Shown: positions 1-64,000 of the stretch, piece by piece | Layout of the letters: the number at the start of each line of letters is the position of its first letter | How positions within the stretch are numbered: position 1 is the stretch's first letter | NCBI GenBank assembly: GCA_018897105.1 | Contig: JAHILF010000031.1 | Location: 7,632 to 71,631 of the forward strand | Origin: Pseudomonadota bacterium | Lineage (GTDB): Bacteria; Desulfobacterota; Desulfobulbia; Desulfobulbales; SURF-16 | Direction: 5' to 3' | DNA: 64,000 nt | Position numbers and translations under genes: made by a program | The notes under the pieces: model-generated | The model's input: only the letters and a program-made list of their open reading frames with translations | What the model was told of the DNA's origin: nothing | The model's database searches: none

Positions 1-789
1 TTCGGTTGCACTGGTCGAGAAGAAGAGGTCGGCCTTGTCGCTGTTCGCCGCCTCCTTACTCTCGGTTAAGGAAGAACGTTTATAGGCGGGCACCACCTTG
101 CCGTCTGTCCGGGGAGGGATAGGGGGAAAATCGGCCGTCCTGAAGGAGGGGGTAGCCGGCGGATGAAGAGGCGTCTCCAGCAGGGGCAACACGTCGGTCT
201 TGAGATGGTCTTCCAACCTGTGGGCCGCCTTCACAAAACCTGACAAAGTTCGGATGTCATCAAGCCGGCCGCTTTGGTAAACATTGGTCTGTTTCTTGAG
301 AATGGCCTCTAGCTGGGTGCGAATGGGCACCATATGCTGCAGATATTTTTTCTTAAGGTTGGAAGCCGACTTTGCGTTTTCCGGCTGCTCTTCTCGGATC
401 TGCAGATTGGAGAGCACTCTGTCATCGAGCAGGAGAAGGGTTGCGAATTTGGCTTGCAGCTCTTTGATGCCGGGAGCAAGCGGCCTGCCGTTTTCTGCCT
501 CAGCCAGAAGATCAGCGAGGATGAGATGAATTTTTTTCAGGGTATGATTGAGCTCCCTGACCGCCTCCCTGTCGTAGTGCCGGGTATAATCTCTCAGCTT
601 TTCTATGCCCTGCTCGTTGACGGGGGAAGGCGGAGAGGCAACCCGAAATTTATCGGCCATAGCCTCGAGAGTGTTACGTTCCCTAGCCCGTGCCTGGGCC
701 AGGGCGGAGATGCTGGTAAATTGCAGGAAGAGAACAACAGCCAGAATCGCGGCACATATCCGCCGCCAGGGTTGGTGGGTGTGGCGCAT
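1..789 (-). CDS. Exported protein of unknown function, N-terminal part (runs off the window edge)
   Basis: Translated by hand: ATG at 789, open for 263 codons to position 1 (MRHTHQPWRRICAAILAVVLFLQFTSISALAQ...); Sec signal-like N-terminus. Not in the ORF track because it has no stop inside the window. Confidence 0.75.
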   Translation of the reverse strand, partial: MRHTHQPWRRICAAILAVVLFLQFTSISALAQARARERNTLEAMADKFRVASPPSPVNEQGIEKLRDYTRHYDREAVRELNHTLKKIHLILADLLAEAENGRPLAPGIKELQAKFATLLLLDDRVLSNLQIREEQPENAKSASNLKKKYLQHMVPIRTQLEAILKKQTNVYQSGRLDDIRTLSGFVKAAHRLEDHLKTDVLPLLETPLHPPATPSFRTADFPPIPPRTDGKVVPAYKRSSLTESKEAANSDKADLFFSTSATE

Positions 790-1008
790 TACTTTCAGGC
801 TCCATTCGATGGGCAAGAAGAAAAACTTACCGCCCTGTTTGCTAATAAAAAATTGATGACTCAGTACCGATTTTGCCTATCCCACACATACTAACTCACA
901 CGGGCGATGTCAACGACAAAGGAGCTGTAAAATAATAACATGGCCACTTAGCTTCCAGTGGGGACGATTGAATAATTCCACTAAGGCGGGATGCGGGATG
1001 GGCGGGAT

Positions 1009-1945
1009 GGGGTCGGACCGAATTAACTTGCTGATTTCATAGAAATAAAGCTGAAATTTGTGGTGTTTTTGAGCCTTAGAAGGAGTTTTTGTGGTGAAAA
1101 AAGGAGTTTTAACAGGCGATCACCATGCCGAGAGCTAACAGATACTTCGCTCCGGGATATGTGTGGCATATTACTCACCGTTGCCATAAGAAAGAGTTTT
1201 TGCTGAAGTTTGGGCGTGATCGGCAGGTTTGGATTCGGTGGCTCTTTGAGGCGAAAAAAAGATACGACCTTGAGGTCCTGAATTTTACGATCACCTCAAA
1301 CCACATTCATCTCTTGGTCTATGGAGGTGAAAACCGTGAAGCCATCCCCAGATCGATGCAACTGGTCGCCGGAAGGACCGCGCAAGAGTATAACCGCCGC
1401 ACACAACGAAAAGGCGCCTTCTGGGAGGATCGCTATCATGCCACGGCAATAGATACAGATGACCATCTTGTGCGGTGTCTTGTCTATATCGACCTGAATA
1501 TAGTTCGTGCAGGAGTCGTGCAGCATCCGAGTGAATGGTCGCACGGAGGATACAATGAAATTCTCAATCCTCCTGCCAGATATCGGCTCCTTGCCAGGAA
1601 TCGGTTCAAGGAATTGCTGTCCGTTAATGAAGATGCGCTTGGTTCGGTGTATTCAGGTTGGATAGAAGAGGCATTAAAGGCAAAGGCTTGCCGAGAGCCG
1701 GAATGGAGCGAGAGCGTAGCAGTCGGCGGTAAAAAGTTTGTTGAGGGAATTAAGGAAGAACTTGGTTTCAAAGCAATCGGGCGGAAAATCCAGGAAGGTT
1801 TGCTGGCCGGAACGAACACTTTGCGAGAGCCAGGCGTATCTTACAGCGTTGATTTCGGCATAGAAAATAAGGCTCTAAGCGATGATAATAGTCTGTTTTG
1901 GAGCATATTTCCCGAATTATCAGATGGTTAATTCGGTCCGACCCC
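1009..1945. mobile_element. RAYT-carrying unit bounded by perfect 19-bp inverted repeats
   Basis: GGGGTCGGACCGAATTAAC at 1009-1027 and its exact reverse complement at 1927-1945. The transposase stop codon lies inside the right repeat. Confidence 0.8.
1125..1931 (+). CDS. REP-associated tyrosine transposase (RAYT, Y1_Tnp/HUH family)
   Basis: MPRANR start, WHITHRC, HUH motif NHIHLL, FWEDRY, catalytic-Tyr region YIDLNIVRAG, HPSEW. Confidence 0.92.
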   Translation: MPRANRYFAPGYVWHITHRCHKKEFLLKFGRDRQVWIRWLFEAKKRYDLEVLNFTITSNHIHLLVYGGENREAIPRSMQLVAGRTAQEYNRRTQRKGAFWEDRYHATAIDTDDHLVRCLVYIDLNIVRAGVVQHPSEWSHGGYNEILNPPARYRLLARNRFKELLSVNEDALGSVYSGWIEEALKAKACREPEWSESVAVGGKKFVEGIKEELGFKAIGRKIQEGLLAGTNTLREPGVSYSVDFGIENKALSDDNSLFWSIFPELSDG

Positions 1946-1960
1946 GACCAGGGACCAGGC

Positions 1961-2593
1961 GACCACACCCTGGTCCGCGCCCTGGCCCGTCTCGATAACG
2001 ACCAGCGGCCCCGTACTCTGATCAGTTCCTCGGCCATCGGTTATTACGGCTCGCGGGGGGAGGAAATGCTGACGGAATCGTCACTGCCGGGCAGCGATTT
2101 TCTGGCCACGGTCTGCCGGCGCTGGGAGGAAGAGGCCATGAAGGCCGAGGAACCGGGCATCCGCGTGGTCACGGTACGCACCGGGGTGGTGCTGGGCAAA
2201 GACGGCGGCGCCCTGGAGAAGATGCTCACCCCTTTCAAACTCGGGCTCGGCGGCCGGCTCGGTAACGGCAGGCAGTATATGTCCTGGATCCATATTGACG
2301 ACCTGATCGGCCTCATGCTCCATGCGGCGCAGAATCCGGAGGTGCGCGGGCCGCTAAACGGCGTGACGCCCAATGCAGTGACCAACCGGGAATTCACCGC
2401 AGCCCTGGCGTCCGCCCTGCACCGGCCGGCCATCCTGCCGGTGCCCGGCTGCGTGCTCAACGCTGCTCTCGGAGAATTTGCCGCCGTGCTGCTCGGCTCA
2501 CAACGGGTCAGGCCGGACAAGGCCATCGACACAGGCTACAAATTCATCTATCCCCTGCTCCAGGGCGCCCTGCAGGCGGCGATCAAGGGTTGA
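1961..2593 (+). pseudogene. TIGR01777-family NAD-dependent epimerase, 5'-truncated
   Basis: SSSAIGYYG, DFLATVCRRWE, RTGVVLG, GNGRQYMSWIHIDD and SQRVRP are present. The N-terminal Rossmann part is absent and the sequence starts right after the RAYT repeat. Confidence 0.8.
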
Positions 2594-2608
2594 CAGGAGG
2601 AAGGAACC

Positions 2609-3127
2609 ATGCGTATCTGGGACATTGATCCGGGCTATCTGAACCGGCAGAGTCTGCTGGGTGAGCACAGGGAGCTGCACGCCATCTTCGTGGTGCTGAC
2701 CCAGCACAGAAAGGGCTATGCCGCCCATCCGGAAACCAGGCGCTGGCAAGGCCATCTTGCCGCCCTTGCCAAACGTCACGACCTGCTGGTGGAGGAGATG
2801 CGGTTAAGAGGATACAAGCATCACAGCCCGCTGCCGACGGTCCCCGGCGAAACCGTCTGGCCGAAGACCTTTATCGACCCTCCCCATGCCCAGTTTGCCA
2901 TCCTGCAGGAGAAGTACCGAACCAAGGAATCCGGCCGCATTCCTTTGCCCTCCTCGGCCAGAGAGCTGTGGGCCCAGCATAAATATTCCGTGCTGGCCCG
3001 TGACCCGGGGCTTTACCAAATTATCGGCCCCTGGCTGGCAGCCGCAGATGATCCGCGCCGCTTTAATGCCGTCTGCTGCCGGAACCCTCGCCGGCAGCAG
3101 CCGGCCCACAGGCGAAATGTTTACTGA
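2609..3127 (+). CDS. Pyrimidine-dimer DNA glycosylase/endonuclease V-like protein; DUF1722-like C-terminus probably truncated
   Basis: MRIWD...LLGEHRELH, HPETRRW, EMRLRGY, LWAQHKYSVLAR; RBS AGGAGG. The end overlaps the convergent gene. Confidence 0.7.
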   Translation: MRIWDIDPGYLNRQSLLGEHRELHAIFVVLTQHRKGYAAHPETRRWQGHLAALAKRHDLLVEEMRLRGYKHHSPLPTVPGETVWPKTFIDPPHAQFAILQEKYRTKESGRIPLPSSARELWAQHKYSVLARDPGLYQIIGPWLAAADDPRRFNAVCCRNPRRQQPAHRRNVY

Positions 3128-3755
3128 TGGCCAGGCAGGCGGCTTCGAGGACTGCTTGAGCCGGCTGCTCCGCCTCCAGAACAACGGCGGGCACGCCGAT
3201 TTCCGCCAGGTAGTCGAGAAAACGGAGATATTCCAGGGCAACCCGCTCAAGCAGATGCGGTCTTTCGTGAAAGGCGCGCAGCCGGCGCGTCTGCCTCAGC
3301 TTCCCCTGAATACGCTTATCAGCCACGGCCGCCGGCAGACGAAGATAGAGATACATGTCCGCCAGGCTGCGTCGGGTCAGGGTCAGGAATATCGCCACCC
3401 GGCGCCGGGGGGTGATGGAGCGGAGGGCGGGAAGGTGGGCGGTGGGCAAGGCACAGTAATCGATGACGCTGTCACGGTCTTCCAGGCAGATGTCCGGCCG
3501 GTACCGTTTGAGCAGGCCCGGCAGCCGCTGCAGAATCCAGTGCCGTTGCAGATTCCGGAAGCTGTGCTGCAGCGGATGGGCGGTCTCCGGCAGGGGACCG
3601 AGGAGATCCAGCCGCTCACCCCCCCTGGCACGGAAGGTGACACGCTGGCCAATGCTCATGACGCTGCAGGAAGCCGCAAGCCGCTGCTCAAGCCCTGCCA
3701 CGAGAGTGCTCTTGCCGCTGCCGTCAATGCCCAGGATGCCGACCCGAAACGTCAT
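3063..3755 (-). CDS. Thymidylate-kinase-like P-loop protein
   Basis: Walker A GIDGSGKST near the N-terminus and a later EDRD (DR) motif; ATG 20 bp downstream of the ATPase stop. Confidence 0.55.
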   Translation of the reverse strand: MTFRVGILGIDGSGKSTLVAGLEQRLAASCSVMSIGQRVTFRARGGERLDLLGPLPETAHPLQHSFRNLQRHWILQRLPGLLKRYRPDICLEDRDSVIDYCALPTAHLPALRSITPRRRVAIFLTLTRRSLADMYLYLRLPAAVADKRIQGKLRQTRRLRAFHERPHLLERVALEYLRFLDYLAEIGVPAVVLEAEQPAQAVLEAACLAISKHFACGPAAAGEGSGSRRH

Positions 3756-3774
3756 TGGCGCCGCCGCGATGGGC

Positions 3775-6489
3775 TTATTGCCCGGCCGCTCTCTGCCATA
3801 ACCTTTTCTCCACTTCGACAATGATATAGGTCAGCAGACCGGCGGCCAGGATCTTGCCCCAGGCGACCAAGCCGATGGGCTCACTCTGGAAAAGACGGTT
3901 CATGACCGGCAGATAGGTATAGAGAATCTGCAGAATCAGCATGGCGGCGGCGCCGCCGAAGACCCACATATTCGAGAAAAGTCCGAGCTGAAAAATGGAT
4001 TTGCTCAACGAACGGCAGTTGAACAGATAAAAGAGTTCGATGATGACAAAGACATTGACCGCCACCGTACGCGCCTGGTTGACAGTGGCGCCTGCCGCCA
4101 GTTCCCACTGAAAAAGCCCGAAAGCGCCGATGAGCAGAAGCGTGCCGACCAGGAAAATGCGAAAATTCAACGTCCGGGTGAGGATGGGTGTGGCAGGGTC
4201 CCGGGGCGGACGCTGCATGATACCGGGCTCCTTGGGCTCGAAGGCCAGCATCAGACCGAGAAAGCCCGCGGTTGTCATGTTGATCCACAGGATCTGCACG
4301 GGCAGAATGGGCAGCATGACCCCCAGAAAGATGGCGACCAGGATCACCAGTCCTTCGCCCAGATTGGTGGGCAGAGTCCAGACGATAAATTTTGTCAGGT
4401 TGTCAAAAACGCCGCGCCCTTCCTCAACCGCCGCCTCGATGGAGCTGAAGTTATCGTCGATGAGCACCATGTCCGCCGCCTCCTTGGCCACCTCCGTGCC
4501 GGTGATGCCCATGGCCACGCCGATATTCGCCCTTTTCAGGGCCGGGGCGTCATTCACCCCGTCGCCGGTCATGGCCACCACATGTCCCCTGGACTGCAGC
4601 GCTTCAACCAGCCGGAGTTTCTGTTCCGGTGTTGCCCTGGCGAACACCGCGGTCTTGTCAACCGCCTCAACCAATTCAAGGTCGGATAAATCCGCCAGTT
4701 CCCGGCCGGTAAGCACGGGAACCATGTCCGTCGCTCCGGCGCCGGCAAGGCCAACCTGCCGGGCGATGGCCGCCGCGGTCAGCGGATGGTCGCCGGTGAT
4801 CATCTTGACCTGCACCCCGGCATCCTGGCAGATTTTCACCGCTGACACCGCGGCGGCCCTGGGGGGATCGATCATGCCCTGCAGACCGATAAAGGTCAGG
4901 TCCGAGGCCACATCTTCATGGCTTATCCCCCTGCCGTTTTCCGGCAACTCCTTTCTGGCAAAGGCAAGCACCCGCTGGCCTCCAGAGGTCAGCTCTTCTA
5001 TCTGCTGCAGGATCTCATCCATGCGCAACTCAACCTGATTGCCGCCTGCATCCAGCCGGGTGGCGCATTTTTTCAGCAGCGCCTCCACCGCCCCCTTGAG
5101 ATAAATCGTGCTCGGCCTGCCGCTGCCGGCCTCCTGCAGGGTGGCCATGTACTGGTAGTCGGATTCAAAGGGGATGGCGTCGATGCGGGGCGTTTCCGCC
5201 AGCAGCCGGGCCGGGTCGTGCCCCCCCTTCAGGGCGCTGACCAGCAATGCCCCTTCAGTGGGATCGCCATGCACCTGCCAGACCCCCTCTTTTTCCGCCA
5301 GCACGCTGTCATTGCACAGGGCCCCGGCCCGCAGGCATTCCGCCAGGGCGGGAAAATCCGAGCTGCTCACCATCCGGCCGTCCTGTTCAATCTGCCCGGC
5401 CGACGGATTGTAGCCTGCACCGGTTATCCCGTAGCGGATGCCGCCGGCCACGATCTCCTTGACCGTCATCTGGTTTTCGGTCAGGGTGCCGGTTTTGTCC
5501 GTGCAGATCACCGTGGTGCTGCCCAGGGTCTCCACCGCCGGCAATTTACGGATAATGGCATGCCGCTTCGCCATCCGTGACACGCCGATGGCCAGGGTGA
5601 CGGTCACCGCCGCCGGCAGCCCCTCGGGGATCGCCCCCACCGCCAAGGCGACAGCGGCCATGAACATGTCAAAAAGGGATTGTCCGCGGACCATGCCCAC
5701 CAGCACGGTCACCGCCGCCAGGCCAAGGATGGCGTAGAGCAGGATGTTGCTGAAATGGGCGATCTTGCGGGTCAGCGGCGTCTCCAGCTCCTTGGCGGTG
5801 GAGATCAGCTGGGAGATGCGTCCCACCTCGGTTTGATCGCCGGTGGCGGCGACGATGCCCATTCCCTGGCCGTAGGTTGCCAGGGTTGAGGCGTAGGCCA
5901 TGTTGCCGCGGTCGGCCAGCACCGTATCATGGGCCAGCTGTCCGCCGGTCTTGACAACCGGCAGGGATTCCCCGGTCAGGGCGGATTCGTCGACCTGCAG
6001 CTCACGCACCTGCAGGAGCCGCATGTCGGCCGGCACCTTGTCGCCTCCCTGGAGAAAAACAATATCCCCCACCACCAGTTCGGTGGCGGAAATGCGTTTT
6101 TTCTCGCCCTGCCGCAGCACCGTGGCCTCGGTGGTCATGGTCCGGGCCAGGGCTGCCAGGGCGTTGACCGCCTTGGACTCCTGAATGAAGCCGATGATGG
6201 CGTTGGCCAGCACCACGCCGAAGATGACCCCGGAGTCCACCCACTCCCGCAGCCCTGCCGTGATGACGCCGGAGACGATCAGAATATAGATCAGCGGCTG
6301 ATGGAACTGGAGCAGAAACCGCAGGAGCGGTCCTTTCCCTTTGCCGGGGGTAATCGTGTTAGGCCCGAAATGTTCGAAGCGGTGTTTGACCTCGAACAGA
6401 TCAAGACCTTTCGCCGTATCGCTTTCCAGCAGATCAACCACCTCGTCCGCCGGCAGATGATGCCAGTGTTTGCTTATCAAATTGTCCAT
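3775..6489 (-). CDS. Cation-transporting P-type ATPase (type IIA/PMA1-like)
   Basis: TGES, PEGL, DKTGT, KGA, DPPR, MITGD and TGDGVND motifs; multiple TM segments. Confidence 0.95.
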   Translation of the reverse strand: MDNLISKHWHHLPADEVVDLLESDTAKGLDLFEVKHRFEHFGPNTITPGKGKGPLLRFLLQFHQPLIYILIVSGVITAGLREWVDSGVIFGVVLANAIIGFIQESKAVNALAALARTMTTEATVLRQGEKKRISATELVVGDIVFLQGGDKVPADMRLLQVRELQVDESALTGESLPVVKTGGQLAHDTVLADRGNMAYASTLATYGQGMGIVAATGDQTEVGRISQLISTAKELETPLTRKIAHFSNILLYAILGLAAVTVLVGMVRGQSLFDMFMAAVALAVGAIPEGLPAAVTVTLAIGVSRMAKRHAIIRKLPAVETLGSTTVICTDKTGTLTENQMTVKEIVAGGIRYGITGAGYNPSAGQIEQDGRMVSSSDFPALAECLRAGALCNDSVLAEKEGVWQVHGDPTEGALLVSALKGGHDPARLLAETPRIDAIPFESDYQYMATLQEAGSGRPSTIYLKGAVEALLKKCATRLDAGGNQVELRMDEILQQIEELTSGGQRVLAFARKELPENGRGISHEDVASDLTFIGLQGMIDPPRAAAVSAVKICQDAGVQVKMITGDHPLTAAAIARQVGLAGAGATDMVPVLTGRELADLSDLELVEAVDKTAVFARATPEQKLRLVEALQSRGHVVAMTGDGVNDAPALKRANIGVAMGITGTEVAKEAADMVLIDDNFSSIEAAVEEGRGVFDNLTKFIVWTLPTNLGEGLVILVAIFLGVMLPILPVQILWINMTTAGFLGLMLAFEPKEPGIMQRPPRDPATPILTRTLNFRIFLVGTLLLIGAFGLFQWELAAGATVNQARTVAVNVFVIIELFYLFNCRSLSKSIFQLGLFSNMWVFGGAAAMLILQILYTYLPVMNRLFQSEPIGLVAWGKILAAGLLTYIIVEVEKRLWQRAAGQ

Positions 6490-6785
6490 AAAACCCTCTG
6501 TAAAGATCTCAGTTCCCCTGACTTTGAGGAATGAATAGTATTTTCAGTTATCCGCAGCTTGATTCCAGAAAATCCGGGGGACAGGCGGCCGGAGAAGGGG
6601 AACCAGGCCGGAAAGCTTCCCCGTTTGCCTGGCCCGGAGCACCGCCGCAAAAATGCAGACGCCATCTTTTTGCAGTTTAAACCTAATTAATGCTTGAAGG
6701 CTACCGCATAACAGGTCATAATTCAACATCAAAACCTTTTCCCCCATTAACAACAGACGTCCTGGCCGCGCCTCCCGCAACCCCT

Positions 6786-7928
6786 ATGTCTCCTAAAACA
6801 GCACAAAAAATAGTCCTGCTACTCTGCGTCCTGGGCATCTCAGCGCTCTTTCTGGCCATGACCCGCCAGTTCCTCATGGCCATCTTCATGGCCGGGCTCT
6901 TTTCCGCCCTGACCAATCCACTCTACCAGCGTCTCCTTGTGCGCTGCCGGGGGAGACAAACCCTTGCCTCCCTCCTCACCATCATGTTTGTCGTCTGCCT
7001 CATCCTTATCCCGTTCACCGGCCTGATCGGCGTGGTTGTCGCCCAGGCCATCAATGTCAGCCAGTCCGTCACCCCCTGGGTCCAGTCCTTTCTCGCCCAA
7101 CCCACCGCCTTTTCCGACTACCAGCACAGGATCCCCTACTACGAGCAGCTCCTGCCCTACCGGGATGTGATCATCCAGAAGCTCGGCATGCTGGTCGGCA
7201 ACGCCTCGACCCTGCTGATCGATTCCCTTTCCTCCGTGACCAAGATGACGGTCAATGCCGCCCTGATGTCGATCATCATGCTCTATACCATGTTTTATTT
7301 CCTCATTGACGGCCACAAACTGCTAGACAGAATTCTCTACTACCTGCCCCTGGAGGACCGGGATGAACAGCTGCTGCTGCAGCGCTTCACCTCGGTCACC
7401 AGGGCCACCATCAAGGGGACCCTGATCATCGGCATCATCCAGGGCAGCCTCTGCGGCCTGGGGTTTGCACTGGCCGGCATCCAGAGCCCGGTCTTCTGGG
7501 GCACCCTCATGGCCGTTCTCTCCATTATCCCCAGCGTGGGCACGGCCATCATCTGGTTTCCGGCGCTCCTCATTCTCCTGCTGCTGCAGGATATCACCGG
7601 CGCCATCATCCTCGGCGTGACCTGCGGACTCATTGCCGGCAATGCGGACAATCTCATCCGGCCACGGCTGGTGGGCAAGGATACCAAGATGCATGACCTC
7701 TTTGTCCTCTTCAGCACCCTGGGCGGCATCTCCATGTTCGGCATCATCGGTATCATGATCGGTCCGATCCTGGCAGCGCTGTTTGTGACCATCTGGGAGA
7801 TCTACGGGGAATCCTTCCAGGAGTTTCTGCCCGAGGTGGCCTCATCACGAGCGAAACCGGCGGATGACTCCCCCGCTGTCCCGCCCGCTAAACCGCCGCC
7901 CGGCGTCGGGAAAAAGAAAAAAAAGTAG
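6786..7928 (+). CDS. AI-2E family transporter
   Basis: Multi-TM protein with FYFLIDG, IPSVGT, DNLIRPRLVG and FGIIGIMIGP motifs. Confidence 0.9.
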   Translation: MSPKTAQKIVLLLCVLGISALFLAMTRQFLMAIFMAGLFSALTNPLYQRLLVRCRGRQTLASLLTIMFVVCLILIPFTGLIGVVVAQAINVSQSVTPWVQSFLAQPTAFSDYQHRIPYYEQLLPYRDVIIQKLGMLVGNASTLLIDSLSSVTKMTVNAALMSIIMLYTMFYFLIDGHKLLDRILYYLPLEDRDEQLLLQRFTSVTRATIKGTLIIGIIQGSLCGLGFALAGIQSPVFWGTLMAVLSIIPSVGTAIIWFPALLILLLLQDITGAIILGVTCGLIAGNADNLIRPRLVGKDTKMHDLFVLFSTLGGISMFGIIGIMIGPILAALFVTIWEIYGESFQEFLPEVASSRAKPADDSPAVPPAKPPPGVGKKKKK

Positions 7929-8089
7929 ACCCTGCCGGACACAGGCGCTTCACCCGGAACCTGGCGCAAAAATATTGCCTGAATTCGCAGCGGAGCGGTA
8001 TAATAGTTTCCGGAAAGCCGATAAAGGAAAAAGTGCCCCGGCGGACCATGGCCGGGGCGGAAGCGGAACCTATCATACGGAGAAAGAAC

Positions 8090-8587
8090 ATGCGGAAAAA
8101 TCGAATTCTGGCCCTGGCTCTGGCGGCAATCCTGGCCTCCACGGCGCCTGCCCTGGCGGAGAAGCCGTCATGGGCCGGCAATGACAAAAAGGACAAGCAC
8201 GAACAGGGTAAAAAACACGAAAGCGGCAAAAAGGAAAGCCATAAGGGCCATGACGATTATGGAGGCGGCACCCACATCTACTTCGGCGACCAGCACCGGA
8301 CCGTCATCCGCAGCTACTATAGCGAGCAGTACCGCTCCGGCCACTGCCCGCCGGGCCTGGCCAAGAAGAACAACGGCTGCATGCCGCCGGGCCAGGCCAG
8401 AAAGTGGGCCATGGGCCGCCCGCTGCCCCCGGAAGTCGTCTACTATGATCTGCCGCCCGAGATCATTGTCCAGCTTGGCGCACCGCCGCCCAACCACCGC
8501 TTCGTCCGCGTGGCGGGCGACATCCTGATGATCGCCGTGGGGACCGGCATGGTGGTTGATGCCATCCAGGACCTGAGCAATTACTGA
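8090..8587 (+). CDS. RcnB-like periplasmic protein
   Basis: Signal peptide, Lys/His-rich linker, CPPGLAKKNNGCMPPGQA motif and RcnB-like tail (LGAPPPNHRFVRVAGDILM). Confidence 0.8.
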   Translation: MRKNRILALALAAILASTAPALAEKPSWAGNDKKDKHEQGKKHESGKKESHKGHDDYGGGTHIYFGDQHRTVIRSYYSEQYRSGHCPPGLAKKNNGCMPPGQARKWAMGRPLPPEVVYYDLPPEIIVQLGAPPPNHRFVRVAGDILMIAVGTGMVVDAIQDLSNY

Positions 8588-8590
8588 GGA

Positions 8591-8692
8591 AAGTGAGAAG
8601 TAAGAAGTGAAAAAAAGGCGGAAGACAGGCTAAAGAATCAAACTTCTGTCTCCTCTCTTCTGCCTTTTGCCTTTTCACTTCTCACTTCTCAC
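8591..8692. terminator. Heptad-repeat hairpin between convergent genes, likely bidirectional terminator
   Basis: GTGAGAAGTAAGAAGTGAAAA on the left pairs with TTTTCACTTCTCACTTCTCAC on the right. Confidence 0.55.
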
Positions 8693-9288
8693 CCCTGTCT
8701 CCTCACTTCTGTCACCGCCAGATCCGCCAGGATCCAGTCCACCGCCTCCTGCAGGTTCTCGGCCACATAATGGGGCTGGATCTGCTGCCGCGGGCCGATG
8801 TACTCATAATCCCCCCGGCCATAACCGGTGAGCACCAGAATGCCCCTGGCCCCGCAGCTGGCCGCGGCCTTGAGATCCGACCAGCGGTCCCCCACCACGT
8901 AGGAATTGGCCAGATCAAGCCCAAGGTCGCGGGCGGCCCGGACAAAGAGACCGTTCTTGGGTTTGCGGCAATCGCAGTCCATCCGGAACTTCGCCTCCTT
9001 GGCCTCGGGATGGTGGGGGCAGACATAAATGCCGTCAACATGGGCATTGTCCTCAGCCAGCAGCAGCTCCATCTTGCGATGAACCTCCTCCAGCAGACTT
9101 TCCGGGAAATAGCCCCTGGCAAGGCCTGACTGGTTGGTGACCACCACCACGGGAATGCCGGCAATGTTGAGCCGGCGAATGGCATCCGTCACCCCGTCCA
9201 GCAGATGAAAACGGTCGATATGGTTGATGTAGCCCATCTGTTCATTGATGGTGCCGTCCCTGTCCAGAAATACCGCAGGTTTCATCAC
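8689..9288 (-). CDS. gmhB: D,D-heptose 1,7-bisphosphate phosphatase (HAD IIIA)
   Basis: FLDRDGTIN, TNQSG, CPHHP, CRKP and GDRWSD motifs. Confidence 0.92.
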   Translation of the reverse strand: MMKPAVFLDRDGTINEQMGYINHIDRFHLLDGVTDAIRRLNIAGIPVVVVTNQSGLARGYFPESLLEEVHRKMELLLAEDNAHVDGIYVCPHHPEAKEAKFRMDCDCRKPKNGLFVRAARDLGLDLANSYVVGDRWSDLKAAASCGARGILVLTGYGRGDYEYIGPRQQIQPHYVAENLQEAVDWILADLAVTEVRRQG

Positions 9289-10322
9289 GTCTCCAGTAAT
9301 CCCCGCACAGCACCCGTCACCTCGGCCACCGAGATATCGAGCATGCAGCGGAAATCGGATTTGCAGTTTTTTTTAAGACAGGGCCGACAGTCAAGATCCT
9401 TCTGCACCACCACCGCCCGGTCCGAGAACGGGCCGGTCGCCACCGCATCGGTGGAACCGAAAATAGCCACCAGTGGGGTTTTAACGGCAGCCCCCACATG
9501 CATCAGCCCCGAGTCGTTGGTGACAAAGGCGTCACAGATCGAGATCAGGGCCATGGCCTGGCCCAGACTTGTTTTACCGGCCAGACCATGGATAAAGCCT
9601 TCGCCGTAACTGGTGATGACATCAATGGTTTCCCGGTCCGCCGCGGTGCCGAACACCATGAATTTCGCCCCGCTCTCCCGGTGCAGGTTGGCGGCCAGCT
9701 GTCCGTACCGTTCGGCCGGCCAGCACTTGGCCGGCCCAAATGCCGCTCCGGGATTGATGCCGATGACAGGGCCGGCGCCCACACCTTTTCTGAATTTCTC
9801 GGCAAACTCCACATCCTGGTCAGCCAGCTGCAGAAAGAGTTCGTTGCCGCCGCAGGTGAGGCCTAAATCCTCCATCAGCGCCTGATAATAGTAAACCTGA
9901 TGCTTCCGGCGGATTTCCGGGCGAATCGGCACGCCATGGGTCAAAAGCAGGGAGCGCGCATCCCTTTGATACCCGGCGCGGACCGGGATGCCGGCCAATT
10001 TTGCCAGCAGCGCCGCCTCAAAGGCGTTCTGCAGCAGAATGGCCATATCAAAGTGCATGGTTTTCAACAGCCGGCTTAAACGCAGCATGCCGGGTACTCC
10101 GCGATGCTCGCCCTTTTTTTCATAAAAGATGATTTTATCGACATGGGGGCTGGCGGCAAAGACATCGGCCATCCACGGCTGGGCAAGCAGAGAGATCTCG
10201 GCCTCCGGGAAATTCTGCCGGATCGTCCGCACTGCCGGGGTTGTCATGATGGCATCGCCGATCCAGTTGGTGGAGCGTACCAGTATTTTTTTTGGTTGAA
10301 ACTCTTTCAGGGATGACTTCAT
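9285..10322 (-). CDS. waaF: LPS heptosyltransferase II
   Basis: NWIGDAIMTTP, NPGAAFGPAKCWP and TNDSGLMH motifs (GT9). Confidence 0.92.
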   Translation of the reverse strand: MKSSLKEFQPKKILVRSTNWIGDAIMTTPAVRTIRQNFPEAEISLLAQPWMADVFAASPHVDKIIFYEKKGEHRGVPGMLRLSRLLKTMHFDMAILLQNAFEAALLAKLAGIPVRAGYQRDARSLLLTHGVPIRPEIRRKHQVYYYQALMEDLGLTCGGNELFLQLADQDVEFAEKFRKGVGAGPVIGINPGAAFGPAKCWPAERYGQLAANLHRESGAKFMVFGTAADRETIDVITSYGEGFIHGLAGKTSLGQAMALISICDAFVTNDSGLMHVGAAVKTPLVAIFGSTDAVATGPFSDRAVVVQKDLDCRPCLKKNCKSDFRCMLDISVAEVTGAVRGLLET

Positions 10323-10475
10323 GGACCTTCTGCCGAAACCGGCTGTTCAGCCGGATAGGGGAATAAAAAGAATGTGACAGGATTGTTCACTATTTAAATC
10401 AGCTTCATGGAAATTCGTACTTTTGCTTACTTTGCCGGAAACTGTCAAGTTTTTTATCTGAGTCTTGTCTATCCC

Positions 10476-10504
10476 TTGCAAAAAAAATAATAGAGTGGTA
10501 AAAG
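10476..10504 (+). promoter_or_regulatory. Putative sigma70 promoter of rpsB
   Basis: TTGCAA-N17-TAAAAG with an extended -10 TG. Confidence 0.45.
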
Positions 10505-10520
10505 AATTGGATTTTTACAT

Positions 10521-10580
10521 CACACATCCCTGAGAAACCCCTTTTGGTGCCCGTATGGGTTGGGGAAAACGGGATGGCGG
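10521..10580 (+). promoter_or_regulatory. Putative rpsB (S2) autoregulatory leader
   Basis: Starts CACAC; CATCCC(10525-30)/GGGATG(10571-76) stem encloses CCCC..GGTGC..GGGG; lies directly 5' of rpsB. Confidence 0.5.
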
Positions 10581-10608
10581 ACTAACCAAAAAAAATGGAG
10601 ATTTATCA

Positions 10609-11400
10609 ATGGCTTACATTACAATGAAAGAAATGCTGGTTGCCGGTCTGCACTTCGGCCACCAAACCCGTCGCTGGAATCCGAAAATGAAACCTTACAT
10701 CTTCGGAGCCCGCAACAAGATCTATATCATCAACCTGGACAAGACTCTGCCCCTTTTCAATAAGGCCTATGAGGCAGTTGTGGATAACATTACCAAAGGC
10801 GGCTCCATTCTTTTCGTCGGCACAAAACGTCAGGCGCAGGACATCGTCAAAGAGGAAGCCAACAGAGTCGGCATGCACTATATCAACCACCGCTGGCTCG
10901 GCGGCATGCTCACCAACTTCCAGACCATCAAAAAATCCGTTGACCGCATGAAATCCATCCAATCCATGAGTGACGACGGCAGCATCCATCGCTATAAGAA
11001 AAAAGAAGCGCTGGGCATGGAAAAAGAACTGGTCAAGCTTGAACGCAACCTCGGCGGCATTAAGGACATGAAGAGTCTGCCCTCCATGATTTTCATCATT
11101 GACCCCAAAAGGGAAGACATTGCCGTTGTTGAGGCAAATCGCCTGGGAATCCCGGTAATCGCCATAGCGGACACCAACTGTGACCCGGACGGCATCAACC
11201 ACCTTATTCCGGGCAACGACGATGCGATCCGCTCCATTAAACTGATCACCTCCAAGATTGCTGATGCGGTTCTCGCCGGCAAGGCCAAACGGGGCGAAGA
11301 GGTTGTTGAGACCGACGACGCCATTGCCGTAGCCATGGCGGCAGCCAATGTCGCATCAAGTGCAGGCTCTGCCGACATCCAGGCGGAAGCTGGCGAATAG
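10609..11400 (+). CDS. rpsB: 30S ribosomal protein S2
   Basis: [15 protein letters not shown] and PGNDDAIRS; RBS GGAG before ATG 10609. Confidence 0.98.
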
Positions 11401-11465
11401 GCCGGCGTCACAGCACAGCAGCAAAGCAAAAGAATTTCATTAACGAACAGAAGGGTAACAATACA

Positions 11466-12059
11466 ATGAATATCACCAGTCAAATGGTCAAGGAACTCCG
11501 CGACAAAACCAACGCGGGCATGATGGATTGCAAGAAGGCTCTTGCGGAAAACAATGGCGACATGGAAAAGGCCGTTGACTATCTTCGCCAGAAAGGCCTG
11601 GCGGTTGCCGCCAAAAGGGCGACCCGGGCCACCAGCGAAGGTGTCATCGAGTGCTATATCCATTCGGGCGGCAAACTCGGCGTGATGGTGGAAGTGGGCT
11701 GCGAAACGGATTTTGTCGCCAAAACAGACTCATTCCTTGAGTTTGCCAAAAATATCGCCATGCATATTGCCGCAGTCAATCCCGTGTCCATCAAAAGGGA
11801 AGACGTGCCGGAAGAACTGCTGGTCAGAGAAAAGGGCATCTACGTCAATCAGGCGGCTGACTCAGGCAAACCCGCTAATATCGTGGAAAAAATCGTGGCC
11901 GGTAAAATTGAAAAATTCTACGCGGATGCCTGCCTGCTTGAACAGCAGTATGTCAAGAACCCCGATCTGAAGGTGCAGGATCTGCTCAACGAACTGATCG
12001 CCACTCTCGGAGAAAACATCAGCATCAAGAGATTTGCCCGTTTTCAAGTAGGCACCTGA
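11466..12059 (+). CDS. tsf: Elongation factor Ts (short form)
   Basis: VKELRDKTNAGMMDCKKAL and CETDFVA. Confidence 0.98.
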   Translation: MNITSQMVKELRDKTNAGMMDCKKALAENNGDMEKAVDYLRQKGLAVAAKRATRATSEGVIECYIHSGGKLGVMVEVGCETDFVAKTDSFLEFAKNIAMHIAAVNPVSIKREDVPEELLVREKGIYVNQAADSGKPANIVEKIVAGKIEKFYADACLLEQQYVKNPDLKVQDLLNELIATLGENISIKRFARFQVGT

Positions 12060-12078
12060 TCAGAAGGATTCATTGGCC

Positions 12079-12807
12079 ATGGATACTTATAAATATAAAA
12101 GAGTATTGCTGAAATTAAGCGGCGAAGCCCTGATGGGCGACGCCGCTTTCGGCATCAGCAACGATGTGCTGGCCTATGTGGCCGACGAAATCCGGGAACT
12201 GCGGGCTCTCGGCACGGAGATCGCCATTGTTATCGGCGCCGGTAATATTTTCCGCGGCGTCGCAGGCTCCTCGGCCGGCATGGACAGGGCCATGGCCGAC
12301 AATATGGGCATGCTGGCCACGGTCATGAATGCCCTGGCCTTAAGCGACACCCTTGAACGGATCGATGTCAAAACCGCCGTCCTGTCAGCCATCCCCATGG
12401 AAACGGTCTGCGAGCCCTATTCCCATCGTCGTTCCCTCGAACATCTGAAAAAAGGCAATATTGTCATTTTCGCAGCCGGCACCGGCAACCCCTATTTCAC
12501 CACCGACACTGCGGCGGTGCTGCGGGGCCTGGAAATCAACGCGGATATCATCTGCAAGGCCACCAGGGTTGACGGGGTGTACGACAAAGACCCGCTCATC
12601 TATGATGACGCGGTGAAATTTGACAGCCTGGGTTACGCTGAGGTCCTGAGAAGACGGCTGAAGGTCATGGATGCGGCAGCCATTTCCCTGGCCATGGACA
12701 ACAACAAGACCATCCTTGTCTTAGATGTGAATATCCCCGGCAATATCAAAAAAGCCATTTGCGGGGCGAAAATCGGTACTTTAATCAGTGGAGTTGAGAA
12801 TGAGTGA
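12079..12807 (+). CDS. pyrH: UMP kinase
   Basis: LLKLSGEAL, GAGNIFRG and GNPYFTTD. Confidence 0.98.
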   Translation: MDTYKYKRVLLKLSGEALMGDAAFGISNDVLAYVADEIRELRALGTEIAIVIGAGNIFRGVAGSSAGMDRAMADNMGMLATVMNALALSDTLERIDVKTAVLSAIPMETVCEPYSHRRSLEHLKKGNIVIFAAGTGNPYFTTDTAAVLRGLEINADIICKATRVDGVYDKDPLIYDDAVKFDSLGYAEVLRRRLKVMDAAAISLAMDNNKTILVLDVNIPGNIKKAICGAKIGTLISGVENE

Positions 12808-13354
12808 AGTTCTGTTAGAAATGAAGGACAAAATGGAAAAAAGTCTGGAGGCCTTCCGCCGGGAACTGACCACCATCCGTACCGGCCGCGCCTCCTTGTC
12901 GCTGGTTGATGGAATCAGGGTGGATTCCTACGGCTCGAAAATGCCGCTTAACCAGGTTGCCTCCATTACCATTCCGGAAAGCAGACTGATTGTCATCCAG
13001 CCTTGGGACCCCCAGGTGCTGCCAGCCATTGATAAGGCTATCCTGGCGGCAAATATCGGCCTGACCCCGGCAAGCGACGGCAAAATGCTGCGCATTTCCA
13101 TTCCCCAGCTCACCGAGGAACGCCGCAAGGAAATGGTCAAGCAGGCGAAAAAAATCGGCGAAGAATACCGGGTGGCGGTGCGCAACTGCCGACGGGACGC
13201 CATTGATCACCTGAAAAAACTCAAAAAAGACAAAGAAATCTCAGAAGACGATCTCTTCAAGTGCCAGGACGAAGCCCAGAAAGAGACAGATGCATTCATC
13301 AAAAAAATCGATGCAATTCTAGTTGAGAAAGAAAAAGAGGTCATGGAGGTTTAA
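12800..13354 (+). CDS. frr: Ribosome recycling factor
   Basis: IRTGRAS, LTEERRK and KEKEVM. Confidence 0.98.
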   Translation: MSEVLLEMKDKMEKSLEAFRRELTTIRTGRASLSLVDGIRVDSYGSKMPLNQVASITIPESRLIVIQPWDPQVLPAIDKAILAANIGLTPASDGKMLRISIPQLTEERRKEMVKQAKKIGEEYRVAVRNCRRDAIDHLKKLKKDKEISEDDLFKCQDEAQKETDAFIKKIDAILVEKEKEVMEV

Positions 13355-13363
13355 CGGCCCCCA

Positions 13364-14113
13364 GTGTCGACATCCTTGGAACTGGACACAAAAAAACTCC
13401 CGCAGCATATTGCCATCATCATGGACGGCAACGGCCGCTGGGCTCAGAGTCGCGGTCTGATGCGCCTCATGGGGCACAAGGCAGGGGTTAAAACGGTTCA
13501 GCTGATCGTCAAAGCCGCCAGGGAAATCGGCATATCCGCCCTCACTCTTTACGCCTTTTCCTCTGAAAACTGGAAAAGGCCGGCCACTGAGGTTTCCGGC
13601 CTCATGTCGCTGTTAAAGAGCTATCTTGAAAGCGAACTCACCTTCATGCAGGAAAACAACATTCGCCTGCACACTATCGGGCGCAAAGAGAATCTGCCCA
13701 GGGAAATCAGGGAGACATTAAGCGCCTCCATTGCCAACACCGCCGCCAACACCGGCCTTGTTCTCAATCTTGCCTTGAGTTACGGCAGCCGGGATGAAAT
13801 CGTGGGTGCCGCCAGGAAGATGGCAAAACTCTGCGTTGCCGGCAAGTTGAGCCCCGAGGACATTACAGAAGCATCCTTCTCCGGCCATCTCTTCACCGCC
13901 GGGCTCCCGGATCCGGACCTCATCATCCGCACCGGTGGGGAATTCCGGCTAAGCAACTTTCTCCTCTGGCAGGCCTCCTACTCCGAAATTTTTATTACCG
14001 AAACACACTGGCCCGACTTCACCCGGGAAGATTTTATTGCTGCAATCACCACCTTTCAGAAAAGACAAAGACGTTTTGGCAGAACAGGAGACCAGGTAAG
14101 CGGAAATAATTGA
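13364..14113 (+). CDS. uppS: Undecaprenyl diphosphate synthase
   Basis: HIAIIMDGNGRWA, FSSENWKRP and RTGGEFRLSNFLLWQ. Confidence 0.97.
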   Translation: MSTSLELDTKKLPQHIAIIMDGNGRWAQSRGLMRLMGHKAGVKTVQLIVKAAREIGISALTLYAFSSENWKRPATEVSGLMSLLKSYLESELTFMQENNIRLHTIGRKENLPREIRETLSASIANTAANTGLVLNLALSYGSRDEIVGAARKMAKLCVAGKLSPEDITEASFSGHLFTAGLPDPDLIIRTGGEFRLSNFLLWQASYSEIFITETHWPDFTREDFIAAITTFQKRQRRFGRTGDQVSGNN

Positions 14114-14235
14114 CAGCTTCCGTAAGAACTGAAAATTTACCACAGAGAGCACAAAGCTAACTGACTGTAATAAAAAATATTTCTCTGGAATCTCTGCGTA
14201 CTCTGTGGTGAAAAAAGACTTTTCCCAGTCCACCA
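14111..14235. repeat. MITE/REP-like palindromic repeat, family A copy 1
   Basis: ...CGTAAGAACTGAAAATTTACCACAGAGAGCAC...CTCTGTGGTGAAAAAAGACTTT...; related copies at 20661 and 23932. Confidence 0.8.
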
Positions 14236-14337
14236 ATAATGAGGGGTCCGTAAAAGCAGGCACGCTGCACGCCCTCTTTATTTTTAATACTCTGCGGATC
14301 CGTGTCAGATATTTTCGGCATGTGACACCAAAATGAC

Positions 14338-15135
14338 ATGAAACGAATCATTACAGGACTTATTGCCGTTGCCGCTTGGCTTGCCCTGCTCTATTCCCAG
14401 TCTTTTATTCTTTTCTGGCTGATTATTACAGCCATAAGCCTGATTGCCGCCTTGGAGTTCTTTACCATCTGCCTGCAGAATGAAGAGAAAACTCTCCGAC
14501 CGCTGCTGGTGGCCATTGCCCTGCTCCCTGTCGCCGCCACCTGGTTTCAGCGGATTGATCTGGTTTATGTCTCGTTCATCGTTGCCCTTATGCTTGTTGC
14601 GGTGCTGGCGGTTTTCAAGGCCGCGCAGGTGCAGAAGCCCTTTGATCTGCTGCTCAAGGCAAGTTTCGGCACCATGTATACCGGCCTTTTCACCGCCCAC
14701 CTGATTCTCTTCATGGCGCTGCCCAACGGCGCAGCCTGGCTGCTGTTTCTGACCACTATCACCGCGGCCTCCGACACCGGGGCCTATTTTTCCGGCATGT
14801 CCCTCGGCAGACACAAATTGTGCCCGTCCATCAGCCCGAAGAAAACCGTGGAAGGATTTGTCGGCGGCATGCTGTGCGGCACCGGCTTTGCCCTGCTTAT
14901 TGCCGTCTTTTTCTTTACTGATGCCAACTTGATCCGTTATGCCGCCGCAGCCCTTTTTCTTTCCGCCCTGGGCGTGGTGGGCGACCTGGTGGAGTCACTG
15001 TTAAAGCGAAGCATGGGGGTAAAGGATTCAGGCAACATACTGCCCGGCCATGGCGGCATTCTTGATCGCGCCGATTCCCTGCTGTTGACGGCTCCGGTTT
15101 TATACTATCTGGTCACATATCATCTACTCGGGTAA
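14338..15135 (+). CDS. cdsA: Phosphatidate cytidylyltransferase
   Basis: SDTGAY, ISPKKTVEG and KDSGNILPGHGGILDR. Confidence 0.97.
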   Translation: MKRIITGLIAVAAWLALLYSQSFILFWLIITAISLIAALEFFTICLQNEEKTLRPLLVAIALLPVAATWFQRIDLVYVSFIVALMLVAVLAVFKAAQVQKPFDLLLKASFGTMYTGLFTAHLILFMALPNGAAWLLFLTTITAASDTGAYFSGMSLGRHKLCPSISPKKTVEGFVGGMLCGTGFALLIAVFFFTDANLIRYAAAALFLSALGVVGDLVESLLKRSMGVKDSGNILPGHGGILDRADSLLLTAPVLYYLVTYHLLG

Positions 15136-15141
15136 CAGAGA

Positions 15142-16377
15142 ATGCAGAAAAACATCTCTCTTTTAGGATCCACCGGTTCCATCGGCCGCAACGTGCTGAA
15201 GGTTGTCCGCCAGTATCCCGGCCGTTTCCGCATCGTCGGCCTGGCCGCCGGCCGCAATATCGCCCTGCTGCGCGACCAGATCGAGTCCTTCAATCCCCTT
15301 GCCGTGTCCGTAGCCACCAGGGAACTTGCAGGCGAACTGGCCCAGAGTCTGCCCGCAGGGTGGGATGATAAAATCTTTTACGGGCCGGAAGGCAACGAAC
15401 TGGTGGCAACCATTGCCCAGGCAGATACCGTGGTCTCAGCCATTGTCGGGGCAGCAGGCCTGCTGCCCACCCTGGCCGCCATCAAAGCAGGCAAGCATAT
15501 CGCCCTGGCCAACAAGGAAACCCTGGTTATGGCCGGCGATCTGGTCATGGCCGAGGCCCGGCGCCACAAGGTTAACATTCTTCCGGTGGACAGCGAGCAT
15601 AATGCCATCTTCCAGGCCCTGGCCGCCGGCCGCCGGGAGGATGTGCACAAGATCATCCTCACAGCCTCAGGCGGCCCCTTCCGTGATAAAAACGAACGGG
15701 ACCTCTGGGACGTCACCCCGGAAGAGGCGTTGAATCATCCCAACTGGAGCATGGGCAATAAAATTTCCATCGACTCCGCCACCTTGATGAACAAAGGACT
15801 TGAGGTCATCGAGGCGCGATGGCTGTTTGACATTGAGGTGGAACATATCGAAGTCCTGGTGCATCCGCAGAGTATCGTGCACTCGATGGTGGAATATCTT
15901 GACGGCTCGGTCATCGCCCAGTTGGGTGTGCCGGACATGCGCATCCCCATCACCTATGCCCTCTCCTGGCCGGAACGTCTCAAGACCGGACTTGCCCGGC
16001 TCAATCTGCCCCGGTGCATGGATCTCAGTTTCCAGCCGCCGGACTTCAAAAAATTCCCGGCCCTGAAACTCGCCTACCACGCCTGTAAACAGGGCGGCAC
16101 CATGCCGGCGATGCTCAATGCCGCCAATGAGGTGGCAGTGGCATCTTTTCTTGACAAGAAGATACGTTTCCCGGAAATTTCTCTGGTGGTGGCAGAAACA
16201 TTGAACCGATTGAGCCAAAAAGAGATCAAAGACATAGAAACAATTTTAGAGGCCGACCTTGCCGCCAGGGTGCAGGCCGAATCAATTATCGAAGCATTGT
16301 GGATTAAATTCAAACAGAGGACTGGCCAGCAATATGACACTCCTGATTTACCCCCTGGCCTGAATGTCAAATTATGA
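15142..16377 (+). CDS. dxr: 1-deoxy-D-xylulose 5-phosphate reductoisomerase
   Basis: [25 protein letters not shown] and [10 protein letters not shown]. Confidence 0.98.
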
Positions 16378-17450
16378 ACTCCGCTATCTCCTTTATCATC
16401 GTTCTCGGCCTGCTCATTTTTGTTCATGAATTCGGTCATTTCCTTTTTGCCAAGCTCTTCGGCGTCCGGGTCCTGAAATTCTCCCTCGGCTTCGGGCCCA
16501 AGGTATTCGGCAGGAAATACGGCGACACCGAGTATCTGATCAGCGCCTTTCCCCTGGGCGGTTATGTGAAAATGACCGGGGAAAACAAGGACGAGGAAGT
16601 TTCTTTCACCGAACAGCCTTATTCCTTTGCCCACAAGCCCGTGTGGAAACGTTTTTTCATCGTGCTGGCCGGCCCTGCTTTCAATCTCTTTTTCGCGGTG
16701 GTGGTGTTCTTTACCATCTTTGCTATTGCCGGACTGCCAGTGCCCAAAGCCGGTACGGAGATCGGCGCCATCACCGAGAACTCACCCGCGCAGGCGGCCG
16801 GGATCAAGGCCGGGGATATCATCATCTCCATCAACGGCGAAAAAACCGAAGGTTGGGAAGATGTCTCCCGGCTCATCCGGGAATCAGGCGGCAAGCCGGT
16901 GGCTCTGATCATATCCCGTGAAGGCAAAGAGATTACTACAACCGGCCAGCCGGAACGCCAGGATGTCAAAAACATCTTCGGTGAAGTGGTGGATGAACGT
17001 TTCATGCTGGGTATCTCCCGCAGCAGCGAGGTCATCTATGAAAAGGCCTCCATCCCCGAGGCCTTTGTCGCCGGCGTCAACCAGACCTGGACCTTCATCT
17101 ACCTCACCATCATGGGGGTGGTGAAAATCATCGAGCGGGTGGTGCCTGCCTCCGAACTCGGCGGCCCCATCCTCATTGCCCAGATGGCAGGACAACAGAT
17201 GGAGGCCGGCTGGATCAACCTGGCCTATTTCATCGGGCTGCTCAGCGTCAACTTGGGCATCCTCAACCTCTTTCCCATCCCGGTTCTGGACGGCGGCCAT
17301 CTTGTCCTCTACACCCTGGAGGCCATCCGGCGCAAACCCCTTGAACAGCAGACCCAGGAAAAACTGCAGCAACTCGGCATACTGCTGCTCGGCAGCCTGA
17401 TGATCTTTGTCTTCTACAACGATATTGTCCGTATTCTCAGCAAAGGGTAA
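16374..17450 (+). CDS. rseP: RIP metalloprotease RseP
   Basis: HEFGH, PDZ domain and [11 protein letters not shown]. Confidence 0.97.
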
Positions 17451-17486
17451 GCGGTCTTATATGATGATTGACAATTGAGAATGTAA

Positions 17487-18224
17487 ATGGCCCCTGTCAC
17501 CAAAGACCCGACCAGCCAGCCGCCCCTTATTCTGGCGGTGGAGAATTCCGGCATGTGCGGCAGTATCGCCCTGGTGAGCGGTTCCCACTGCATTGCCGAA
17601 CAGAGTCTGCTGTCAACACTGACCCATTCCAAACGGCTGCTCGTTACCCTGGATCGGATCATGGCCGAATGCCAGGTCACCTGGGAGGCCATCGACGCCA
17701 TTGCCATCAGCCTGGGACCGGGCAGTTTCACCGGCCTGCGGATCGGTCTCAGCACGGTGAAAGGCCTGGCCCTGGCCACCTCCATCCCGCTGATCGGCGT
17801 CCCCACCCTTGACGGTCTGGCCAGCCAGTTCAGCTTCACGGCCATGCCGGTCTGCCCCATTCTTGATGCCAGGAAAAACGAGGTCTACACCGCTCTTTAC
17901 CAATCCGGTGAGAACGGCCGCATGCAACGCCTGAGCGAATATCTCGTCATTTCCGCGGCAGAGCTTGCCGACCAGATCACCGAACCCACAGTCTTTGCCG
18001 GAGACGGCATCACGGTTCACGGCGATCTGCTGCGGGAAAAACTGGGGGATCACGCCTTTTTCGCCCCGGAACAGCTTTACTTTGCCAAGGCCTCCAGCAT
18101 CGGCTTTCTTGCCCTGTCCCGCTGGCATAAACAGGAATTTCTTGATCCGGCAGGATGCACCCCGCTCTATGTCCGCGCCTCTGACGCGGAACTTAATCTC
18201 CTCCGCAAAGCCGCCCTGTCCTGA
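17487..18224 (+). CDS. tsaB: t6A biosynthesis protein TsaB
   Basis: GPGSFTGLRIG, LDARKNEVY and PLYVR. Confidence 0.96.
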   Translation: MAPVTKDPTSQPPLILAVENSGMCGSIALVSGSHCIAEQSLLSTLTHSKRLLVTLDRIMAECQVTWEAIDAIAISLGPGSFTGLRIGLSTVKGLALATSIPLIGVPTLDGLASQFSFTAMPVCPILDARKNEVYTALYQSGENGRMQRLSEYLVISAAELADQITEPTVFAGDGITVHGDLLREKLGDHAFFAPEQLYFAKASSIGFLALSRWHKQEFLDPAGCTPLYVRASDAELNLLRKAALS

Positions 18225-18477
18225 TACCGCGGCATGCCGCAGCACCATTCCCCTGTTTTTCAAAACTTCTTCCGCCAACTGCAAAAAATTGTAAAGTTCC
18301 CGCCCCATTGTTCCGAACAGATACGTAATTCGGCTGTTTCCGCCATGTCAGTTTTATCCTGCCGGATATGATTTGTGTTTCACGCCAGGCGTTACCAAGT
18401 GTGCCGACATATTGCCTGCGCAATGAAATTATCAAGGATTGGCGTTGCCTTTAAGAAATCGTTGATGGAGAGAAAAA

Positions 18478-18819
18478 ATGTCTGTTCATACCCCAAATTC
18501 CGCCGGTTTTTCTGCAACAAATCTCTATAAAATGAACCTGACGTCCAACAAAGATCTGGCCCAGGACATGAGCCAGACCCAGGAAAAAACAGCAGAAAAT
18601 GGGGACTATCAGGTGCGGATCTCCGAGGAGGCCCAGCAGCTTGCCCAGCAGGCAAAAATCAGAACCGGCTCTGAGATGGCACCGCCCACTGTCCAGGAAA
18701 CAGAGCCTGCCCTCAATCGTTCACGTTTTGAGATCACTACGCAGAATATGGCCGTAGCGGCACAACTGGCCGTGCAAAACAGTGCCGCAGTCAGAAATGG
18801 CATAGAAGTGGTTGCCTGA
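18478..18819 (+). CDS. Hypothetical protein
   Basis: RBS GGAG; 113 aa, Q/A-rich, with QVRISEEAQQL segment and GIEVVA end. Confidence 0.6.
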   Translation: MSVHTPNSAGFSATNLYKMNLTSNKDLAQDMSQTQEKTAENGDYQVRISEEAQQLAQQAKIRTGSEMAPPTVQETEPALNRSRFEITTQNMAVAAQLAVQNSAAVRNGIEVVA

Positions 18820-18994
18820 AAAACGTTCAGCCGACTCTGACATCTTGCCCCCTGCTCTTGCCCGCACCCTTCTCGACAAGGACACAACCCTGCTCTGCAA
18901 CATTCACACAGTGTTGTCCAATTACGATCTTACGCGGTCCGCCCTTCCTTCCCAGACATAATCGCTAATGTAAGGGAAGGAAACAGCCACAAAC

Positions 18995-19050
18995 TCGTCA
19001 TTCCGGCATGTTTTCAGCCGGAATCCAGGTTGGCTGTATCGCTCCAGTAA
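18995..19050. repeat. REP-like repeat, family B (CGTCATTCCGG...GGAATCCAG)
   Basis: CGTCATTCCGGCATGTTTTCAGCCGGAATCCAGG; related sequences near 24036 and 26623. Confidence 0.7.
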
Positions 19051-19075
19051 ACGCCCGGCCGGAAAACGGCTGCGC

Positions 19076-19897
19076 TTATCCAAAAAGTTTTCCGTCCCTG
19101 CTGTGTTTGACAATCAGGCCGCGGAACATTTCCACCAGGCCCCTGCCAAGCAGGTAAATCGATTCAACAGTGATATTGTCCGCCGCAGTCCGGTCAAAGA
19201 GAATATTCAATTTTGAGGCGAAATGATCCTCCGGCGGCCAGTAATTGATCAACATGGGCAAGCCGGGTAGAGGAAAGATAACCAGCGACTGATCCGCATT
19301 GGTCACCCCTGCTGCCGGATTTGCCCCGAAGAGATGTAGAATCTCGAAAATCAGTTCCGCATGGGCATCGGCCAGTTGCCCCATTGCCTCCTCACATCGG
19401 CGGGAAAAAAACCTGTTCCAGTCCGCCGCCCCCGGCAAATCACCGAAAGCCACCCATTCACCCGACAGTTGTCTGCCCTTGCCGTGAATGATGTAGTTCA
19501 GCAGCGGAATCAGCACCCACGGGTTATTATGACATTCCGACCACATCTCCCCTGCAGCATCGATCCAGAAATCCTTGCCCAGGCAATTGATCCCCAGCCT
19601 GCCATCGCGCAATTGCACCCCCAGCCGTGCCGCGGCTTCCGGGAAATCGATCTGCCCTGCCTCCTGCTTGAGACGGGCGAGGACCTGCTGCTGCTCATCC
19701 TCCCGGGAGCTTCTTCCGCCAACAACCCCTCCCAGGGCCTGCAGCGTTTCCCGGTCAATATAGGGGCAGTCCGCCAGTTGCTTCTGTCCCTGGATTACCG
19801 CCACGGCAAAGGCCATACAGGACTGCAGCCGACATTCCCGGCAATTTGACTTTTTCAGCAGTTTGTAGAGTTCAAGCGGGTTTTTAATCTGCGTCAT
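19076..19897 (-). CDS. Fe-S cluster/DUF3786 domain protein
   Basis: N-terminal NCRECRLQSCMAFA...CP Fe-S motif followed by DUF3786-like sequence (LFDRTA...ESIYLLG). Confidence 0.85.
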   Translation of the reverse strand: MTQIKNPLELYKLLKKSNCRECRLQSCMAFAVAVIQGQKQLADCPYIDRETLQALGGVVGGRSSREDEQQQVLARLKQEAGQIDFPEAAARLGVQLRDGRLGINCLGKDFWIDAAGEMWSECHNNPWVLIPLLNYIIHGKGRQLSGEWVAFGDLPGAADWNRFFSRRCEEAMGQLADAHAELIFEILHLFGANPAAGVTNADQSLVIFPLPGLPMLINYWPPEDHFASKLNILFDRTAADNITVESIYLLGRGLVEMFRGLIVKHSRDGKLFG

Positions 19898-20087
19898 CCT
19901 GCGCCACCATTTCCATAAGGGACCTCTCCTTTCCGGGGTCATCACCCGCACACCACAACGATGGAGAGATCGCGATTTTCTCTCTCAGCATTTTTGCTGT
20001 TTTCTGGTATATTCCGCTGGTTCAGAAATTGATTTGGCCTGAGCCAGATCAAAACATAAGAAAAAAAATACCTGCCCACAACCGCAA

Positions 20088-20639
20088 ATGAAAAAAATAC
20101 CCGCTTTTTTCCCTGCCTTTATGCTGCTGCTCATGCCCTTTTTCAGCCCAAGTGCAGAAGGATTTTCCTCCGTCACCCTGCCGCAGGCTGCCTTGATCGA
20201 CAAAATGACAGCTCCACCCCCCCTTCCCCTCCTGCTGGCCCAGAATGTAACGGATGATTACAGCGAGGCGATCATCTGGTATCGTCAGCGCGCCGAGCAG
20301 GGCCATGCCGACGGCCAGTATTATCTCGGCCTTATGTATGCCATGGGCAAAGGCCTGCCCAGAGATTACAAGAAGGCGGCAATGTGGTACCGCAAGGCTG
20401 CGGAACAGGGGTATCCCGATGCCCAGTTTGACCTGGGACGCCTGTATGCCGTGGGTGAAGGAGTGGAACAGGATCTGGTCCAGGCTTATATTCTGATCAC
20501 GCTTGCCGCCAGGCAGGGGCATAAAAAAGCCCTGAGAACCAAGGACTTCATGGCAATGCAGATGTCTCCCCAGGAGATGGAAGAGGCCCAGGAACTGCTG
20601 ATGCGGCTGCAGCAGAAGAGTCAAGAAGGCCATGATTGA
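20088..20639 (+). CDS. Sel1-repeat exported protein
   Basis: Signal peptide and repeats AEQGHADGQYYLGLMY / AAEQGYPDAQFDLGRLY. Confidence 0.9.
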   Translation: MKKIPAFFPAFMLLLMPFFSPSAEGFSSVTLPQAALIDKMTAPPPLPLLLAQNVTDDYSEAIIWYRQRAEQGHADGQYYLGLMYAMGKGLPRDYKKAAMWYRKAAEQGYPDAQFDLGRLYAVGEGVEQDLVQAYILITLAARQGHKKALRTKDFMAMQMSPQEMEEAQELLMRLQQKSQEGHD

Positions 20640-20660
20640 CAAACTTCTAAAAACTGAAAA

Positions 20661-20795
20661 TGATGAACTCCTAACTACTGAAAAATTACCACGGAGAGCA
20701 CAGAGCCCACAGAGATAATCAGCTATAATAAAAAAATTTCTCTGTGATCTCTGTGTGCTCCGTGGTGAAAAAAAGACTTTTATACGAGTTCATCA
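20661..20795. repeat. MITE, family A copy 2 (most complete)
   Basis: Terminal TGATGAACTC/GAGTTCATCA with internal ACCACGGAGAGCACAGAG/CTCTGTGTGCTCCGTGGT palindrome. Confidence 0.85.
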
Positions 20796-20877
20796 TGATT
20801 GTCTTTTCTCAAGTTTGCCGTTATTTTGCAAGTCTTCTACCACACATCCCATTACCATCATAAATGAAGATAAAACA

Positions 20878-23800
20878 ATGAACGAGACAACCACTCCCAG
20901 GGACCTCGATCCCTATTTTTTCGACAGTGAAGATCTGCAGGCAATCGCCGACGCAAGGACCATCCGCCAGGGACTGGCCTATTATAAGGAAAAGAGGGTG
21001 ATTGACCTGGCCCATGATGCGGAAATACTCTGGGGCAGGGTGGAGGACGAGGATTCCGACATCCCCTTTGACGCCGAGATACGTCCGACCGGGGGTGGGC
21101 CTCCCGTTTTTTCCTGCCAGTGCCCGGCCGGGGCGGAAGGTGCGACCTGCCGGCATGTGGTGGCCGTGCTCTATGCCTACGCCGACCAGCGCGGTGAAAC
21201 AGGCGAACTCATGAGTGCCGCGGACAACGCCATCAAGGAACGGATGAAACGGGGCCGCTCCGAGGTCCGGGTGGAACCCCTGGACGACGCGTCCTGGTTC
21301 GGTGACTGGCGGGCCTCCTCGGTAAGTTCCTCCACCCATTTCTCGCGCCGTTACCGGGTGACGCTCCGCAGCCTCAATCGCCGGGCCAATTTCTGCAGCT
21401 GTCCTGATTTTGCCAACAATCAGCTCGGCACCTGCAAGCATATTGAGGCCGTGCTGCACAAAATCAGGAAACACCCGGAATACGAACAGCTCCGCAGGCA
21501 ACCCGCCCCTCTCCCCTATGTTTACCTGGCCTGGGATGTGGAGAATGCGCCCCGGCTCCGTCTGCACCGCACCGCGACTATGCCAAAGGACCTGCAGACA
21601 CTCCTGGCCGATTATTTTGATGCAACGGGCGCCTTGCAGGGCAGGCTGCCGGACGTTTTTTTCCGCTTTCAGGAAGCGGTCGGTGAGCGGGACGACATTA
21701 ATATCGGCGAGGACGCGACTGAATATGCCCGGCACCTGGCTAAGGTTGCGGCCCAGCGGTTTCGCTCGGCGGAAATACGCGAGCAGATACAAGCAGGCAG
21801 CGGCAGGCTGCCCGGCATCCGCGCCCGGCTCTACCCCTACCAGATCGAGGGGGCAGCCTTTCTCGCCGGCACCGGCCGCGCCCTGCTGGCCGATGACATG
21901 GGACTGGGCAAGACCCTGCAGGCCATCAGCGCCGCCGTCTGGCTGGAAAAATACGAAAACGCCCAGAAAACGCTCATTGTCTGCCCCGCCTCCCTGAAAC
22001 AGCAATGGGCGAGGGAGATCGGTAAATTTTCCGAGCAACAGTGCCAGGTGATCCAGGGGCCGCCCCCGGCCCGAAGCGCCCAGTACCGGAGAGATTGCTC
22101 TTTCTACATCATCAATTACGAACTGCTCCTGCGCGACCTGTCGGTGATCAACGAAACCCTCCGGCCGGATCTGCTTATCCTGGACGAGGCCCAGCGCATC
22201 AAGAACTGGCGCACCAAGATCGCCTCGGCGGTCAAGCTGGTGTCCAGTCGCTTCGCCTTTGTCCTGTCCGGCACCCCCCTGGAAAACCGGCTGGAGGACC
22301 TCTACAGCCTGATGCAGGTGGTGGACCCCAAAATCCTGGGCCCCCTGTGGCGTTACATGATCGATTTTCATGTGACTGACGAACGGGGCAAGGTGTTGGG
22401 TTACCGTAATCTTTCCCTGCTGCGGCAACGCATTGCCCCGGTCATGCTGCGCCGTGACCGCCGGCTGGTGAAAGACCAATTGCCGGATCGGATTGTCCAG
22501 CGGCTCGATGTGGAGATGACTGCCAAGCAGATTGAGCTGCATAACGACGCCATGCATAACGCCGGCATCATCGCTGACATTGCCAGGAAACGTCCCCTGA
22601 CGCCGTCAGAGCAGAACCGGCTGATGGCGGCCCTGCAGCAGGCACGCATGGCCTGCAATGCCGCGGGCCTGGTGGACAAGAAGACCGAGGGCTCGCCCAA
22701 ACTCGACGAACTGGTTGACATCCTGGATGAACTCTGCCTCCAGTCCGGGCTTAAGGCTGTGGTCTTTTCCCAGTGGGAGCTGATGACCAGGATGGTTGAG
22801 GAACGATTGCGGAGGATGAAGCTCGGTTTTGTCCGCCTGCACGGCGGGGTGCCCACGGCAAAACGCGGGGAACTGATGGACCGCTTCCGCGAGGACGACA
22901 GCGTGCAGGTCTTCCTCTCCACCGATGCCGGCGGGGTGGGACTCAACCTGCAGAGCGGCTCGGTGCTTATCAATCTGGATGTGCCCTGGAACCCGGCGGT
23001 GCTGGAACAGCGCAACGGCCGGGTGCATCGCCTCGGCCAGACCAGGAAAGTGCAGATCATCAACATGGTGGCTGCTGATTCCTATGAAGAGCATGTCATG
23101 TCCCTGGTGCAGGGTAAGCAGCATCTTTTTAACAATGTGATTTCCGAGGATGCCACCGAGGATGTGGTGGGCGTCTCTAAAAAACTGCTTGAGGCCCTGG
23201 TGGAAGACCTGACAACACCGCAGCCCGGTCCCGCAGAAGCGGCCGCAGGGGCTGAGGAGATCCTGGAAACAGATGACACGGCAGCAGCCATTGAGCCCGC
23301 CCTGGCCGGAAAAAGTGAGGAGGACAAGGCGGTTGAAGAGGCCATCGCCCATTGCATTGAAGAACTGCAGAAGACCCTGGGGTCACGTATTGAACGTATT
23401 CTCGGTTCCGGCGGCGGGCTGCTTGCGGTCATCGACCGGGTGGATGCCGAGGCGGACGGGGTGGCGGCCCGGCTATCCGACACGGTGCCGGTGGCGGTCA
23501 TTGACCGATGTACCTTAAACGGACTCAGCCGGCTTGGGGCAGCCTCCCCGGTGAGCATCAGCCACACCTATTATGATGCGAGCCAGGTGACGGATCAGGG
23601 CGGCATGTCAAGGCTGGCCGCCCTGGCCGCGGAAAAACTGCAGGCGGCTCGGGTGCTCATGGAACAGAATTGCCAAAACAGCGCCGTGGAACTGCTCCTC
23701 TCCTCGCTGCTCGCCGCGGCAGCGGACCGGGCCGGTCTCGACCAGCCCGTCACGGCCCCGGAAGCCGGGGTATGGATCTATGGCGAGGCCCTGCCCAAGG

Positions 23801-23925
23801 GACTGCTGAACCAGGAAGAGGTGGGGCTGATCATGCGGGGCATTACCCTGGCCCAGTCCCAGTCCGTGCCGGAATCACTCATCACCGGACTTCTTGATGA
23901 TGCGCAACTCTTTGTGCAACCATGA
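20878..23925 (+). CDS. SWIM zinc-finger SNF2-family helicase
   Basis: Two SWIM motifs (CQC...CRH; CSC...CKH), ADDMGLGKT, DEAQ, SGTPLEN, FSQW and QRNGRVHRLGQ. Confidence 0.93.
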   Translation: MNETTTPRDLDPYFFDSEDLQAIADARTIRQGLAYYKEKRVIDLAHDAEILWGRVEDEDSDIPFDAEIRPTGGGPPVFSCQCPAGAEGATCRHVVAVLYAYADQRGETGELMSAADNAIKERMKRGRSEVRVEPLDDASWFGDWRASSVSSSTHFSRRYRVTLRSLNRRANFCSCPDFANNQLGTCKHIEAVLHKIRKHPEYEQLRRQPAPLPYVYLAWDVENAPRLRLHRTATMPKDLQTLLADYFDATGALQGRLPDVFFRFQEAVGERDDINIGEDATEYARHLAKVAAQRFRSAEIREQIQAGSGRLPGIRARLYPYQIEGAAFLAGTGRALLADDMGLGKTLQAISAAVWLEKYENAQKTLIVCPASLKQQWAREIGKFSEQQCQVIQGPPPARSAQYRRDCSFYIINYELLLRDLSVINETLRPDLLILDEAQRIKNWRTKIASAVKLVSSRFAFVLSGTPLENRLEDLYSLMQVVDPKILGPLWRYMIDFHVTDERGKVLGYRNLSLLRQRIAPVMLRRDRRLVKDQLPDRIVQRLDVEMTAKQIELHNDAMHNAGIIADIARKRPLTPSEQNRLMAALQQARMACNAAGLVDKKTEGSPKLDELVDILDELCLQSGLKAVVFSQWELMTRMVEERLRRMKLGFVRLHGGVPTAKRGELMDRFREDDSVQVFLSTDAGGVGLNLQSGSVLINLDVPWNPAVLEQRNGRVHRLGQTRKVQIINMVAADSYEEHVMSLVQGKQHLFNNVISEDATEDVVGVSKKLLEALVEDLTTPQPGPAEAAAGAEEILETDDTAAAIEPALAGKSEEDKAVEEAIAHCIEELQKTLGSRIERILGSGGGLLAVIDRVDAEADGVAARLSDTVPVAVIDRCTLNGLSRLGAASPVSISHTYYDASQVTDQGGMSRLAALAAEKLQAARVLMEQNCQNSAVELLLSSLLAAAADRAGLDQPVTAPEAGVWIYGEALPKGLLNQEEVGLIMRGITLAQSQSVPESLITGLLDDAQLFVQP

Positions 23926-23931
23926 AACCAA

Positions 23932-24217
23932 TAATGAATTCGTAAAAACTGAAAAATTACCACAGAGAGCACAAAGCCCACAGAGCAAACAGACTCGGCA
24001 ATTGTTGAATACCTATTACCAAGTCTCGTAGCCTCCGTCATTCCGGCACGTTTTTAACCGAAATCCAGGTTCTCCGTTGGATGTCAGCTAGAATCCTGCC
24101 GGCATAATGGCATAGATAAACGGTACTTTTATAACTTCTAAGTCCCTAACTGACTGTAACAAAAAAAATTCTCTGCGGTCTCTGTGGGCTCTGTGGTGAA
24201 AAAAGACCTTTCACCCA
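23932..24217. repeat. MITE family A copy 3 with a nested family B repeat
   Basis: Left arm at 23932-23990 and right arm at about 24146-24217, separated by CGTCATTCCGGCACG...AATCCAGG. Confidence 0.75.
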
Positions 24218-24258
24218 ATGGGCATAAATACGAGACAGTCAACCAGTAACCGGCACCC

Positions 24259-26559
24259 ATGAATCTAACCGATGAACAACAGCGGATCGTGGCCCACCAG
24301 GCAGGCCACGCCAAGGTCAGCGCCGTAGCCGGTTCCGGCAAGACCACCACCATGGTGGCCAGGGTCAGGCATCTGCTTGAGCAGGGGGTGGCGCCGCAGC
24401 AGATGCTGGTGCTGATGTTCAACCGATCAGCCAGGGACAGCTTTGCCGCGGCCATGCATGATCTCTTGCAACCGGCAGGGTTGTCGCCCCCGGAAGTCCG
24501 CACCTTCCACTCCCTGGGCCTGCGCCTGGTGGGCAGCTTTACCCGGAAAAAATTCCTGCCCGCCCACACCCTGGTCACCGAGGAATACCAGCTGGAAAAG
24601 CTGGCCAAGAGCGCGGTGCGCCGGATCATTGACCAGGAAGACGGCAGTGAGGAATGGCTGTCCGGGGAAAATTTGGAGGGATTTCTTACCTTCATCGACT
24701 TGGTCAAATCAGACATCCTGCCCGCTGGCAAACTCTTTTCCTCCCTGCAGCTGGCCGAAGGCTTCTCCTATTTCATCGAGGCCTTCGAGATTTTTGAGGC
24801 ACAGCGCCAGGCCGCAAAAATCCGCTCTTATGCCGACCTCATCCATGAGCCGGTCATGGCCATGCTGGGCAACCCGCAGCTGGCGGACTGGGCCGCCAAC
24901 CATGTGGATCATATCATTGTCGACGAGTACCAGGATATCAATGAGGTCCAGCAGCAACTTCTGAAAATCATTGCCGGCCACCGGGCCCAGGTCATGGTGG
25001 TGGGCGATGTGGACCAATGCATCTACGAGTGGCGGGGGGCGAAACCGGAATACATCACCAAACGATTTGCCCGGGATTTCCCGCATCCCGCGACCTACAC
25101 CCTTTCCAACACCTTCCGTTATGGGCACCGGCTGTCGCTCGCCGCCAACCATCTCATCGTAAACAACCGGCTGCGCGACCGAAAACTCTGCCTCTCCTTC
25201 CCCACTACCCCAGACACCACCTTGAGCTGTTTGCAGGAAAAAGAACCCCATCCGGTCCTAGCCATTTTGGAGGAACTGGCCGCCCAGGGCAGGTCCCCGG
25301 CAGAGGCTGTGGTGCTGGTCAGGATGTTCGCCATGAGCGTGCCGGTGGAGCTTGCCCTGCTGGATGCCCATATCCCCTACCGGCTGGTCGGCCATGAGCA
25401 GGTTTTCGCCTGCCCGGAGATCAAGGCATTGAGCGGCTACCTGCACCTCTGCCAGGGCAGTTTGGGCGAAATCGAGCCTTCCGCGCGCCCGGACATCATC
25501 GAGGCCATGCTGACCCATCCCCATCTCGGCGTCAAACGAGAAAAAATCAGCGAGCTCGCCGCTCACATCGCGGGCCGGCCGGAGCGGGCAATAGAACGGA
25601 TTCTTGCCGCGCCAAGCTCCGATACCCCGCACTTTGTGCAGAAACGCTTTACCCAGACCGCGGAAACATGGCATGAAATAGGTATGCTGCCCTCCTCTGC
25701 CAAAGCCGGTCAAATCCTTGAGACGGTCATCAAAAAAACGAACCTTTTCGATTTTTACCGCAATATCTCCTCCCGCATCGCCACGGCGGAAAACAGGATC
25801 AAGACCTGCCAGGCCTTTGTCCGCTTCGCCCAACGGCTGAATCTGGCCGTGGCCCCATTTCTGGAGAAAATAGGCGCCTTGCAGCAGCAGGCCGCGGCCC
25901 CGGCCGGGGACTGCCTGCTGATCACCTCCATTCACCGGGCCAAGGGCCTGGAATGGCCGGTGGTGATCATTCCGGGACTCACTGACGGCTCCTTTCCGCT
26001 GATTAGCGACGACCATGAAATAACCTTCGACAACCTGGAGGATGAACGCCGGCTCTTTTATGTGGCCATGACCAGGGCCAGACAGCAGGTCTTTTTCATC
26101 CATCCGCCGGACAGCCGATTCAGCAAAATGAAAAAAGCAGGCAACGGCCGCTACCCGCAGCCCAAAGTCGAAGACGGCTTTCCAGCCAGCCGCTTTCTCT
26201 ATGAGGCGAATCTCGGCTTAAGCAACCAACTCGGCGATGCGGTATGGCAGGGTGAAGGATATTCCGGCAAAACCATTATTGCCCAGGATATCGAAGTGGC
26301 CAACCAGTATCTTGCGGCCATCAATTCTCCCGTCAAACCGGTACAACAGCCGGAAAAGCCTGCCAGCACCCCAGCCGGCAGCAAAAAAATCCTGTCAATC
26401 AACGAGCTGGCCGAGGGCCTGCTGGTCAGACACCACTCATTCGGGCCGGGTGTGGTCACTGCGGTGCTTGATCGCCGCCAGGGGAAGGTGCGTGTGCTTT
26501 TTGATCACCACGGCGAAAAGACCCTGAAGGTCGAAATCGCCCGTCTGCAGCCGCAGTAG
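24259..26559 (+). CDS. UvrD/PcrA-family SF1 helicase with C-terminal Tudor-like domain
   Basis: AVAGSGKT, TFHSLG, DEYQD, VGDVDQCIYEWRG, HRAKGLEW, EDERRLFYVAMTRA and VRHHSFGPG. Confidence 0.93.
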   Translation: MNLTDEQQRIVAHQAGHAKVSAVAGSGKTTTMVARVRHLLEQGVAPQQMLVLMFNRSARDSFAAAMHDLLQPAGLSPPEVRTFHSLGLRLVGSFTRKKFLPAHTLVTEEYQLEKLAKSAVRRIIDQEDGSEEWLSGENLEGFLTFIDLVKSDILPAGKLFSSLQLAEGFSYFIEAFEIFEAQRQAAKIRSYADLIHEPVMAMLGNPQLADWAANHVDHIIVDEYQDINEVQQQLLKIIAGHRAQVMVVGDVDQCIYEWRGAKPEYITKRFARDFPHPATYTLSNTFRYGHRLSLAANHLIVNNRLRDRKLCLSFPTTPDTTLSCLQEKEPHPVLAILEELAAQGRSPAEAVVLVRMFAMSVPVELALLDAHIPYRLVGHEQVFACPEIKALSGYLHLCQGSLGEIEPSARPDIIEAMLTHPHLGVKREKISELAAHIAGRPERAIERILAAPSSDTPHFVQKRFTQTAETWHEIGMLPSSAKAGQILETVIKKTNLFDFYRNISSRIATAENRIKTCQAFVRFAQRLNLAVAPFLEKIGALQQQAAAPAGDCLLITSIHRAKGLEWPVVIIPGLTDGSFPLISDDHEITFDNLEDERRLFYVAMTRARQQVFFIHPPDSRFSKMKKAGNGRYPQPKVEDGFPASRFLYEANLGLSNQLGDAVWQGEGYSGKTIIAQDIEVANQYLAAINSPVKPVQQPEKPASTPAGSKKILSINELAEGLLVRHHSFGPGVVTAVLDRRQGKVRVLFDHHGEKTLKVEIARLQPQ

Positions 26560-26587
26560 GCAAGGCATTACTTTTTCCATTTCTTCC

Positions 26588-26727
26588 GAGACTTTTGCAA
26601 AATAATTGAATACGGAAGTTTTTCGTCATTCCCGCGCAGGCGGGAATCCAGAAACTCATTGGCATACAATGGTTTGGATTGCCGATAACTCCATCAAGAT
26701 GAAAAAATCTTATCTTGCACAAGCTCT
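26588..26727. repeat. Degenerate MITE/REP (CGTCATTCCCGCGCAGGCGGGAATCCAG core)
   Basis: Core hairpin ATTCCCGC/GCGGGAAT and imperfect ends GAGACTTTTGCAAAATAA / TTATCTTGCACAAGCTC. Confidence 0.55.
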
Positions 26728-27096
26728 TCTTCATGCTTTTCGCAAGAATGCGACGATTTGCCACTTTGCAAATACTCAAACTCCATGTAAGAATCTGTCA
26801 GGATATTTTTTTACAGTAGCAACTTTCTAAACAACCGTAACTCATTGAAATAGTGAATTATATGATATTGTGGGCAGTCATCGTTCCGATAGGTCCCGGA
26901 GCAAGGCCAGGAGCAAACCAGTATCAGGGAGTTTTCCGGATGCCGGATCAGATAGCGAAGCGGAGCGTAGACTTCGAGTCCGCATGACGGATTGCTTGCT
27001 TCCGGAAAAACCGGGCAGCTGATGATGGTAGCCCGGCTATTTTTTTTGAAATGATTGGACAGGGCATCAGGAAGGAAGAAAAGACGAACGGCCGTG

Positions 27097-28089
27097 CTAC
27101 AGGCGATCCAAGGGGCTTTGCAGGCGCTGAATATCCCGAGCCATGACATGGGTATAAATCTCTGTGGTCTTCACATCCGCATGGCCGAGGAGATCCTGGA
27201 GTACCCGTATGTTCACCCCCTGTTCCAGCAGATGGGTGGCGAAACTGTGGCGCAGGGTATGACAGCCGATTTTCTTGGTGATCCCAGCCCGTTGCGCCGC
27301 TACCTTTACCGCCTTTTGCAGCCCGGATTCAAGGACATGGTGGCGCATCTCTTTGCCGGAACGAGGATCAACGGAACGTTTTTGTGCCGGGAAAACCCAT
27401 TGCCAGCCGGTCTCCCGGGCGGCGTTGGGGTATTTTCTGGCCAGGGCATCGGGGATGTAGACTTCGCCGAAGCCTGCCTCCAGGTCCAGGTGATGGAGTT
27501 CTTTTACCTCCTCGACCTGAGCGCGCAGCTCATCCTGCAGATTCCGGGGTAGGATGGTGGTCCGGTCCTTGCCACCTTTGCCGCCCCGGACGAAGATAAG
27601 ATTCTGGCCGAAATCAACGTCCTGAATGCGCAGCCGGATGCATTCCATCAGACGCAGACCGCCGCCGTAGAGAATTCTGGCCATCAGGGCATGTTTGCCC
27701 GACATGGCCGCCAGCAGGCGCTGGACCTCCGACTGGGTCAGCACCGTTGGCGGCCTGGGCAGGCGTTTACTGCGGACGGGGGCGATCTCTCCGTCAATGG
27801 GCTGGTCGAGCACATCCCGATATAGGAAGACCAGCGCATTCAAGGCCTGCCGTTGCGTCGAGGCAGACACCTTGCCTTCGGTGGCGAGATGGGAAAGGAA
27901 ACTCTCCACATCCTTCCCCTGAAGCTTGGAGGGATGGGTTTTGCCGCCGAAGTGGTAAATATAGCGAAGAATCCACTGGCAATAGGTCTGTTCGGTTCGG
28001 TAGGCATAGTGATGGTACCGGAGAACCTCACGAACCTGGTCCATGAGTTTGAGTTTTGGATTGGGCAGGAATTTTGGTTTCTTTTCCAT
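27097..28089 (-). CDS. intI: Integron integrase
   Basis: HYAYRTEQTY, SASTQRQALNAL, YGGGLRLME, GKGGKDR, IntI-specific insert (VYIPDALARKYP...WQWVFP...RHH), HTLRHSFATHLL and TTEIYTHV. Confidence 0.97.
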   Translation of the reverse strand: MEKKPKFLPNPKLKLMDQVREVLRYHHYAYRTEQTYCQWILRYIYHFGGKTHPSKLQGKDVESFLSHLATEGKVSASTQRQALNALVFLYRDVLDQPIDGEIAPVRSKRLPRPPTVLTQSEVQRLLAAMSGKHALMARILYGGGLRLMECIRLRIQDVDFGQNLIFVRGGKGGKDRTTILPRNLQDELRAQVEEVKELHHLDLEAGFGEVYIPDALARKYPNAARETGWQWVFPAQKRSVDPRSGKEMRHHVLESGLQKAVKVAAQRAGITKKIGCHTLRHSFATHLLEQGVNIRVLQDLLGHADVKTTEIYTHVMARDIQRLQSPLDRL

Positions 28090-28101
28090 GATTCATACTT
28101 T

Positions 28102-28264
28102 AATATCGCAATAAGCGGAAAATCGCAAGCGATTATGTAATAAGTGGACAGCATGGAGTCTGATTTTCCATGTTTTATATTTCAATATCATAATAAGTGG
28201 AAATTCTGTCCATCTATATAAGGTAATATGATGGACAGCTTTCCGCTTATTACACTGTTAGTGC
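28102..28264 (+). other. attI site with repeated putative integrase-binding boxes
   Basis: Core G/TTAGTGC at 28257 matches R'' GCACTAAC of the first attC. AATAAGYGGA at 28110, 28139 and 28192, with an inverted copy at 28242. Confidence 0.75.
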
Positions 28265-28268
28265 CTGA

Positions 28269-28589
28269 ATGAATAATCCATTTGCAAGAATAATATTTGC
28301 TGTAATTTTTTTTCTTCTCCTTTGTGGGCTCTATTATTTGAGCGAAGGCACTGGTTTAGAAACTTTGATTTTTCTTGTAATTGGAGCTGTAATAGGAATT
28401 CCGAAGGGCCTTGCTCTTCCTATGAGTTTTACATACAAATTGGGGTATATTTTTGTTTTGGCTGGGTCAATTACTGCAATAACTGTAGGAATTAGAACAA
28501 AAAAAAATTTATTGGGACAATTGCTGGTATTTTTAGGAGTAGCAATTTGGTTTGCCTGTGGTTTTATAGGAATAATAATTGAAGGGTAA
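28269..28589 (+). CDS. Cassette 1: small multi-TM membrane protein of unknown function
   Basis: ATG about 12 bp after the attI core; about 4 hydrophobic helices; AT-rich; followed by attC. Confidence 0.8.
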   Translation: MNNPFARIIFAVIFFLLLCGLYYLSEGTGLETLIFLVIGAVIGIPKGLALPMSFTYKLGYIFVLAGSITAITVGIRTKKNLLGQLLVFLGVAIWFACGFIGIIIEG

Positions 28590-28611
28590 TATGTTGAAAT
28601 TTAACAAAAAA

Positions 28612-28698
28612 GCACTAACCAACACATCCACCAGACCAGAATGGCCTATGTTTTCTTATGCATCACCGTGGCTGGCTGGTGATGTTGGTCGATATGTG
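28612..28698 (+). other. attC site 1
   Basis: R'' GCACTAAC, 5-nt spacer, L'' CATCCACC (extra base), L' GGTGATG, 6-nt spacer, R' GATATGTG. Confidence 0.85.
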
Positions 28699-28707
28699 TA
28701 AAAAACT

Positions 28708-29448
28708 ATGGAAAGCTGCCTTGACCCTCTATTTGAATCGATATTCCCAATCATATTTTATGATGAGAAGGATTTGGTGAATGTTGCTGGCACATCAATA
28801 CTTGTTGAGCATAAAGGACAAAATTATCTATTAACGGCAGCGCATGTTCTTAAAGATCCAGGCAGCAAGTATCATCTATATGTTTTACTACGAGGTAAAG
28901 CTGTTCATCTTCATGATCCTGCGTTCATGAGTAAAATTCAAAAAACAGATATTGATACCGCCTTTTTCCCTTTGGCTTTCCATCCGACCTTAGAGACTCA
29001 TTTAACTGGTTATAAGACGATTACTCTCAAAGAATATGATGGAGATATAACGTATAGCAGAGAGCATTATTTTGTATTCGGCTTTCCATGGCGCAGAGCA
29101 AAATTCAACCGGACAGATAAGGAACTGAACGCTCGACCATTACAATATTTTACAGACATCATTGATGATAGTTCTTTGTTTTCAAAATACAACAGGCCTA
29201 AAGAAAGCCATATTTTGGTTCAATATAATCCAAAAACAACCACAAATAGGAATAAAATTAAACAATTGGCCCCACACCCTCATGGCATAAGTGGCGGTCC
29301 ATTGTTTAAAGCTCTTATTAACGATAGAGACGAAGTAATTCTTTTGATTCTTGAAGGACTTTTGATTGAGTGGAAAGACTCCCGTGTGATTGTCGCTACC
29401 AAAAAAGAAAAAATCCGAAATTTTATTGATGGTAAACCATTGCATTGA
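28708..29448 (+). CDS. Cassette 2 gene A: trypsin-like serine protease, no signal peptide
   Basis: Catalytic-triad motifs LLTAAHV, DIDTAF and GISGGPLF, plus FGFP. Confidence 0.85.
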   Translation: MESCLDPLFESIFPIIFYDEKDLVNVAGTSILVEHKGQNYLLTAAHVLKDPGSKYHLYVLLRGKAVHLHDPAFMSKIQKTDIDTAFFPLAFHPTLETHLTGYKTITLKEYDGDITYSREHYFVFGFPWRRAKFNRTDKELNARPLQYFTDIIDDSSLFSKYNRPKESHILVQYNPKTTTNRNKIKQLAPHPHGISGGPLFKALINDRDEVILLILEGLLIEWKDSRVIVATKKEKIRNFIDGKPLH

Positions 29449-29465
29449 CAGCAGGGGCTTAAAAA

Positions 29466-30227
29466 ATGACTAAAGACGAATGGAAAGAGCTTGTCAAAGG
29501 AATCTGTAACCAAAAAATTCTACCAAAACTTCGAAAAATTCATAGGAAGTATCACCCTTTTGAAATTTATGAAAGATTCCCATTCGGTGATAGAAGAATC
29601 TATAAGTCATCGCGCACAATACGCTTTATCGAAGAAAATTTTGATGATGACGACGATCTTACCAAAATTTTCAACACAGAATATCTCGGTAATACGCTTG
29701 ACAATCTTCGATGGGGTATCGAAAACAGCAATCGTCTCGTACTCAAAACTGGAATATCCGATGTTATCGAAGAGTTCTTTGAAGAAATAGTAGATGGGAT
29801 GGAAATTTCAGATATCCCGAATGTTGATTTTGATGCATTGAGGGAAGCTGGAAGCCAAGATCCGAAAAGTGAAATCCTTGTCTCAATGATCAGGACGAAA
29901 AAAATCAAAATGAAACTTCGTTACAATTCAAATTTGAATGAGAGTGAAATGCGCTACTCTCTTCATGAGAGCGAGAAAATAGTAGTTAGAAAAAAAGAGC
30001 AGTTAGAACACTGTGACAAAGATAACCCTCCCACTAAAAAGAAAATATTTAAGGGCTTAGGTGGGATATGCCGTGGGGCTATTCTAACGGGGGTTGATAT
30101 CGGTCTTTTGGCTGGGCTTTGGCCAGTTCCCCTTTCACCTGACACTACTACAGTCGGCGCGGTTGCATCTATTACTACCGGAGTTGGAGACATCATGATA
30201 GCTATTGGTGAGCTTCGGGGTGAATAA
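29466..30227 (+). CDS. Cassette 2 gene B: hypothetical protein with Gly-rich hydrophobic C-terminal hairpin
   Basis: 253-aa ORF 17 bp after the protease; charged body, then two hydrophobic Gly-rich segments. Confidence 0.8.
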   Translation: MTKDEWKELVKGICNQKILPKLRKIHRKYHPFEIYERFPFGDRRIYKSSRTIRFIEENFDDDDDLTKIFNTEYLGNTLDNLRWGIENSNRLVLKTGISDVIEEFFEEIVDGMEISDIPNVDFDALREAGSQDPKSEILVSMIRTKKIKMKLRYNSNLNESEMRYSLHESEKIVVRKKEQLEHCDKDNPPTKKKIFKGLGGICRGAILTGVDIGLLAGLWPVPLSPDTTTVGAVASITTGVGDIMIAIGELRGE

Positions 30228-30240
30228 AAAACAGAAGAAT

Positions 30241-30258
30241 CACATATCAAGTCAATTC
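30241..30258 (+). other. attC site 2, 5' remnant interrupted by IS256
   Basis: R'' CACATATC (exact complement of GATATGTG at 28691), spacer AAGTC, partial L'', then the IS left end. Confidence 0.75.
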
Positions 30259-31800
30259 GGTAGTGTAAAATTCTTTCTGTAAATTCCGTTGAGGCTGGTT
30301 ACAAAAAAGCAAGCCACGACTTATCTTTCCGTTTTTCACCCACCACGGTCAAAATCAGAAGGAGATCATCATGGCTTGCTTAACACAGGATACTCAATTT
30401 GGAGAGCTTTTGGAACTTGTAGCGTCAAAAGGGTTAGATGAAATTTCGGAGCCTGTTGCGCTGCTTTTCAATCTCGCAATGCGCTTGGAAAGAGAAAAAT
30501 ATCTCAAAGCCGGCGCCTATGAACGAACAGAGCAAAGGGAGGGCTATGCCAATGGCTTTAAGCCAAAGACGATCAAGACCAGGTTTGGCCAACTTGACCT
30601 TGCCGTGCCTCAGGTCAGAGACGGCGGCTTCTACCCCAATAGTCTTGAAAAAGGGATGCGTTCCGAACGTGCCTTGAAACTGGCCCTGGCTGAAATGTAT
30701 ATCCATGGCGTTTCCACCCGGAAAGTGGCGCGGATTACAGAACAAATGTGCGGCTTTGAAATCTCATCTGGCCAAGTGAGCAGGGCCTCTGCTGACCTTG
30801 ATGATCTCTTGGAAAAATGGCGAAATCGGCCATTGGGCTGCTTCCCTTATGTCTATTTGGATGCCATGTATGAAAAAGTTCGCCAAGGAGGTCAGGTCGT
30901 TGACTGTGCTGCATTGATTGCTATTGGCGTCGATGATACTGGCAGACGCCAAGTCTTGGGCGCCTCTGTCAAATTATCGGAACACGAGGTGCACTGGCGC
31001 TCGTTTCTGAATAGTTTGCAGAGCCGTGGGCTGCATGGCGTGCATTTATTTATAAGTGATGATCATGCCGGTCTGAAGGCTGCAAGAAAAGCGATTTTCC
31101 CAGCAACGCCTTGGCAACGGTGCCAGTTTCATCTACAACAAAATGCGCAGTCTTATGTCCCCAAAAAGTCATTAAAAAAAGGGGTGGCAGCGGAAATTCG
31201 GGCCATTTTTAATGCCCCGAGTGATACCGAAGCAAAACGCCTCGTGGGGTTGTTTGTTGATAAATATGAAAAGGTTGCCCCTCCTCTGTCTCAGTGGGCA
31301 GAAAAAAATATCCCGGAAGGGCTTGCTGCCATGCAGTTTCCCGAAGAGCACCAGAGGAAAATCCGAACTTCCAATATGCTTGAGCGGGTAAACAAAGAAG
31401 TCAGGAGGAGAACAAGGGTCGCTGGACTGTTTCCCAATGAAACATCATGCCTTCGGCTTATTAGTGCTGTACTTATGGAAATATCAGATGACTGGGCAAC
31501 AGGGAAAAAGTATTTAAAATTATGCCAATAGATGGCTCTTGGAGTCAGAAGTTTTTACTGCTTGCATACCCCTTCAACGCTTGAATCGGCTAGGGCCTCT
31601 TCCGTGCAACCAAGCTGTCGTATGCTCAAAGCGGATGGTATACAAGCAGTAAAAACTCACGCTCGTGCCTCCTTGCTCGTGATCCCCGGTTAAATGTTCA
31701 CGAGCGTAACCCCGACAAGAGATGAACTGTCGTTTGCGATATGAAAAAACGGGTGAGACCCGGGACGATTTGATTTTTACAGAAAAGAAGTTGCTTTATC
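30259..31800 (+). mobile_element. IS256-family insertion sequence
   Basis: Imperfect TIRs GGTAGTGTAAAATTCTTTCTGTAAA / TTTACAGAAAAGAAGTTGCTTTATC; no target duplication visible. Confidence 0.88.
30371..31531 (+). CDS. IS256-family DDE transposase
   Basis: EMYIHGVSTRKV, YLDAMYEKVR, ISDDHAGL, WQRCQFH and RTSNMLERVNKEVRRRT. Confidence 0.96.
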   Translation: MACLTQDTQFGELLELVASKGLDEISEPVALLFNLAMRLEREKYLKAGAYERTEQREGYANGFKPKTIKTRFGQLDLAVPQVRDGGFYPNSLEKGMRSERALKLALAEMYIHGVSTRKVARITEQMCGFEISSGQVSRASADLDDLLEKWRNRPLGCFPYVYLDAMYEKVRQGGQVVDCAALIAIGVDDTGRRQVLGASVKLSEHEVHWRSFLNSLQSRGLHGVHLFISDDHAGLKAARKAIFPATPWQRCQFHLQQNAQSYVPKKSLKKGVAAEIRAIFNAPSDTEAKRLVGLFVDKYEKVAPPLSQWAEKNIPEGLAAMQFPEEHQRKIRTSNMLERVNKEVRRRTRVAGLFPNETSCLRLISAVLMEISDDWATGKKYLKLCQ

Positions 31801-31922
31801 CAATACAAGAAAAAGACTTTGATATCGTGTTGCATTTTTTAAGAAAGTGGTGGCTAAATCATATCAGAATTGAAGACGTAAAATATGCATCTTATGTAAA
31901 AGAAAAACTTGAGGCGATCTAA
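31801..31922 (+). pseudogene. C-terminal fragment of a hemerythrin-like cassette gene
   Basis: FLRKWWLNHIRIEDVKY matches the bacteriohemerythrin C-terminal W..HI..ED..Y motif; 5' part missing; followed by attC. Confidence 0.75.
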
Positions 31923-31930
31923 TAGCAAAT

Positions 31931-32062
31931 CAGCTAACAAGGCACTGCACTGGAAAAAAAGGGGACAGGGGTTTGGGTTACTTCTCGGTACGCACCATGT
32001 TTATCTCTAATTCTATACATTTTGCTACGCACCCTTTTTTCCAGTGAGCTTTAACGTTCGAC
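31931..32062 (+). other. attC site 3
   Basis: R'' CAGCTAAC, spacer AAGGC, L'' ACTGCACT, stem GGAAAAAA/TTTTTTCC, L' AGTGAGC, 6-nt spacer, R' GTTCGAC. Confidence 0.88.
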
Positions 32063-32107
32063 GGCGACAAAATGGTTGTTGAGCGCAACTAAAAAAAGAG
32101 AAATTGA

Positions 32108-33217
32108 ATGAAAAAGAAATTATTAGCAGGATTGGCAACTGGACTATTTCTATTTGGAATGGTTGGAATAACACATGCAGTAATGATTGGTCAAGCCAAC
32201 AATGATCAAAATGTCAAAGAAAAAGTTAAGCCCCCGACAGATGATGACGCGAAGTTTAAAAGAGATCTTGTATTTTCAAATGATCTCATACGTGTTTATT
32301 CACGCCCTCCGCATATTAGCACTGTTATGGGAAAAACACTGGAAAGTTTTTCTGGATTTGACATCGAGTATGATTTCGAGCATGCAGACCGTGGAAAGTA
32401 TTTAAGCTCACAATACTTAGCCCAAATATTATTTCCACTTGCAAGAAAACACAGCGGTCGCTTACTTAGCAGAGAAGATACAGTAACAGTTTACTATTAT
32501 AAAAATGGAGAAACACATCATTGGGATTCAGTGGACTATTATTTTCCAGTTCAGGATTGGAATGGAAAGACTGCAAAATATGCAGAAATTAAACATCATT
32601 ATTTAGGTGAAGCAGCAGAAAAACAACAGAACAAATCAGATTCGTCATATTTAGGTGAGTGTGCGGTAAAAGGACCTTTCTGTGATCTGCCTGGTGGTAA
32701 ATATCTCAATGCAATTTATAGAAACGATACCAGAACCTTAGATGCTATGGATAGTAAATATGCTCTTAGAACAGATTCATTGCTTGTCCACATCGCTAAT
32801 CAATACATGTATGACTACGACAGGAAAACATACACTGGCTATTTTTTAAACACGGCTGCTGAGTGTTTTGAGTCCGGAGCCAGAACGAAAACATTTTCAA
32901 TGACAACAGATGTGGTCAACTACAAAACTCTATCAGGGTTAGATGCTGGCAGTGTTGGTGGTGACAGAGTAGCGTCAACCTATACTGTTAATGCAGAATT
33001 TTATCCGTTGCTCTTAAAGATTGGGAGTCATTTGGGTGGTAATATTGAAGAAGTAATCGCACAAAACCTGAATCTTAAGGGTATGAACATGGCACTGAAA
33101 GGAGCAAAACAGTTACAAATAAAGTACTCATGTAAAAGCAATGAGGTAAAGCAGTTTGAAAAGAATCTTATTTCTCTAACTGACCGGTTTCTTAAAAAGA
33201 AAAACTACAGTAGGTAG
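32108..33217 (+). CDS. Cassette gene: exported hypothetical protein
   Basis: Signal peptide MKKKLLAGLATGLFLFGMVGITHA; 369 aa; AT-rich; follows attC 3. Confidence 0.85.
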   Translation: MKKKLLAGLATGLFLFGMVGITHAVMIGQANNDQNVKEKVKPPTDDDAKFKRDLVFSNDLIRVYSRPPHISTVMGKTLESFSGFDIEYDFEHADRGKYLSSQYLAQILFPLARKHSGRLLSREDTVTVYYYKNGETHHWDSVDYYFPVQDWNGKTAKYAEIKHHYLGEAAEKQQNKSDSSYLGECAVKGPFCDLPGGKYLNAIYRNDTRTLDAMDSKYALRTDSLLVHIANQYMYDYDRKTYTGYFLNTAAECFESGARTKTFSMTTDVVNYKTLSGLDAGSVGGDRVASTYTVNAEFYPLLLKIGSHLGGNIEEVIAQNLNLKGMNMALKGAKQLQIKYSCKSNEVKQFEKNLISLTDRFLKKKNYSR

Positions 33218-33436
33218 TCAGGGAGAGCGCATGAAACTTGTAAATAAAATAAGCAGTTAATGTGTTAGGTGATTATAGCAATTATCTAAGATGAGGCCAA
33301 ATTGGGGTCGGGCGACGATAACTAAATGATATATTAAACAATGCCACATTTCCCTCACTGTAAGTAGCTTATATTACAAGACCACACAATCAAATTTGGG
33401 TCAAAATTGGCACTATACAACTCAAGCGGCAAAAAG

Positions 33437-33495
33437 CGCCGAACCAATAAGGATTGATGCGACGTCTTTTTGTCGCTTTCAATCCTTTGTTCAAG
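33437..33495 (+). other. Possible degenerate attC
   Basis: CGCCGAAC (7/8 complement of GTTCGACG), hairpin AAGGATTGA/TCAATCCTT, ends GTTCAAG; L'-R' spacing is atypical. Confidence 0.4.
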
Positions 33496-33605
33496 AGCCG
33501 CGATCGATCGAGTCTTTGGGGTATTGCTTCAGAGATGAAGATCCTGGGAAGAAAAAGTAAGGGGATATTTCTTGAGAAAGTTTGTTTTCGGCAGCGTGTG
33601 ACACT

Positions 33606-33651
33606 TGGGGTCAGGTCTTGAAATATAAGAATACGGCAATTCAAGACCTGA
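33606..33651. repeat. REP-like palindrome (GGGGTCAGGTCTTGAA type)
   Basis: TCAGGTCTTGAA at 33611-22 / TTCAAGACCTGA at 33640-51. Confidence 0.7.
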
Positions 33652-33875
33652 TAATCATCTAAAAGGCACCTCGCGGGAGCTGGTTTCAGCTCCCGGTGCG
33701 ACCGGAAAGGTTGGGGGGACATAAGCAGACAGGGTACGTCCATAAAATTATAAAATCATCAACATTCGCATACATTAGGCAGAAATCGTTGGCGTATCGT
33801 GTCGTCATATTTTGGGTAGCGCTTGCCTTATAGGCCTATTGGTGATACAAATAAAAGTACAATAGGAGGTACAGT

Positions 33876-34157
33876 ATGGGCAAGTTACCAAACATCATTC
33901 CGGTGAGCGATTTGAGGCAGGATGCCGCCAAACTCCTGAAACAATTGCGTAACAATAAAGAACCTTTGATTATTACACAAAGAGGTCGGGCAACAGCGGT
34001 CATAATCGGTGTGGATGCCTATGAGCAATCTGAACACGAAAAAGAACTTTTGCGTCTTTTAGTAAAGGGAGAGAGGGAAATAGAAATAGGCGAAGGATAC
34101 GACTTGGATACTGTCCTTGCCGAAGCCGACGTCCTTTTAGCCAAGGAACCTTCGTGA
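33876..34157 (+). CDS. Phd/YefM-family antitoxin
   Basis: IIPVSDLRQDAA and PLIITQRGRATAV. Confidence 0.93.
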   Translation: MGKLPNIIPVSDLRQDAAKLLKQLRNNKEPLIITQRGRATAVIIGVDAYEQSEHEKELLRLLVKGEREIEIGEGYDLDTVLAEADVLLAKEPS

Positions 34158-34444
34158 AGGTTCAATTTACACCTTCTGCCCGAACCCAATTTCTTTCCGC
34201 GCTATCTTATATCCGAAAGGACAAACCTTCTGCAGCAGTCAGTTTTCGGAATCAAGCTGAAAAAATTCTGCGCCGGCTTGAGGATTTTCCTGAATCCGGA
34301 AGAATCATACCGGAATTTCCTGATCTCCCTTACCGAGAGGTGATTCTATCGCCGTACCGGTTTTTTTACAAAATCAAAGGCGATGTCGTTTGGGTTGTTG
34401 CAGTGTGGCATGGCGCGCAGCTTCCAAAGAAGCCGGTAACTTAA
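34154..34444 (+). CDS. RelE/ParE-family toxin
   Basis: VQFTPSA, LEDFPESGR, YRFFY and VAVWHGA; 4-bp overlap with the antitoxin. Confidence 0.93.
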   Translation: MKVQFTPSARTQFLSALSYIRKDKPSAAVSFRNQAEKILRRLEDFPESGRIIPEFPDLPYREVILSPYRFFYKIKGDVVWVVAVWHGAQLPKKPVT

Positions 34445-34777
34445 CGCCGACCATGGCACAGTCATACCCGGTTTAGGCCGTGGTAGTGTCAACTTTTTTG
34501 TGTGAAATTATTCCAAGCCGATTCCTTGAGGGGCGGCAGGTTTTTCCGCACTTTCCCAATAGTAAAATCAGGTAACACCTTACTTAATTCGGTATGGAGT
34601 GTCCCCGGAATTCGAGGACTTTTTCTACAAACTCTTCGAGTTTGTAGAAGTAAAATTACTTTCGTAACTGCAAAATCTCAACATACAAAACTCCGATAAC
34701 TTTTTGACAATGCGAAAAAATAGAGAAATAATCGATTACAAGCACTGTCTAACAAATCAAATAATAAGGAGGTCACT

Positions 34778-35377
34778 ATGTATGCAGTAGCCATAAACGG
34801 AAGTCCACGCAAAGGCGGGAATACTGAATTACTCCTCAAAGAGGTTCTCAGCGAACTTCATGATGCCGGCTGGGAAACAGAGCTTGTAAAGGTTGGCGGA
34901 ACAGCAATTCGCGGTTGTATTGCCTGTGATAAATGTTTCAAAAATAAAGACAATCAATGCGCCACGAAAAAGGATAAATTTAACGAGATCTATGCAAAAA
35001 TGCTGAAGGCTGATGCCATGATTCTCGGCTCCCCAACCTACTTTGCCGCGGTATCTGCTGATTTAAAGGCATTAATTGAAAGAGCAGGTTATGTTGCTTA
35101 TGCCAACAATAACGCTTTTTCCGGAAAAATTGGGGCAGCGGTTGTGGCAGTGAGACGGGGCGGAGCCACCCATGTATATGATACCATTAACCATATGTTC
35201 CAAATGTCAAGAATGATTATGCCTGGCTCAACCTACTGGAATATGGGCTATGGCCTCAACAAAGGAGAGGTTCTGGAAGATAAAGAAGGCCTGGCTAACA
35301 TGCGCCACCTTGGAAAATGCATTGATTGGCTTGGCAAGGCCATTGAACCCACTATTGCCAACTATCCAAGGTCCTAG
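34778..35377 (+). CDS. Iron-sulfur flavoprotein / flavodoxin-family protein
   Basis: NGSPRKGGNT, CIACDKC...C, GSPTYF and VRRGG. Confidence 0.92.
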   Translation: MYAVAINGSPRKGGNTELLLKEVLSELHDAGWETELVKVGGTAIRGCIACDKCFKNKDNQCATKKDKFNEIYAKMLKADAMILGSPTYFAAVSADLKALIERAGYVAYANNNAFSGKIGAAVVAVRRGGATHVYDTINHMFQMSRMIMPGSTYWNMGYGLNKGEVLEDKEGLANMRHLGKCIDWLGKAIEPTIANYPRS

Positions 35378-35409
35378 CTTTTCTATGTAAAAATTACAAG
35401 GAGTAGATC

Positions 35410-35682
35410 ATGACACAGATTAAAGAGGGTGTTTGTGAGGAATGTGGTAAAAATTACAGTGATATTACCACGGTCTGCGGCCATTGCGGCTATTCCCCCC
35501 ATGGGGCAACCCTCATGGCAAATGAGGATCCGTATTGGAAGTGCGGGGAGTGCGGCAGAACCGTTCAAGCTGCAAACCCACCGGAAAAATGCCCAAGCTG
35601 CGATGAAATTTGTGATTTCAAAAATATCACCTGCTACGCTCCTGAATGCGGTGGGCCGGGAAATATTGATCCGCAGCTTTGA
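35410..35682 (+). CDS. Cys-rich rubredoxin-like protein
   Basis: Multiple CxxC motifs; WKCGECG...PPEKCPSC...TCYAPECGG. Confidence 0.8.
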   Translation: MTQIKEGVCEECGKNYSDITTVCGHCGYSPHGATLMANEDPYWKCGECGRTVQAANPPEKCPSCDEICDFKNITCYAPECGGPGNIDPQL

Positions 35683-35858
35683 TGTTACACGGTGGCTCTT
35701 GGTCACAGCTTCCCTGGCCACATCTTAGAGTATTTGGCAAAGCACTTGGGGGCACCCATTTTCACATGCCCCTCATTTTCAGATCCTTTTGCTCACCAAG
35801 GCACCATGACCCTACTGCGTCCTCAGGATTTATACTCATTTCATGCCCAGGAGATTTC

Positions 35859-36299
35859 ATGAAAAAATTGACTCTTTTTCTGTCCATGGTGTTTGCCTCT
35901 TCCCTCGTATTATCCGCTCAACCGGTACTGAGTAAATTATACCGGTGGGTCGATGATAACGGAAATATACGTGTTACCGATTATCCTCCGCCATCAAGCT
36001 CAAGCGCAGGTCGTAACGATCCAACGCCACAAGCTCCTGTTGCCCGTCAACAGGTTGAGCTCTATATCACCAGCTGGTGCCCTTACTGTAGAAAAGCGGA
36101 AGATTTTTTCCGTGCCCGTGGAATTCCTTTTAAGTCCTATGACATTGAAAAGGATAAGGAGGCAGCAGCCAGGAAAAATCAGCTTGATAAGGAAGGCGGT
36201 GTGCCTTTTGCCGTCATAAACGGTTTCACCATTCATGGTTTTAACCCGGAAGTGTATGCAGATGCGCTTAGGGACTCGGAAAATGCCAAAATACCCTAA
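35859..36299 (+). CDS. DUF4124 + glutaredoxin-domain exported protein
   Basis: Signal peptide, LYRWVDDNG, WCPYC and GGVP. Confidence 0.88.
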   Translation: MKKLTLFLSMVFASSLVLSAQPVLSKLYRWVDDNGNIRVTDYPPPSSSSAGRNDPTPQAPVARQQVELYITSWCPYCRKAEDFFRARGIPFKSYDIEKDKEAAARKNQLDKEGGVPFAVINGFTIHGFNPEVYADALRDSENAKIP

Positions 36300-36449
36300 C
36301 GCATCCCGTCTTCAGGCCATCTTTGGCCGTGCCTCAATCGCAAAATCCTCGCCGGAACACTGCTACGCCTGCGGTTTTGCTCAATCGGCGCAACCAAATC
36401 TGACCCAAATCCGGGCGCGATCCAGGTAAATTAACATTTTCCGAGTCCC
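36271..36449. mobile_element. MITE with perfect 15-bp TIRs and TTA target duplication
   Basis: TTA|GGGACTCGGAAAATG...CATTTTCCGAGTCCC|TTA. Confidence 0.88.
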
Positions 36450-36553
36450 TTAAAAGACAATAAAGCGGAAAAGGGGACAGATTTTTTTAGTTTTTAGACC
36501 CCACAGACACCAGGTGATCCAGGCATTAAATTTCTGAAGGAGGAAAAAATCAA

Positions 36554-36859
36554 ATGAGAATTTCAGACTGGCTGGATAAAAAGGAAGCGGAGAAGGTGGA
36601 TGTATCTCAAATCGCCTTGCCTACAGATATGTCTTATGATGAAGTCCCGGATGAAACTATTTTTTTCAAAGAGATTAATCCTTGCGGGTTTCTCTGTAAC
36701 GAGAATCATCCCTTTTCCAAGGTCGAACTCTTTGGCCACTGGTATTACTGTAGAGGTCAGGACAAAAAAGCAGGTATTCATTCATCAGAAATGAAGTGGA
36801 GGCTGTTTACCAAGGACAAAGATCTTGCTCTGCAAACGGCTAAAGCACACATAGAATAA
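36554..36859 (+). CDS. Hypothetical protein
   Basis: Strong RBS AAGGAGG; stop 3 bp before the next gene. Confidence 0.75.
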   Translation: MRISDWLDKKEAEKVDVSQIALPTDMSYDEVPDETIFFKEINPCGFLCNENHPFSKVELFGHWYYCRGQDKKAGIHSSEMKWRLFTKDKDLALQTAKAHIE

Positions 36860-36862
36860 AAA

Positions 36863-38041
36863 ATGAGCAAACATTCCCCAATTAAAACTGCAGCATCCTT
36901 TATTTTCCTCATCGTTCTTGTGGTCGGCTTGTCAACCGTGTCCAACCGGATATGGGGCGGCAAACCCGAAGCCGCACCTGAGTCCAAGGAGCTGGTGATC
37001 GAACCGGGAATGACCGTTGCCCGGTTCGGCCAGGTCAACGAACTGCCGAATCCGGTTTTAAAGGAGATCTTTGGTTTGCAAGACAAAGCTGATCTGCAAA
37101 AAGAATTAACAGCATACGGTCCAACAGAGCAGATTGCCTCCAGGGTGAAAGGGAAACTTGCCCTGGCTGCGGAACATGGCAGCAAGAACTGGATCAAAAT
37201 CCCGGTAAAGTTTGGCCTCTGGTTTGTCTTTCTCACCTCGGTTTTCTTTCTTATGGGGAAACGCAGGGTGACTCCGGGGCTGAGAAACGGGACGCTTCTT
37301 GCCTCGATCTTTCTATTCGGCATTGCCCTGGGAGCAGACCCCAGCCCCATGGGAACGGTCAAGGATGCCATTCACCTTTATGCAACCAGCCATGTCATCT
37401 TTCCGCCCCGCATGATCGCCCTTGCCGTGTTTCTGGCAATCATTTTTCTGGCCAATAAATATATCTGCGCCTGGGGTTGCCAGGCCGGCACCCTGCAGGA
37501 TCTGCTTTTCCGCATCAACCGGACCGACAAAGCAAAGGCGGTCATCGGCAGACAGATCAAACTGCCCTTTGCCCTGACCAACACCATTCGCTGCATATTC
37601 CTCCTGCTGTTTACCATTATCTCATTTTCCTCCGGCTTTGATATCATTGACCCCATCGACCCGTTCAAGATCTTCAAACCGGCATATCTGGGACTTTTCG
37701 GCGGTATTTTTGTCGGTGTCCTTCTTCTTGCCGGCCTGTTTGTTTACCGGCCCTGGTGCCACCTTTTCTGTCCCTTTGGTCTGGCCGGCTGGCTTATGGA
37801 AAAAACAAGCCGCGTCAGAATAAGCGTTGACTATGAAACATGCATTGCCTGCGGGAAGTGTGCTGCCGCCTGCCCTTCCACGGTCATGGGCGCTATTTTA
37901 AAACGCGACAAGAAAACCATACCGGACTGCTTTGCGTGCTATACATGTCGGGAAGTGTGTCCCACGGATTCCATCCGTTTTTCCACCCGCAAAAGAACAT
38001 TGCCGCCGACCGGTCATTTTGAAAAAACAACCAATCAATAA
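36863..38041 (+). CDS. Membrane polyferredoxin (NapH/FixG-like 4Fe-4S protein)
   Basis: TM helices, CAWGCQAG, RPWCHLFCPFG and two CxxCxxCxxxCP motifs. Confidence 0.9.
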   Translation: MSKHSPIKTAASFIFLIVLVVGLSTVSNRIWGGKPEAAPESKELVIEPGMTVARFGQVNELPNPVLKEIFGLQDKADLQKELTAYGPTEQIASRVKGKLALAAEHGSKNWIKIPVKFGLWFVFLTSVFFLMGKRRVTPGLRNGTLLASIFLFGIALGADPSPMGTVKDAIHLYATSHVIFPPRMIALAVFLAIIFLANKYICAWGCQAGTLQDLLFRINRTDKAKAVIGRQIKLPFALTNTIRCIFLLLFTIISFSSGFDIIDPIDPFKIFKPAYLGLFGGIFVGVLLLAGLFVYRPWCHLFCPFGLAGWLMEKTSRVRISVDYETCIACGKCAAACPSTVMGAILKRDKKTIPDCFACYTCREVCPTDSIRFSTRKRTLPPTGHFEKTTNQ

Positions 38042-38313
38042 TCCTCTGACATCAAATCCTTGCCTGAGGCTCATTGACGGCTTCATCTTTTCCTAACGGA
38101 ACTCTCATCAAGATTTAACCAAAAACTAACCATTGACAGCGGTACATCTTCGGGCTTATTGTTAGCCATCAATGATAAATTGATAAAATTAGTTGCATTG
38201 TTCCTTCATTCCATGACTGACATGAGAGAAGAACCCAGCAATTTACCCAACCAGCATAACTGAGAAGGTAAATTTAACAGCTGAATCTTTTGTCATTCTC
38301 CCGAGAACTCCTA

Positions 38314-40152
38314 ATGAAGCAAAGTAACTCTCCTTTAGATATTTGGTCGCTCGGGAGTTGTTGGCCTGCGGCCCTTGGCTTCACCGGGCTCTATTACATT
38401 CTTCTGCAGGTCATCACCTGGGTGTGGTTTGATGTGGCGATCAAGTCCAGCGCCATTCCCATGGATCTGTTCGCCCACCTGCTTCTCGGGGCCGCACTTT
38501 ACACCCTGGCGCGGAGCCCTGCCTGGTTTGTCTCGGTTCTCATTGTTCTGCTGCCTCTCTTCCATCTGGTAAACGCCGGCAAGATGGCCATGCTCGGCGG
38601 GCCGGTCATGCCGGATGACTTCCGGGCGGTGCGCAGCCTATTTCTCATCCTGCATGGTTGGCAGTTCGCCTTGTTGACCGGCCTCAGCGCCTCTACTGCG
38701 CTACTTCTGCTGGGCATGCTGCAGTTGCGCAGGCGGCGGGCCTGGATCGTTATTGGCTTGCTGGGCGCGGTCACGGTGACAATAAGCCAGATCCCGGCTG
38801 TGGTGACAGGGGTAATGGACCGCTGCTTCGGCAACTCGGTCTGGAATCAAGAGTATAATTTTAGGAGTCGTGGACTGCTGTTCCATGTCATGCATGAAAG
38901 CGCCCGTTATCTGGCCCTTCAGGTGGCCGATCCGACACCCACCGAGGTAGGAGTCGCGGTTGAAACCCTGAACCCCGCCTTTTTCGTACCAGCAGGCTTC
39001 GATGCTGCCGCAAGCCAGCCCCAACGCAATGTCCACATGATCGTGCTTGAATCATTCTGGGACCCGGCCCTGCTCAGCTCGGCCAATCTGTCTCAAGATC
39101 CGCTTGACCCAAGATTCCGGGCGCTGTGGGCGGCATCAGAAAATTCACATGCACTGTCACCCGTATTCGGCGGCTACACCGCCAACGCCGAATTCGAGGC
39201 TCTGTGCGGATTTCCGGTCACCCAGGATGCGGTGTTCTTTGAAGGAAGACTGCGCAGGGATGCCAACTGTCTGCCCCGGCACCTGGCCGATGAGGGCTAT
39301 ACCACCGTGGCTTCACATCCCAACGTGGCCATGTTCTGGAACCGGGTGCACGCTTACCGACGGGTGGGATTCCAGAACTACTGGTCCAGGGACAACTTCG
39401 AACTGGACGACATGAACCGGGATTTCCTCAGTGACGCCTCCCTGTATCGCCAGGTCCTTACGCGCATCCAGCCCATGCTGGAAAACGGCGTACCGATGCT
39501 CAATTACGTACTGACCTTCTTCGGCCATCAGGATTACCCGCTCGGTCCGACGCGGCCCCCGGTGATTACCGCATCCAGCGCACAATATATGGTGGAGGCC
39601 TATGCCAATACGATCTACTACAAATCCCGGGAACTCATGGATTTCATCGAGGTTCTGCAGCAGATTGACCCCAACGGGCTGATCGTGATGTTCGGGGACC
39701 ATCTGCCTTTTCTTGGTTACAACTTCGAGGCCTTTGCCGAATCAAATTTGCTCGCCACAAATCGCAATGAATTCACGGACGACATGTTCGCCACCATGAC
39801 CCAGACCCCCCTGATTATCATCGACGGCCAGGCCGGTCCGGTCCCGGTGGGCGATCTGCCGCTCTACCGGTTGCCGGATATTCTTCTCGGCCTGCTGGGC
39901 GATGAACGCCCCTCGGCAATGAGCTTGACCCGCACCCCGCCTGATCTCAGCATCCGGCCGCTGCCAGGCATGCAGTATGTCCTCTCCGACGGAAATATTA
40001 CGGTATGCCGGGACAATATTGATGAATCACCTCTGTGCAAAGGTGTTGCGCACTGGATGGATGCAGTGGAAAAACTGACTGAAGACCTCTACTCCGGGCG
40101 GCAATACCTCTTACAGAGAACCCCACCCCCGGAAGACGGTTTGACTTTGTAA
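38314..40152 (+). CDS. LTA-synthase-family (alkaline phosphatase superfamily) membrane protein
   Basis: N-terminal TMs, NVHMIVLESFWDP, GGYTANAEFE, FWNR and FGDHLP. Confidence 0.9.
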   Translation: MKQSNSPLDIWSLGSCWPAALGFTGLYYILLQVITWVWFDVAIKSSAIPMDLFAHLLLGAALYTLARSPAWFVSVLIVLLPLFHLVNAGKMAMLGGPVMPDDFRAVRSLFLILHGWQFALLTGLSASTALLLLGMLQLRRRRAWIVIGLLGAVTVTISQIPAVVTGVMDRCFGNSVWNQEYNFRSRGLLFHVMHESARYLALQVADPTPTEVGVAVETLNPAFFVPAGFDAAASQPQRNVHMIVLESFWDPALLSSANLSQDPLDPRFRALWAASENSHALSPVFGGYTANAEFEALCGFPVTQDAVFFEGRLRRDANCLPRHLADEGYTTVASHPNVAMFWNRVHAYRRVGFQNYWSRDNFELDDMNRDFLSDASLYRQVLTRIQPMLENGVPMLNYVLTFFGHQDYPLGPTRPPVITASSAQYMVEAYANTIYYKSRELMDFIEVLQQIDPNGLIVMFGDHLPFLGYNFEAFAESNLLATNRNEFTDDMFATMTQTPLIIIDGQAGPVPVGDLPLYRLPDILLGLLGDERPSAMSLTRTPPDLSIRPLPGMQYVLSDGNITVCRDNIDESPLCKGVAHWMDAVEKLTEDLYSGRQYLLQRTPPPEDGLTL

Positions 40153-40217
40153 CCCTCCCCAGCTTGCCAGAATTTACCGGGATGAAAAATTCCCGGCAAA
40201 TTAACCCCCTTCAGCTT

Positions 40218-41372
40218 TTAGACCAATCTCCCCTTTTTCAATTCCCGCAAGGAATAAAAGGTGCCGCGCCAGACAATGCCCTGCTGCAGAATTGTCGCCA
40301 GCACCGCCTTCCAGGTCATATAAAGCCTGATATACGGCGTCACGGGAAACCAGATGACGTGCCGGCAGGCAATGCCGCTGTACAGAGCCGCCAAGACAAA
40401 CAGGGTTGCCTGCAGGACAATGATGGCGAAATTAACCAGCCGGGTCGCCCCGTCAGTCGCAATCAGTGCCCAGGGTGGCCAAATGCTGAAGACGAGCTGC
40501 AGGCAGGTGAGAACACAGAGCCGGGCAAAGCTGTAATCAAGGGCCGCGTAAGTGTTTTTCCTGAGCCCGCTGATCATCTCCCTGATCGTGCCATACCATT
40601 TCACCGCGATAAAATGATAGCCATACAGGCATTCCTGCATAAAGCCATGCATTTTGAGGAGCTTGCCAAGCATGATGTCGTCCAGCGGACACAGTCGGAT
40701 GGCCGCGTGGCCTCCCGCCTTATGGTAGGCGGCCGCCCGCACCAGGTTGAAGGCGCCGACGCCGATGAATTTATCCGATGTGGGGTCTGCGGCCTTCCAC
40801 GGTTGCAGATAGCTGACCAGGCTGACTCCGAATTCGATCACCACCATCTGCAGCAGACTTGAGGGCAAAATAGCCCTGAACAGCAGGGTGAGATGGTCGA
40901 GATTTCCGGCCCGCATCCGGGCCATTGCCCTGGTTAAAGTGGAAGGCTCCATCACCACATCGGCATCGGTGAAAAGCAGATACTCGCCGCCGGCCCTGCC
41001 TGCCCCCAGATGCAGAGCATGATTCTTGCCGAGCCACCCCTGGGGAAGTTCGCTGACATGCATGACCGTAAGCTGCGGATGAAGGGCGCTGATCTCCTCA
41101 AGGATGGCTCCGGTGGCATCGGTTGACCGGTCGTTGACAACTATTATTTCAAGCGGACTGTAATCAAGAACCAGCACCGACAGCAGCGCCTGACGGATAT
41201 TTTTCTCCTCATTCAAGGCGGGAATGATAATGGAAACAGCAGGCGGGCAGGCATCATCCAAGGGAACACTGGCATCCAGCCACTTGATGCGTCGCGCACC
41301 GAGAAAGCCCTGGAGCCCAAAGACTGCTGTTCCGATGAAGGTGGCAACAGCAAGCAGGAGCAGGAAATCCAT
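40218..41372 (-). CDS. GT2 glycosyltransferase (HpnB/CrtQ-like)
   Basis: IIPALNEE, NDRSTD, GWLGKNHAL, FTDAD and LDDIMLG; C-terminal TMs. Confidence 0.9.
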   Translation of the reverse strand: MDFLLLLAVATFIGTAVFGLQGFLGARRIKWLDASVPLDDACPPAVSIIIPALNEEKNIRQALLSVLVLDYSPLEIIVVNDRSTDATGAILEEISALHPQLTVMHVSELPQGWLGKNHALHLGAGRAGGEYLLFTDADVVMEPSTLTRAMARMRAGNLDHLTLLFRAILPSSLLQMVVIEFGVSLVSYLQPWKAADPTSDKFIGVGAFNLVRAAAYHKAGGHAAIRLCPLDDIMLGKLLKMHGFMQECLYGYHFIAVKWYGTIREMISGLRKNTYAALDYSFARLCVLTCLQLVFSIWPPWALIATDGATRLVNFAIIVLQATLFVLAALYSGIACRHVIWFPVTPYIRLYMTWKAVLATILQQGIVWRGTFYSLRELKKGRLV

Positions 41373-41567
41373 TTTTTCAACCCAACATGAGAGCAGGACC
41401 GGCATAGATCCAATGCCCGCCTGACATTAAGAAAGCGAAAATGACGTTTTTCCCGTCCAGGGAGAAAACATTTCGACTTTTCCAGATTTTTTATGCATAG
41501 TGAAAGCTCATCGTTTCCCCTATACCCTAAGCGACGCTTCAGTATAATGTCTAATCGAAAAAATCAG

Positions 41568-41789
41568 ATGGAAAAACTACTCGCAACCATTCCTTGGGGG
41601 GTACTTATCATCGCCTGCCTGACCCTCGGCCTTGCCCCTTTCAATCCGCCCCACATCTGGGAAAAACTGCAGATGCTGGTAAAAGGACAACTGGTTCGGC
41701 CCATTGACTGGTTCGATTTTTTCATGCACGGCACCCCCTGGTTCCTACTGGCGTTAAAGGCGATATTTGCTCTCAGGCCATCCTTATAA
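41568..41789 (+). CDS. Small conserved membrane protein
   Basis: LGLAPF.PPHIWEKLQML...RPIDWFD..MHG motif. Confidence 0.75.
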   Translation: MEKLLATIPWGVLIIACLTLGLAPFNPPHIWEKLQMLVKGQLVRPIDWFDFFMHGTPWFLLALKAIFALRPSL

Positions 41790-41874
41790 TACTCTGCTGT
41801 CATGAGTGGCAGATGCTGAAGCTGCATTAATCGTCATCAGTAACAAATCATAGGGATCAACAAGGAGAATAGGC

Positions 41875-42393
41875 ATGAATCCTGAGCTGGACTTTATCTT
41901 TACCAGGCGCAGTATCCGCAAATACGAGACAAAAGAGGTACCTGAGGAAATTCTTACGGATCTGCTGGAAGCCGGCATGGCCGCTCCTTCCGCGGTAGCC
42001 AGGGACCCCTGGCATTTTATCATGCTCCGCCGCCGGGAGAACCTGGACAGACTGGCAGATATTCTACCCCACGGCAAGATGCTGCGCCAGGCAACCGCCG
42101 CCTTTGTGGTCTGCGGCGACATCAACCGGGCTCATGATAAAAAGGAATCCTACATGCTGCAGGATCTCAGTGCTGCAGTGGAGAATATCCTGCTGGCCGC
42201 CAATGCTTCAGGTCTTGGCGCCTGCTGGCTCGGCGTCCATCCCCGGGAGGAACGGATGGAAGGGATAAAAAAGATGTTCAGCCTGCCGGAGGGCATCATT
42301 CCCATGTGCGCCATTGCCCTGGGTTGGCCGGCCGAAAGGCCCGAGGCCCGCACCCGTTTCAGAGGTGAATGCGTGCACCGGGAACAGTGGTAG
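41875..42393 (+). CDS. Nitroreductase family protein
   Basis: RRSIRKY, AAPSA, ENILLAA and GACWLG. Confidence 0.93.
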   Translation: MNPELDFIFTRRSIRKYETKEVPEEILTDLLEAGMAAPSAVARDPWHFIMLRRRENLDRLADILPHGKMLRQATAAFVVCGDINRAHDKKESYMLQDLSAAVENILLAANASGLGACWLGVHPREERMEGIKKMFSLPEGIIPMCAIALGWPAERPEARTRFRGECVHREQW

Positions 42394-42545
42394 AAATTCA
42401 CCGGAACACGTCACTCACGCCTGCCTGACCAGCTCTACATTGATTATCTTCCGTCCAGGCGCCTCTTATCTTGGCGGAACCACCCGGACGGAAGATACCC
42501 TAAAAATATAATCTGAATGTGTGAACGATTCCGAACCGCCCTAGG

Positions 42546-42974
42546 CTAGGCGATTTCCACCAGCTCGATATCAAAGTTCAGCTCTTCTCCGGCCAGCGGG
42601 GGATTGGCATCAAGAATGATTTGCTCGTCCGTTATACTTGCCACCGAAACCATAACGGGTTCGCCGTTGGGACCGCTCAACTGCAACTTTTGTCCGATCT
42701 CGGGATTTAAACCAGGCGGCACCTGATCCTTGGGGAAGGGCATTAACAGCTCCTCATTGCGCGGTCCATAGGCTTTATCCACTGGAATCTTCACATTTTT
42801 ACTGTCCCCTTGATTCATGCCGATCACCGCCTCTTCAAATCCGGGAATCACTTGACCACCACCGATGGTGAATCCTAAAGGATCACGATCGGCCGAGGAA
42901 TCGAAAACCGTGCCGTCATTAAGTTTGCCGGTGTAGTGAATTTTAACTCTATCGCCTTTTTTTGCCTCTGCCAT
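42546..42974 (-). CDS. FKBP-type peptidyl-prolyl isomerase (SlyD/FkpB-like)
   Basis: HYTGKL.DG.VFDSS, VIPGFEEA, AYG and DANPPLAG. Confidence 0.93.
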   Translation of the reverse strand: MAEAKKGDRVKIHYTGKLNDGTVFDSSADRDPLGFTIGGGQVIPGFEEAVIGMNQGDSKNVKIPVDKAYGPRNEELLMPFPKDQVPPGLNPEIGQKLQLSGPNGEPVMVSVASITDEQIILDANPPLAGEELNFDIELVEIA

Positions 42975-43258
42975 TTGATTCTCCTTTGAGCAGTATCATT
43001 TTACATAAATTTTCTCGGATTTCGGAAAATTTACAGAGTTTGTGCATTTTCGTATAAATGGCCGAAGACTATACCATAAAAAAATCATAAAAGATACCTG
43101 CCGAGGAGAGGGGCGCAGAGCAAAACAGGGTTGCCACAGGGAAAATGCAGTGATTCCGGCCAGGTGGCAATGAAGAGTTTTTTTTGGCGCACCAGAAACA
43201 AAACAGGAAAAAGATCAAGGAACACGAGGAGAAAGCTTGCGACGCTGGGTTATCCGCA

Positions 43259-43906
43259 TCAAGGTGAATGCTGATTATCGATTGACGGCGGCGTCTCCTT
43301 ATTACCCGTAAAAAGACGTCCCAGAACGGAAAAGACCTTTTTGATACTAGCCCACAGTTTGGGCAGCAACCAGATCATCAGAAGGATAAGAATAACCAGC
43401 ACTACTAAAAATACATAGGGATGAGCCAGGGCCGCCCAGACACCGACAATGACCGCTACATCCTCGCCCAGGGAGGCAAACCAGTTACTGAAGGGTTCCG
43501 GCGAGGTGTTGATCAAAACTCTGGAACCGGCCTTGGTTGCATGACTGCCGGCGGCCAGGGTACCACCCAGAATGGCTGCCGTCACCGTCATCGCACTGTT
43601 GACTTCGCCCAGACTTGCTGCAGCCAGCATGGCCCCTGCCGGAATGCGGATAAAGGTATGGATGGAGTCCCAGCCGGTATCGACTCCGGGCATCTTATCC
43701 GCCACAAACTCCACCGCAAACATGAGCCCGGCTGCTCCGATAACCAGAGGATTGGTTAAAATCTGTAAATCAGGTGGCAGCGTCATGTTGCCGGTGGCGC
43801 CAAGTACGCCCAAAGTGAGCAGCGTGGCATACAGATTGATTCCGCTTGCCCAGGCCGCTCCCATACTCAGCGAGATGGTATGTATAATCTGATTGACTTC
43901 ATCCAT
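43259..43906 (-). CDS. DUF4126 domain membrane protein
   Basis: WASGINLY, EFVADK, WDSIHTFIR and NTSPEPFSN...ED. Confidence 0.9.
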   Translation of the reverse strand: MDEVNQIIHTISLSMGAAWASGINLYATLLTLGVLGATGNMTLPPDLQILTNPLVIGAAGLMFAVEFVADKMPGVDTGWDSIHTFIRIPAGAMLAAASLGEVNSAMTVTAAILGGTLAAGSHATKAGSRVLINTSPEPFSNWFASLGEDVAVIVGVWAALAHPYVFLVVLVILILLMIWLLPKLWASIKKVFSVLGRLFTGNKETPPSIDNQHSP

Positions 43907-44154
43907 TTCTTTTCTCCCCAAAGGCTACGGGCGATAAAACGCGCTTCCTCAAAGAAATACAGACCCCATCATATAATTTTCAGCCAAATTGGCAAGGGAT
44001 AATTTTGCAACCAATAGCTGGTTTGGGCTCATTTTGAGCCCATTGCGTCAATTTGCCACATTTCCCGATTTGTGATAATATATTACAAGTTAAATTTAGG
44101 AAAAAGCCCCAATATTCTCAGAATCCTCACGACACGACCCCTGCGGAGAATCTC

Positions 44155-45936
44155 ATGGTGATAGTATCCCAGAAAAGCAAAAATCCTAAGGTGACAGATG
44201 CCATCTTCATGATGAATGCCAATTGGGAAGTCACCTCGTTCAACAAGGCAGCGGAGGATCTTTTCGGTCTCAAAGCTGGAAACGTTCTTGGATGCAACTG
44301 CCACGAAATCTTTGGGAATGACGAACGTTTTGCTGAACTTTTTTCATCCCTCTGCCCCTCCATTTCCGCAGGAAAAATAGTCACCGATTTCAACCTGGTC
44401 ATTGAAAACACGGCCACTAATAAACTGACTGCTGTGTTGGCCACAGCAGTGCCAATTCCCGACAAGGCTGGTTCTCCTTCAGGCGCTATTGTCATCTTTC
44501 AGGATGCATCGTCAAGCTCCATGTGCAACAGAATGATTTTAGACAGTATCGCTGACGGGGTTTTTACCGTCGACCGCAACTGGAAGATAACATCTTTTAA
44601 TGCTGCTGCCGAAAACATCACTGGCTGGAAAAAAGAGGATGCCATCGGCAAATTCTGCGGAGATGTCTTCCATTCCAGCATCTGCGGCAAAAGCTGCGCC
44701 ATTGCCCAGAGCCTGTACAGCGGCAAACCCGTGCCGAATCGCTCAATCACTATCGGCAATATCGATGGCAGCCGGATTCCCGTCAGTATTTGCGCTTCGC
44801 CTCTCACCGACCATGAGGGAAACATTATCGGCGGGGTCGAGACCTTCCGTGATCTTTCCGCCATCTCAATGCTGCAGAAACAACTGAGCAAAAACTACAC
44901 CTTTGACGAGATCATCAGCAAAAGTGTGGCGATGCAACGAATTTTCAGCATTCTTCCGGAGATTTCCCGCAGTCCGAGCACCGTACTTATTCTCGGGGAG
45001 AGCGGAACAGGCAAGGAGCTGGTGGCCAGGGCCATCTATCATGCCAGCTCGCGCAATGACAAGCCCTTTGTTGCCGTCAACTGCGGCGCCCTGCCTGAAA
45101 CCCTGCTGGAATCCGAGCTGTTCGGTTACAAGGCAGGAGCCTTTACCGATGCCAAACAGGACCGGCTAGGCCGCTTTGCCGCGGCGGAGAAAGGCACCCT
45201 CTTCCTTGACGAAATCGGAGATATTCCCCAGTCACTGCAGGTTAAATTGCTCCGGGTTCTGCAGAATAAAGTGTACGAACCGCTTGGCTCCAATGTGCCG
45301 CTTAAGGCGGATGTCCGCATCATCACCGCAACCAACCGGGATCTGCAGGAGCTTGTCCACAAAGGGCAGTTTCGTGAAGATCTTTTTTACCGTCTCAACG
45401 TGGTCAAAATCCACCTTCCGCCGCTACGGGAACGCATGGAGGATGTGCCCATACTGATCGATCACTTCATTAAGCAATACAGTGCTCAGCAGGGAAAAGA
45501 TATTGTCGGAATTTCCAGCGGGGCATTAAATCTCCTCATGCGCCACAACTATCCGGGCAACATCAGGGAACTTGAAAATATTATTGAATACGCCTTTATC
45601 CTCTGCGAAGGCGGCTTCATTCAGCCGGAACATCTGCCGGAACCATTTGCCGTCCCTGCCATTAAAACAGGCGCAGACAGCGAGAAGGGATCAGTGAAAC
45701 AGGGATTGCAATCCCTCGAAGAAATTGAAAAACAAGCCATTTACATGGCCCTGGAAAGAAACAACTGGAGACGGATGGCAACATGCCGTGAACTGGGTAT
45801 TTCCAAAGACACTTTGCGCCGGAAAATCGATCGCTACAAGCTGGAAAGTGAGTTTTCCAAACAACTGGAGGAATTACCAGAAGAGCAGCCCTATGCTCAC
45901 ATGAACGGAAGTCCTCAGGAAACTGCAAAAATTTAG
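44155..45936 (+). CDS. PAS-PAS sigma54-dependent transcriptional activator
   Basis: Two PAS domains, GESGTGKE, ESELFG, GAFTDA, FLDEIG, REDLFYRL and C-terminal HTH. Confidence 0.94.
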   Translation: MVIVSQKSKNPKVTDAIFMMNANWEVTSFNKAAEDLFGLKAGNVLGCNCHEIFGNDERFAELFSSLCPSISAGKIVTDFNLVIENTATNKLTAVLATAVPIPDKAGSPSGAIVIFQDASSSSMCNRMILDSIADGVFTVDRNWKITSFNAAAENITGWKKEDAIGKFCGDVFHSSICGKSCAIAQSLYSGKPVPNRSITIGNIDGSRIPVSICASPLTDHEGNIIGGVETFRDLSAISMLQKQLSKNYTFDEIISKSVAMQRIFSILPEISRSPSTVLILGESGTGKELVARAIYHASSRNDKPFVAVNCGALPETLLESELFGYKAGAFTDAKQDRLGRFAAAEKGTLFLDEIGDIPQSLQVKLLRVLQNKVYEPLGSNVPLKADVRIITATNRDLQELVHKGQFREDLFYRLNVVKIHLPPLRERMEDVPILIDHFIKQYSAQQGKDIVGISSGALNLLMRHNYPGNIRELENIIEYAFILCEGGFIQPEHLPEPFAVPAIKTGADSEKGSVKQGLQSLEEIEKQAIYMALERNNWRRMATCRELGISKDTLRRKIDRYKLESEFSKQLEELPEEQPYAHMNGSPQETAKI

Positions 45937-46386
45937 AGTGAAGAGAATCTAATGCAACCGCACTCTCTTGCTCCTTTCAGCAGCCCCGCCTCGCAAGATA
46001 AACGGAATTCCTGTCTCCCCGCACCAAAAGTCGGCGGCGGACGTCCTCCCTGTATCATTTCCCTTTCGGGTTCACCTTCTGACAGCTGCAGGCTCCTGCT
46101 TTGTTTCTACCTTGATTGTTTCCGGAATCATAAAGCATCCATTTGTTTTTATGGCATTTTCTTCCTTCTCGGGATAATAACAGAGAAGCAATGCAAAAAA
46201 TGGCGTGCAAGCTGATAATGCCACTGAAATACACAAAAAAATATCCTTCATCAGGATTATGCCCCACATGGGCAGGGAAGCTTATTTGTCCGGCAATGTG
46301 CGGGACAACAGCAACCTGGATGTTTCATTTCATCAGGTTGCTCTTAAGGATTATCGGCTTTGATATTGTCACCAGGGGGCTTGACA

Positions 46387-47796
46387 ATGGGTATTCGTAA
46401 AAAAGTTCTGCTCAGCATCACCTTGGTCTCTCTGACGCTGACTGCGATCTTCTATTATCTTTTTAAAAATGTTATTCTCAACAATTTCGACACAATAGAA
46501 GAACGTTTTGTTCATGACAACATTTCCCGGGTCAAGGCCACCATGGAGGATCAGGCCAAGTCACTTGATACCATCACCCATGACTGGGCCAGCTGGGACG
46601 ACACCTATGGTTTCATCGTTGACCGCAACAAGGAATATGAGGAAACAAATATTGTCGAGGACACATTCCATTCAAGTGCAAAAATTAATTATCTTCTCTA
46701 CTTCGACACTGAGGGCAAGCTCGTCCATGGCACCTTCTATGATCCCGAGCTAAAGGCCCTGATTCCTGTTCCCGCCAATCTCCTTTCGCAACTTGCCGGC
46801 AACAAACAGCTTTTTCACCACCCAACCAATGACAGTCATTTCACCGGACTCATCATGATTTCCGACACTGTCCTGCTCATTTCCGCGCGGCCCATCTTAA
46901 AAAGTGACGGAGAAGGCCCTAACCGGGGTACGCTGATCATGATGCGTATTCTCGATGAGGAGCGCATCCAGACGATAGAAGAGATAACCAAGATGGACTT
47001 CTCTGTGCATATCATCAATACCCCTCTGCCTCATACCGATTCTTTTGAGATTCTCGACAGCATTCTGGCCAACCCTGACAATTTTATCATCAAACCCCTG
47101 GACAACGATTACATAGCCGGTTACGGCGTCATGAAGGATATCTTCGGCCAGTCCCTTCTTCTTCTTCGGCTGACGGTTCCAAGAGCCATTCATATTCAGG
47201 GTCATCGAACCCTGGCCTATCTTCTCTGGACAACTATTATCACCAGCCTTACCTTTTCTATACTCGTCTTCATTATTCTTGACAGACTGGTGCTCAAAAG
47301 ATTGGCCGTATTAAACAGCGATGTTTTGAAGATCAGCAAATCAGCCCATCCGGCATACCGTGTTCAGGTATCAGGATCTGACGAATTCGCCAGCCTTTCC
47401 ACCTCGATCAATACCATGCTGGATGCTATTGACAAAAATCAGCTTGAACAGAAGGAAAAAGAAGTCCGCTTGCGCACCATAGCCGAATTTACTCGTTCCG
47501 GACTCTTTATCACCCAGGGTCCCAAACTGATCTATGTTAATTCAGTCATGGAGCTTATTACCGGATACACTTCTGAGGAGCTTTTCAGCATGAACTGGTG
47601 GGACATCTTTCACCCGGATTACCGGGGATATCTGCGTTCTAAAATCATGGAGACCCAGAAAGTCGGATCGCCCCCGGAACAATATGAAGTAATGATCATC
47701 AAAAAAACAGGCGAAGAAGGATGGCTTGATTTACGTATCAAACATGTTACCTTTCAGGGTAACCCTGCAAGTTTTGGCGTATGTACGGATCTGTAA
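46387..47796 (+). CDS. CHASE4-HAMP-PAS membrane sensor without output domain
   Basis: TM, DWASWDDTY (CHASE4), TM, HAMP (DEFASL...INTML), PAS (HPDY), then stop. Confidence 0.85.
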   Translation: MGIRKKVLLSITLVSLTLTAIFYYLFKNVILNNFDTIEERFVHDNISRVKATMEDQAKSLDTITHDWASWDDTYGFIVDRNKEYEETNIVEDTFHSSAKINYLLYFDTEGKLVHGTFYDPELKALIPVPANLLSQLAGNKQLFHHPTNDSHFTGLIMISDTVLLISARPILKSDGEGPNRGTLIMMRILDEERIQTIEEITKMDFSVHIINTPLPHTDSFEILDSILANPDNFIIKPLDNDYIAGYGVMKDIFGQSLLLLRLTVPRAIHIQGHRTLAYLLWTTIITSLTFSILVFIILDRLVLKRLAVLNSDVLKISKSAHPAYRVQVSGSDEFASLSTSINTMLDAIDKNQLEQKEKEVRLRTIAEFTRSGLFITQGPKLIYVNSVMELITGYTSEELFSMNWWDIFHPDYRGYLRSKIMETQKVGSPPEQYEVMIIKKTGEEGWLDLRIKHVTFQGNPASFGVCTDL

Positions 47797-48052
47797 ATTC
47801 CGTTTTTTCATCATTTCTTTTTTTGAAAAAGTAATCTTTATTATTTAGCAAAACAAATTTGCGCTCCCCAAAAATTAATTATATGATATTTTTCCGGGAA
47901 GGGATTGCCATCATTTTATTCTGGCAGGAATTTTGCTTATACAGCAATTACCATGATAAGAATCCTCATTGAGGATGCCTGTAGTGAGAGAAATTTCGTT
48001 TCCTGCGATTCTGCCAATTTCAACCATACATTCATGAGAAAGGCTGGCCACA

Positions 48053-50110
48053 ATGCCTGACAACCACAGGACCCAAAAAGATCTTCGCAACGAAATAACC
48101 AGCCTGAAATCGCGCATTTCTCAGTTGGAGCAGGAGTCTCCCGCAGGGCGGGATGATCACGCCGACTGGCCGAGAAAATATCGTTTCTTTGAATCCTTCA
48201 TTAACGAGCTGGTTGAACCTCTGATTGTCATTGATACGAATTATAATGTCAAATACGCCAATAAAGCCGCCTATCAAATCTCCGGTGAGTCATATTTCGA
48301 CAAGGAAGAGGATATTCCCTGCCATAAGCTTCTTTTCAACTCTGATACGAAATGCGGTGAGAGAGGCCAAAGCTGTCTGCTGCAGAAAGTTATCCAGGAT
48401 GGCAGACATGCCACCATGGATTACACCATACCACTGGCAAACGGTGAACAAATTGTCTTCGAGATTCTCGGCTCACCTATCTGCGGGCCTGACGGAAACC
48501 TGGTTGGCATCGTTTCAACCATTCGGGATGTTACCCAGCAACGATATGAACAAAAAATGCTGGAAAACGACCATGATTTTCTTGAGATGCGGGTCCAGGA
48601 AAAAATGGGTGAGCTGATCGACCTGAACCTGGCCCTACGCCAGGAGATTAAACAACGCCAGGAAACTGAACAGAAACTGCGCTGGGCCAAGGAACAGGCG
48701 GAACTGCTTTACCAGCTGTCGCCCTGTGCCATTTTCACTGTGGATTCACATCGTTATGTCACCTCATGGAACAAGAAGACTGAGGAGATCACCGGCTACT
48801 CCCACGATGAAATCAAGGGCAGAAAATGCTTCATCTTCTGCTCCCAGCCGTGCATGCTTCTCTCTGACGAAATAGAGAAACCCATCATAAGACATGAATG
48901 CACCTTGCGCACCAAGGATGGGCGCAAACTCTACATCTTGAAAAGTTCCGACTTCCTGCGCGACCCCAACGGCAAAGTCATCGGCGGCATTGAATCCTTT
49001 GAAGACATCACCCAGCTCAAACAGATGGATATGATGCTGCGCACCGAGCGAGACAAAATCCAGGGTATGATTGCGGCAACCAAACAGGGACTGCATATTC
49101 TTAACTCAAACTATGAAATTGAGTTTCAGAATGATGTCCTGAAAAATATTTTCGGCGATCAGATTGGCGTAAAATGCTACAAGGTCTACAAACAGCGCGA
49201 TGAGCCCTGCCCCAACTGCCGCATGCACAATGTAATCAAAAACAACCAGATAGAGCATGCCGATGACATCATCTTTAAGGGCAGGCATTACAGCCAGAGT
49301 TACGCGCCTTTCAAGGACACGGACGGGCAGACAAAATGTCTGGTGCTCCTGCGCGATATTACCGTCGAAAAGGCAAACAGGGTAAAAACCCTGCGCACAG
49401 CCCAGCTTGCCTCCATCGGTGAACTTGCTGCCGGCGTTGCCCATGAGATCAATAACCCCATCAACGGGATCATTAATTATGCCCAACTCATCATGGATGA
49501 TACTGAGCCCAATGACCCGAGAAATGTTCTCCTGGCACGCCTGATCAGTGAAGGAGAACGCGTAGCGGATATTGTCAGCAAATTGCTCGCCTTTGCCCGC
49601 CAAAGTGAAGATGCAAAAGACCCCTTCGGAAAAATTGACATCAAAAGTGTCCTGGAGGATTCATTCTCTCTTTTTGAACATCAATTTCTCAAAGATGGAA
49701 TCATTGCACACATCTATTTCCCGGAGGGTATTCCGTCACTGCGTGTTCACCCCCATCAGCTCCAGCAGGTCTTTGTTAATCTGCTCAGTAATGCCCGGCA
49801 CGCCTTGAACGACCGTTACAAAGGATCAGACCCCAACAAAATTCTTGAAATTAAAACATCTCTGGTGCAGACAGAAAAAGCAAGCCAGGTGAAAATTATT
49901 TTCACTGATCATGGAACCGGCATTGACAAAGAAATAATCAATATGGTTTTCAACCCCTTTTTCTCCACCAAAAAACCAGGGGAAGGGACCGGTTTGGGAC
50001 TCAGCATCAGTCAGGGTATCATACAGAGTTTTCAGGGCCAGATGTCGTTGGAAAGTGAGGCTGGGGAGTATACACGGGTAACCATTGAACTCCCGGTGCA
50101 GATGGAATGA
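48053..50110 (+). CDS. Soluble multi-PAS histidine kinase
   Basis: Three PAS domains, AHEINNP, QVFVNLLSNA, DHGTG and FFSTK..GEGTGLGL. Confidence 0.94.
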   Translation: MPDNHRTQKDLRNEITSLKSRISQLEQESPAGRDDHADWPRKYRFFESFINELVEPLIVIDTNYNVKYANKAAYQISGESYFDKEEDIPCHKLLFNSDTKCGERGQSCLLQKVIQDGRHATMDYTIPLANGEQIVFEILGSPICGPDGNLVGIVSTIRDVTQQRYEQKMLENDHDFLEMRVQEKMGELIDLNLALRQEIKQRQETEQKLRWAKEQAELLYQLSPCAIFTVDSHRYVTSWNKKTEEITGYSHDEIKGRKCFIFCSQPCMLLSDEIEKPIIRHECTLRTKDGRKLYILKSSDFLRDPNGKVIGGIESFEDITQLKQMDMMLRTERDKIQGMIAATKQGLHILNSNYEIEFQNDVLKNIFGDQIGVKCYKVYKQRDEPCPNCRMHNVIKNNQIEHADDIIFKGRHYSQSYAPFKDTDGQTKCLVLLRDITVEKANRVKTLRTAQLASIGELAAGVAHEINNPINGIINYAQLIMDDTEPNDPRNVLLARLISEGERVADIVSKLLAFARQSEDAKDPFGKIDIKSVLEDSFSLFEHQFLKDGIIAHIYFPEGIPSLRVHPHQLQQVFVNLLSNARHALNDRYKGSDPNKILEIKTSLVQTEKASQVKIIFTDHGTGIDKEIINMVFNPFFSTKKPGEGTGLGLSISQGIIQSFQGQMSLESEAGEYTRVTIELPVQME

Positions 50111-50141
50111 TTGAGATGCCAAGTAACAAGAGGACAAACAA

Positions 50142-51815
50142 ATGCAACCCCCTTCAGTGAACAATGACGATAAAATGACTTCCAAGAACGATGAGAATGC
50201 CTTCTGGGTCGCCCTGAACAAACAGTACCAGTTTCTATCATCCATAATTGATGAAGTTGTGGATCCCATCATAGTCATCGGCACTGACTTCAGGGTAAAA
50301 TTCGCTAACCGGGCGGCCTGTAACTTTGCCAGGGACAATGCCTGTATTCACGCAACGGAACCCTTCTGCTACAAACTGATTTTCGACTCGGACATTCCCT
50401 GTAATAAAGCAGGTAGAGACTGTCCGCTGATCATGGTGCTTGAGAACGACTCAACAGCCATCATAGAAATTGAACACATCAGGGCTAATGGACTGAAGCG
50501 TTTTTTCGAAGTGCAGGCTTCGCCGCTCACGAACAAGGAGGGTGAGCTCCTGGGTGTTGTTGAATCATTCCGTGATGTTACAGAGAGAAACAAATACGCG
50601 GAAATGCTGGAAAAGGGTCACGAGGAACTGGAACAGCGTGTTTTTGAGCGAACGGAAGAGCTGGTGAAAAGCAACGAAATTCTTGCCGAGCAGATTACCC
50701 GTCGTCAGCAAATTGAAAGAATTCTTCGGGGCGAAAGGGACAAATTCCACTGTATGCTGATGGCCATGAAGCAGGGCATGCACATCCTCAACGCCGACTA
50801 CACCATAGAGTTCCAAAATGATGTGGTTCTTTCCCTGCTTGGCGATGCAATCGGCCGCCATTGCTATGATGTGTATAAACAGCGTTCCCAGCCCTGTGAT
50901 CCGTGCATGATGGCAGAAGCCACAAAAACCGGTCAGGTACAACGGGCTGAGGAGCTTATGAGCAATAGCCGTTATTTCAGCCAGAGCTACTCCCCTTTTA
51001 AGGACATTGACGGCAAAATGAAGTGCCTCATCCTGCTCAACGATATAACGGAAGAAAAGGCTTATGCGGCCAAAAAAATCCGGACCAGTCAACTCGCCTC
51101 CATTGGTGAACTGGCTGCCGGAGTAGCTCACGAAATCAACAATCCGATTAATGGCATCATCAATTATGCCCAGATTCTTCTGGACGATATTGGGGCTCAG
51201 GAGCCAATTTCACCTATACTGAAGCGTGTTATCAGTGAAGGCGAGAGAATTGCCGATATCGTCAGCAAACTCCTTTCCTTTGCCCGCCAAGGCGATGATG
51301 ACAGTCAGGCATTTATGGAAACAAGCGTTCCGGAAGTTTTGGAAAATTCTCTCGCCCTGGTACGACATCAGCTTATAAAAGACGGCATAATTATTGCTGT
51401 GCATACCCAACCAGAAGTTCCCAATGTTTGGGTACATCCTCAACAGCTCGAACAGGTCTTTATTAACTTACTCAGCAATGCGCGATACGCATTGAACGAA
51501 AAATTCACAGGAAAGGATAAAAATAAAAGGCTCGATCTACAAATCAGTACATTTGCGGCGGGTAAAACCTATGTCCGGACATCAATCAGAGATTACGGTG
51601 TTGGCATTCCTGACGGAATCATTGACTTTGTCTGCAATACCTTTTTCTCCACCAAGAGAACAGGAGAGGGAACCGGGCTGGGCCTCAGTATCAGCCAAGG
51701 GTTGATAAAGAAATTCAACGGATTTTTACATATCGAAAGCGAACCTGGGCAATATACCAACATCACGGTAGATCTGCCCGCTCACACAGGTGGTCAGCAT
51801 GATGGACAGCATTGA
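50142..51815 (+). CDS. Soluble PAS histidine kinase (paralog of the preceding gene)
   Basis: Two PAS domains, AHEINNP, DYGVG and GTGLGL. Confidence 0.94.
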   Translation: MQPPSVNNDDKMTSKNDENAFWVALNKQYQFLSSIIDEVVDPIIVIGTDFRVKFANRAACNFARDNACIHATEPFCYKLIFDSDIPCNKAGRDCPLIMVLENDSTAIIEIEHIRANGLKRFFEVQASPLTNKEGELLGVVESFRDVTERNKYAEMLEKGHEELEQRVFERTEELVKSNEILAEQITRRQQIERILRGERDKFHCMLMAMKQGMHILNADYTIEFQNDVVLSLLGDAIGRHCYDVYKQRSQPCDPCMMAEATKTGQVQRAEELMSNSRYFSQSYSPFKDIDGKMKCLILLNDITEEKAYAAKKIRTSQLASIGELAAGVAHEINNPINGIINYAQILLDDIGAQEPISPILKRVISEGERIADIVSKLLSFARQGDDDSQAFMETSVPEVLENSLALVRHQLIKDGIIIAVHTQPEVPNVWVHPQQLEQVFINLLSNARYALNEKFTGKDKNKRLDLQISTFAAGKTYVRTSIRDYGVGIPDGIIDFVCNTFFSTKRTGEGTGLGLSISQGLIKKFNGFLHIESEPGQYTNITVDLPAHTGGQHDGQH

Positions 51816-53610
51816 CAGAATCGGTATGGATGAAGTGACGAAAAAAAACAGCGCCATCTTAATTGTTGATGATGAAGAAAGTCTACGCCTGACCTTCAAG
51901 ATGTTTCTCAGTAGAGAGGGCTACGGTCCGGTATCTGTTGCCACTTCCTATGATGAGGCCCTGGACCTGATTGAAAAACACCAATTCGATCTTATCATCA
52001 GCGATATTGTCATGGAAGGTTCTTCCGGCATTGATCTTCTGCGCCGCGTAAAGGAACTCGGCAGGAAATGCCCGGTGGTCATGGTCACGGGCTATCCGAA
52101 CATCAATTCAGCTGCCGAAGCGGTTCGTTTAGGCGCCTTCGACTATCTGGCCAAGCCAGTAAAAAAAGACAATCTCCTGCGGACAGCGCGCATGGCCCTC
52201 CAGCAGTTTGCCCTGCACAAGGAAAATGAGCAGCTTATTCTGGAAAAAGAGAGATATCAGCAGTATCTGGAAACCGTTTTCCGCAGTATCAAAGACCTCG
52301 TTGTCACTGTTGATGCTGAAATGATGATCATTGACATGAACAAAGAGGCCCGCAAGTGGCTGGAGAAGCTCAACCCTGGTACCGAGGCTAAGGGAAGAGT
52401 CGATGAACTGCCGTTTTTTGCTGAAATTTTCGGCTTTGACGCCCAGACAGTGCTCAAAAATGAACTTGAAGTTCCTGAACACCGGATGGAATTTGAATTT
52501 GAAGGACATGAAGTGACCATTTTCAGAGTCAGTGCTGCGCCTTTGCTCACATCGGACGGACATTTCCTCGGAGTTGTGCTGGTTGCCCGTGACGTGAGCC
52601 GTCTCGAAGCTCTTGAACAACGGGAAAAACGAATCGGCCTGCACAGATTGATCGGCAGCAGCAGAGCCATGCAGACTGTTTATACCCTTGTAGAAAATGT
52701 GGGCAAAGTCGACACCACGGTGTTAATTACAGGAGAAAGCGGCACAGGCAAGGAACTTGTCGCGGAAGCGCTCCACGCCGAAAGCCACAGAAGAGACATG
52801 CCGCTCATTAAGGTCGATTGTACGGCAATACCGGAAAACCTGCTGGAAAGCGAACTGTTCGGCCACAAGAAAGGGTCTTTTACCGGGGCTGATCGCGACC
52901 GCAAAGGACGTATTCTATCGGCGGACGGCGGCACTCTTTTCCTTGATGAAATCGGGGATATTTCGCCGATGATGCAGTTGCGCCTGCTGCGTTTTCTGCA
53001 GGAACGTACCTTTTATCCCGTTGGCGAAGACCAGCCCATGAAGGTTGATGTCAGGGTTATTGCCGCAACCAACGCCGATCTGAAGTCCCAGGTTATTGCA
53101 GGAAAATTTCGGGAGGATCTTTATTACAGGCTTAAAGTGGTCGATATTATCCTTCCCCCACTGCGTGACCGATATGACGACATTCCACTTCTGGTTAAAA
53201 AATTCATCGATCGTTTCAGTAAAAGACTCGACAAACCGATTAATGGCATCTCAGACCAGGCCCTGGGACAGCTTATAAAACACAATTGGCCTGGCAATGT
53301 AAGAGAACTGGAACATATTATCGAACGCGCCTGCGTTCTCTGCTCTGGAGCAACTCTTACACTGGCTAATCTGCCCCTTGAACTCCAGAATCAGGAGAGT
53401 GTGGAAATAGCTGAAATCGACGCCTTGTCCAGTTTACATACCAAAGCTGACTGGTCAGACAATGAAGGTGAACGAATTTTAAATACATTGCGCCTGACTT
53501 ACGGCAACAAAGCCCAGGCTGCCCGCATTCTCGGCATTGACCGCAGCACCCTGTACAGAAAAATAAGACAGTTTGACATCGATCTTTCACAGCTTGAATT
53601 GAGTTCTTAA
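51799..53610 (+). CDS. REC-PAS sigma54-dependent response regulator
   Basis: VDDE...SDIVM...KP receiver, PAS, GESGTGKE, GSFTGA and HTH (LGIDRSTLYRK). Confidence 0.94.
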   Translation: MMDSIDRIGMDEVTKKNSAILIVDDEESLRLTFKMFLSREGYGPVSVATSYDEALDLIEKHQFDLIISDIVMEGSSGIDLLRRVKELGRKCPVVMVTGYPNINSAAEAVRLGAFDYLAKPVKKDNLLRTARMALQQFALHKENEQLILEKERYQQYLETVFRSIKDLVVTVDAEMMIIDMNKEARKWLEKLNPGTEAKGRVDELPFFAEIFGFDAQTVLKNELEVPEHRMEFEFEGHEVTIFRVSAAPLLTSDGHFLGVVLVARDVSRLEALEQREKRIGLHRLIGSSRAMQTVYTLVENVGKVDTTVLITGESGTGKELVAEALHAESHRRDMPLIKVDCTAIPENLLESELFGHKKGSFTGADRDRKGRILSADGGTLFLDEIGDISPMMQLRLLRFLQERTFYPVGEDQPMKVDVRVIAATNADLKSQVIAGKFREDLYYRLKVVDIILPPLRDRYDDIPLLVKKFIDRFSKRLDKPINGISDQALGQLIKHNWPGNVRELEHIIERACVLCSGATLTLANLPLELQNQESVEIAEIDALSSLHTKADWSDNEGERILNTLRLTYGNKAQAARILGIDRSTLYRKIRQFDIDLSQLELSS

Positions 53611-53624
53611 AACATCTGACATCT

Positions 53625-53655
53625 CGTTAACCGCCGCTAACAGCGGCGGTTAACG
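53625..53655 (+). terminator. Stem-loop after the regulator operon
   Basis: CGTTAACCGCCGCT-AAC-AGCGGCGGTTAACG, perfect 14-bp stem. Confidence 0.7.
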
Positions 53656-53753
53656 CAATTCCAAAACAAATCTTCTGCATTTTCCAGCCGTTTTTTTTTC
53701 TGCAACAGTCGAGCAATAAAGTTCCGGAAAGTAACCCAATTGCGCTGTGACAG

Positions 53754-53772
53754 TGTTGCGTCTTCTGCAACA
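53754..53772. promoter_or_regulatory. Putative enhancer (UAS) for a sigma54 activator
   Basis: TGTTGC-N7-GCAACA about 120 bp upstream of a -24/-12 site. Confidence 0.6.
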
Positions 53773-53888
53773 GGAAACGCTGCATTCCCTGCCATCACCA
53801 CACTTTCTCCTTTTTTCCCCGCCAATCAAACAAATATTATATAAATATTTCAAGATGTTATTAACACAATTCCGATTTCACCCAACAC

Positions 53889-53904
53889 TGGCATGCCGCC
53901 TGCT
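53889..53904 (+). promoter_or_regulatory. sigma54 -24/-12 promoter
   Basis: TGGCATGCCGCCTGCT (GG-N10-GC). Confidence 0.75.
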
Positions 53905-53975
53905 TCATTAAATAAGTAGTATTGAAATGCAGTAGGCATCAACTCCTGAAAAGCTATTCTTCAAGGAGGCGAACC

Positions 53976-54191
53976 ATGCAGAATTCAACAAAACAGACAA
54001 CAAAAAGTCGTCAAACAGATCGAGAACAGCAAATTGAGCAAGAAGCATTTCTTATCGAGACAAGCATTATTTTCATCCTCAGCGCCCTCATTGGTGCATG
54101 GGCACTCACCTGCCTCCTCAGCGGAATAAGCCAGCATGGTGCCATTGAGATGATTAAAATCTGGATGGCTGCGTTCATGGACAGCCACTGA
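53976..54191 (+). CDS. Small membrane protein (71 aa)
   Basis: RBS AAGGAGG; one hydrophobic helix; downstream of the sigma54 promoter. Confidence 0.75.
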   Translation: MQNSTKQTTKSRQTDREQQIEQEAFLIETSIIFILSALIGAWALTCLLSGISQHGAIEMIKIWMAAFMDSH

Positions 54192-54476
54192 TATTTTTTG
54201 TGTTTCTCCACAAAAAATCCATCATCAGCATATGGGCACACACCTCCTTAACTACCTGTTTTTCTTTGGTTAACTAACTTATCAATGAAATGTGCCGCCA
54301 ATTTCATATTGGCTCTGGCAATTTTTGAAGAATACTCCCCTTGAATTTGGGGGGGGCTTTTATTCTTTCCTGCCCAACACCTGTGCTCATTTTACTCCAC
54401 AAGGCCCAAAGCTTGCATTTACAAAATAACAGGATAATTTTACTGAATAATGGCCTATTTTTCTGTGGAGGATTCA

Positions 54477-56291
54477 ATGAATTTCAGTTTCCGCAACTTT
54501 CTCATTCTTATTCTGGTGGCAGTAGCAGTTCTCATCGCTGTAGATTTCTGGAAAGCGGAAAAGAAACTTCCCGAAGTTGACTACTCCACTTTCATGGCCC
54601 AGTTGAACGATAAAGAGATCACAAAGGTGGCCATAGAAGGAGGAATAATTGAAGCAACGGACAAATTTGATCGGCAATATCAGACATTTGCACCTGATGT
54701 CAAAACAGTTTTGGAAAAACTTGAAAAACAGAATATTTCTATCAGTACACGTCCGCCAAAGGGAACCTCCATCTTTTCTCCATTTCTATTGATCATTGTT
54801 TTGGGCGGTTGGATGTATTTCCTGATGCGGCAGCAAAAAGGCAGCGGGTTTGCCAAGAATAACGCTTTAATAACTCCGACTAAAAAACTCGATATCACCT
54901 TTGAGGATGTGGCGGGTATTCCCGAAGCCAAGGAAGAGCTTGTTGAAACCGTAGAATTCCTCAAAAATTCCAGCAAATTCACCAAACTGGGAGGACATAT
55001 TCCCAAAGGCGTACTTCTTCAGGGCCCCCCGGGAACAGGCAAGACACTGCTGGCTAAGGCCATTGCCGGTGAAGCGGGTGTTCCATTCTACAGTATGAGT
55101 GGGTCTGATTTTGTGGAAATGTTCGTAGGCGTCGGCGCGTCAAGAGTTCGTAATCTTTTTGACCAGGCAAAAAAAAGCGCGCCCTGTATTATTTTCATAG
55201 ATGAAATAGATGCAGTGGGAAGAAGCCGTGGAGCTGCAGGCGCTCAAGGTGGGCAGGACGAAAGGGAGCAAACCCTGAATGCCTTGCTGGTTGAGATGGA
55301 TGGCTTTAAATCAGGGGAAACAGTTATCATAGTTGCCGCCACCAATCGCCCTGACGTACTTGACCCTGCCCTTCTGCGCCCAGGACGTTTTGATCGCCAG
55401 GTCAACATTTTACCTCCCGATGTGAAAGGAAGACAAAAGATTCTTGAGGTGCATGCCAAGAAACTCATCATGGGCAACGATGTTGCGCTTGTTAAAGTTG
55501 CCAAAAGCACCCCGGGGTTCACCGGTGCAGAGCTTGCCAACCTCATGAATGAATCGGCGCTGATGGCGGCCCGCAAAAACAAGAATTTTATAGAGACTGT
55601 TGATATTGAAGAAGCAAAGGACAGAATACTCATGGGAGCTGAACGCAAAGGAATGGTTATCACCGAACAGGAAAGAAAAGTGACGGCCTACCATGAGGCT
55701 GGACACGCTATTGTTGCGGAATTGCTGCCCGATGCCGACCCGGTCCATAAAATAACTATTATCCCGAGGGGAAGGGCAATGGGCGTGACGCAGCAGATCC
55801 CATTGGACGACCGACACTCCTATTCGCGGGAGTACCTGAGATCCAGGATAATGACTCTGCTGGGGGGCAGGACAGCGGAAGAAATTATTTTTAACCAATT
55901 TACCACCGGGGCCAGCAGTGATCTTCAGTCAGCAACAGAAATCGCCACCAAGATGATTTGCGAATGGGGCATGAGTGATCTGCTCGGCCCCCGCGCTTAT
56001 GTCGTGGCTGACCAGAGTTTTCTCCAGACCGGTACGGTAAAACGCTCTTACAGTGAAGAGACTGCGCGGGCCATAGATATGGAAATCAATAAAATCATAG
56101 AAGATTGCTACCAGGAAACCATGATCATTCTTGAGGGGAAAATAGGCTTTCTCCACAAACTTGCTGAGACACTGCTTTTGTCAGAAACCATTAATGCAGA
56201 AGAGGTTAATATTATTCTAAAATGTAAGGAGATCAGCAGACTGAACGAAGAAATGTTGCGCGGCAGACAACAACGAACATATCCAACATAG
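54477..56291 (+). CDS. ftsH: ATP-dependent zinc metalloprotease FtsH (probably a paralog)
   Basis: Two TMs, [34 protein letters not shown] and HEAGH. Confidence 0.95.
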
Positions 56292-56355
56292 TGCCACACA
56301 TATGTAGCTACACATGTGTAGCATGCAACACTTTCTGCCACACATGTGTGTAGCA
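56292..56355. promoter_or_regulatory. Triple palindromic array, putative activator sites
   Basis: TGCCACACATATGTAGC, GCTACACATGTGTAGC (perfect) and TGCCACACATGTGTGTAGCA. Confidence 0.6.
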
Positions 56356-56452
56356 TCGCCTCTCCCAAAATGAGCCTTTATTCATTTTTTTTATTTTTCC
56401 ACTTCATCCTGACACGCATTTCAATTTTCACCAACAATAAACCCACAACATC

Positions 56453-56469
56453 TTGGCACTGTTTATGCT
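56453..56469 (+). promoter_or_regulatory. sigma54 -24/-12 promoter of the cytochrome operon
   Basis: TTGGCACTGTTTATGCT (GG-N10-GC). Confidence 0.8.
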
Positions 56470-56577
56470 TAAGGATTATTTCGAACAGTATTGCAGGCGT
56501 AAGCCACATTCAAAATTAAGGGGTCGAGTTTTTTCAAGAGCCTGACTTTTTCATTCATTCTCAAAAGGAGAAAGGAA

Positions 56578-57099
56578 ATGGGTTTGAAAACAGGAAAACA
56601 AGTTGGCCTAGCTGCATTAATCGCTATGGCAGCACCATTGGTATTGCCATTTAGTGTTCATGGAGAGGTCTTTGAGCTAAGCAGCCTTGCTAACCTATAT
56701 GAAGGGGTCAGCTTTGATCATGACATGCATATTGAGGCGCTTGAAGACGATTGCTCCTTATGCCACCACCACACAGCAGGCACTCCACCTGAAGAACCGA
56801 CGTGCATTCCTTGTCATAAAAACAGTCCCGAAGCTGATTCACCGGCATGCAGCAGTTGTCATCTCATCGAACCGTTTTCTTCTGCCAATCTTGCAATAAG
56901 TGAAAAAAATCCACTTCTTCATCACAAAGCAAAACCAGGGCTTAAAGCTGCTTTTCACCAGAACTGCATGGGTTGTCACCAGGAAACTGGCGGACCTGTT
57001 GGTTGCCAGGATTGCCACGCCATGACCGAAAAGGGTGAGAAATTCTACAACACAGGAAAATACGCCCCAAAACCTCACACGGAAACTGGCCATCATTAA
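56578..57099 (+). CDS. Class III (c3-type) cytochrome c with five CxxCH motifs
   Basis: Signal peptide, FDHDMH, CSLCH, CIPCH, CSSCH, CMGCH, CQDCH and PGLKAAFH. Confidence 0.92.
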   Translation: MGLKTGKQVGLAALIAMAAPLVLPFSVHGEVFELSSLANLYEGVSFDHDMHIEALEDDCSLCHHHTAGTPPEEPTCIPCHKNSPEADSPACSSCHLIEPFSSANLAISEKNPLLHHKAKPGLKAAFHQNCMGCHQETGGPVGCQDCHAMTEKGEKFYNTGKYAPKPHTETGHH

Positions 57100-57137
57100 A
57101 ATTGACGTAAAATTGAGACCAATGCATAGGTGAAAAT

Positions 57138-58067
57138 ATGAAGAAATTGAACAGAAGAAATTTTATCAAGGGTAGTCTGGCAGGAGGTATCGCTACTGTC
57201 GCCGCCTCCGGTAAAGCCAAAAAAGCCTCAGCAGCCGGGGGTGATTTTGGTGGCTATCCGGAAAGCATGGGAGTTCTGGTGGACATGACCAAATGTGTCG
57301 GTTGCCGCACATGTGAAGCAGCATGCAACAAGGAACAAGGCCTGCCTGAACCGGATAAACCCTTTGATGATTACAGCGTATTTGATGAGCATCGCCACGG
57401 GGGATTGCCCCGCCGTACAACAGAAAAGGCTTACACTGTTGTAAACCGCTACAATGTTGAAGGACGTGATCACCCTCTTTTTAGAAAATTCCAATGCAAT
57501 CACTGTAACGAACCTGCTTGCCTGACCTCCTGTTTTGTCAATGCCTACACAAAAACTCCTGAAGGGGCAGTTATCTATAACCCCAAAGTATGTGTCGGCT
57601 GCCGTACATGCATGGTGGCCTGTCCCTTTTATGTTCCCGCATACAGTTTCACCAGTGCTATCAATCCGGTAGTTAAAAAATGCATCATGTGCTATGACAC
57701 CCGCCTTAAATTCGGACGTCCACCTGCATGTGTTGAATCTTGTCCTCAAGGCGTAATGACTTTCGGTAAACGGAAAGACCTTATTGCTCTTGCCCATCAA
57801 AAGATTGAGGGAAACCCGGGGAAATACGTCGATCACTTGTATGGAGAACATGAAGTAGGCGGTACATCGTGGATGTATCTCTCTGATGTGCCATTTGACA
57901 AGATCGGCTTTGACATGCACCTCGGAAAAGAACCAATTATCAGCTACGTCAAGGATTTTCTTGCCATGGTCCCTATGGTTCTCTGCATCTGGCCAGCATT
58001 GTTCACCGGCTTTCATCTCCTGTCAACCAGGAAACAGGCAAATAAAGAAGAGTCGCCCAAGGCATAA
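57138..58067 (+). CDS. HmcB/HybA-like periplasmic 4Fe-4S protein
   Basis: Tat motif NRRNFIK, four Cys clusters, YGEHEVGGTSW and C-terminal TM. Confidence 0.92.
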   Translation: MKKLNRRNFIKGSLAGGIATVAASGKAKKASAAGGDFGGYPESMGVLVDMTKCVGCRTCEAACNKEQGLPEPDKPFDDYSVFDEHRHGGLPRRTTEKAYTVVNRYNVEGRDHPLFRKFQCNHCNEPACLTSCFVNAYTKTPEGAVIYNPKVCVGCRTCMVACPFYVPAYSFTSAINPVVKKCIMCYDTRLKFGRPPACVESCPQGVMTFGKRKDLIALAHQKIEGNPGKYVDHLYGEHEVGGTSWMYLSDVPFDKIGFDMHLGKEPIISYVKDFLAMVPMVLCIWPALFTGFHLLSTRKQANKEESPKA

Positions 58068-58079
58068 CAGGAGGAAGAA

Positions 58080-59336
58080 ATGAAAAAATTAATAGCTGAA
58101 GGCTTCCAGCCCATCGATACACTCATAAAGCCAAACACCAACAATCCTTGGTCCTGGAAAGATAAACTGTTTCTCGGGTTAAGTCCAAAGGATTACATGA
58201 AGCAACTTTTTCGTAATCCCTTCAACTGGATACTTGCCATCATTTATGCAGTCGGAATTCCGATCCTTGTCGGACGTTTCATATTCGGCCTCGGCTGGGC
58301 TACCCATGGTTCCTACGATTATCCCTGGGGGCTTTTTCTTGGCTGGGGTCTATTTGTCATGGTTCCCTTATCAGCTTCCGGGTTTATGATGGGAACCACG
58401 GTCGAACTCTTCGGCAGAAAGGATTTCAAGCCGATTGAACGTCTCGGTCTGTTAAACGGACTGCTTGGCTACTTCTTCGCTGTTGTCTTTCTCCAGGTCG
58501 ACCTCGGCCAACCATGGCGTCTGGTTTACCCAATGTTTGTTTCACTCGGGCCTGCAGCGGTTCTCTTTCTGGTGGCCTGGCATGTTGCTACCTATCTCTC
58601 CGTGCAGATTGCCGAATTAGTGCCGGCAACCAGCGAGTTAATGGGATGGGTAAAGCCCAAAAAATTCATCAAAAGCATCGTATTGGGACTGACCATCGCA
58701 GGTATCATACTTTCTACTCTGCATCAGGGCGCTTTGGGTGCACTCTTTACCTATGCGCCCGGCAAGGTCCACCCCCTCTGGTATTCGGCTGCCTTCCAAT
58801 GGTTCCATTTTTTCTGCTCTTCCATATTCGGCGGCCTTTCCATGCTGATTGTTGTCAGCACCCTCAGCAAATGGTTCTTGCAATGGCGATGCGATGCCAA
58901 TTTCAGCAAAAATCTCGACAAGATCACCTTGGGGATAGCCAAGGGTTGTTCTATGGCCCTCATCACCTATCTTGTTATCAAATTGGTTGCACTTGCCCAT
59001 GATAATGAGTGGGGATATCTCCTTACAAGTTGGGGGCAGTTGTATATTTTTGAAATTATAGCGGGTTCCATCGTGCCACTCGTCTTCTTTACCATGGCTA
59101 TCCGGACGGGCAGAGCAGGACTCGCACGTTTCGCCGCCTTTATTGCTGTATTCGGCATCGCTTTAAACAGGTTGAACACGGCCTTGATAGCCTTTAACTG
59201 GCATCTATATCAGGAAATTCCTCACTGGCGAGAGTTTGTTATCGCCATAATGGTTTATGCCACATATATCGTAGTTTACCGGGCAGTGCTGTATCGTCTG
59301 CCAATTCTTTATACGTGGCAGGGGGATTCCAAATAA
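58080..59336 (+). CDS. NrfD/PsrC-family membrane subunit (HmcC/HybB-like)
   Basis: About 10 TMs, YPWG, DLGQPWR, LSTLHQGALG, HPLW and NRLN. Confidence 0.92.
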   Translation: MKKLIAEGFQPIDTLIKPNTNNPWSWKDKLFLGLSPKDYMKQLFRNPFNWILAIIYAVGIPILVGRFIFGLGWATHGSYDYPWGLFLGWGLFVMVPLSASGFMMGTTVELFGRKDFKPIERLGLLNGLLGYFFAVVFLQVDLGQPWRLVYPMFVSLGPAAVLFLVAWHVATYLSVQIAELVPATSELMGWVKPKKFIKSIVLGLTIAGIILSTLHQGALGALFTYAPGKVHPLWYSAAFQWFHFFCSSIFGGLSMLIVVSTLSKWFLQWRCDANFSKNLDKITLGIAKGCSMALITYLVIKLVALAHDNEWGYLLTSWGQLYIFEIIAGSIVPLVFFTMAIRTGRAGLARFAAFIAVFGIALNRLNTALIAFNWHLYQEIPHWREFVIAIMVYATYIVVYRAVLYRLPILYTWQGDSK

Positions 59337-59368
59337 ACACCATTCCCTCTTAACGTTAATTATTAAAG

Positions 59369-59394
59369 GCAGGGGAGCCTCATGTCTCCCCTGC
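59369..59394 (+). terminator. Stem-loop after the NrfD-like gene
   Basis: GCAGGGGAG/CTCCCCTGC 9-bp stem. Confidence 0.55.
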
Positions 59395-59410
59395 TATCTC
59401 AAGGCTGACA

Positions 59411-61270
59411 ATGATTCTACCGCTCAAATCGACCATCTACACTATTTACCTGGCAGTCTTCGCCGCCTTGGTAATCCTGCTCAGCCAGGGAGTCCGTCAA
59501 TACCAGCTCTATCACCAACATGAAGCCATTATCTCCCAGACCGAAAGTCTTATTTTTCAATTTTCCATTATCCGCGAACACGTGTCTGAGGCCCTTCTGG
59601 AGGATGGTCAGCAATCGAAACTTTCCGGCATTTCAACGGAAATGGAAAAACTTAACAGCAATCTGACAGCCATTCTGAGCGAAAAAAACATTGGAGATGA
59701 ATATAAACTGCCTTTTTTAAACAGCATTGATCTGCCCGGAATTATCCTTCTACTGCGAAAAATTGAATCAGGAGCAGGGGAGATTGAAAACAAGCGCAAT
59801 CTAAATAGCGAAATGCGCACTCTGGGAGAAAGGCTCCTCCTCTTTGACCGGGTACTGGTAAATAACTCCAAAAAAAAGTTGATAGGCTTTCAGAATATCA
59901 TCATCGGCTCTACTACCTTTGTCGTCTTTTTGCTGGTGACGGTGCTAACCCTTTTTCATCGCCAACTGATTGTACCTTTGCTGCAACTTATTAACAAAAG
60001 TAGTGAGGCAGCTTCCGGGCAGAACACCAGCATTCAGGTGAATAGCCCATCCAAAGAATTAACTAATCTTACCGGTTCTATTGACGACCTGCTGGAACAA
60101 CGCAGTGTTTTGCAGCTGCAACTGCAAAACTATCGTCAAACCTTTTTAGAACTTGTCACTTCGCTGAGAGGTTTTTTCGTCGTCATTTCTCGTGAAGGCA
60201 AAATTATTGAAATCAGCAGCAATATTGCAGAAAAATGCGGCTTCACTCCAGCAGAATTGACTGGCCGACAATGGCGTGATTTTTTCATCATGCCGCCCAA
60301 TAAAGCTGACTCCAAGTTTCCCGACGCCCAATTTCTTGAGGACCCCTCCACCACATGCCAAACTTTTCATATGTCACTTGTGACAATAGACCAAAGCCCT
60401 TCTTCTCACATTCGTTGCAGCTTCATCAAATATCCCGCGGAGGGAAACAGCGAATCGTATCATATCTACTGCCTGGGGATTGATCTGTCCGAAGAGCAGG
60501 CTAAGATAGATGAACTGGAACAATGCCTTGCTGCTGAGATAAATAAAAAGGCGGAAATGGTACGTGTTTCGCACCTGGCCATACTTGGAGAGCTGTCGAC
60601 AGGAATTGCGCATGAAGTCAGCAATCTCAGCAACGGGATCATTAATTATGCCCAGGTCCTTGCCGATGCAGCATGTGATCCTGACTTTGAAATTGAACGG
60701 GACAAACTTTTTAATAAGATTATTGTCGAGGGAGAAAAAATAGCGGGTCTGGCCAAAAACCTGCTCGCCTATGGGCAGGATGATGCGCAGTCAAAAGAAC
60801 TTGCACCGATTGAAGATGTTTTGCAGAATTCACTCAATCTCATGAATCACTATTTCAGGATCGATGGGGCCACCGTTGAAACAAACTTCAATGCCACCAT
60901 GCCTTACAGAACCAATGGGCGCCAGATGCAGCAGGTCTTTCTCAATATACTTAACAATGCCCGTCGAGCACTCAACGAACGCTATCCGCAAAAGGATGAG
61001 AATAAAATAATCAAGATCAGCACCAATGAATTTGAAAAAAACGGGAAAAAGATGATCCGCCTGATCTTTACCGATTTTGGCATCGGAATATCAGGTGAGA
61101 ATTTAAAAAAGGTTTTTGAACCTTCATTTTCAACGAAACCTGCTTCAGAGGGAATTGGTTTGGGGCTTACAGTGAGCCGCGAACTGATTGCCCAGCACCA
61201 TGGAGAAATCTATCTGGAAAGCCAGCCCAATGACCATACTACCGTGACCGTAGAGCTTCCGCTAATTTAA
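59411..61270 (+). CDS. Membrane histidine kinase (two TMs, HAMP, PAS)
   Basis: AHEVSNLSNGIINYAQ, QVFLNILNNA, DFGIG and GIGLGL. Confidence 0.92.
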   Translation: MILPLKSTIYTIYLAVFAALVILLSQGVRQYQLYHQHEAIISQTESLIFQFSIIREHVSEALLEDGQQSKLSGISTEMEKLNSNLTAILSEKNIGDEYKLPFLNSIDLPGIILLLRKIESGAGEIENKRNLNSEMRTLGERLLLFDRVLVNNSKKKLIGFQNIIIGSTTFVVFLLVTVLTLFHRQLIVPLLQLINKSSEAASGQNTSIQVNSPSKELTNLTGSIDDLLEQRSVLQLQLQNYRQTFLELVTSLRGFFVVISREGKIIEISSNIAEKCGFTPAELTGRQWRDFFIMPPNKADSKFPDAQFLEDPSTTCQTFHMSLVTIDQSPSSHIRCSFIKYPAEGNSESYHIYCLGIDLSEEQAKIDELEQCLAAEINKKAEMVRVSHLAILGELSTGIAHEVSNLSNGIINYAQVLADAACDPDFEIERDKLFNKIIVEGEKIAGLAKNLLAYGQDDAQSKELAPIEDVLQNSLNLMNHYFRIDGATVETNFNATMPYRTNGRQMQQVFLNILNNARRALNERYPQKDENKIIKISTNEFEKNGKKMIRLIFTDFGIGISGENLKKVFEPSFSTKPASEGIGLGLTVSRELIAQHHGEIYLESQPNDHTTVTVELPLI

Positions 61271-62708
61271 CCACGACCAATGTATCCGTGGCGGCATCAA
61301 GTTCGATCCAACCTGTTACCTTGTTTGACGAAAGATCAATTACGGAAACGCCACCTTTATATTCATCACCCACATATAGCCACTGCCGAGTGAGTGAGAC
61401 ATCCATTTCAAAGGGCATACCGCCAATTTGGATCCCCCGGGAAGCATTGAGCTGACCGGGGCTCAGCACTGAAACAGTACCTGATCCGTAATTCGAAATA
61501 TAAATATGGCTGTTGCCAAATACAAGCCGTCTCGGTTTGATGCCTACATTAATACGAAACTTGTCCCTGCCACCGGGAAGTTCAAAAACCGACACAGAAT
61601 TACTGGAACTTTCTGCCACATAGAGATAGTTATCCCGCTCCAGCAGACCATCAGGTGTTCCACCTGTATTAACCGTATTGACTATCGCCAAGGAAGTTGC
61701 ATCCAGGAAATATACCTTCTGGGCATAGGCACAGGAAATCGCAAGAAGATTCTGATCCTCAAGGTAGAGCATATATTTGGGTCGTGAGCCAATGCGGATC
61801 TGTCCGTCAACAGTACCTGTTTGCAGATCGAGACGGAGCAGATTGTTGCCCATCTCATCAAGCAGGTAGGCCTTCTTTCCATCCGCACTAACCGTCATGT
61901 AGGTAGCTTTTATCGAAAGAGGAATCCTGATTTGATCGATCAGTCTGTTTGAGGTTAGCTCAAAAATCTTAACGGCAGAGTCCTTGGGGGCAAGTACGTA
62001 AAGTCGATTTGCTGCCAGATTTGCGACAATAGTGGTCGGCTTACCGCTGATGCCAATGGAACCGCATACCATATTCAAATCGGTTCTGATAATGTAAATG
62101 GTATCAAGTAATGGACAGGAGACATAAGCCAGATCTGTCACAAGGGGAATACTCTGCAGGTTAATACTCATATTGGGCTGGAGGAGGGCTGTCCCCTGCA
62201 TGGAACCAGCAGTATCCCATGTCAGGAAAAGAGATGTACTGTCTCCTTTAGCAAGGTGGAGTTCCGCGGGAAAATTGATTTCAACAACCGGATTATCCAC
62301 CGACAGAAAAATCATTTCCCCGTTACGATCGAGGGCAGCCTTTTCAACTGTAAATCTGATATTCTGATATTGGCCGGCCGGAACCCCTCCTCTGGCGGCA
62401 AGAATCTGCCCGTTGGAGCGCACCTCCTGACGATGAATTTCCTCCCTGGTTGCCCTGATAGGGAACCACGTATTGTAGGACCCAACCTCAAGATTACTGA
62501 TTTTCATCCACAGATTGGGACCTTCAGGCTCTTTCAAGCGCAAAAAGACAGATAGCCTTGCATCACCGCTGCTTTCCTGAAGAGCCGCATGTGATAAGGA
62601 ATCGCCACCAACCGCCCCACCCTGCTGACAACCGGCAAGAAAAAAAATTCCACAAAACAGAAAAAGCAAATGCGAGACGATATTTACCCCACTCAAACGA
62701 GCTCTCAT
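61239..62708 (-). CDS. YncE/YVTN-type beta-propeller lipoprotein with N-terminal beta-rich domain
   Basis: Lipobox FLAGC; repeats LYVA.SSSNSVSV and IYISNYGSGTVSV; overlaps the convergent kinase by 32 bp. Confidence 0.85.
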   Translation of the reverse strand: MRARLSGVNIVSHLLFLFCGIFFLAGCQQGGAVGGDSLSHAALQESSGDARLSVFLRLKEPEGPNLWMKISNLEVGSYNTWFPIRATREEIHRQEVRSNGQILAARGGVPAGQYQNIRFTVEKAALDRNGEMIFLSVDNPVVEINFPAELHLAKGDSTSLFLTWDTAGSMQGTALLQPNMSINLQSIPLVTDLAYVSCPLLDTIYIIRTDLNMVCGSIGISGKPTTIVANLAANRLYVLAPKDSAVKIFELTSNRLIDQIRIPLSIKATYMTVSADGKKAYLLDEMGNNLLRLDLQTGTVDGQIRIGSRPKYMLYLEDQNLLAISCAYAQKVYFLDATSLAIVNTVNTGGTPDGLLERDNYLYVAESSSNSVSVFELPGGRDKFRINVGIKPRRLVFGNSHIYISNYGSGTVSVLSPGQLNASRGIQIGGMPFEMDVSLTRQWLYVGDEYKGGVSVIDLSSNKVTGWIELDAATDTLVVVKLAEALRSR

Positions 62709-62744
62709 AATTATAAACCTGTTTTTTAAAATCGATAAAACCGA

Positions 62745-63833
62745 TCAATCTTTGGTCGTATGGCAAACAGCACAACCGTTATAGCCGCCGCCTGGCCACG
62801 ATTTATAATCCCACCTCAATATGGCCTGATACTGCGTACCATGGGCTCGATGACATGAAAGGCACATGACAATAGCATCATCAGGAGCGGTATATATGGT
62901 GCTGTTGATTATCTCTGTTTTACTTGCTGTTGCAACCGGAGAAATGACGCTGTAGACATTATTGGAGCCTGATCCCCCGTTATATGCCGCATATTCATCC
63001 GTCGAAGCGGCCCTGCCCATATCAAAATCGGTGGGATGCCTCAACCAGACTCCGGCACCAAATGTGCCAGAAGTAATCTTGCCCGAGCCTTGATGAAAGT
63101 CACCATGGCACTTGGCACAAAGACTACTGATGGTGCTGTTATCGTTTTGCGTCTCCGAGGTTCTGTCAATTCCGTAATATTTGTTATGGCGGTTGCTTGC
63201 AGGACGATACTCATATTGCTGATCCTCCCATCCCTGCACGGAGTAGAGAAAGCGATAACTGTTCGCCAATGTCGACCCGTCCTTCCACATGGTCATATCA
63301 TTTGCATGATGGGACTTCATCATGGAGTTGATTTCACCGCTTACCGTACGGTCACCATGACAGCCACTGGTTCCGGCGCACGTGAGTTGCGTGCCTAAAT
63401 CAACGCCACCGGGAGGTACATTGCCTAATCGAGTGTCTGAAGTTGCAATACCATTCACATTATGGCCGGTTGCATTCTGTCCGCTACTCACCCAGTAAAA
63501 ATTTCCACCAGCCAGAGTAGTGGTGTTACCCTCCGTACCTGTGATACTGTATTCAGGAGGATTAGTTTGCAGAACATAAGGCGTGGTAAGAGTGCCGACA
63601 CTATTATTTCCCTGATGACAGCCAATACAGTTGGTATTGAGCAAGGCTTCATTAGGTGTTAATGATAAATCCAAAGATCCATTTATCATATTCTGCGCAA
63701 CAGCGTTGCCTCCCTGGCTGTTGTGCATGGTATGACAATTGCCACATTGACCCGTAACCTTGGCATAGCAAACAAGCGGAAACAGGATCAAAGGCAGCGT
63801 AACCAGCCCCTTGAGACCTTTTGTTGTCTTCAT
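62745..63833 (-). CDS. OmcS-like hexaheme cytochrome c
   Basis: Signal peptide; CGNCHTMHNS, CIGCH, GGNF.W, GHNV, CAGTSGCH, YRFL, CAKCH, RHP, CLSCHRAH and CAVCHTTKD. Confidence 0.88.
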   Translation of the reverse strand: MKTTKGLKGLVTLPLILFPLVCYAKVTGQCGNCHTMHNSQGGNAVAQNMINGSLDLSLTPNEALLNTNCIGCHQGNNSVGTLTTPYVLQTNPPEYSITGTEGNTTTLAGGNFYWVSSGQNATGHNVNGIATSDTRLGNVPPGGVDLGTQLTCAGTSGCHGDRTVSGEINSMMKSHHANDMTMWKDGSTLANSYRFLYSVQGWEDQQYEYRPASNRHNKYYGIDRTSETQNDNSTISSLCAKCHGDFHQGSGKITSGTFGAGVWLRHPTDFDMGRAASTDEYAAYNGGSGSNNVYSVISPVATASKTEIINSTIYTAPDDAIVMCLSCHRAHGTQYQAILRWDYKSWPGGGYNGCAVCHTTKD

Positions 63834-63845
63834 GGTCACCCCTTT

Positions 63846-64000
63846 TTAACGGCCAAATACTTCTACCCGGCCATTACCCTCTTCTACAACACAAAGACCT
63901 CCCCACGGGTCAAATAATATCTCGATCGGGAAATAAAGCTCTCCTCGCGACCAACCCTTGGTAAGAAAGGTATATTTGAAGCTTCCCTCTGTGTCAAAAA
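63846..64000 (-). CDS. NHL-repeat protein, C-terminal end (starts outside the window)
   Basis: Translated by hand: FDTEGSFKYTFLTKGWSRGELYFPIEILFDPWGGLCVVEEGNGRVEVFGR*. Confidence 0.8.
   Translation of the reverse strand, partial: FDTEGSFKYTFLTKGWSRGELYFPIEILFDPWGGLCVVEEGNGRVEVFGR

Follow-up and report, generated by a model that had tools for sequence, protein, structure and literature searches.

A probable gene cassette with matched GAT and ATC recombination-core triplets in a chromosomal integron

Results

The integron and its first cassette

The window analysed here is a 64,000-nucleotide stretch of contig C152, which belongs to a draft genome (G000) in 177 contigs, and it contains an integron. 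The integron is complete, consisting of an integrase gene, an attI region and at least one attC-bounded cassette downstream, and at 28 kb the GC content drops from about 0.58 to 0.36. The region from the integrase gene to the first attC site is organised as follows.

27097-28089, minus strand: intI, integron integrase gene, 330 aa (TIGR02249, PF00589, PF13495)
28090-28264, plus strand: attI region with repeated AATAAGYGGA motifs, read directly; core GTTAGTGC at 28257-28264
28258-28691, plus strand: cassette 1, start TTAGTGC, R'' GCACTAAC, canonical ends
28269-28589, plus strand: open reading frame of cassette 1, 106 aa, no family
28612-28698, plus strand: attC1, 87 nt; boxes, arms and spacing read directly, homologs in 14 other places
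28612-28619, plus strand: attC1 R'', GCACTAAC
28620-28624, plus strand: attC1 5' spacer, CAACA
28625-28639, plus strand: attC1 L'' arm, CATC[C]ACCAG[A]CCAG
28640-28671, plus strand: attC1 loop, 32 nt
28672-28684, plus strand: attC1 L' arm, CTGGCTGGTGATG, pairs with the L'' arm
28685-28690, plus strand: attC1 3' spacer, TTGGTC
28691-28698, plus strand: attC1 R', GATATGTG

The intI product matches the TIGR02249 profile with 440.1 bits (cutoff 265) over model positions 1-315 of 315, and its alignment with VchIntIA (2a3v; E 5e-94) is full-length. The residues R146, K171, HxxR and the tyrosine, counted by hand on the 2a3v alignment, are all present, and the integrase is intact. Beyond the window copy (100%), the genome encodes two intI paralogs, on contigs C118 (9743-10687, 84% identity) and C151 (33550-34500, 53%). 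The predicted attI adjoins intI in divergent orientation. Its core reads CACTG↓TTAGTGC, with the crossover (arrow) between 28257 and 28258 (G↓TT), and is an 8/8 complement of the cassette 1 R''. A closely similar attI adjoins the 84% identical paralog on C118. Repeats like those of attI, but without intI, were furthermore observed on two other contigs (C136, 3843-4000, and C24, 5723-5761), one of which adjoins a 30% identical tyrosine recombinase.

Logan contigs of two sequencing runs cover this region. Run X1, in which 0.99 of the sampled words are present, is probably the source of the assembly; X2 is another sample of the same study. Both contain a second continuation past attI after 28261 (CACTGTTAG; 28257-28261), at a depth of 9.5 versus 11.8, which is absent from the binned genome G000. 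It suggests that some members of the population, or a close strain, have a different first cassette at this attI, and hints at cassette turnover in the population.

The open reading frame of cassette 1 has no Pfam or NCBIfam match above cutoff. attC1 contains an L''/L' stem flanked by spacers and interrupted by two one-base bulges, such that the extrahelical bases are C and A on the top strand, corresponding to G and T on the bottom strand. The conserved AAC...GTT pair is not found in this site, as R'' carries AAC and R' carries GAT. Within the R' triplet the G belongs to attC1 itself, and the AT to the next cassette; in the resulting hybrid R box, the A of R'' lies opposite the A of GAT. The 3' spacer TTGGTC can base-pair with ACCAA on the 5' side, and a spacer that is normally open is therefore paired in the predicted fold. 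The spacers of the 14 attC1 homologs differ from TTGGTC (e.g. TAAAC, TGAAAC).

An Rfam search of 26000-48000 gave no family match, and none to an attC model. A toxin-antitoxin pair (Phd/YefM antitoxin, ParE toxin) is located at 33876-34444, downstream of the cassettes that can be recognised, and a hairpin scan placed no attC beside it.

The attC1 family fixes the position of R'

attC1-type sites were collected by BLAST and pattern searches in 400 genomes of the class. The resulting alignment contains 15 members from 14 genomes, i.e. the window and 14 other places; a partial match (L100) was excluded due to the absence of the 3' arm. The stem, bulges and spacers are retained in the 15 members, and in all of them the L' arm is followed by a 5-6 nt spacer ending in C, then by R'. 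This shared spacing fixes R' and hence supports the register assigned in the window. The original prediction that the attC1 R' departs from GTT at the correct box spacing is thus borne out, with GTT found in 13 of the 15 members at the same spacing and GAT in two, the window and genome G033.

The G033 site (L092/L114, G033:C71) spans about 1482-1571 of the reverse complement and reads ..GTAAAC G↓ATAGAAC. It forms the right end of a solo cassette of about 230 bp, which is present twice in genome G225; no second attC was found within the 3-kb G033 locus. This second natural GAT R' seems to represent insertion at a GAT secondary site, judging from its sequence context.

An apparent 'CAC' R'' variant in genome G096 was rejected as the break is caused by an insertion. 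Here (L089, G096:C4, about 1100-1500 of the reverse complement), an attC1-type R'' is interrupted before ..AC CAGCA by a sequence ending ..GCCCGTGCCGGGCGTAC, which may be the 3' end of an attC-targeting group II intron.

Other searches for sites of this kind were less productive. A 1661-nt stretch searched in 40 relatives gave the attC1 homolog in G007 as sole match, and an energy-based hairpin scan for attC was too noisy. Of the sites in the window, an arm-alignment scan with canonical cores located attC3 alone; C118 and C151 gave one site each. With relaxed cores, the same type of scan gave 22 matches versus 10-20 in five shuffles, and is unusable as a survey of variant cores.

Cassette 2 carries the complement of its start at its own R''

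The second cassette starts at the attC1 crossover and contains two open reading frames.

28692-30258, plus strand: cassette 2 as surviving, start ATATGTG, end the attC2 stump
28708-29448, plus strand: ORF2a, weak Trypsin_2 match below cutoff
29466-30227, plus strand: ORF2b, matches no family
30241-30258, plus strand: attC2 stump, with R'' CACATATC at 30241-30248, spacer AAGTC, then AATTC

The C-terminus of ORF2b is conserved, glycine-rich and hydrophobic. The box CACATATC begins 13 nt past the ORF2b stop codon, and is an exact 8/8 complement of the attC1 R' GATATGTG. It was originally proposed that the cassette ends in the exact complement of R' at its own R'' position, and this stands: the probability of finding an exact complement by chance within 40-60 nt after the stop is 7e-4 to 1.1e-3 at the composition of the cassette, i.e. 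about 0.001. The frequency of the 8-mer complementary to R' is 7.9e-6 per nt per strand in the genome, with 5 copies in the window on both strands versus 1.25 expected.

An 8/8 match between start and R'' is also seen for three canonical cassettes of the same genome, one in the window (GTTAGTGC/GCACTAAC) and two on C118 (GTTAGACC/GGTCTAAC and GTTAGCAT/ATGCTAAC). Cassette 2 therefore has the start expected of a gene cassette, complementary after the crossover to its own R''. A complete 3' attC is not present, as R'' and 10 nt remain before an insertion sequence at 30259. The base change itself affects the second base of the triplet, which is A and not T at the left boundary (G↓AT...), and T and not A in R'' (..AT↓C).

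Relatives of ORF2b have canonical ends

A total of 29 ORF2b relatives were found in the protein collection, the best (P0001) with 91% identity, five proteins with 77%, and P0002-P0007 within 74-77%. The cassette ends could be compared with two loci: L128, which has both the start and R'', and L002, which has R''. L128 (a Syntrophobacteraceae MAG, 1258-2113) contains an ORF2b homolog (69% amino-acid identity) as a one-gene cassette. It starts ..AAACATT G↓TTATGTGTAAACTAT, compared with ..TTGGTC G↓ATATGTGTAAAAAACTAT in the window, and this start is canonical (G↓TTATGTGTAAA..CTAT). At its other end the L128 cassette reads ACACAAC AACGG, and the attC that comes next is intact (R' GTTAGGCG). L002 consists of the last 26 ORF2b codons and CACATAAC AAGTC, while a third locus, L127 (590-985), is an internal ORF2b fragment with neither end.

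The state in the relatives is hence canonical at each box that can be read, with GTT at the start in one of one (L128) and AAC in R'' in two of two (L128 and L002). The window boxes differ from CACATAAC (L002) and GTTATGTG (L128) at the paired position only. As the relatives are canonical, the GAT/ATC pair is the derived state. Furthermore, homology between the window and L128 starts at the G, with the preceding bases unlike (TTGGTC versus AAACATT), as predicted for a cassette boundary. Both boxes thus read as cassette boundaries, and the paired T:A to A:T change between them is taken as real on the evidence of these alignments.

The start motif of L128 is the motif that precedes ORF2a in the window, yet L128 carries ORF2b alone; ORF2a was therefore gained or lost within the cassette. 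No relative of ORF2a was found in the genome contigs. A protein search with ORF2b recovered the L002 fragment only from the genome contigs and nothing from the metagenome contigs, and a DNA pattern of the cassette 2 3' end gave 0 matches in the metagenome contigs. Among the matches listed, an alignment query for cassette relatives gave the L127 fragment only. A back-translated pattern of the ORF2b C-terminus identified L128 and L002 in the genome contigs, and 0 matches in the viral contigs. Across 400 genomes of the phylum and 400 of the class, ORF2b was present in the source genome G000 only, and the searched collections yielded no further copy of the GAT/ATC cassette with different surroundings.

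An insertion sequence truncates attC2

The attC2 stump is directly followed by an insertion sequence and the remains of a further cassette.

30259 to about 31801, plus strand: probable IS256-family insertion sequence, ends placed by comparison with L003, L004, L008 and L011
30371-31531, plus strand: Mutator-family transposase of this element (PF00872, E 2e-107)
31802-32062, plus strand: what is left of a further cassette, with an open frame up to the stop at 31922 and attC3 behind it
31932-32062, plus strand: attC3, R'' AGCTAAC, R' GTTCGAC

The left end of the element is at 30259 (GGTAGTGTAAAATTCTTTCTGTAAAT) and recurs in another context in run X3; the right end lies near 31801 (..TTTTTACAGAAAAGAAGTTGCTTTATCC). 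Both ends resemble those of relatives, and no further copies were found in the assembly. Members of the IS256 family have a Mutator-type transposase and terminal inverted repeats, and generate a target duplication of 8-9 bp; no target duplication or direct repeat flanks the element in the window. About 270 nt (31532-31801) separate the transposase stop from the right end, compared with about 55 nt in relatives such as L004, and this 3' part contains a 21-nt inverted repeat (31550-31570 and 31637-31657) that is 95% complementary. The 39-aa remnant frame behind the element was considered as a hemerythrin C-terminus, which was dropped as there is no Pfam match.

The element cuts attC2 10 nt past R''. 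The remainder of attC2 and whatever came next have been lost, and exit of cassette 2 through its own site is therefore no longer possible.

Discussion

A GAT/ATC-core cassette probably recombined by IntI

The matched boxes, their position at the cassette boundaries and the canonical state in relatives indicate that cassette 2 is probably a genuine integron gene cassette with a paired transversion in its recombination core. The best reading of the locus, to which we attach a fair degree of confidence, is that a cassette with this GAT/ATC core was recombined by IntI. The original prediction of a natural GAT-core cassette integrated by IntI is hence upheld in part, as regards the paired change at the cassette boundaries, for which L128 and L002 provide the comparison, while the recombination step is a deduction from it.

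The most likely history of cassette 2 would comprise four steps, each reconstructed from the present arrangement. A circular cassette with an ATC/GAT core, the folded bottom strand of which would still form a fully paired 8-bp R box, may have been integrated by IntI at attI (G↓TT), creating the junction CACTG↓ATATGTG. Insertion of the canonical cassette 1 at this hybrid attI would then have generated attC1, with AAC in R'' opposite GAT in R'. Subsequently, an IS256-family element presumably inserted into attC2, and an adjacent deletion could have taken the rest of that site.

A mobile stage is central to this proposal. As long as the cassette is in the array, its two boxes belong to separate hairpins (R' to attC1, R'' to attC2), and a matched change can thus be selected only via the circular form. 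Without a mobile stage of this kind, such a change in both boxes is difficult to obtain. Recombination of a GAT core by IntI is plausible, as the published data on IntI1 mutants fit. The reading is limited by the fact that the sole full relative, L128, is distant (69%), and by the loss of attC2, with which the L boxes have gone. The array is moreover decaying, with an insertion sequence and a shortened neighbour cassette, which leaves room for neutral mutation.

Alternative explanations

It is this decay that underlies the foremost alternative, in which the cassette, once integrated into an array that was decaying and immobile, acquired two neutral point mutations independently of each other, and their complementarity is due to chance. 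We regard this as unlikely, but worth serious consideration. The array is degraded, with the insertion sequence in attC2, the target duplication absent and a shortened cassette behind; relatives of the cassette are often remnants (L002, L127), and the divergence from L128 is large (69% amino-acid identity). Against such accumulated change, the paired position is the sole difference per 8-nt box from the L002 and L128 sequences, and the triplet affected is the best-conserved part of attC sites according to the portions of the IntegronFinder paper considered (PMC4889954), as well as 13/15 conserved in the attC1 family. A second, matched hit with the complementary base would have a chance of about 1% or less, a rough estimate made by judgement rather than computed.

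Alternatively, cassette 1 could have inserted at a GAT secondary site in non-cassette DNA, as seems the case for the solo cassette of G033 with its right junction G↓ATAGAAC. Secondary sites follow GNT or GWT, with GAT preferred, in the parts of two papers drawn on here (PMC2811028, PMC3518468). This scenario is highly improbable for the window, since the left junction of cassette 1 is a canonical attI core, the sequence from ATATGTG on is homologous to the L128 cassette start, and an R'' partner is found at the end of cassette 2.

A change of register, with GTTGGTC (28684-28690) as the true attC1 R' and TTGGTC as the start of cassette 2, would remove the variant altogether. GTTGGTC agrees with GTTRRRY at 6/7 positions, GTTGG pairs with CCAAC in the predicted fold, and the window and its closest attC1 homolog (G007) part abruptly after GATGT. 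It is nevertheless scarcely credible, given that it leaves the R and L boxes without a spacer where in 15/15 family members R' is preceded by a variable spacer (5-6 nt, last base C), and that L128 shares the cassette start from G↓WTATGTG on, without TTGGTC.

An error in sequencing or assembly that affected either position or both, conceivable in a 177-contig draft, is negligible: the X1 contigs (record 5) span 28232-30400 and the X2 contigs (records 11, 14, 15) cover 28539-28888, 29842-30254 and 30230-30400, both boxes included, each with 0 differences from the window, although these are contigs from which rare variants are dropped rather than reads, X1 may be the source, and the two are not evolutionarily independent. 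The original prediction had named reads with GTT/AAC as one observation that would overturn it, and it is GAT/ATC that both sets of contigs contain.

Implications of a matched GAT/ATC core

With recombination of a GAT/ATC-core cassette by IntI as the preferred reading, a broader proposal can be formulated. ATC/GAT cassettes may circulate naturally among the integrons of sulfate-reducer-like bacteria and be recombined by IntI, in which case the triplet would represent a shared convention for exchangeability and not a mechanistic need. The core allele could also act as a lock that lowers excision of the cassette itself and of its upstream neighbour, since the R boxes that an ATC/GAT cassette forms with its two canonical neighbours are mismatched hybrids. 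This proposal is speculative, and we consider it rather doubtful at present.

Among the sequence features of integron recombination sites, the AAC/GTT triplet is the one regarded as fixed, and experiments in the laboratory led to the prediction that variation at its second position is allowed provided that both sides match. Cassette 2 provides field evidence for this prediction, with relatives canonical at both boxes and an intact integrase. No principle is changed by this, and cassette 2 has already been disabled by the insertion sequence. The locus does supply a concrete pair of sites, the matched ATC/GAT and the hybrid AAC x GAT, for the effect of mismatched R boxes on excision. As originally suggested, standard attC models may miss cassettes of this type, and the present AAC x GAT hybrid may excise poorly.

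Comparison with known integron sites

In comparison to canonical attC sites and cassettes (RYYYAAC...GTTRRRY), attC1 has the same R and L boxes, 5- and 6-nt spacers, two bulges and a length of 87 nt, and cassette 2 follows the same rule of complementarity between start and R''. The difference is the second base pair of the triplet, which is inverted in cassette 2 (ATC/GAT), and because of this inversion the R boxes shared with canonical neighbours are mismatched hybrids, with A opposite A in attC1.

Cassette insertion has reportedly also been described at attG sites, in a paper on these sites. Insertions at secondary (GNT/GWT) or attG sites have a G↓AT junction as in cassette 2. The odd base at a secondary site is that of the target, and has no R'' partner, whereas in cassette 2 the odd base is that of the cassette, and has one. 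The G033 site fits the secondary-site pattern better.

The closest parallels are engineered. In the parts of Frumerie et al. 2010 (PMC2811028) used here, attCaadA7 and attCVCRd with GTT changed to GAT and a complementary change reached or exceeded the wild-type frequency of IntI1-mediated recombination with attI1, matched GAT sites were cleaved in vitro, and a change in one partner only was tolerated; these data on GAT tolerance concern IntI1 and VchIntIA substrates, not the integrase of the window. The same parts cite GAT as a preferred secondary site, note the 'absolute conservation' of GTT in the natural sites then known, and propose that this conservation reflects exchangeability between integrons rather than chemistry. 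The triplet is likewise described as more conserved than other positions in the portion of the IntegronFinder paper considered (PMC4889954). In the full-text literature searched, a non-exhaustive set, no natural matched ATC/GAT attC was described.

As in cassette 2, the engineered attCaadA7 and attCVCRd sites have the second triplet base changed, with the change matched across the R box. They differ in being laboratory constructs assayed with IntI1, whereas the cassette 2 pair is natural, is known from sequence, and belongs to an uncultured bacterium that carries it in a chromosomal integron. Cassette 2, an element of a known kind, is thus the natural counterpart of a variant that had been predicted and built in the laboratory.

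Follow-up and report, generated by a model that had tools for sequence, protein, structure and literature searches.

A bare trypsin-fold protease and an unnamed, putative membrane effector encoded side by side in an integron array

Introduction

In bacterial gasdermins encoded next to proteases, it is proteolysis that frees the pore former (10.1101/2021.06.07.447441), and the effectors of the trypsin-MBL modules (Canu / Hachiman-MBL) are death effectors activated by a protease (10.1101/2025.09.03.673762). For two further pore formers, Pepco (Trypco) and EACC1, the proteases are described as sensor-fused, and the pairing of effector and protease is reported to be conserved across the modules surveyed in the same study (PMC12642450). 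As for integrons, the cassettes of sedentary arrays were found to carry one- and two-gene defence systems, membrane effectors among them (Darracq et al., 10.1101/2024.07.02.601686).

Here, we analyse a pair of genes from a 64,000-nt stretch of DNA (referred to throughout as the window, whose positions are used below) of a Desulfobulbales bacterium of the SURF-16 lineage (GenBank assembly GCA_018897105.1, contig JAHILF010000031.1). An earlier note on this DNA had proposed that the two genes, encoding a cytoplasmic trypsin-like protease and a putative membrane effector (the partner hereafter), share one integron cassette and form an anti-phage system in which the protease may release a pore-forming fragment upon infection. 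The locus does resemble the known protease-effector modules (gasdermin, Pepco, EACC1, MBL) in that a protease gene directly adjoins the gene of a small, non-enzymatic and possibly membrane-damaging protein. However, it departs from them in two ways: the protease is bare, whereas for theirs a fusion to sensors (Avs, TPR, Hachiman and others) has been described, and the pairing is missing from all nine of the other partner loci examined. The partner itself, for which an all-alpha model with a helical hairpin was obtained, has neither the gasdermin fold nor, as far as can be judged from published descriptions, the 117-aa beta-barrel of Pepco or the beta-rich architecture of EACC1.

Two other families of systems come close on the side of the protease, since no library entries match the protease family more closely than Lamassu LmuA and the RT-Protease_XI of type XI retrons. 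Unlike Lamassu, however, the two-gene cassette contains no SMC-like LmuB and no LmuC, and the match to LmuA is short and N-terminal only; unlike type XI retrons, it has no reverse transcriptase or msr/msd-type neighbour. On the side of the setting, the locus is reminiscent of the Sucellos/RexAB-like pair, Epona and Brigantia, which are one- or two-gene integron cassettes with a small transmembrane effector (10.1101/2024.07.02.601686), although no sequence relation to these has been shown, and the main text of that study mentions no protease or peptidase (its supplements may list more). Within the limited coverage of our literature search, neither the partner family nor a pairing of this protease with this partner was found described.

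A tight operon within an integron array

The two genes lie downstream of an integron integrase gene and its attI region, in array orientation, which is the position of integron cassettes (Table 1). The sequence between 28161 and 28260 is common to contigs from four metagenome runs and is followed by different sequence beyond that point; the attI crossover was therefore placed where the contigs part, which also shows that related populations carry other first cassettes at attI. The G+C content is 36-39% in the cassette region versus 58% in intI.

Table 1. Features of the locus, in positions of the window.
Feature	Position	Strand	Evidence or remark
intI, integron integrase	27097..28089	-	TIGR02249, 440.1 bits vs cut-off 265; Pfam Phage_integrase and Phage_int_SAM_4 also match
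attI region	28161..28260	+	crossover GTTA at about 28257-28260, where metagenome contigs diverge
First cassette, 106-aa membrane protein	28269..28589		attC-like site 28617-28690 at its end
attC-like site of the preceding cassette	28617..28690	+	R'' AACCAAC, R' GTTGGTC; delimits the protease cassette on its 5' side
Trypsin-fold serine protease, 246 aa, probably cytoplasmic	28708..29448	+	Trypsin_2; H46/D83/S195; LmuA match in relatives; stop codon 29446-29448
Spacer, 17 nt	29449..29465	+	AGGGG ribosome-binding-like motif 8 nt before the partner ATG, read from the sequence
Partner, all-alpha, 253 aa, unnamed family	29466..30227	+	profile searches, AlphaFold2 model
Coding region of the Gly-rich two-helix C-terminal hairpin (residues 197-253)	30054..30224	+	conservation 0.84; model helices
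IS256-family insertion sequence	30259..31570	+	NF033543, 369 bits; transposase 30371..31531; outside the system

The 5' border of the cassette is marked by an attC-like site. The protease gene starts 18 nt past this site, which had the top score among R''/R' pairs whose inner arms also pair when 28090-38000 was scanned, and which folds into an imperfect hairpin (z-score -1.9). It was the sole site returned by the strict attC scan; the remaining attC calls mentioned in this work come from folding and inspection, without a dedicated attC model. Between the two co-directional ORFs, which are located as the earlier note had reported, there are only 17 nt, so no attC can fit there.

The 3' border is less clear. 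An IS256-family element begins 31 nt past the partner stop codon; its left end was set by means of a contig in which it has another left flank, its terminal inverted repeats are imperfect, and a search for a target-site duplication at the locus found none. No 3' attC is recognizable between the partner stop and the start of the element, the next attC-like site being at about 31933-32056, past the element and a 66-aa ORF, and none of the metagenome contigs that were mapped spans the 3' end of the partner without the insertion. The evidence for a cassette is on its upstream side (intI, attI and the 5' attC-like site), and its extent on the 3' side is putative. What is supported is that protease and partner form one tight operon within an integron array. 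This array also includes a Phd/ParE pair, located 3.6 kb downstream.

A bare protease of a type used in defence

The protein encoded by the first gene matches the Pfam family Trypsin_2 with an E-value of 3.5e-5 and 25 bits, i.e. just below the gathering cut-off of 27.6, and the same family is matched (E<=0.01) by 14 of its 19 aligned relatives, at best with 2.1e-7. A sequence-profile search of the PDB gave weak matches to chymotrypsin-type proteases (best E 0.1). The catalytic residues H46, D83 and S195, in His-Asp-Ser order and within motifs of the TAAH and G-x-S-G-G types, are invariant in all 19 relatives, so the triad is as intact as the earlier note had read it. The same note had seen no signal peptide, and inspection and hydropathy agree with it: because the protein opens with an acidic N-terminus that lacks a hydrophobic leader (the maximum 19-residue value is 1.28), it is likely to be cytoplasmic.

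The defence connection comes from profile matches across the family. The PADLOC model for LmuA (PDLC03855) matches 17 of 19 members (best E 1.2e-7), and the retron RT-Protease_XI models match three of the 19. In the window protease itself, the LmuA match covers residues 24-56 only, around the catalytic His, which corresponds to positions 14-47 of a 425-position model. These matches support the view that the protease is of a type used by defence systems. It is a bare 246-aa domain with no sensor domain, and a search for longer or fused forms found none, which is weak evidence. The family is small: a word-indexed search yielded 18 clusters, of which 15 are at 42-91% identity. Viral contigs contained one distant relative of the protease, while records of cultured phages gave no match for either the protease or the partner. 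In 401 genomes from the order of genome G401, the protease was present in two, namely G401 and G402 themselves.

A widespread partner family without a name

The earlier note had not recognized the family of the second protein, and we can only concur: the partner belongs to no Pfam, NCBIfam, PADLOC or PHROG family, and in 72 diverse members of its family no Pfam or PADLOC family was found throughout the set. This family is nevertheless large. With representatives taken at 50% identity, an exhaustive profile search retrieved 313 of them at E<=1e-3; 193 of these also pass E<=1e-10, and 64 pass E<=1e-30. Among the 150 representatives listed, 88 are 240-280 aa long, 34 are shorter than 200 aa (mostly fragments) and two exceed 340 aa; a fusion to an Mrr_N domain is seen in one long member. 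In 401 genomes from the phylum of the window, the partner occurs in one, which is the window's own. Searches of viral contigs with two different partner alignments found no relative.

The architecture described in the earlier note was recovered in full. A charged body (33 K+R and 36 D+E in residues 1-185) is followed by a basic stretch, PPTKKKIFK, and then by two moderately hydrophobic, Gly-rich segments (about 198-224 and 230-250), which would form a C-terminal hairpin. The last 57 residues are the best conserved, with a mean column identity of 0.84 as against 0.59-0.73 for the body, and G204 and S235 are invariant in the 72 diverse members. An AlphaFold2 model built from 22 sequences is all-alpha, with 12 helices (pLDDT 86.6, pTM 0.87), the hairpin being formed by helices 198-215 and 227-250. 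Taken together, the partner looks like a membrane effector. Structural comparison gave no closer identification: Foldseek found nothing in the PDB at E<=0.001 (best E 0.4; query-normalized TM-score at most 0.27 among the matches listed), and the ESM Atlas returned unnamed clusters (best score 0.86) that offer no lead. A PDB sequence-profile search with the partner family had AcrIIA5 as its best match (E 0.0057, 19 bits), which was judged to be due to chance.

Glycine-zipper membrane toxins and channels are characterized by Gly-x3-Gly-type spacing of small residues in short hydrophobic helices. The partner hairpin is glycine-zipper-like in its small-residue spacing and also has conserved polar residues, D211 and D242; this is to be taken as a lead only, and the Pfam glycine-zipper families do not match the partner at E<=1. 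As for the basic stretch, it had been regarded as the linker at which the protease might cut. It is, however, kept across the family while all the other family loci examined are without the protease, and is for this reason more likely to be a feature of the membrane interface than a cleavage site.

A young and narrow pairing

The earlier note had itself proposed co-occurrence of homologues as the check that could refute the system, and the outcome does not support the proposal. Nine other partner loci were available (L001-L007, L020 and L021; seven metagenome contigs and two Streptomyces plasmids), with 347 to about 6000 nt of upstream space. None of the nine has a match to the protease family, whether by tblastn or by profile at E<=1. 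Conversely, no match to the partner HMM was found in any of nine other protease loci (L008-L014, L017 and L018), and none of the 150 listed representatives of the partner family matches the protease profile, even at E<=10. The conserved pairing of effector and protease, which is a feature of the published modules, is thus not seen here.

Where the pair does occur, it is within a small group of close relatives. Apart from the window, these are a relative at 91% identity and a degraded copy. The former consists of a partner cluster (P0001) and a protease cluster (P0030), each 91% identical to the window, which are the one pair of clusters on contigs of equal size (5694 nt), so that they are neighbours by inference. 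What is left in the degraded copy (L009) is the C-terminal half of the protease (80% identity) and, after about 55 nt of spacer, the 28 codons with which the partner begins. The gene order is the same in all three, which speaks for retention of the pair and against a chance side-by-side placement. No partner-family gene was found elsewhere in the genomes that carry L008 and L009. In the partner tree, the window and P0001 form a clade (support 100/99) that lies inside a set of lineages for which no protease was seen. The protease tree places relatives at 58-67% identity nearest. From the loci, the cluster tables and the trees, the pairing is best read as young and narrow, being confined to a clade of at least 80% identity.

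The partner is well able to travel alone. Relatives at 28-71% identity occur alone between or beside attC-like sites. In the closest of these (L003, 71% identity), the partner is set apart from its neighbours by attC-like sites, one of which stands between it and a candidate PDC-M34A/B system, whose two proteins were identified with E-values of 1e-77 and 2e-82; in L005, there are attC-like sites on both sides of the partner; and in L004 and L007, one such site lies just downstream of it. These sites indicate that, at other loci, the partner makes up a cassette by itself. The two copies on Streptomyces plasmids adjoin transposase or integrase genes and have no protease. Other neighbours of relatives include an AbiJ-like protein, an HNH protein and a methyltransferase, supporting the notion that defence-type and mobile-element genes abound around the relatives.

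In L008, which encodes a protease at 50% identity, a two-gene cassette between near-identical attC-like sites contains the protease gene and, downstream of it and overlapping with it, a gene whose product is a C-terminally membrane-anchored MMR_HSR1 GTPase-DUF697 protein. A protease followed by a membrane-anchored protein was hence found in both of the independent close contexts with readable flanks, which is a hint, from two contexts only, that the protease works with membrane-anchored partners. In the contexts covered for the close protease clade, which are those of two of 15 close relatives (all but P0031-P0038 and P0040-P0044), the protease never formed a cassette by itself. The partner hairpin and the DUF697 region of L008 show no detectable homology (hhalign probability 1%).

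How the two proteins might act

The reading that we prefer, tentatively and with somewhat less than even confidence, is that two separately mobile conflict-type genes were recently joined in one integron cassette, the partner being an effector that acts on the membrane by itself, in abortive infection or as a toxin. In this scenario, the partner would be an all-alpha protein of about 250 aa, tail-anchored by its Gly-rich hairpin, which follows a basic, aromatic interface motif. Its cytoplasmic helical body might sense a trigger or hold the hairpin back; once triggered, the hairpins would insert or oligomerize in the inner membrane, which would be depolarized, and growth would stop, as it does in abortive infection or under the action of a toxin. 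The protease would be a bare trypsin-fold module that resembles the effector domains of LmuA and type XI retrons and has no sensor of its own. The genes would be co-transcribed here, the partner family would be independent of the protease, and any cooperation between the two would be a lineage-specific add-on. The autonomous-effector part of this reading draws on the family-wide conservation of linker and hairpin, on defence-type neighbours on cassettes, plasmids and islands, and on the Mrr_N fusion. That the partner is most likely self-sufficient, to judge from its distribution, follows from the occurrence of its family without the protease elsewhere, often as a single-gene cassette. The analysis thus shows the structure of the genes, their integron setting, the sizes of the families, the lack of co-occurrence and the recent origin of the pairing, from which we infer membrane action, a defence role and any interplay between protease and partner.

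It is possible, though doubtful, that the protease instead acts as a lineage-specific gate, i.e. that it would cut the partner, near the basic linker or in the body, and so free the hairpin, which would permeabilize the membrane on infection; the protease would then be a portable trigger for different membrane-anchored effectors. Such a role would fit the tight operon, in which the 17-nt spacer holds a motif resembling a ribosome site, the gene order, which recurs in the remnant L009 and in the relative at 91% identity, and the association of the protease in L008 with an unrelated membrane-anchored GTPase-DUF697 protein. It would have precedents, since protease-activated pore formers are established in gasdermins (10.1101/2021.06.07.447441) and are described for Pepco and EACC1 (PMC12642450). 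However, it seems difficult to reconcile with a partner family that lacks the protease in nine of nine other loci and has no protease fusions among its 150 listed representatives. Moreover, nothing in the partner distinguishes the paired clade, in which the protein is 251-253 aa long and has the same linker as in relatives that are 70-78% identical, for a minority of which the context is known. The protease has no sensor, and no longer fused forms of it were found, whereas the published modules are described as having sensor-fused proteases and conserved pairing (PMC12642450), and the want of detectable homology between the partner hairpin and the DUF697 region gives no sign of a shared hairpin module.

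A bolder combination of these ideas, which we consider unlikely, is that the partner family would represent a new, widespread class of single-gene, tail-anchored membrane death effectors, of a fold for which no relative has been solved, that are shuttled from one bacterium to another as integron cassettes, and that the bare protease would be a portable trigger for unrelated membrane-anchored effectors (the partner here, the GTPase-DUF697 protein in L008), the whole amounting to a minimal, sensor-less, protease-gated suicide.

It is improbable that the genes form an addiction pair, akin to a toxin-antitoxin system, that would stabilize the array, with a membrane toxin held in check through continuous cleavage or binding by the protease, or with the roles reversed. 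Toxin-antitoxin pairs are common among the two-gene cassettes of integron arrays, a Phd/ParE pair lies 3.6 kb downstream in this very array, and an order with the neutralizer first would fit; nevertheless, relatives of the partner persist as single-gene cassettes without a neutralizer, which implies that they are not constitutively toxic, and domain searches revealed no known antitoxin fold or DNA-binding domain in either protein. There is similarly little to recommend a non-defence origin, in which two unrelated accessory genes (e.g. one with a membrane-stress or envelope function and one for a housekeeping-type protease) would have come to share a cassette after the loss of an attC, for although no experiment links either family to phages, neither is itself a component of a PADLOC system (bar the domain-level LmuA match) and the functions of most integron cassettes are unknown (10.1101/2024.07.02.601686), there is no attC remnant in the spacer of the window (17 nt) or of L009 (about 55 nt), many of the genes around relatives are of the defence or mobile-element type, and one member of the partner family is fused to Mrr_N.

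Concluding remarks

What is left of the proposed two-gene anti-phage system is a tight operon, a protease of a defence type and a partner that resembles a membrane effector; what is not supported is the idea of a dedicated, co-evolved pair. At most, the locus would be one more instance of a protease beside a membrane effector, which is a known arrangement, and more probably it brings together two independent cassette-borne conflict genes. The more interesting object is the partner family, which is large, unnamed and mobile, and which has no solved structural relative.

If neither of the two main readings is true, this is an ordinary pair of uncharacterized cassette genes. If the protease does gate the partner, the two would constitute the smallest known protease-effector module, lately assembled from free-standing parts, and would as such bear on the origin of modular defence systems. 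If, on the other hand, the proteins of the partner family are membrane effectors complete in themselves, the small one-gene systems banked by integrons would gain a family that is sizeable and unnamed.

Variation and possible rearrangement of the cassette array

A stretch at 28161-28260, which contains attI, is common to contigs from four groundwater metagenome runs, with 19 differences, while the sequence beyond it differs. This pattern of a match followed by divergence shows that, in related populations, the integron platform carries other first cassettes. In the window, the protein encoded by the first cassette (see the table below) belongs to no family in Pfam or PADLOC, and its sole NCBIfam match is sub-threshold (E 2.6e-4; 20 bits against a cut-off of 475).

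Features of the array in the window
Feature	Position	Description
First cassette	28269-28589	Codes for a 106-aa protein, hydrophobic along its whole length
IS256-family element	30259-31570	Begins 31 nt past the stop codon of the partner gene
369-aa protein	32108-33217	N-terminus signal-peptide-like
Phd/YefM antitoxin and ParE toxin pair	33876-34444	Lies in this array, which is low in GC; Pfam matches at E 6e-17 and 5e-16

A target duplication was looked for around the IS256-family element and none was found, an inverted copy (21 nt, 95% complementary) of its right end is present 66 nt downstream at 31637-31657, and its left end recurs at 80% identity beyond the ParE gene, at 34482-34506. Taken together, these three features suggest that the array has been rearranged by IS-mediated events. 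The 369-aa protein is without a family in Pfam, NCBIfam, PADLOC or PHROG.

Relatives of the partner and of the protease

Relatives of the partner occur in other settings. In locus L003, a relative without the protease is found immediately downstream of an integron cassette (158-1399 of that locus) encoding PDC-M34A/B, a PADLOC candidate defence system made of a DUF5343 protein and a Swt1-like HEPN protein. Another member of the family, P0114 (448 aa), begins with a winged-helix domain that Pfam assigns to Mrr_N (E 8e-18), so that here the membrane-hairpin protein is joined to a domain of DNA-recognition type.

As for the protease, the genome from which the window comes has a second, distant member of the family on another contig (L017, 1480-2145; 27% identity, E 1.1e-4), close to the contig end. 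In a Desulfobacterales MAG (L008, 173-2213), the gene of a relative sharing 50% identity runs into one that encodes an MMR_HSR1 GTPase carrying a DUF697 membrane domain, the two overlapping. Near-identical long attC-like sites border this protease and GTPase-DUF697 pair, which makes it a second kind of two-gene cassette in which the protease comes first.
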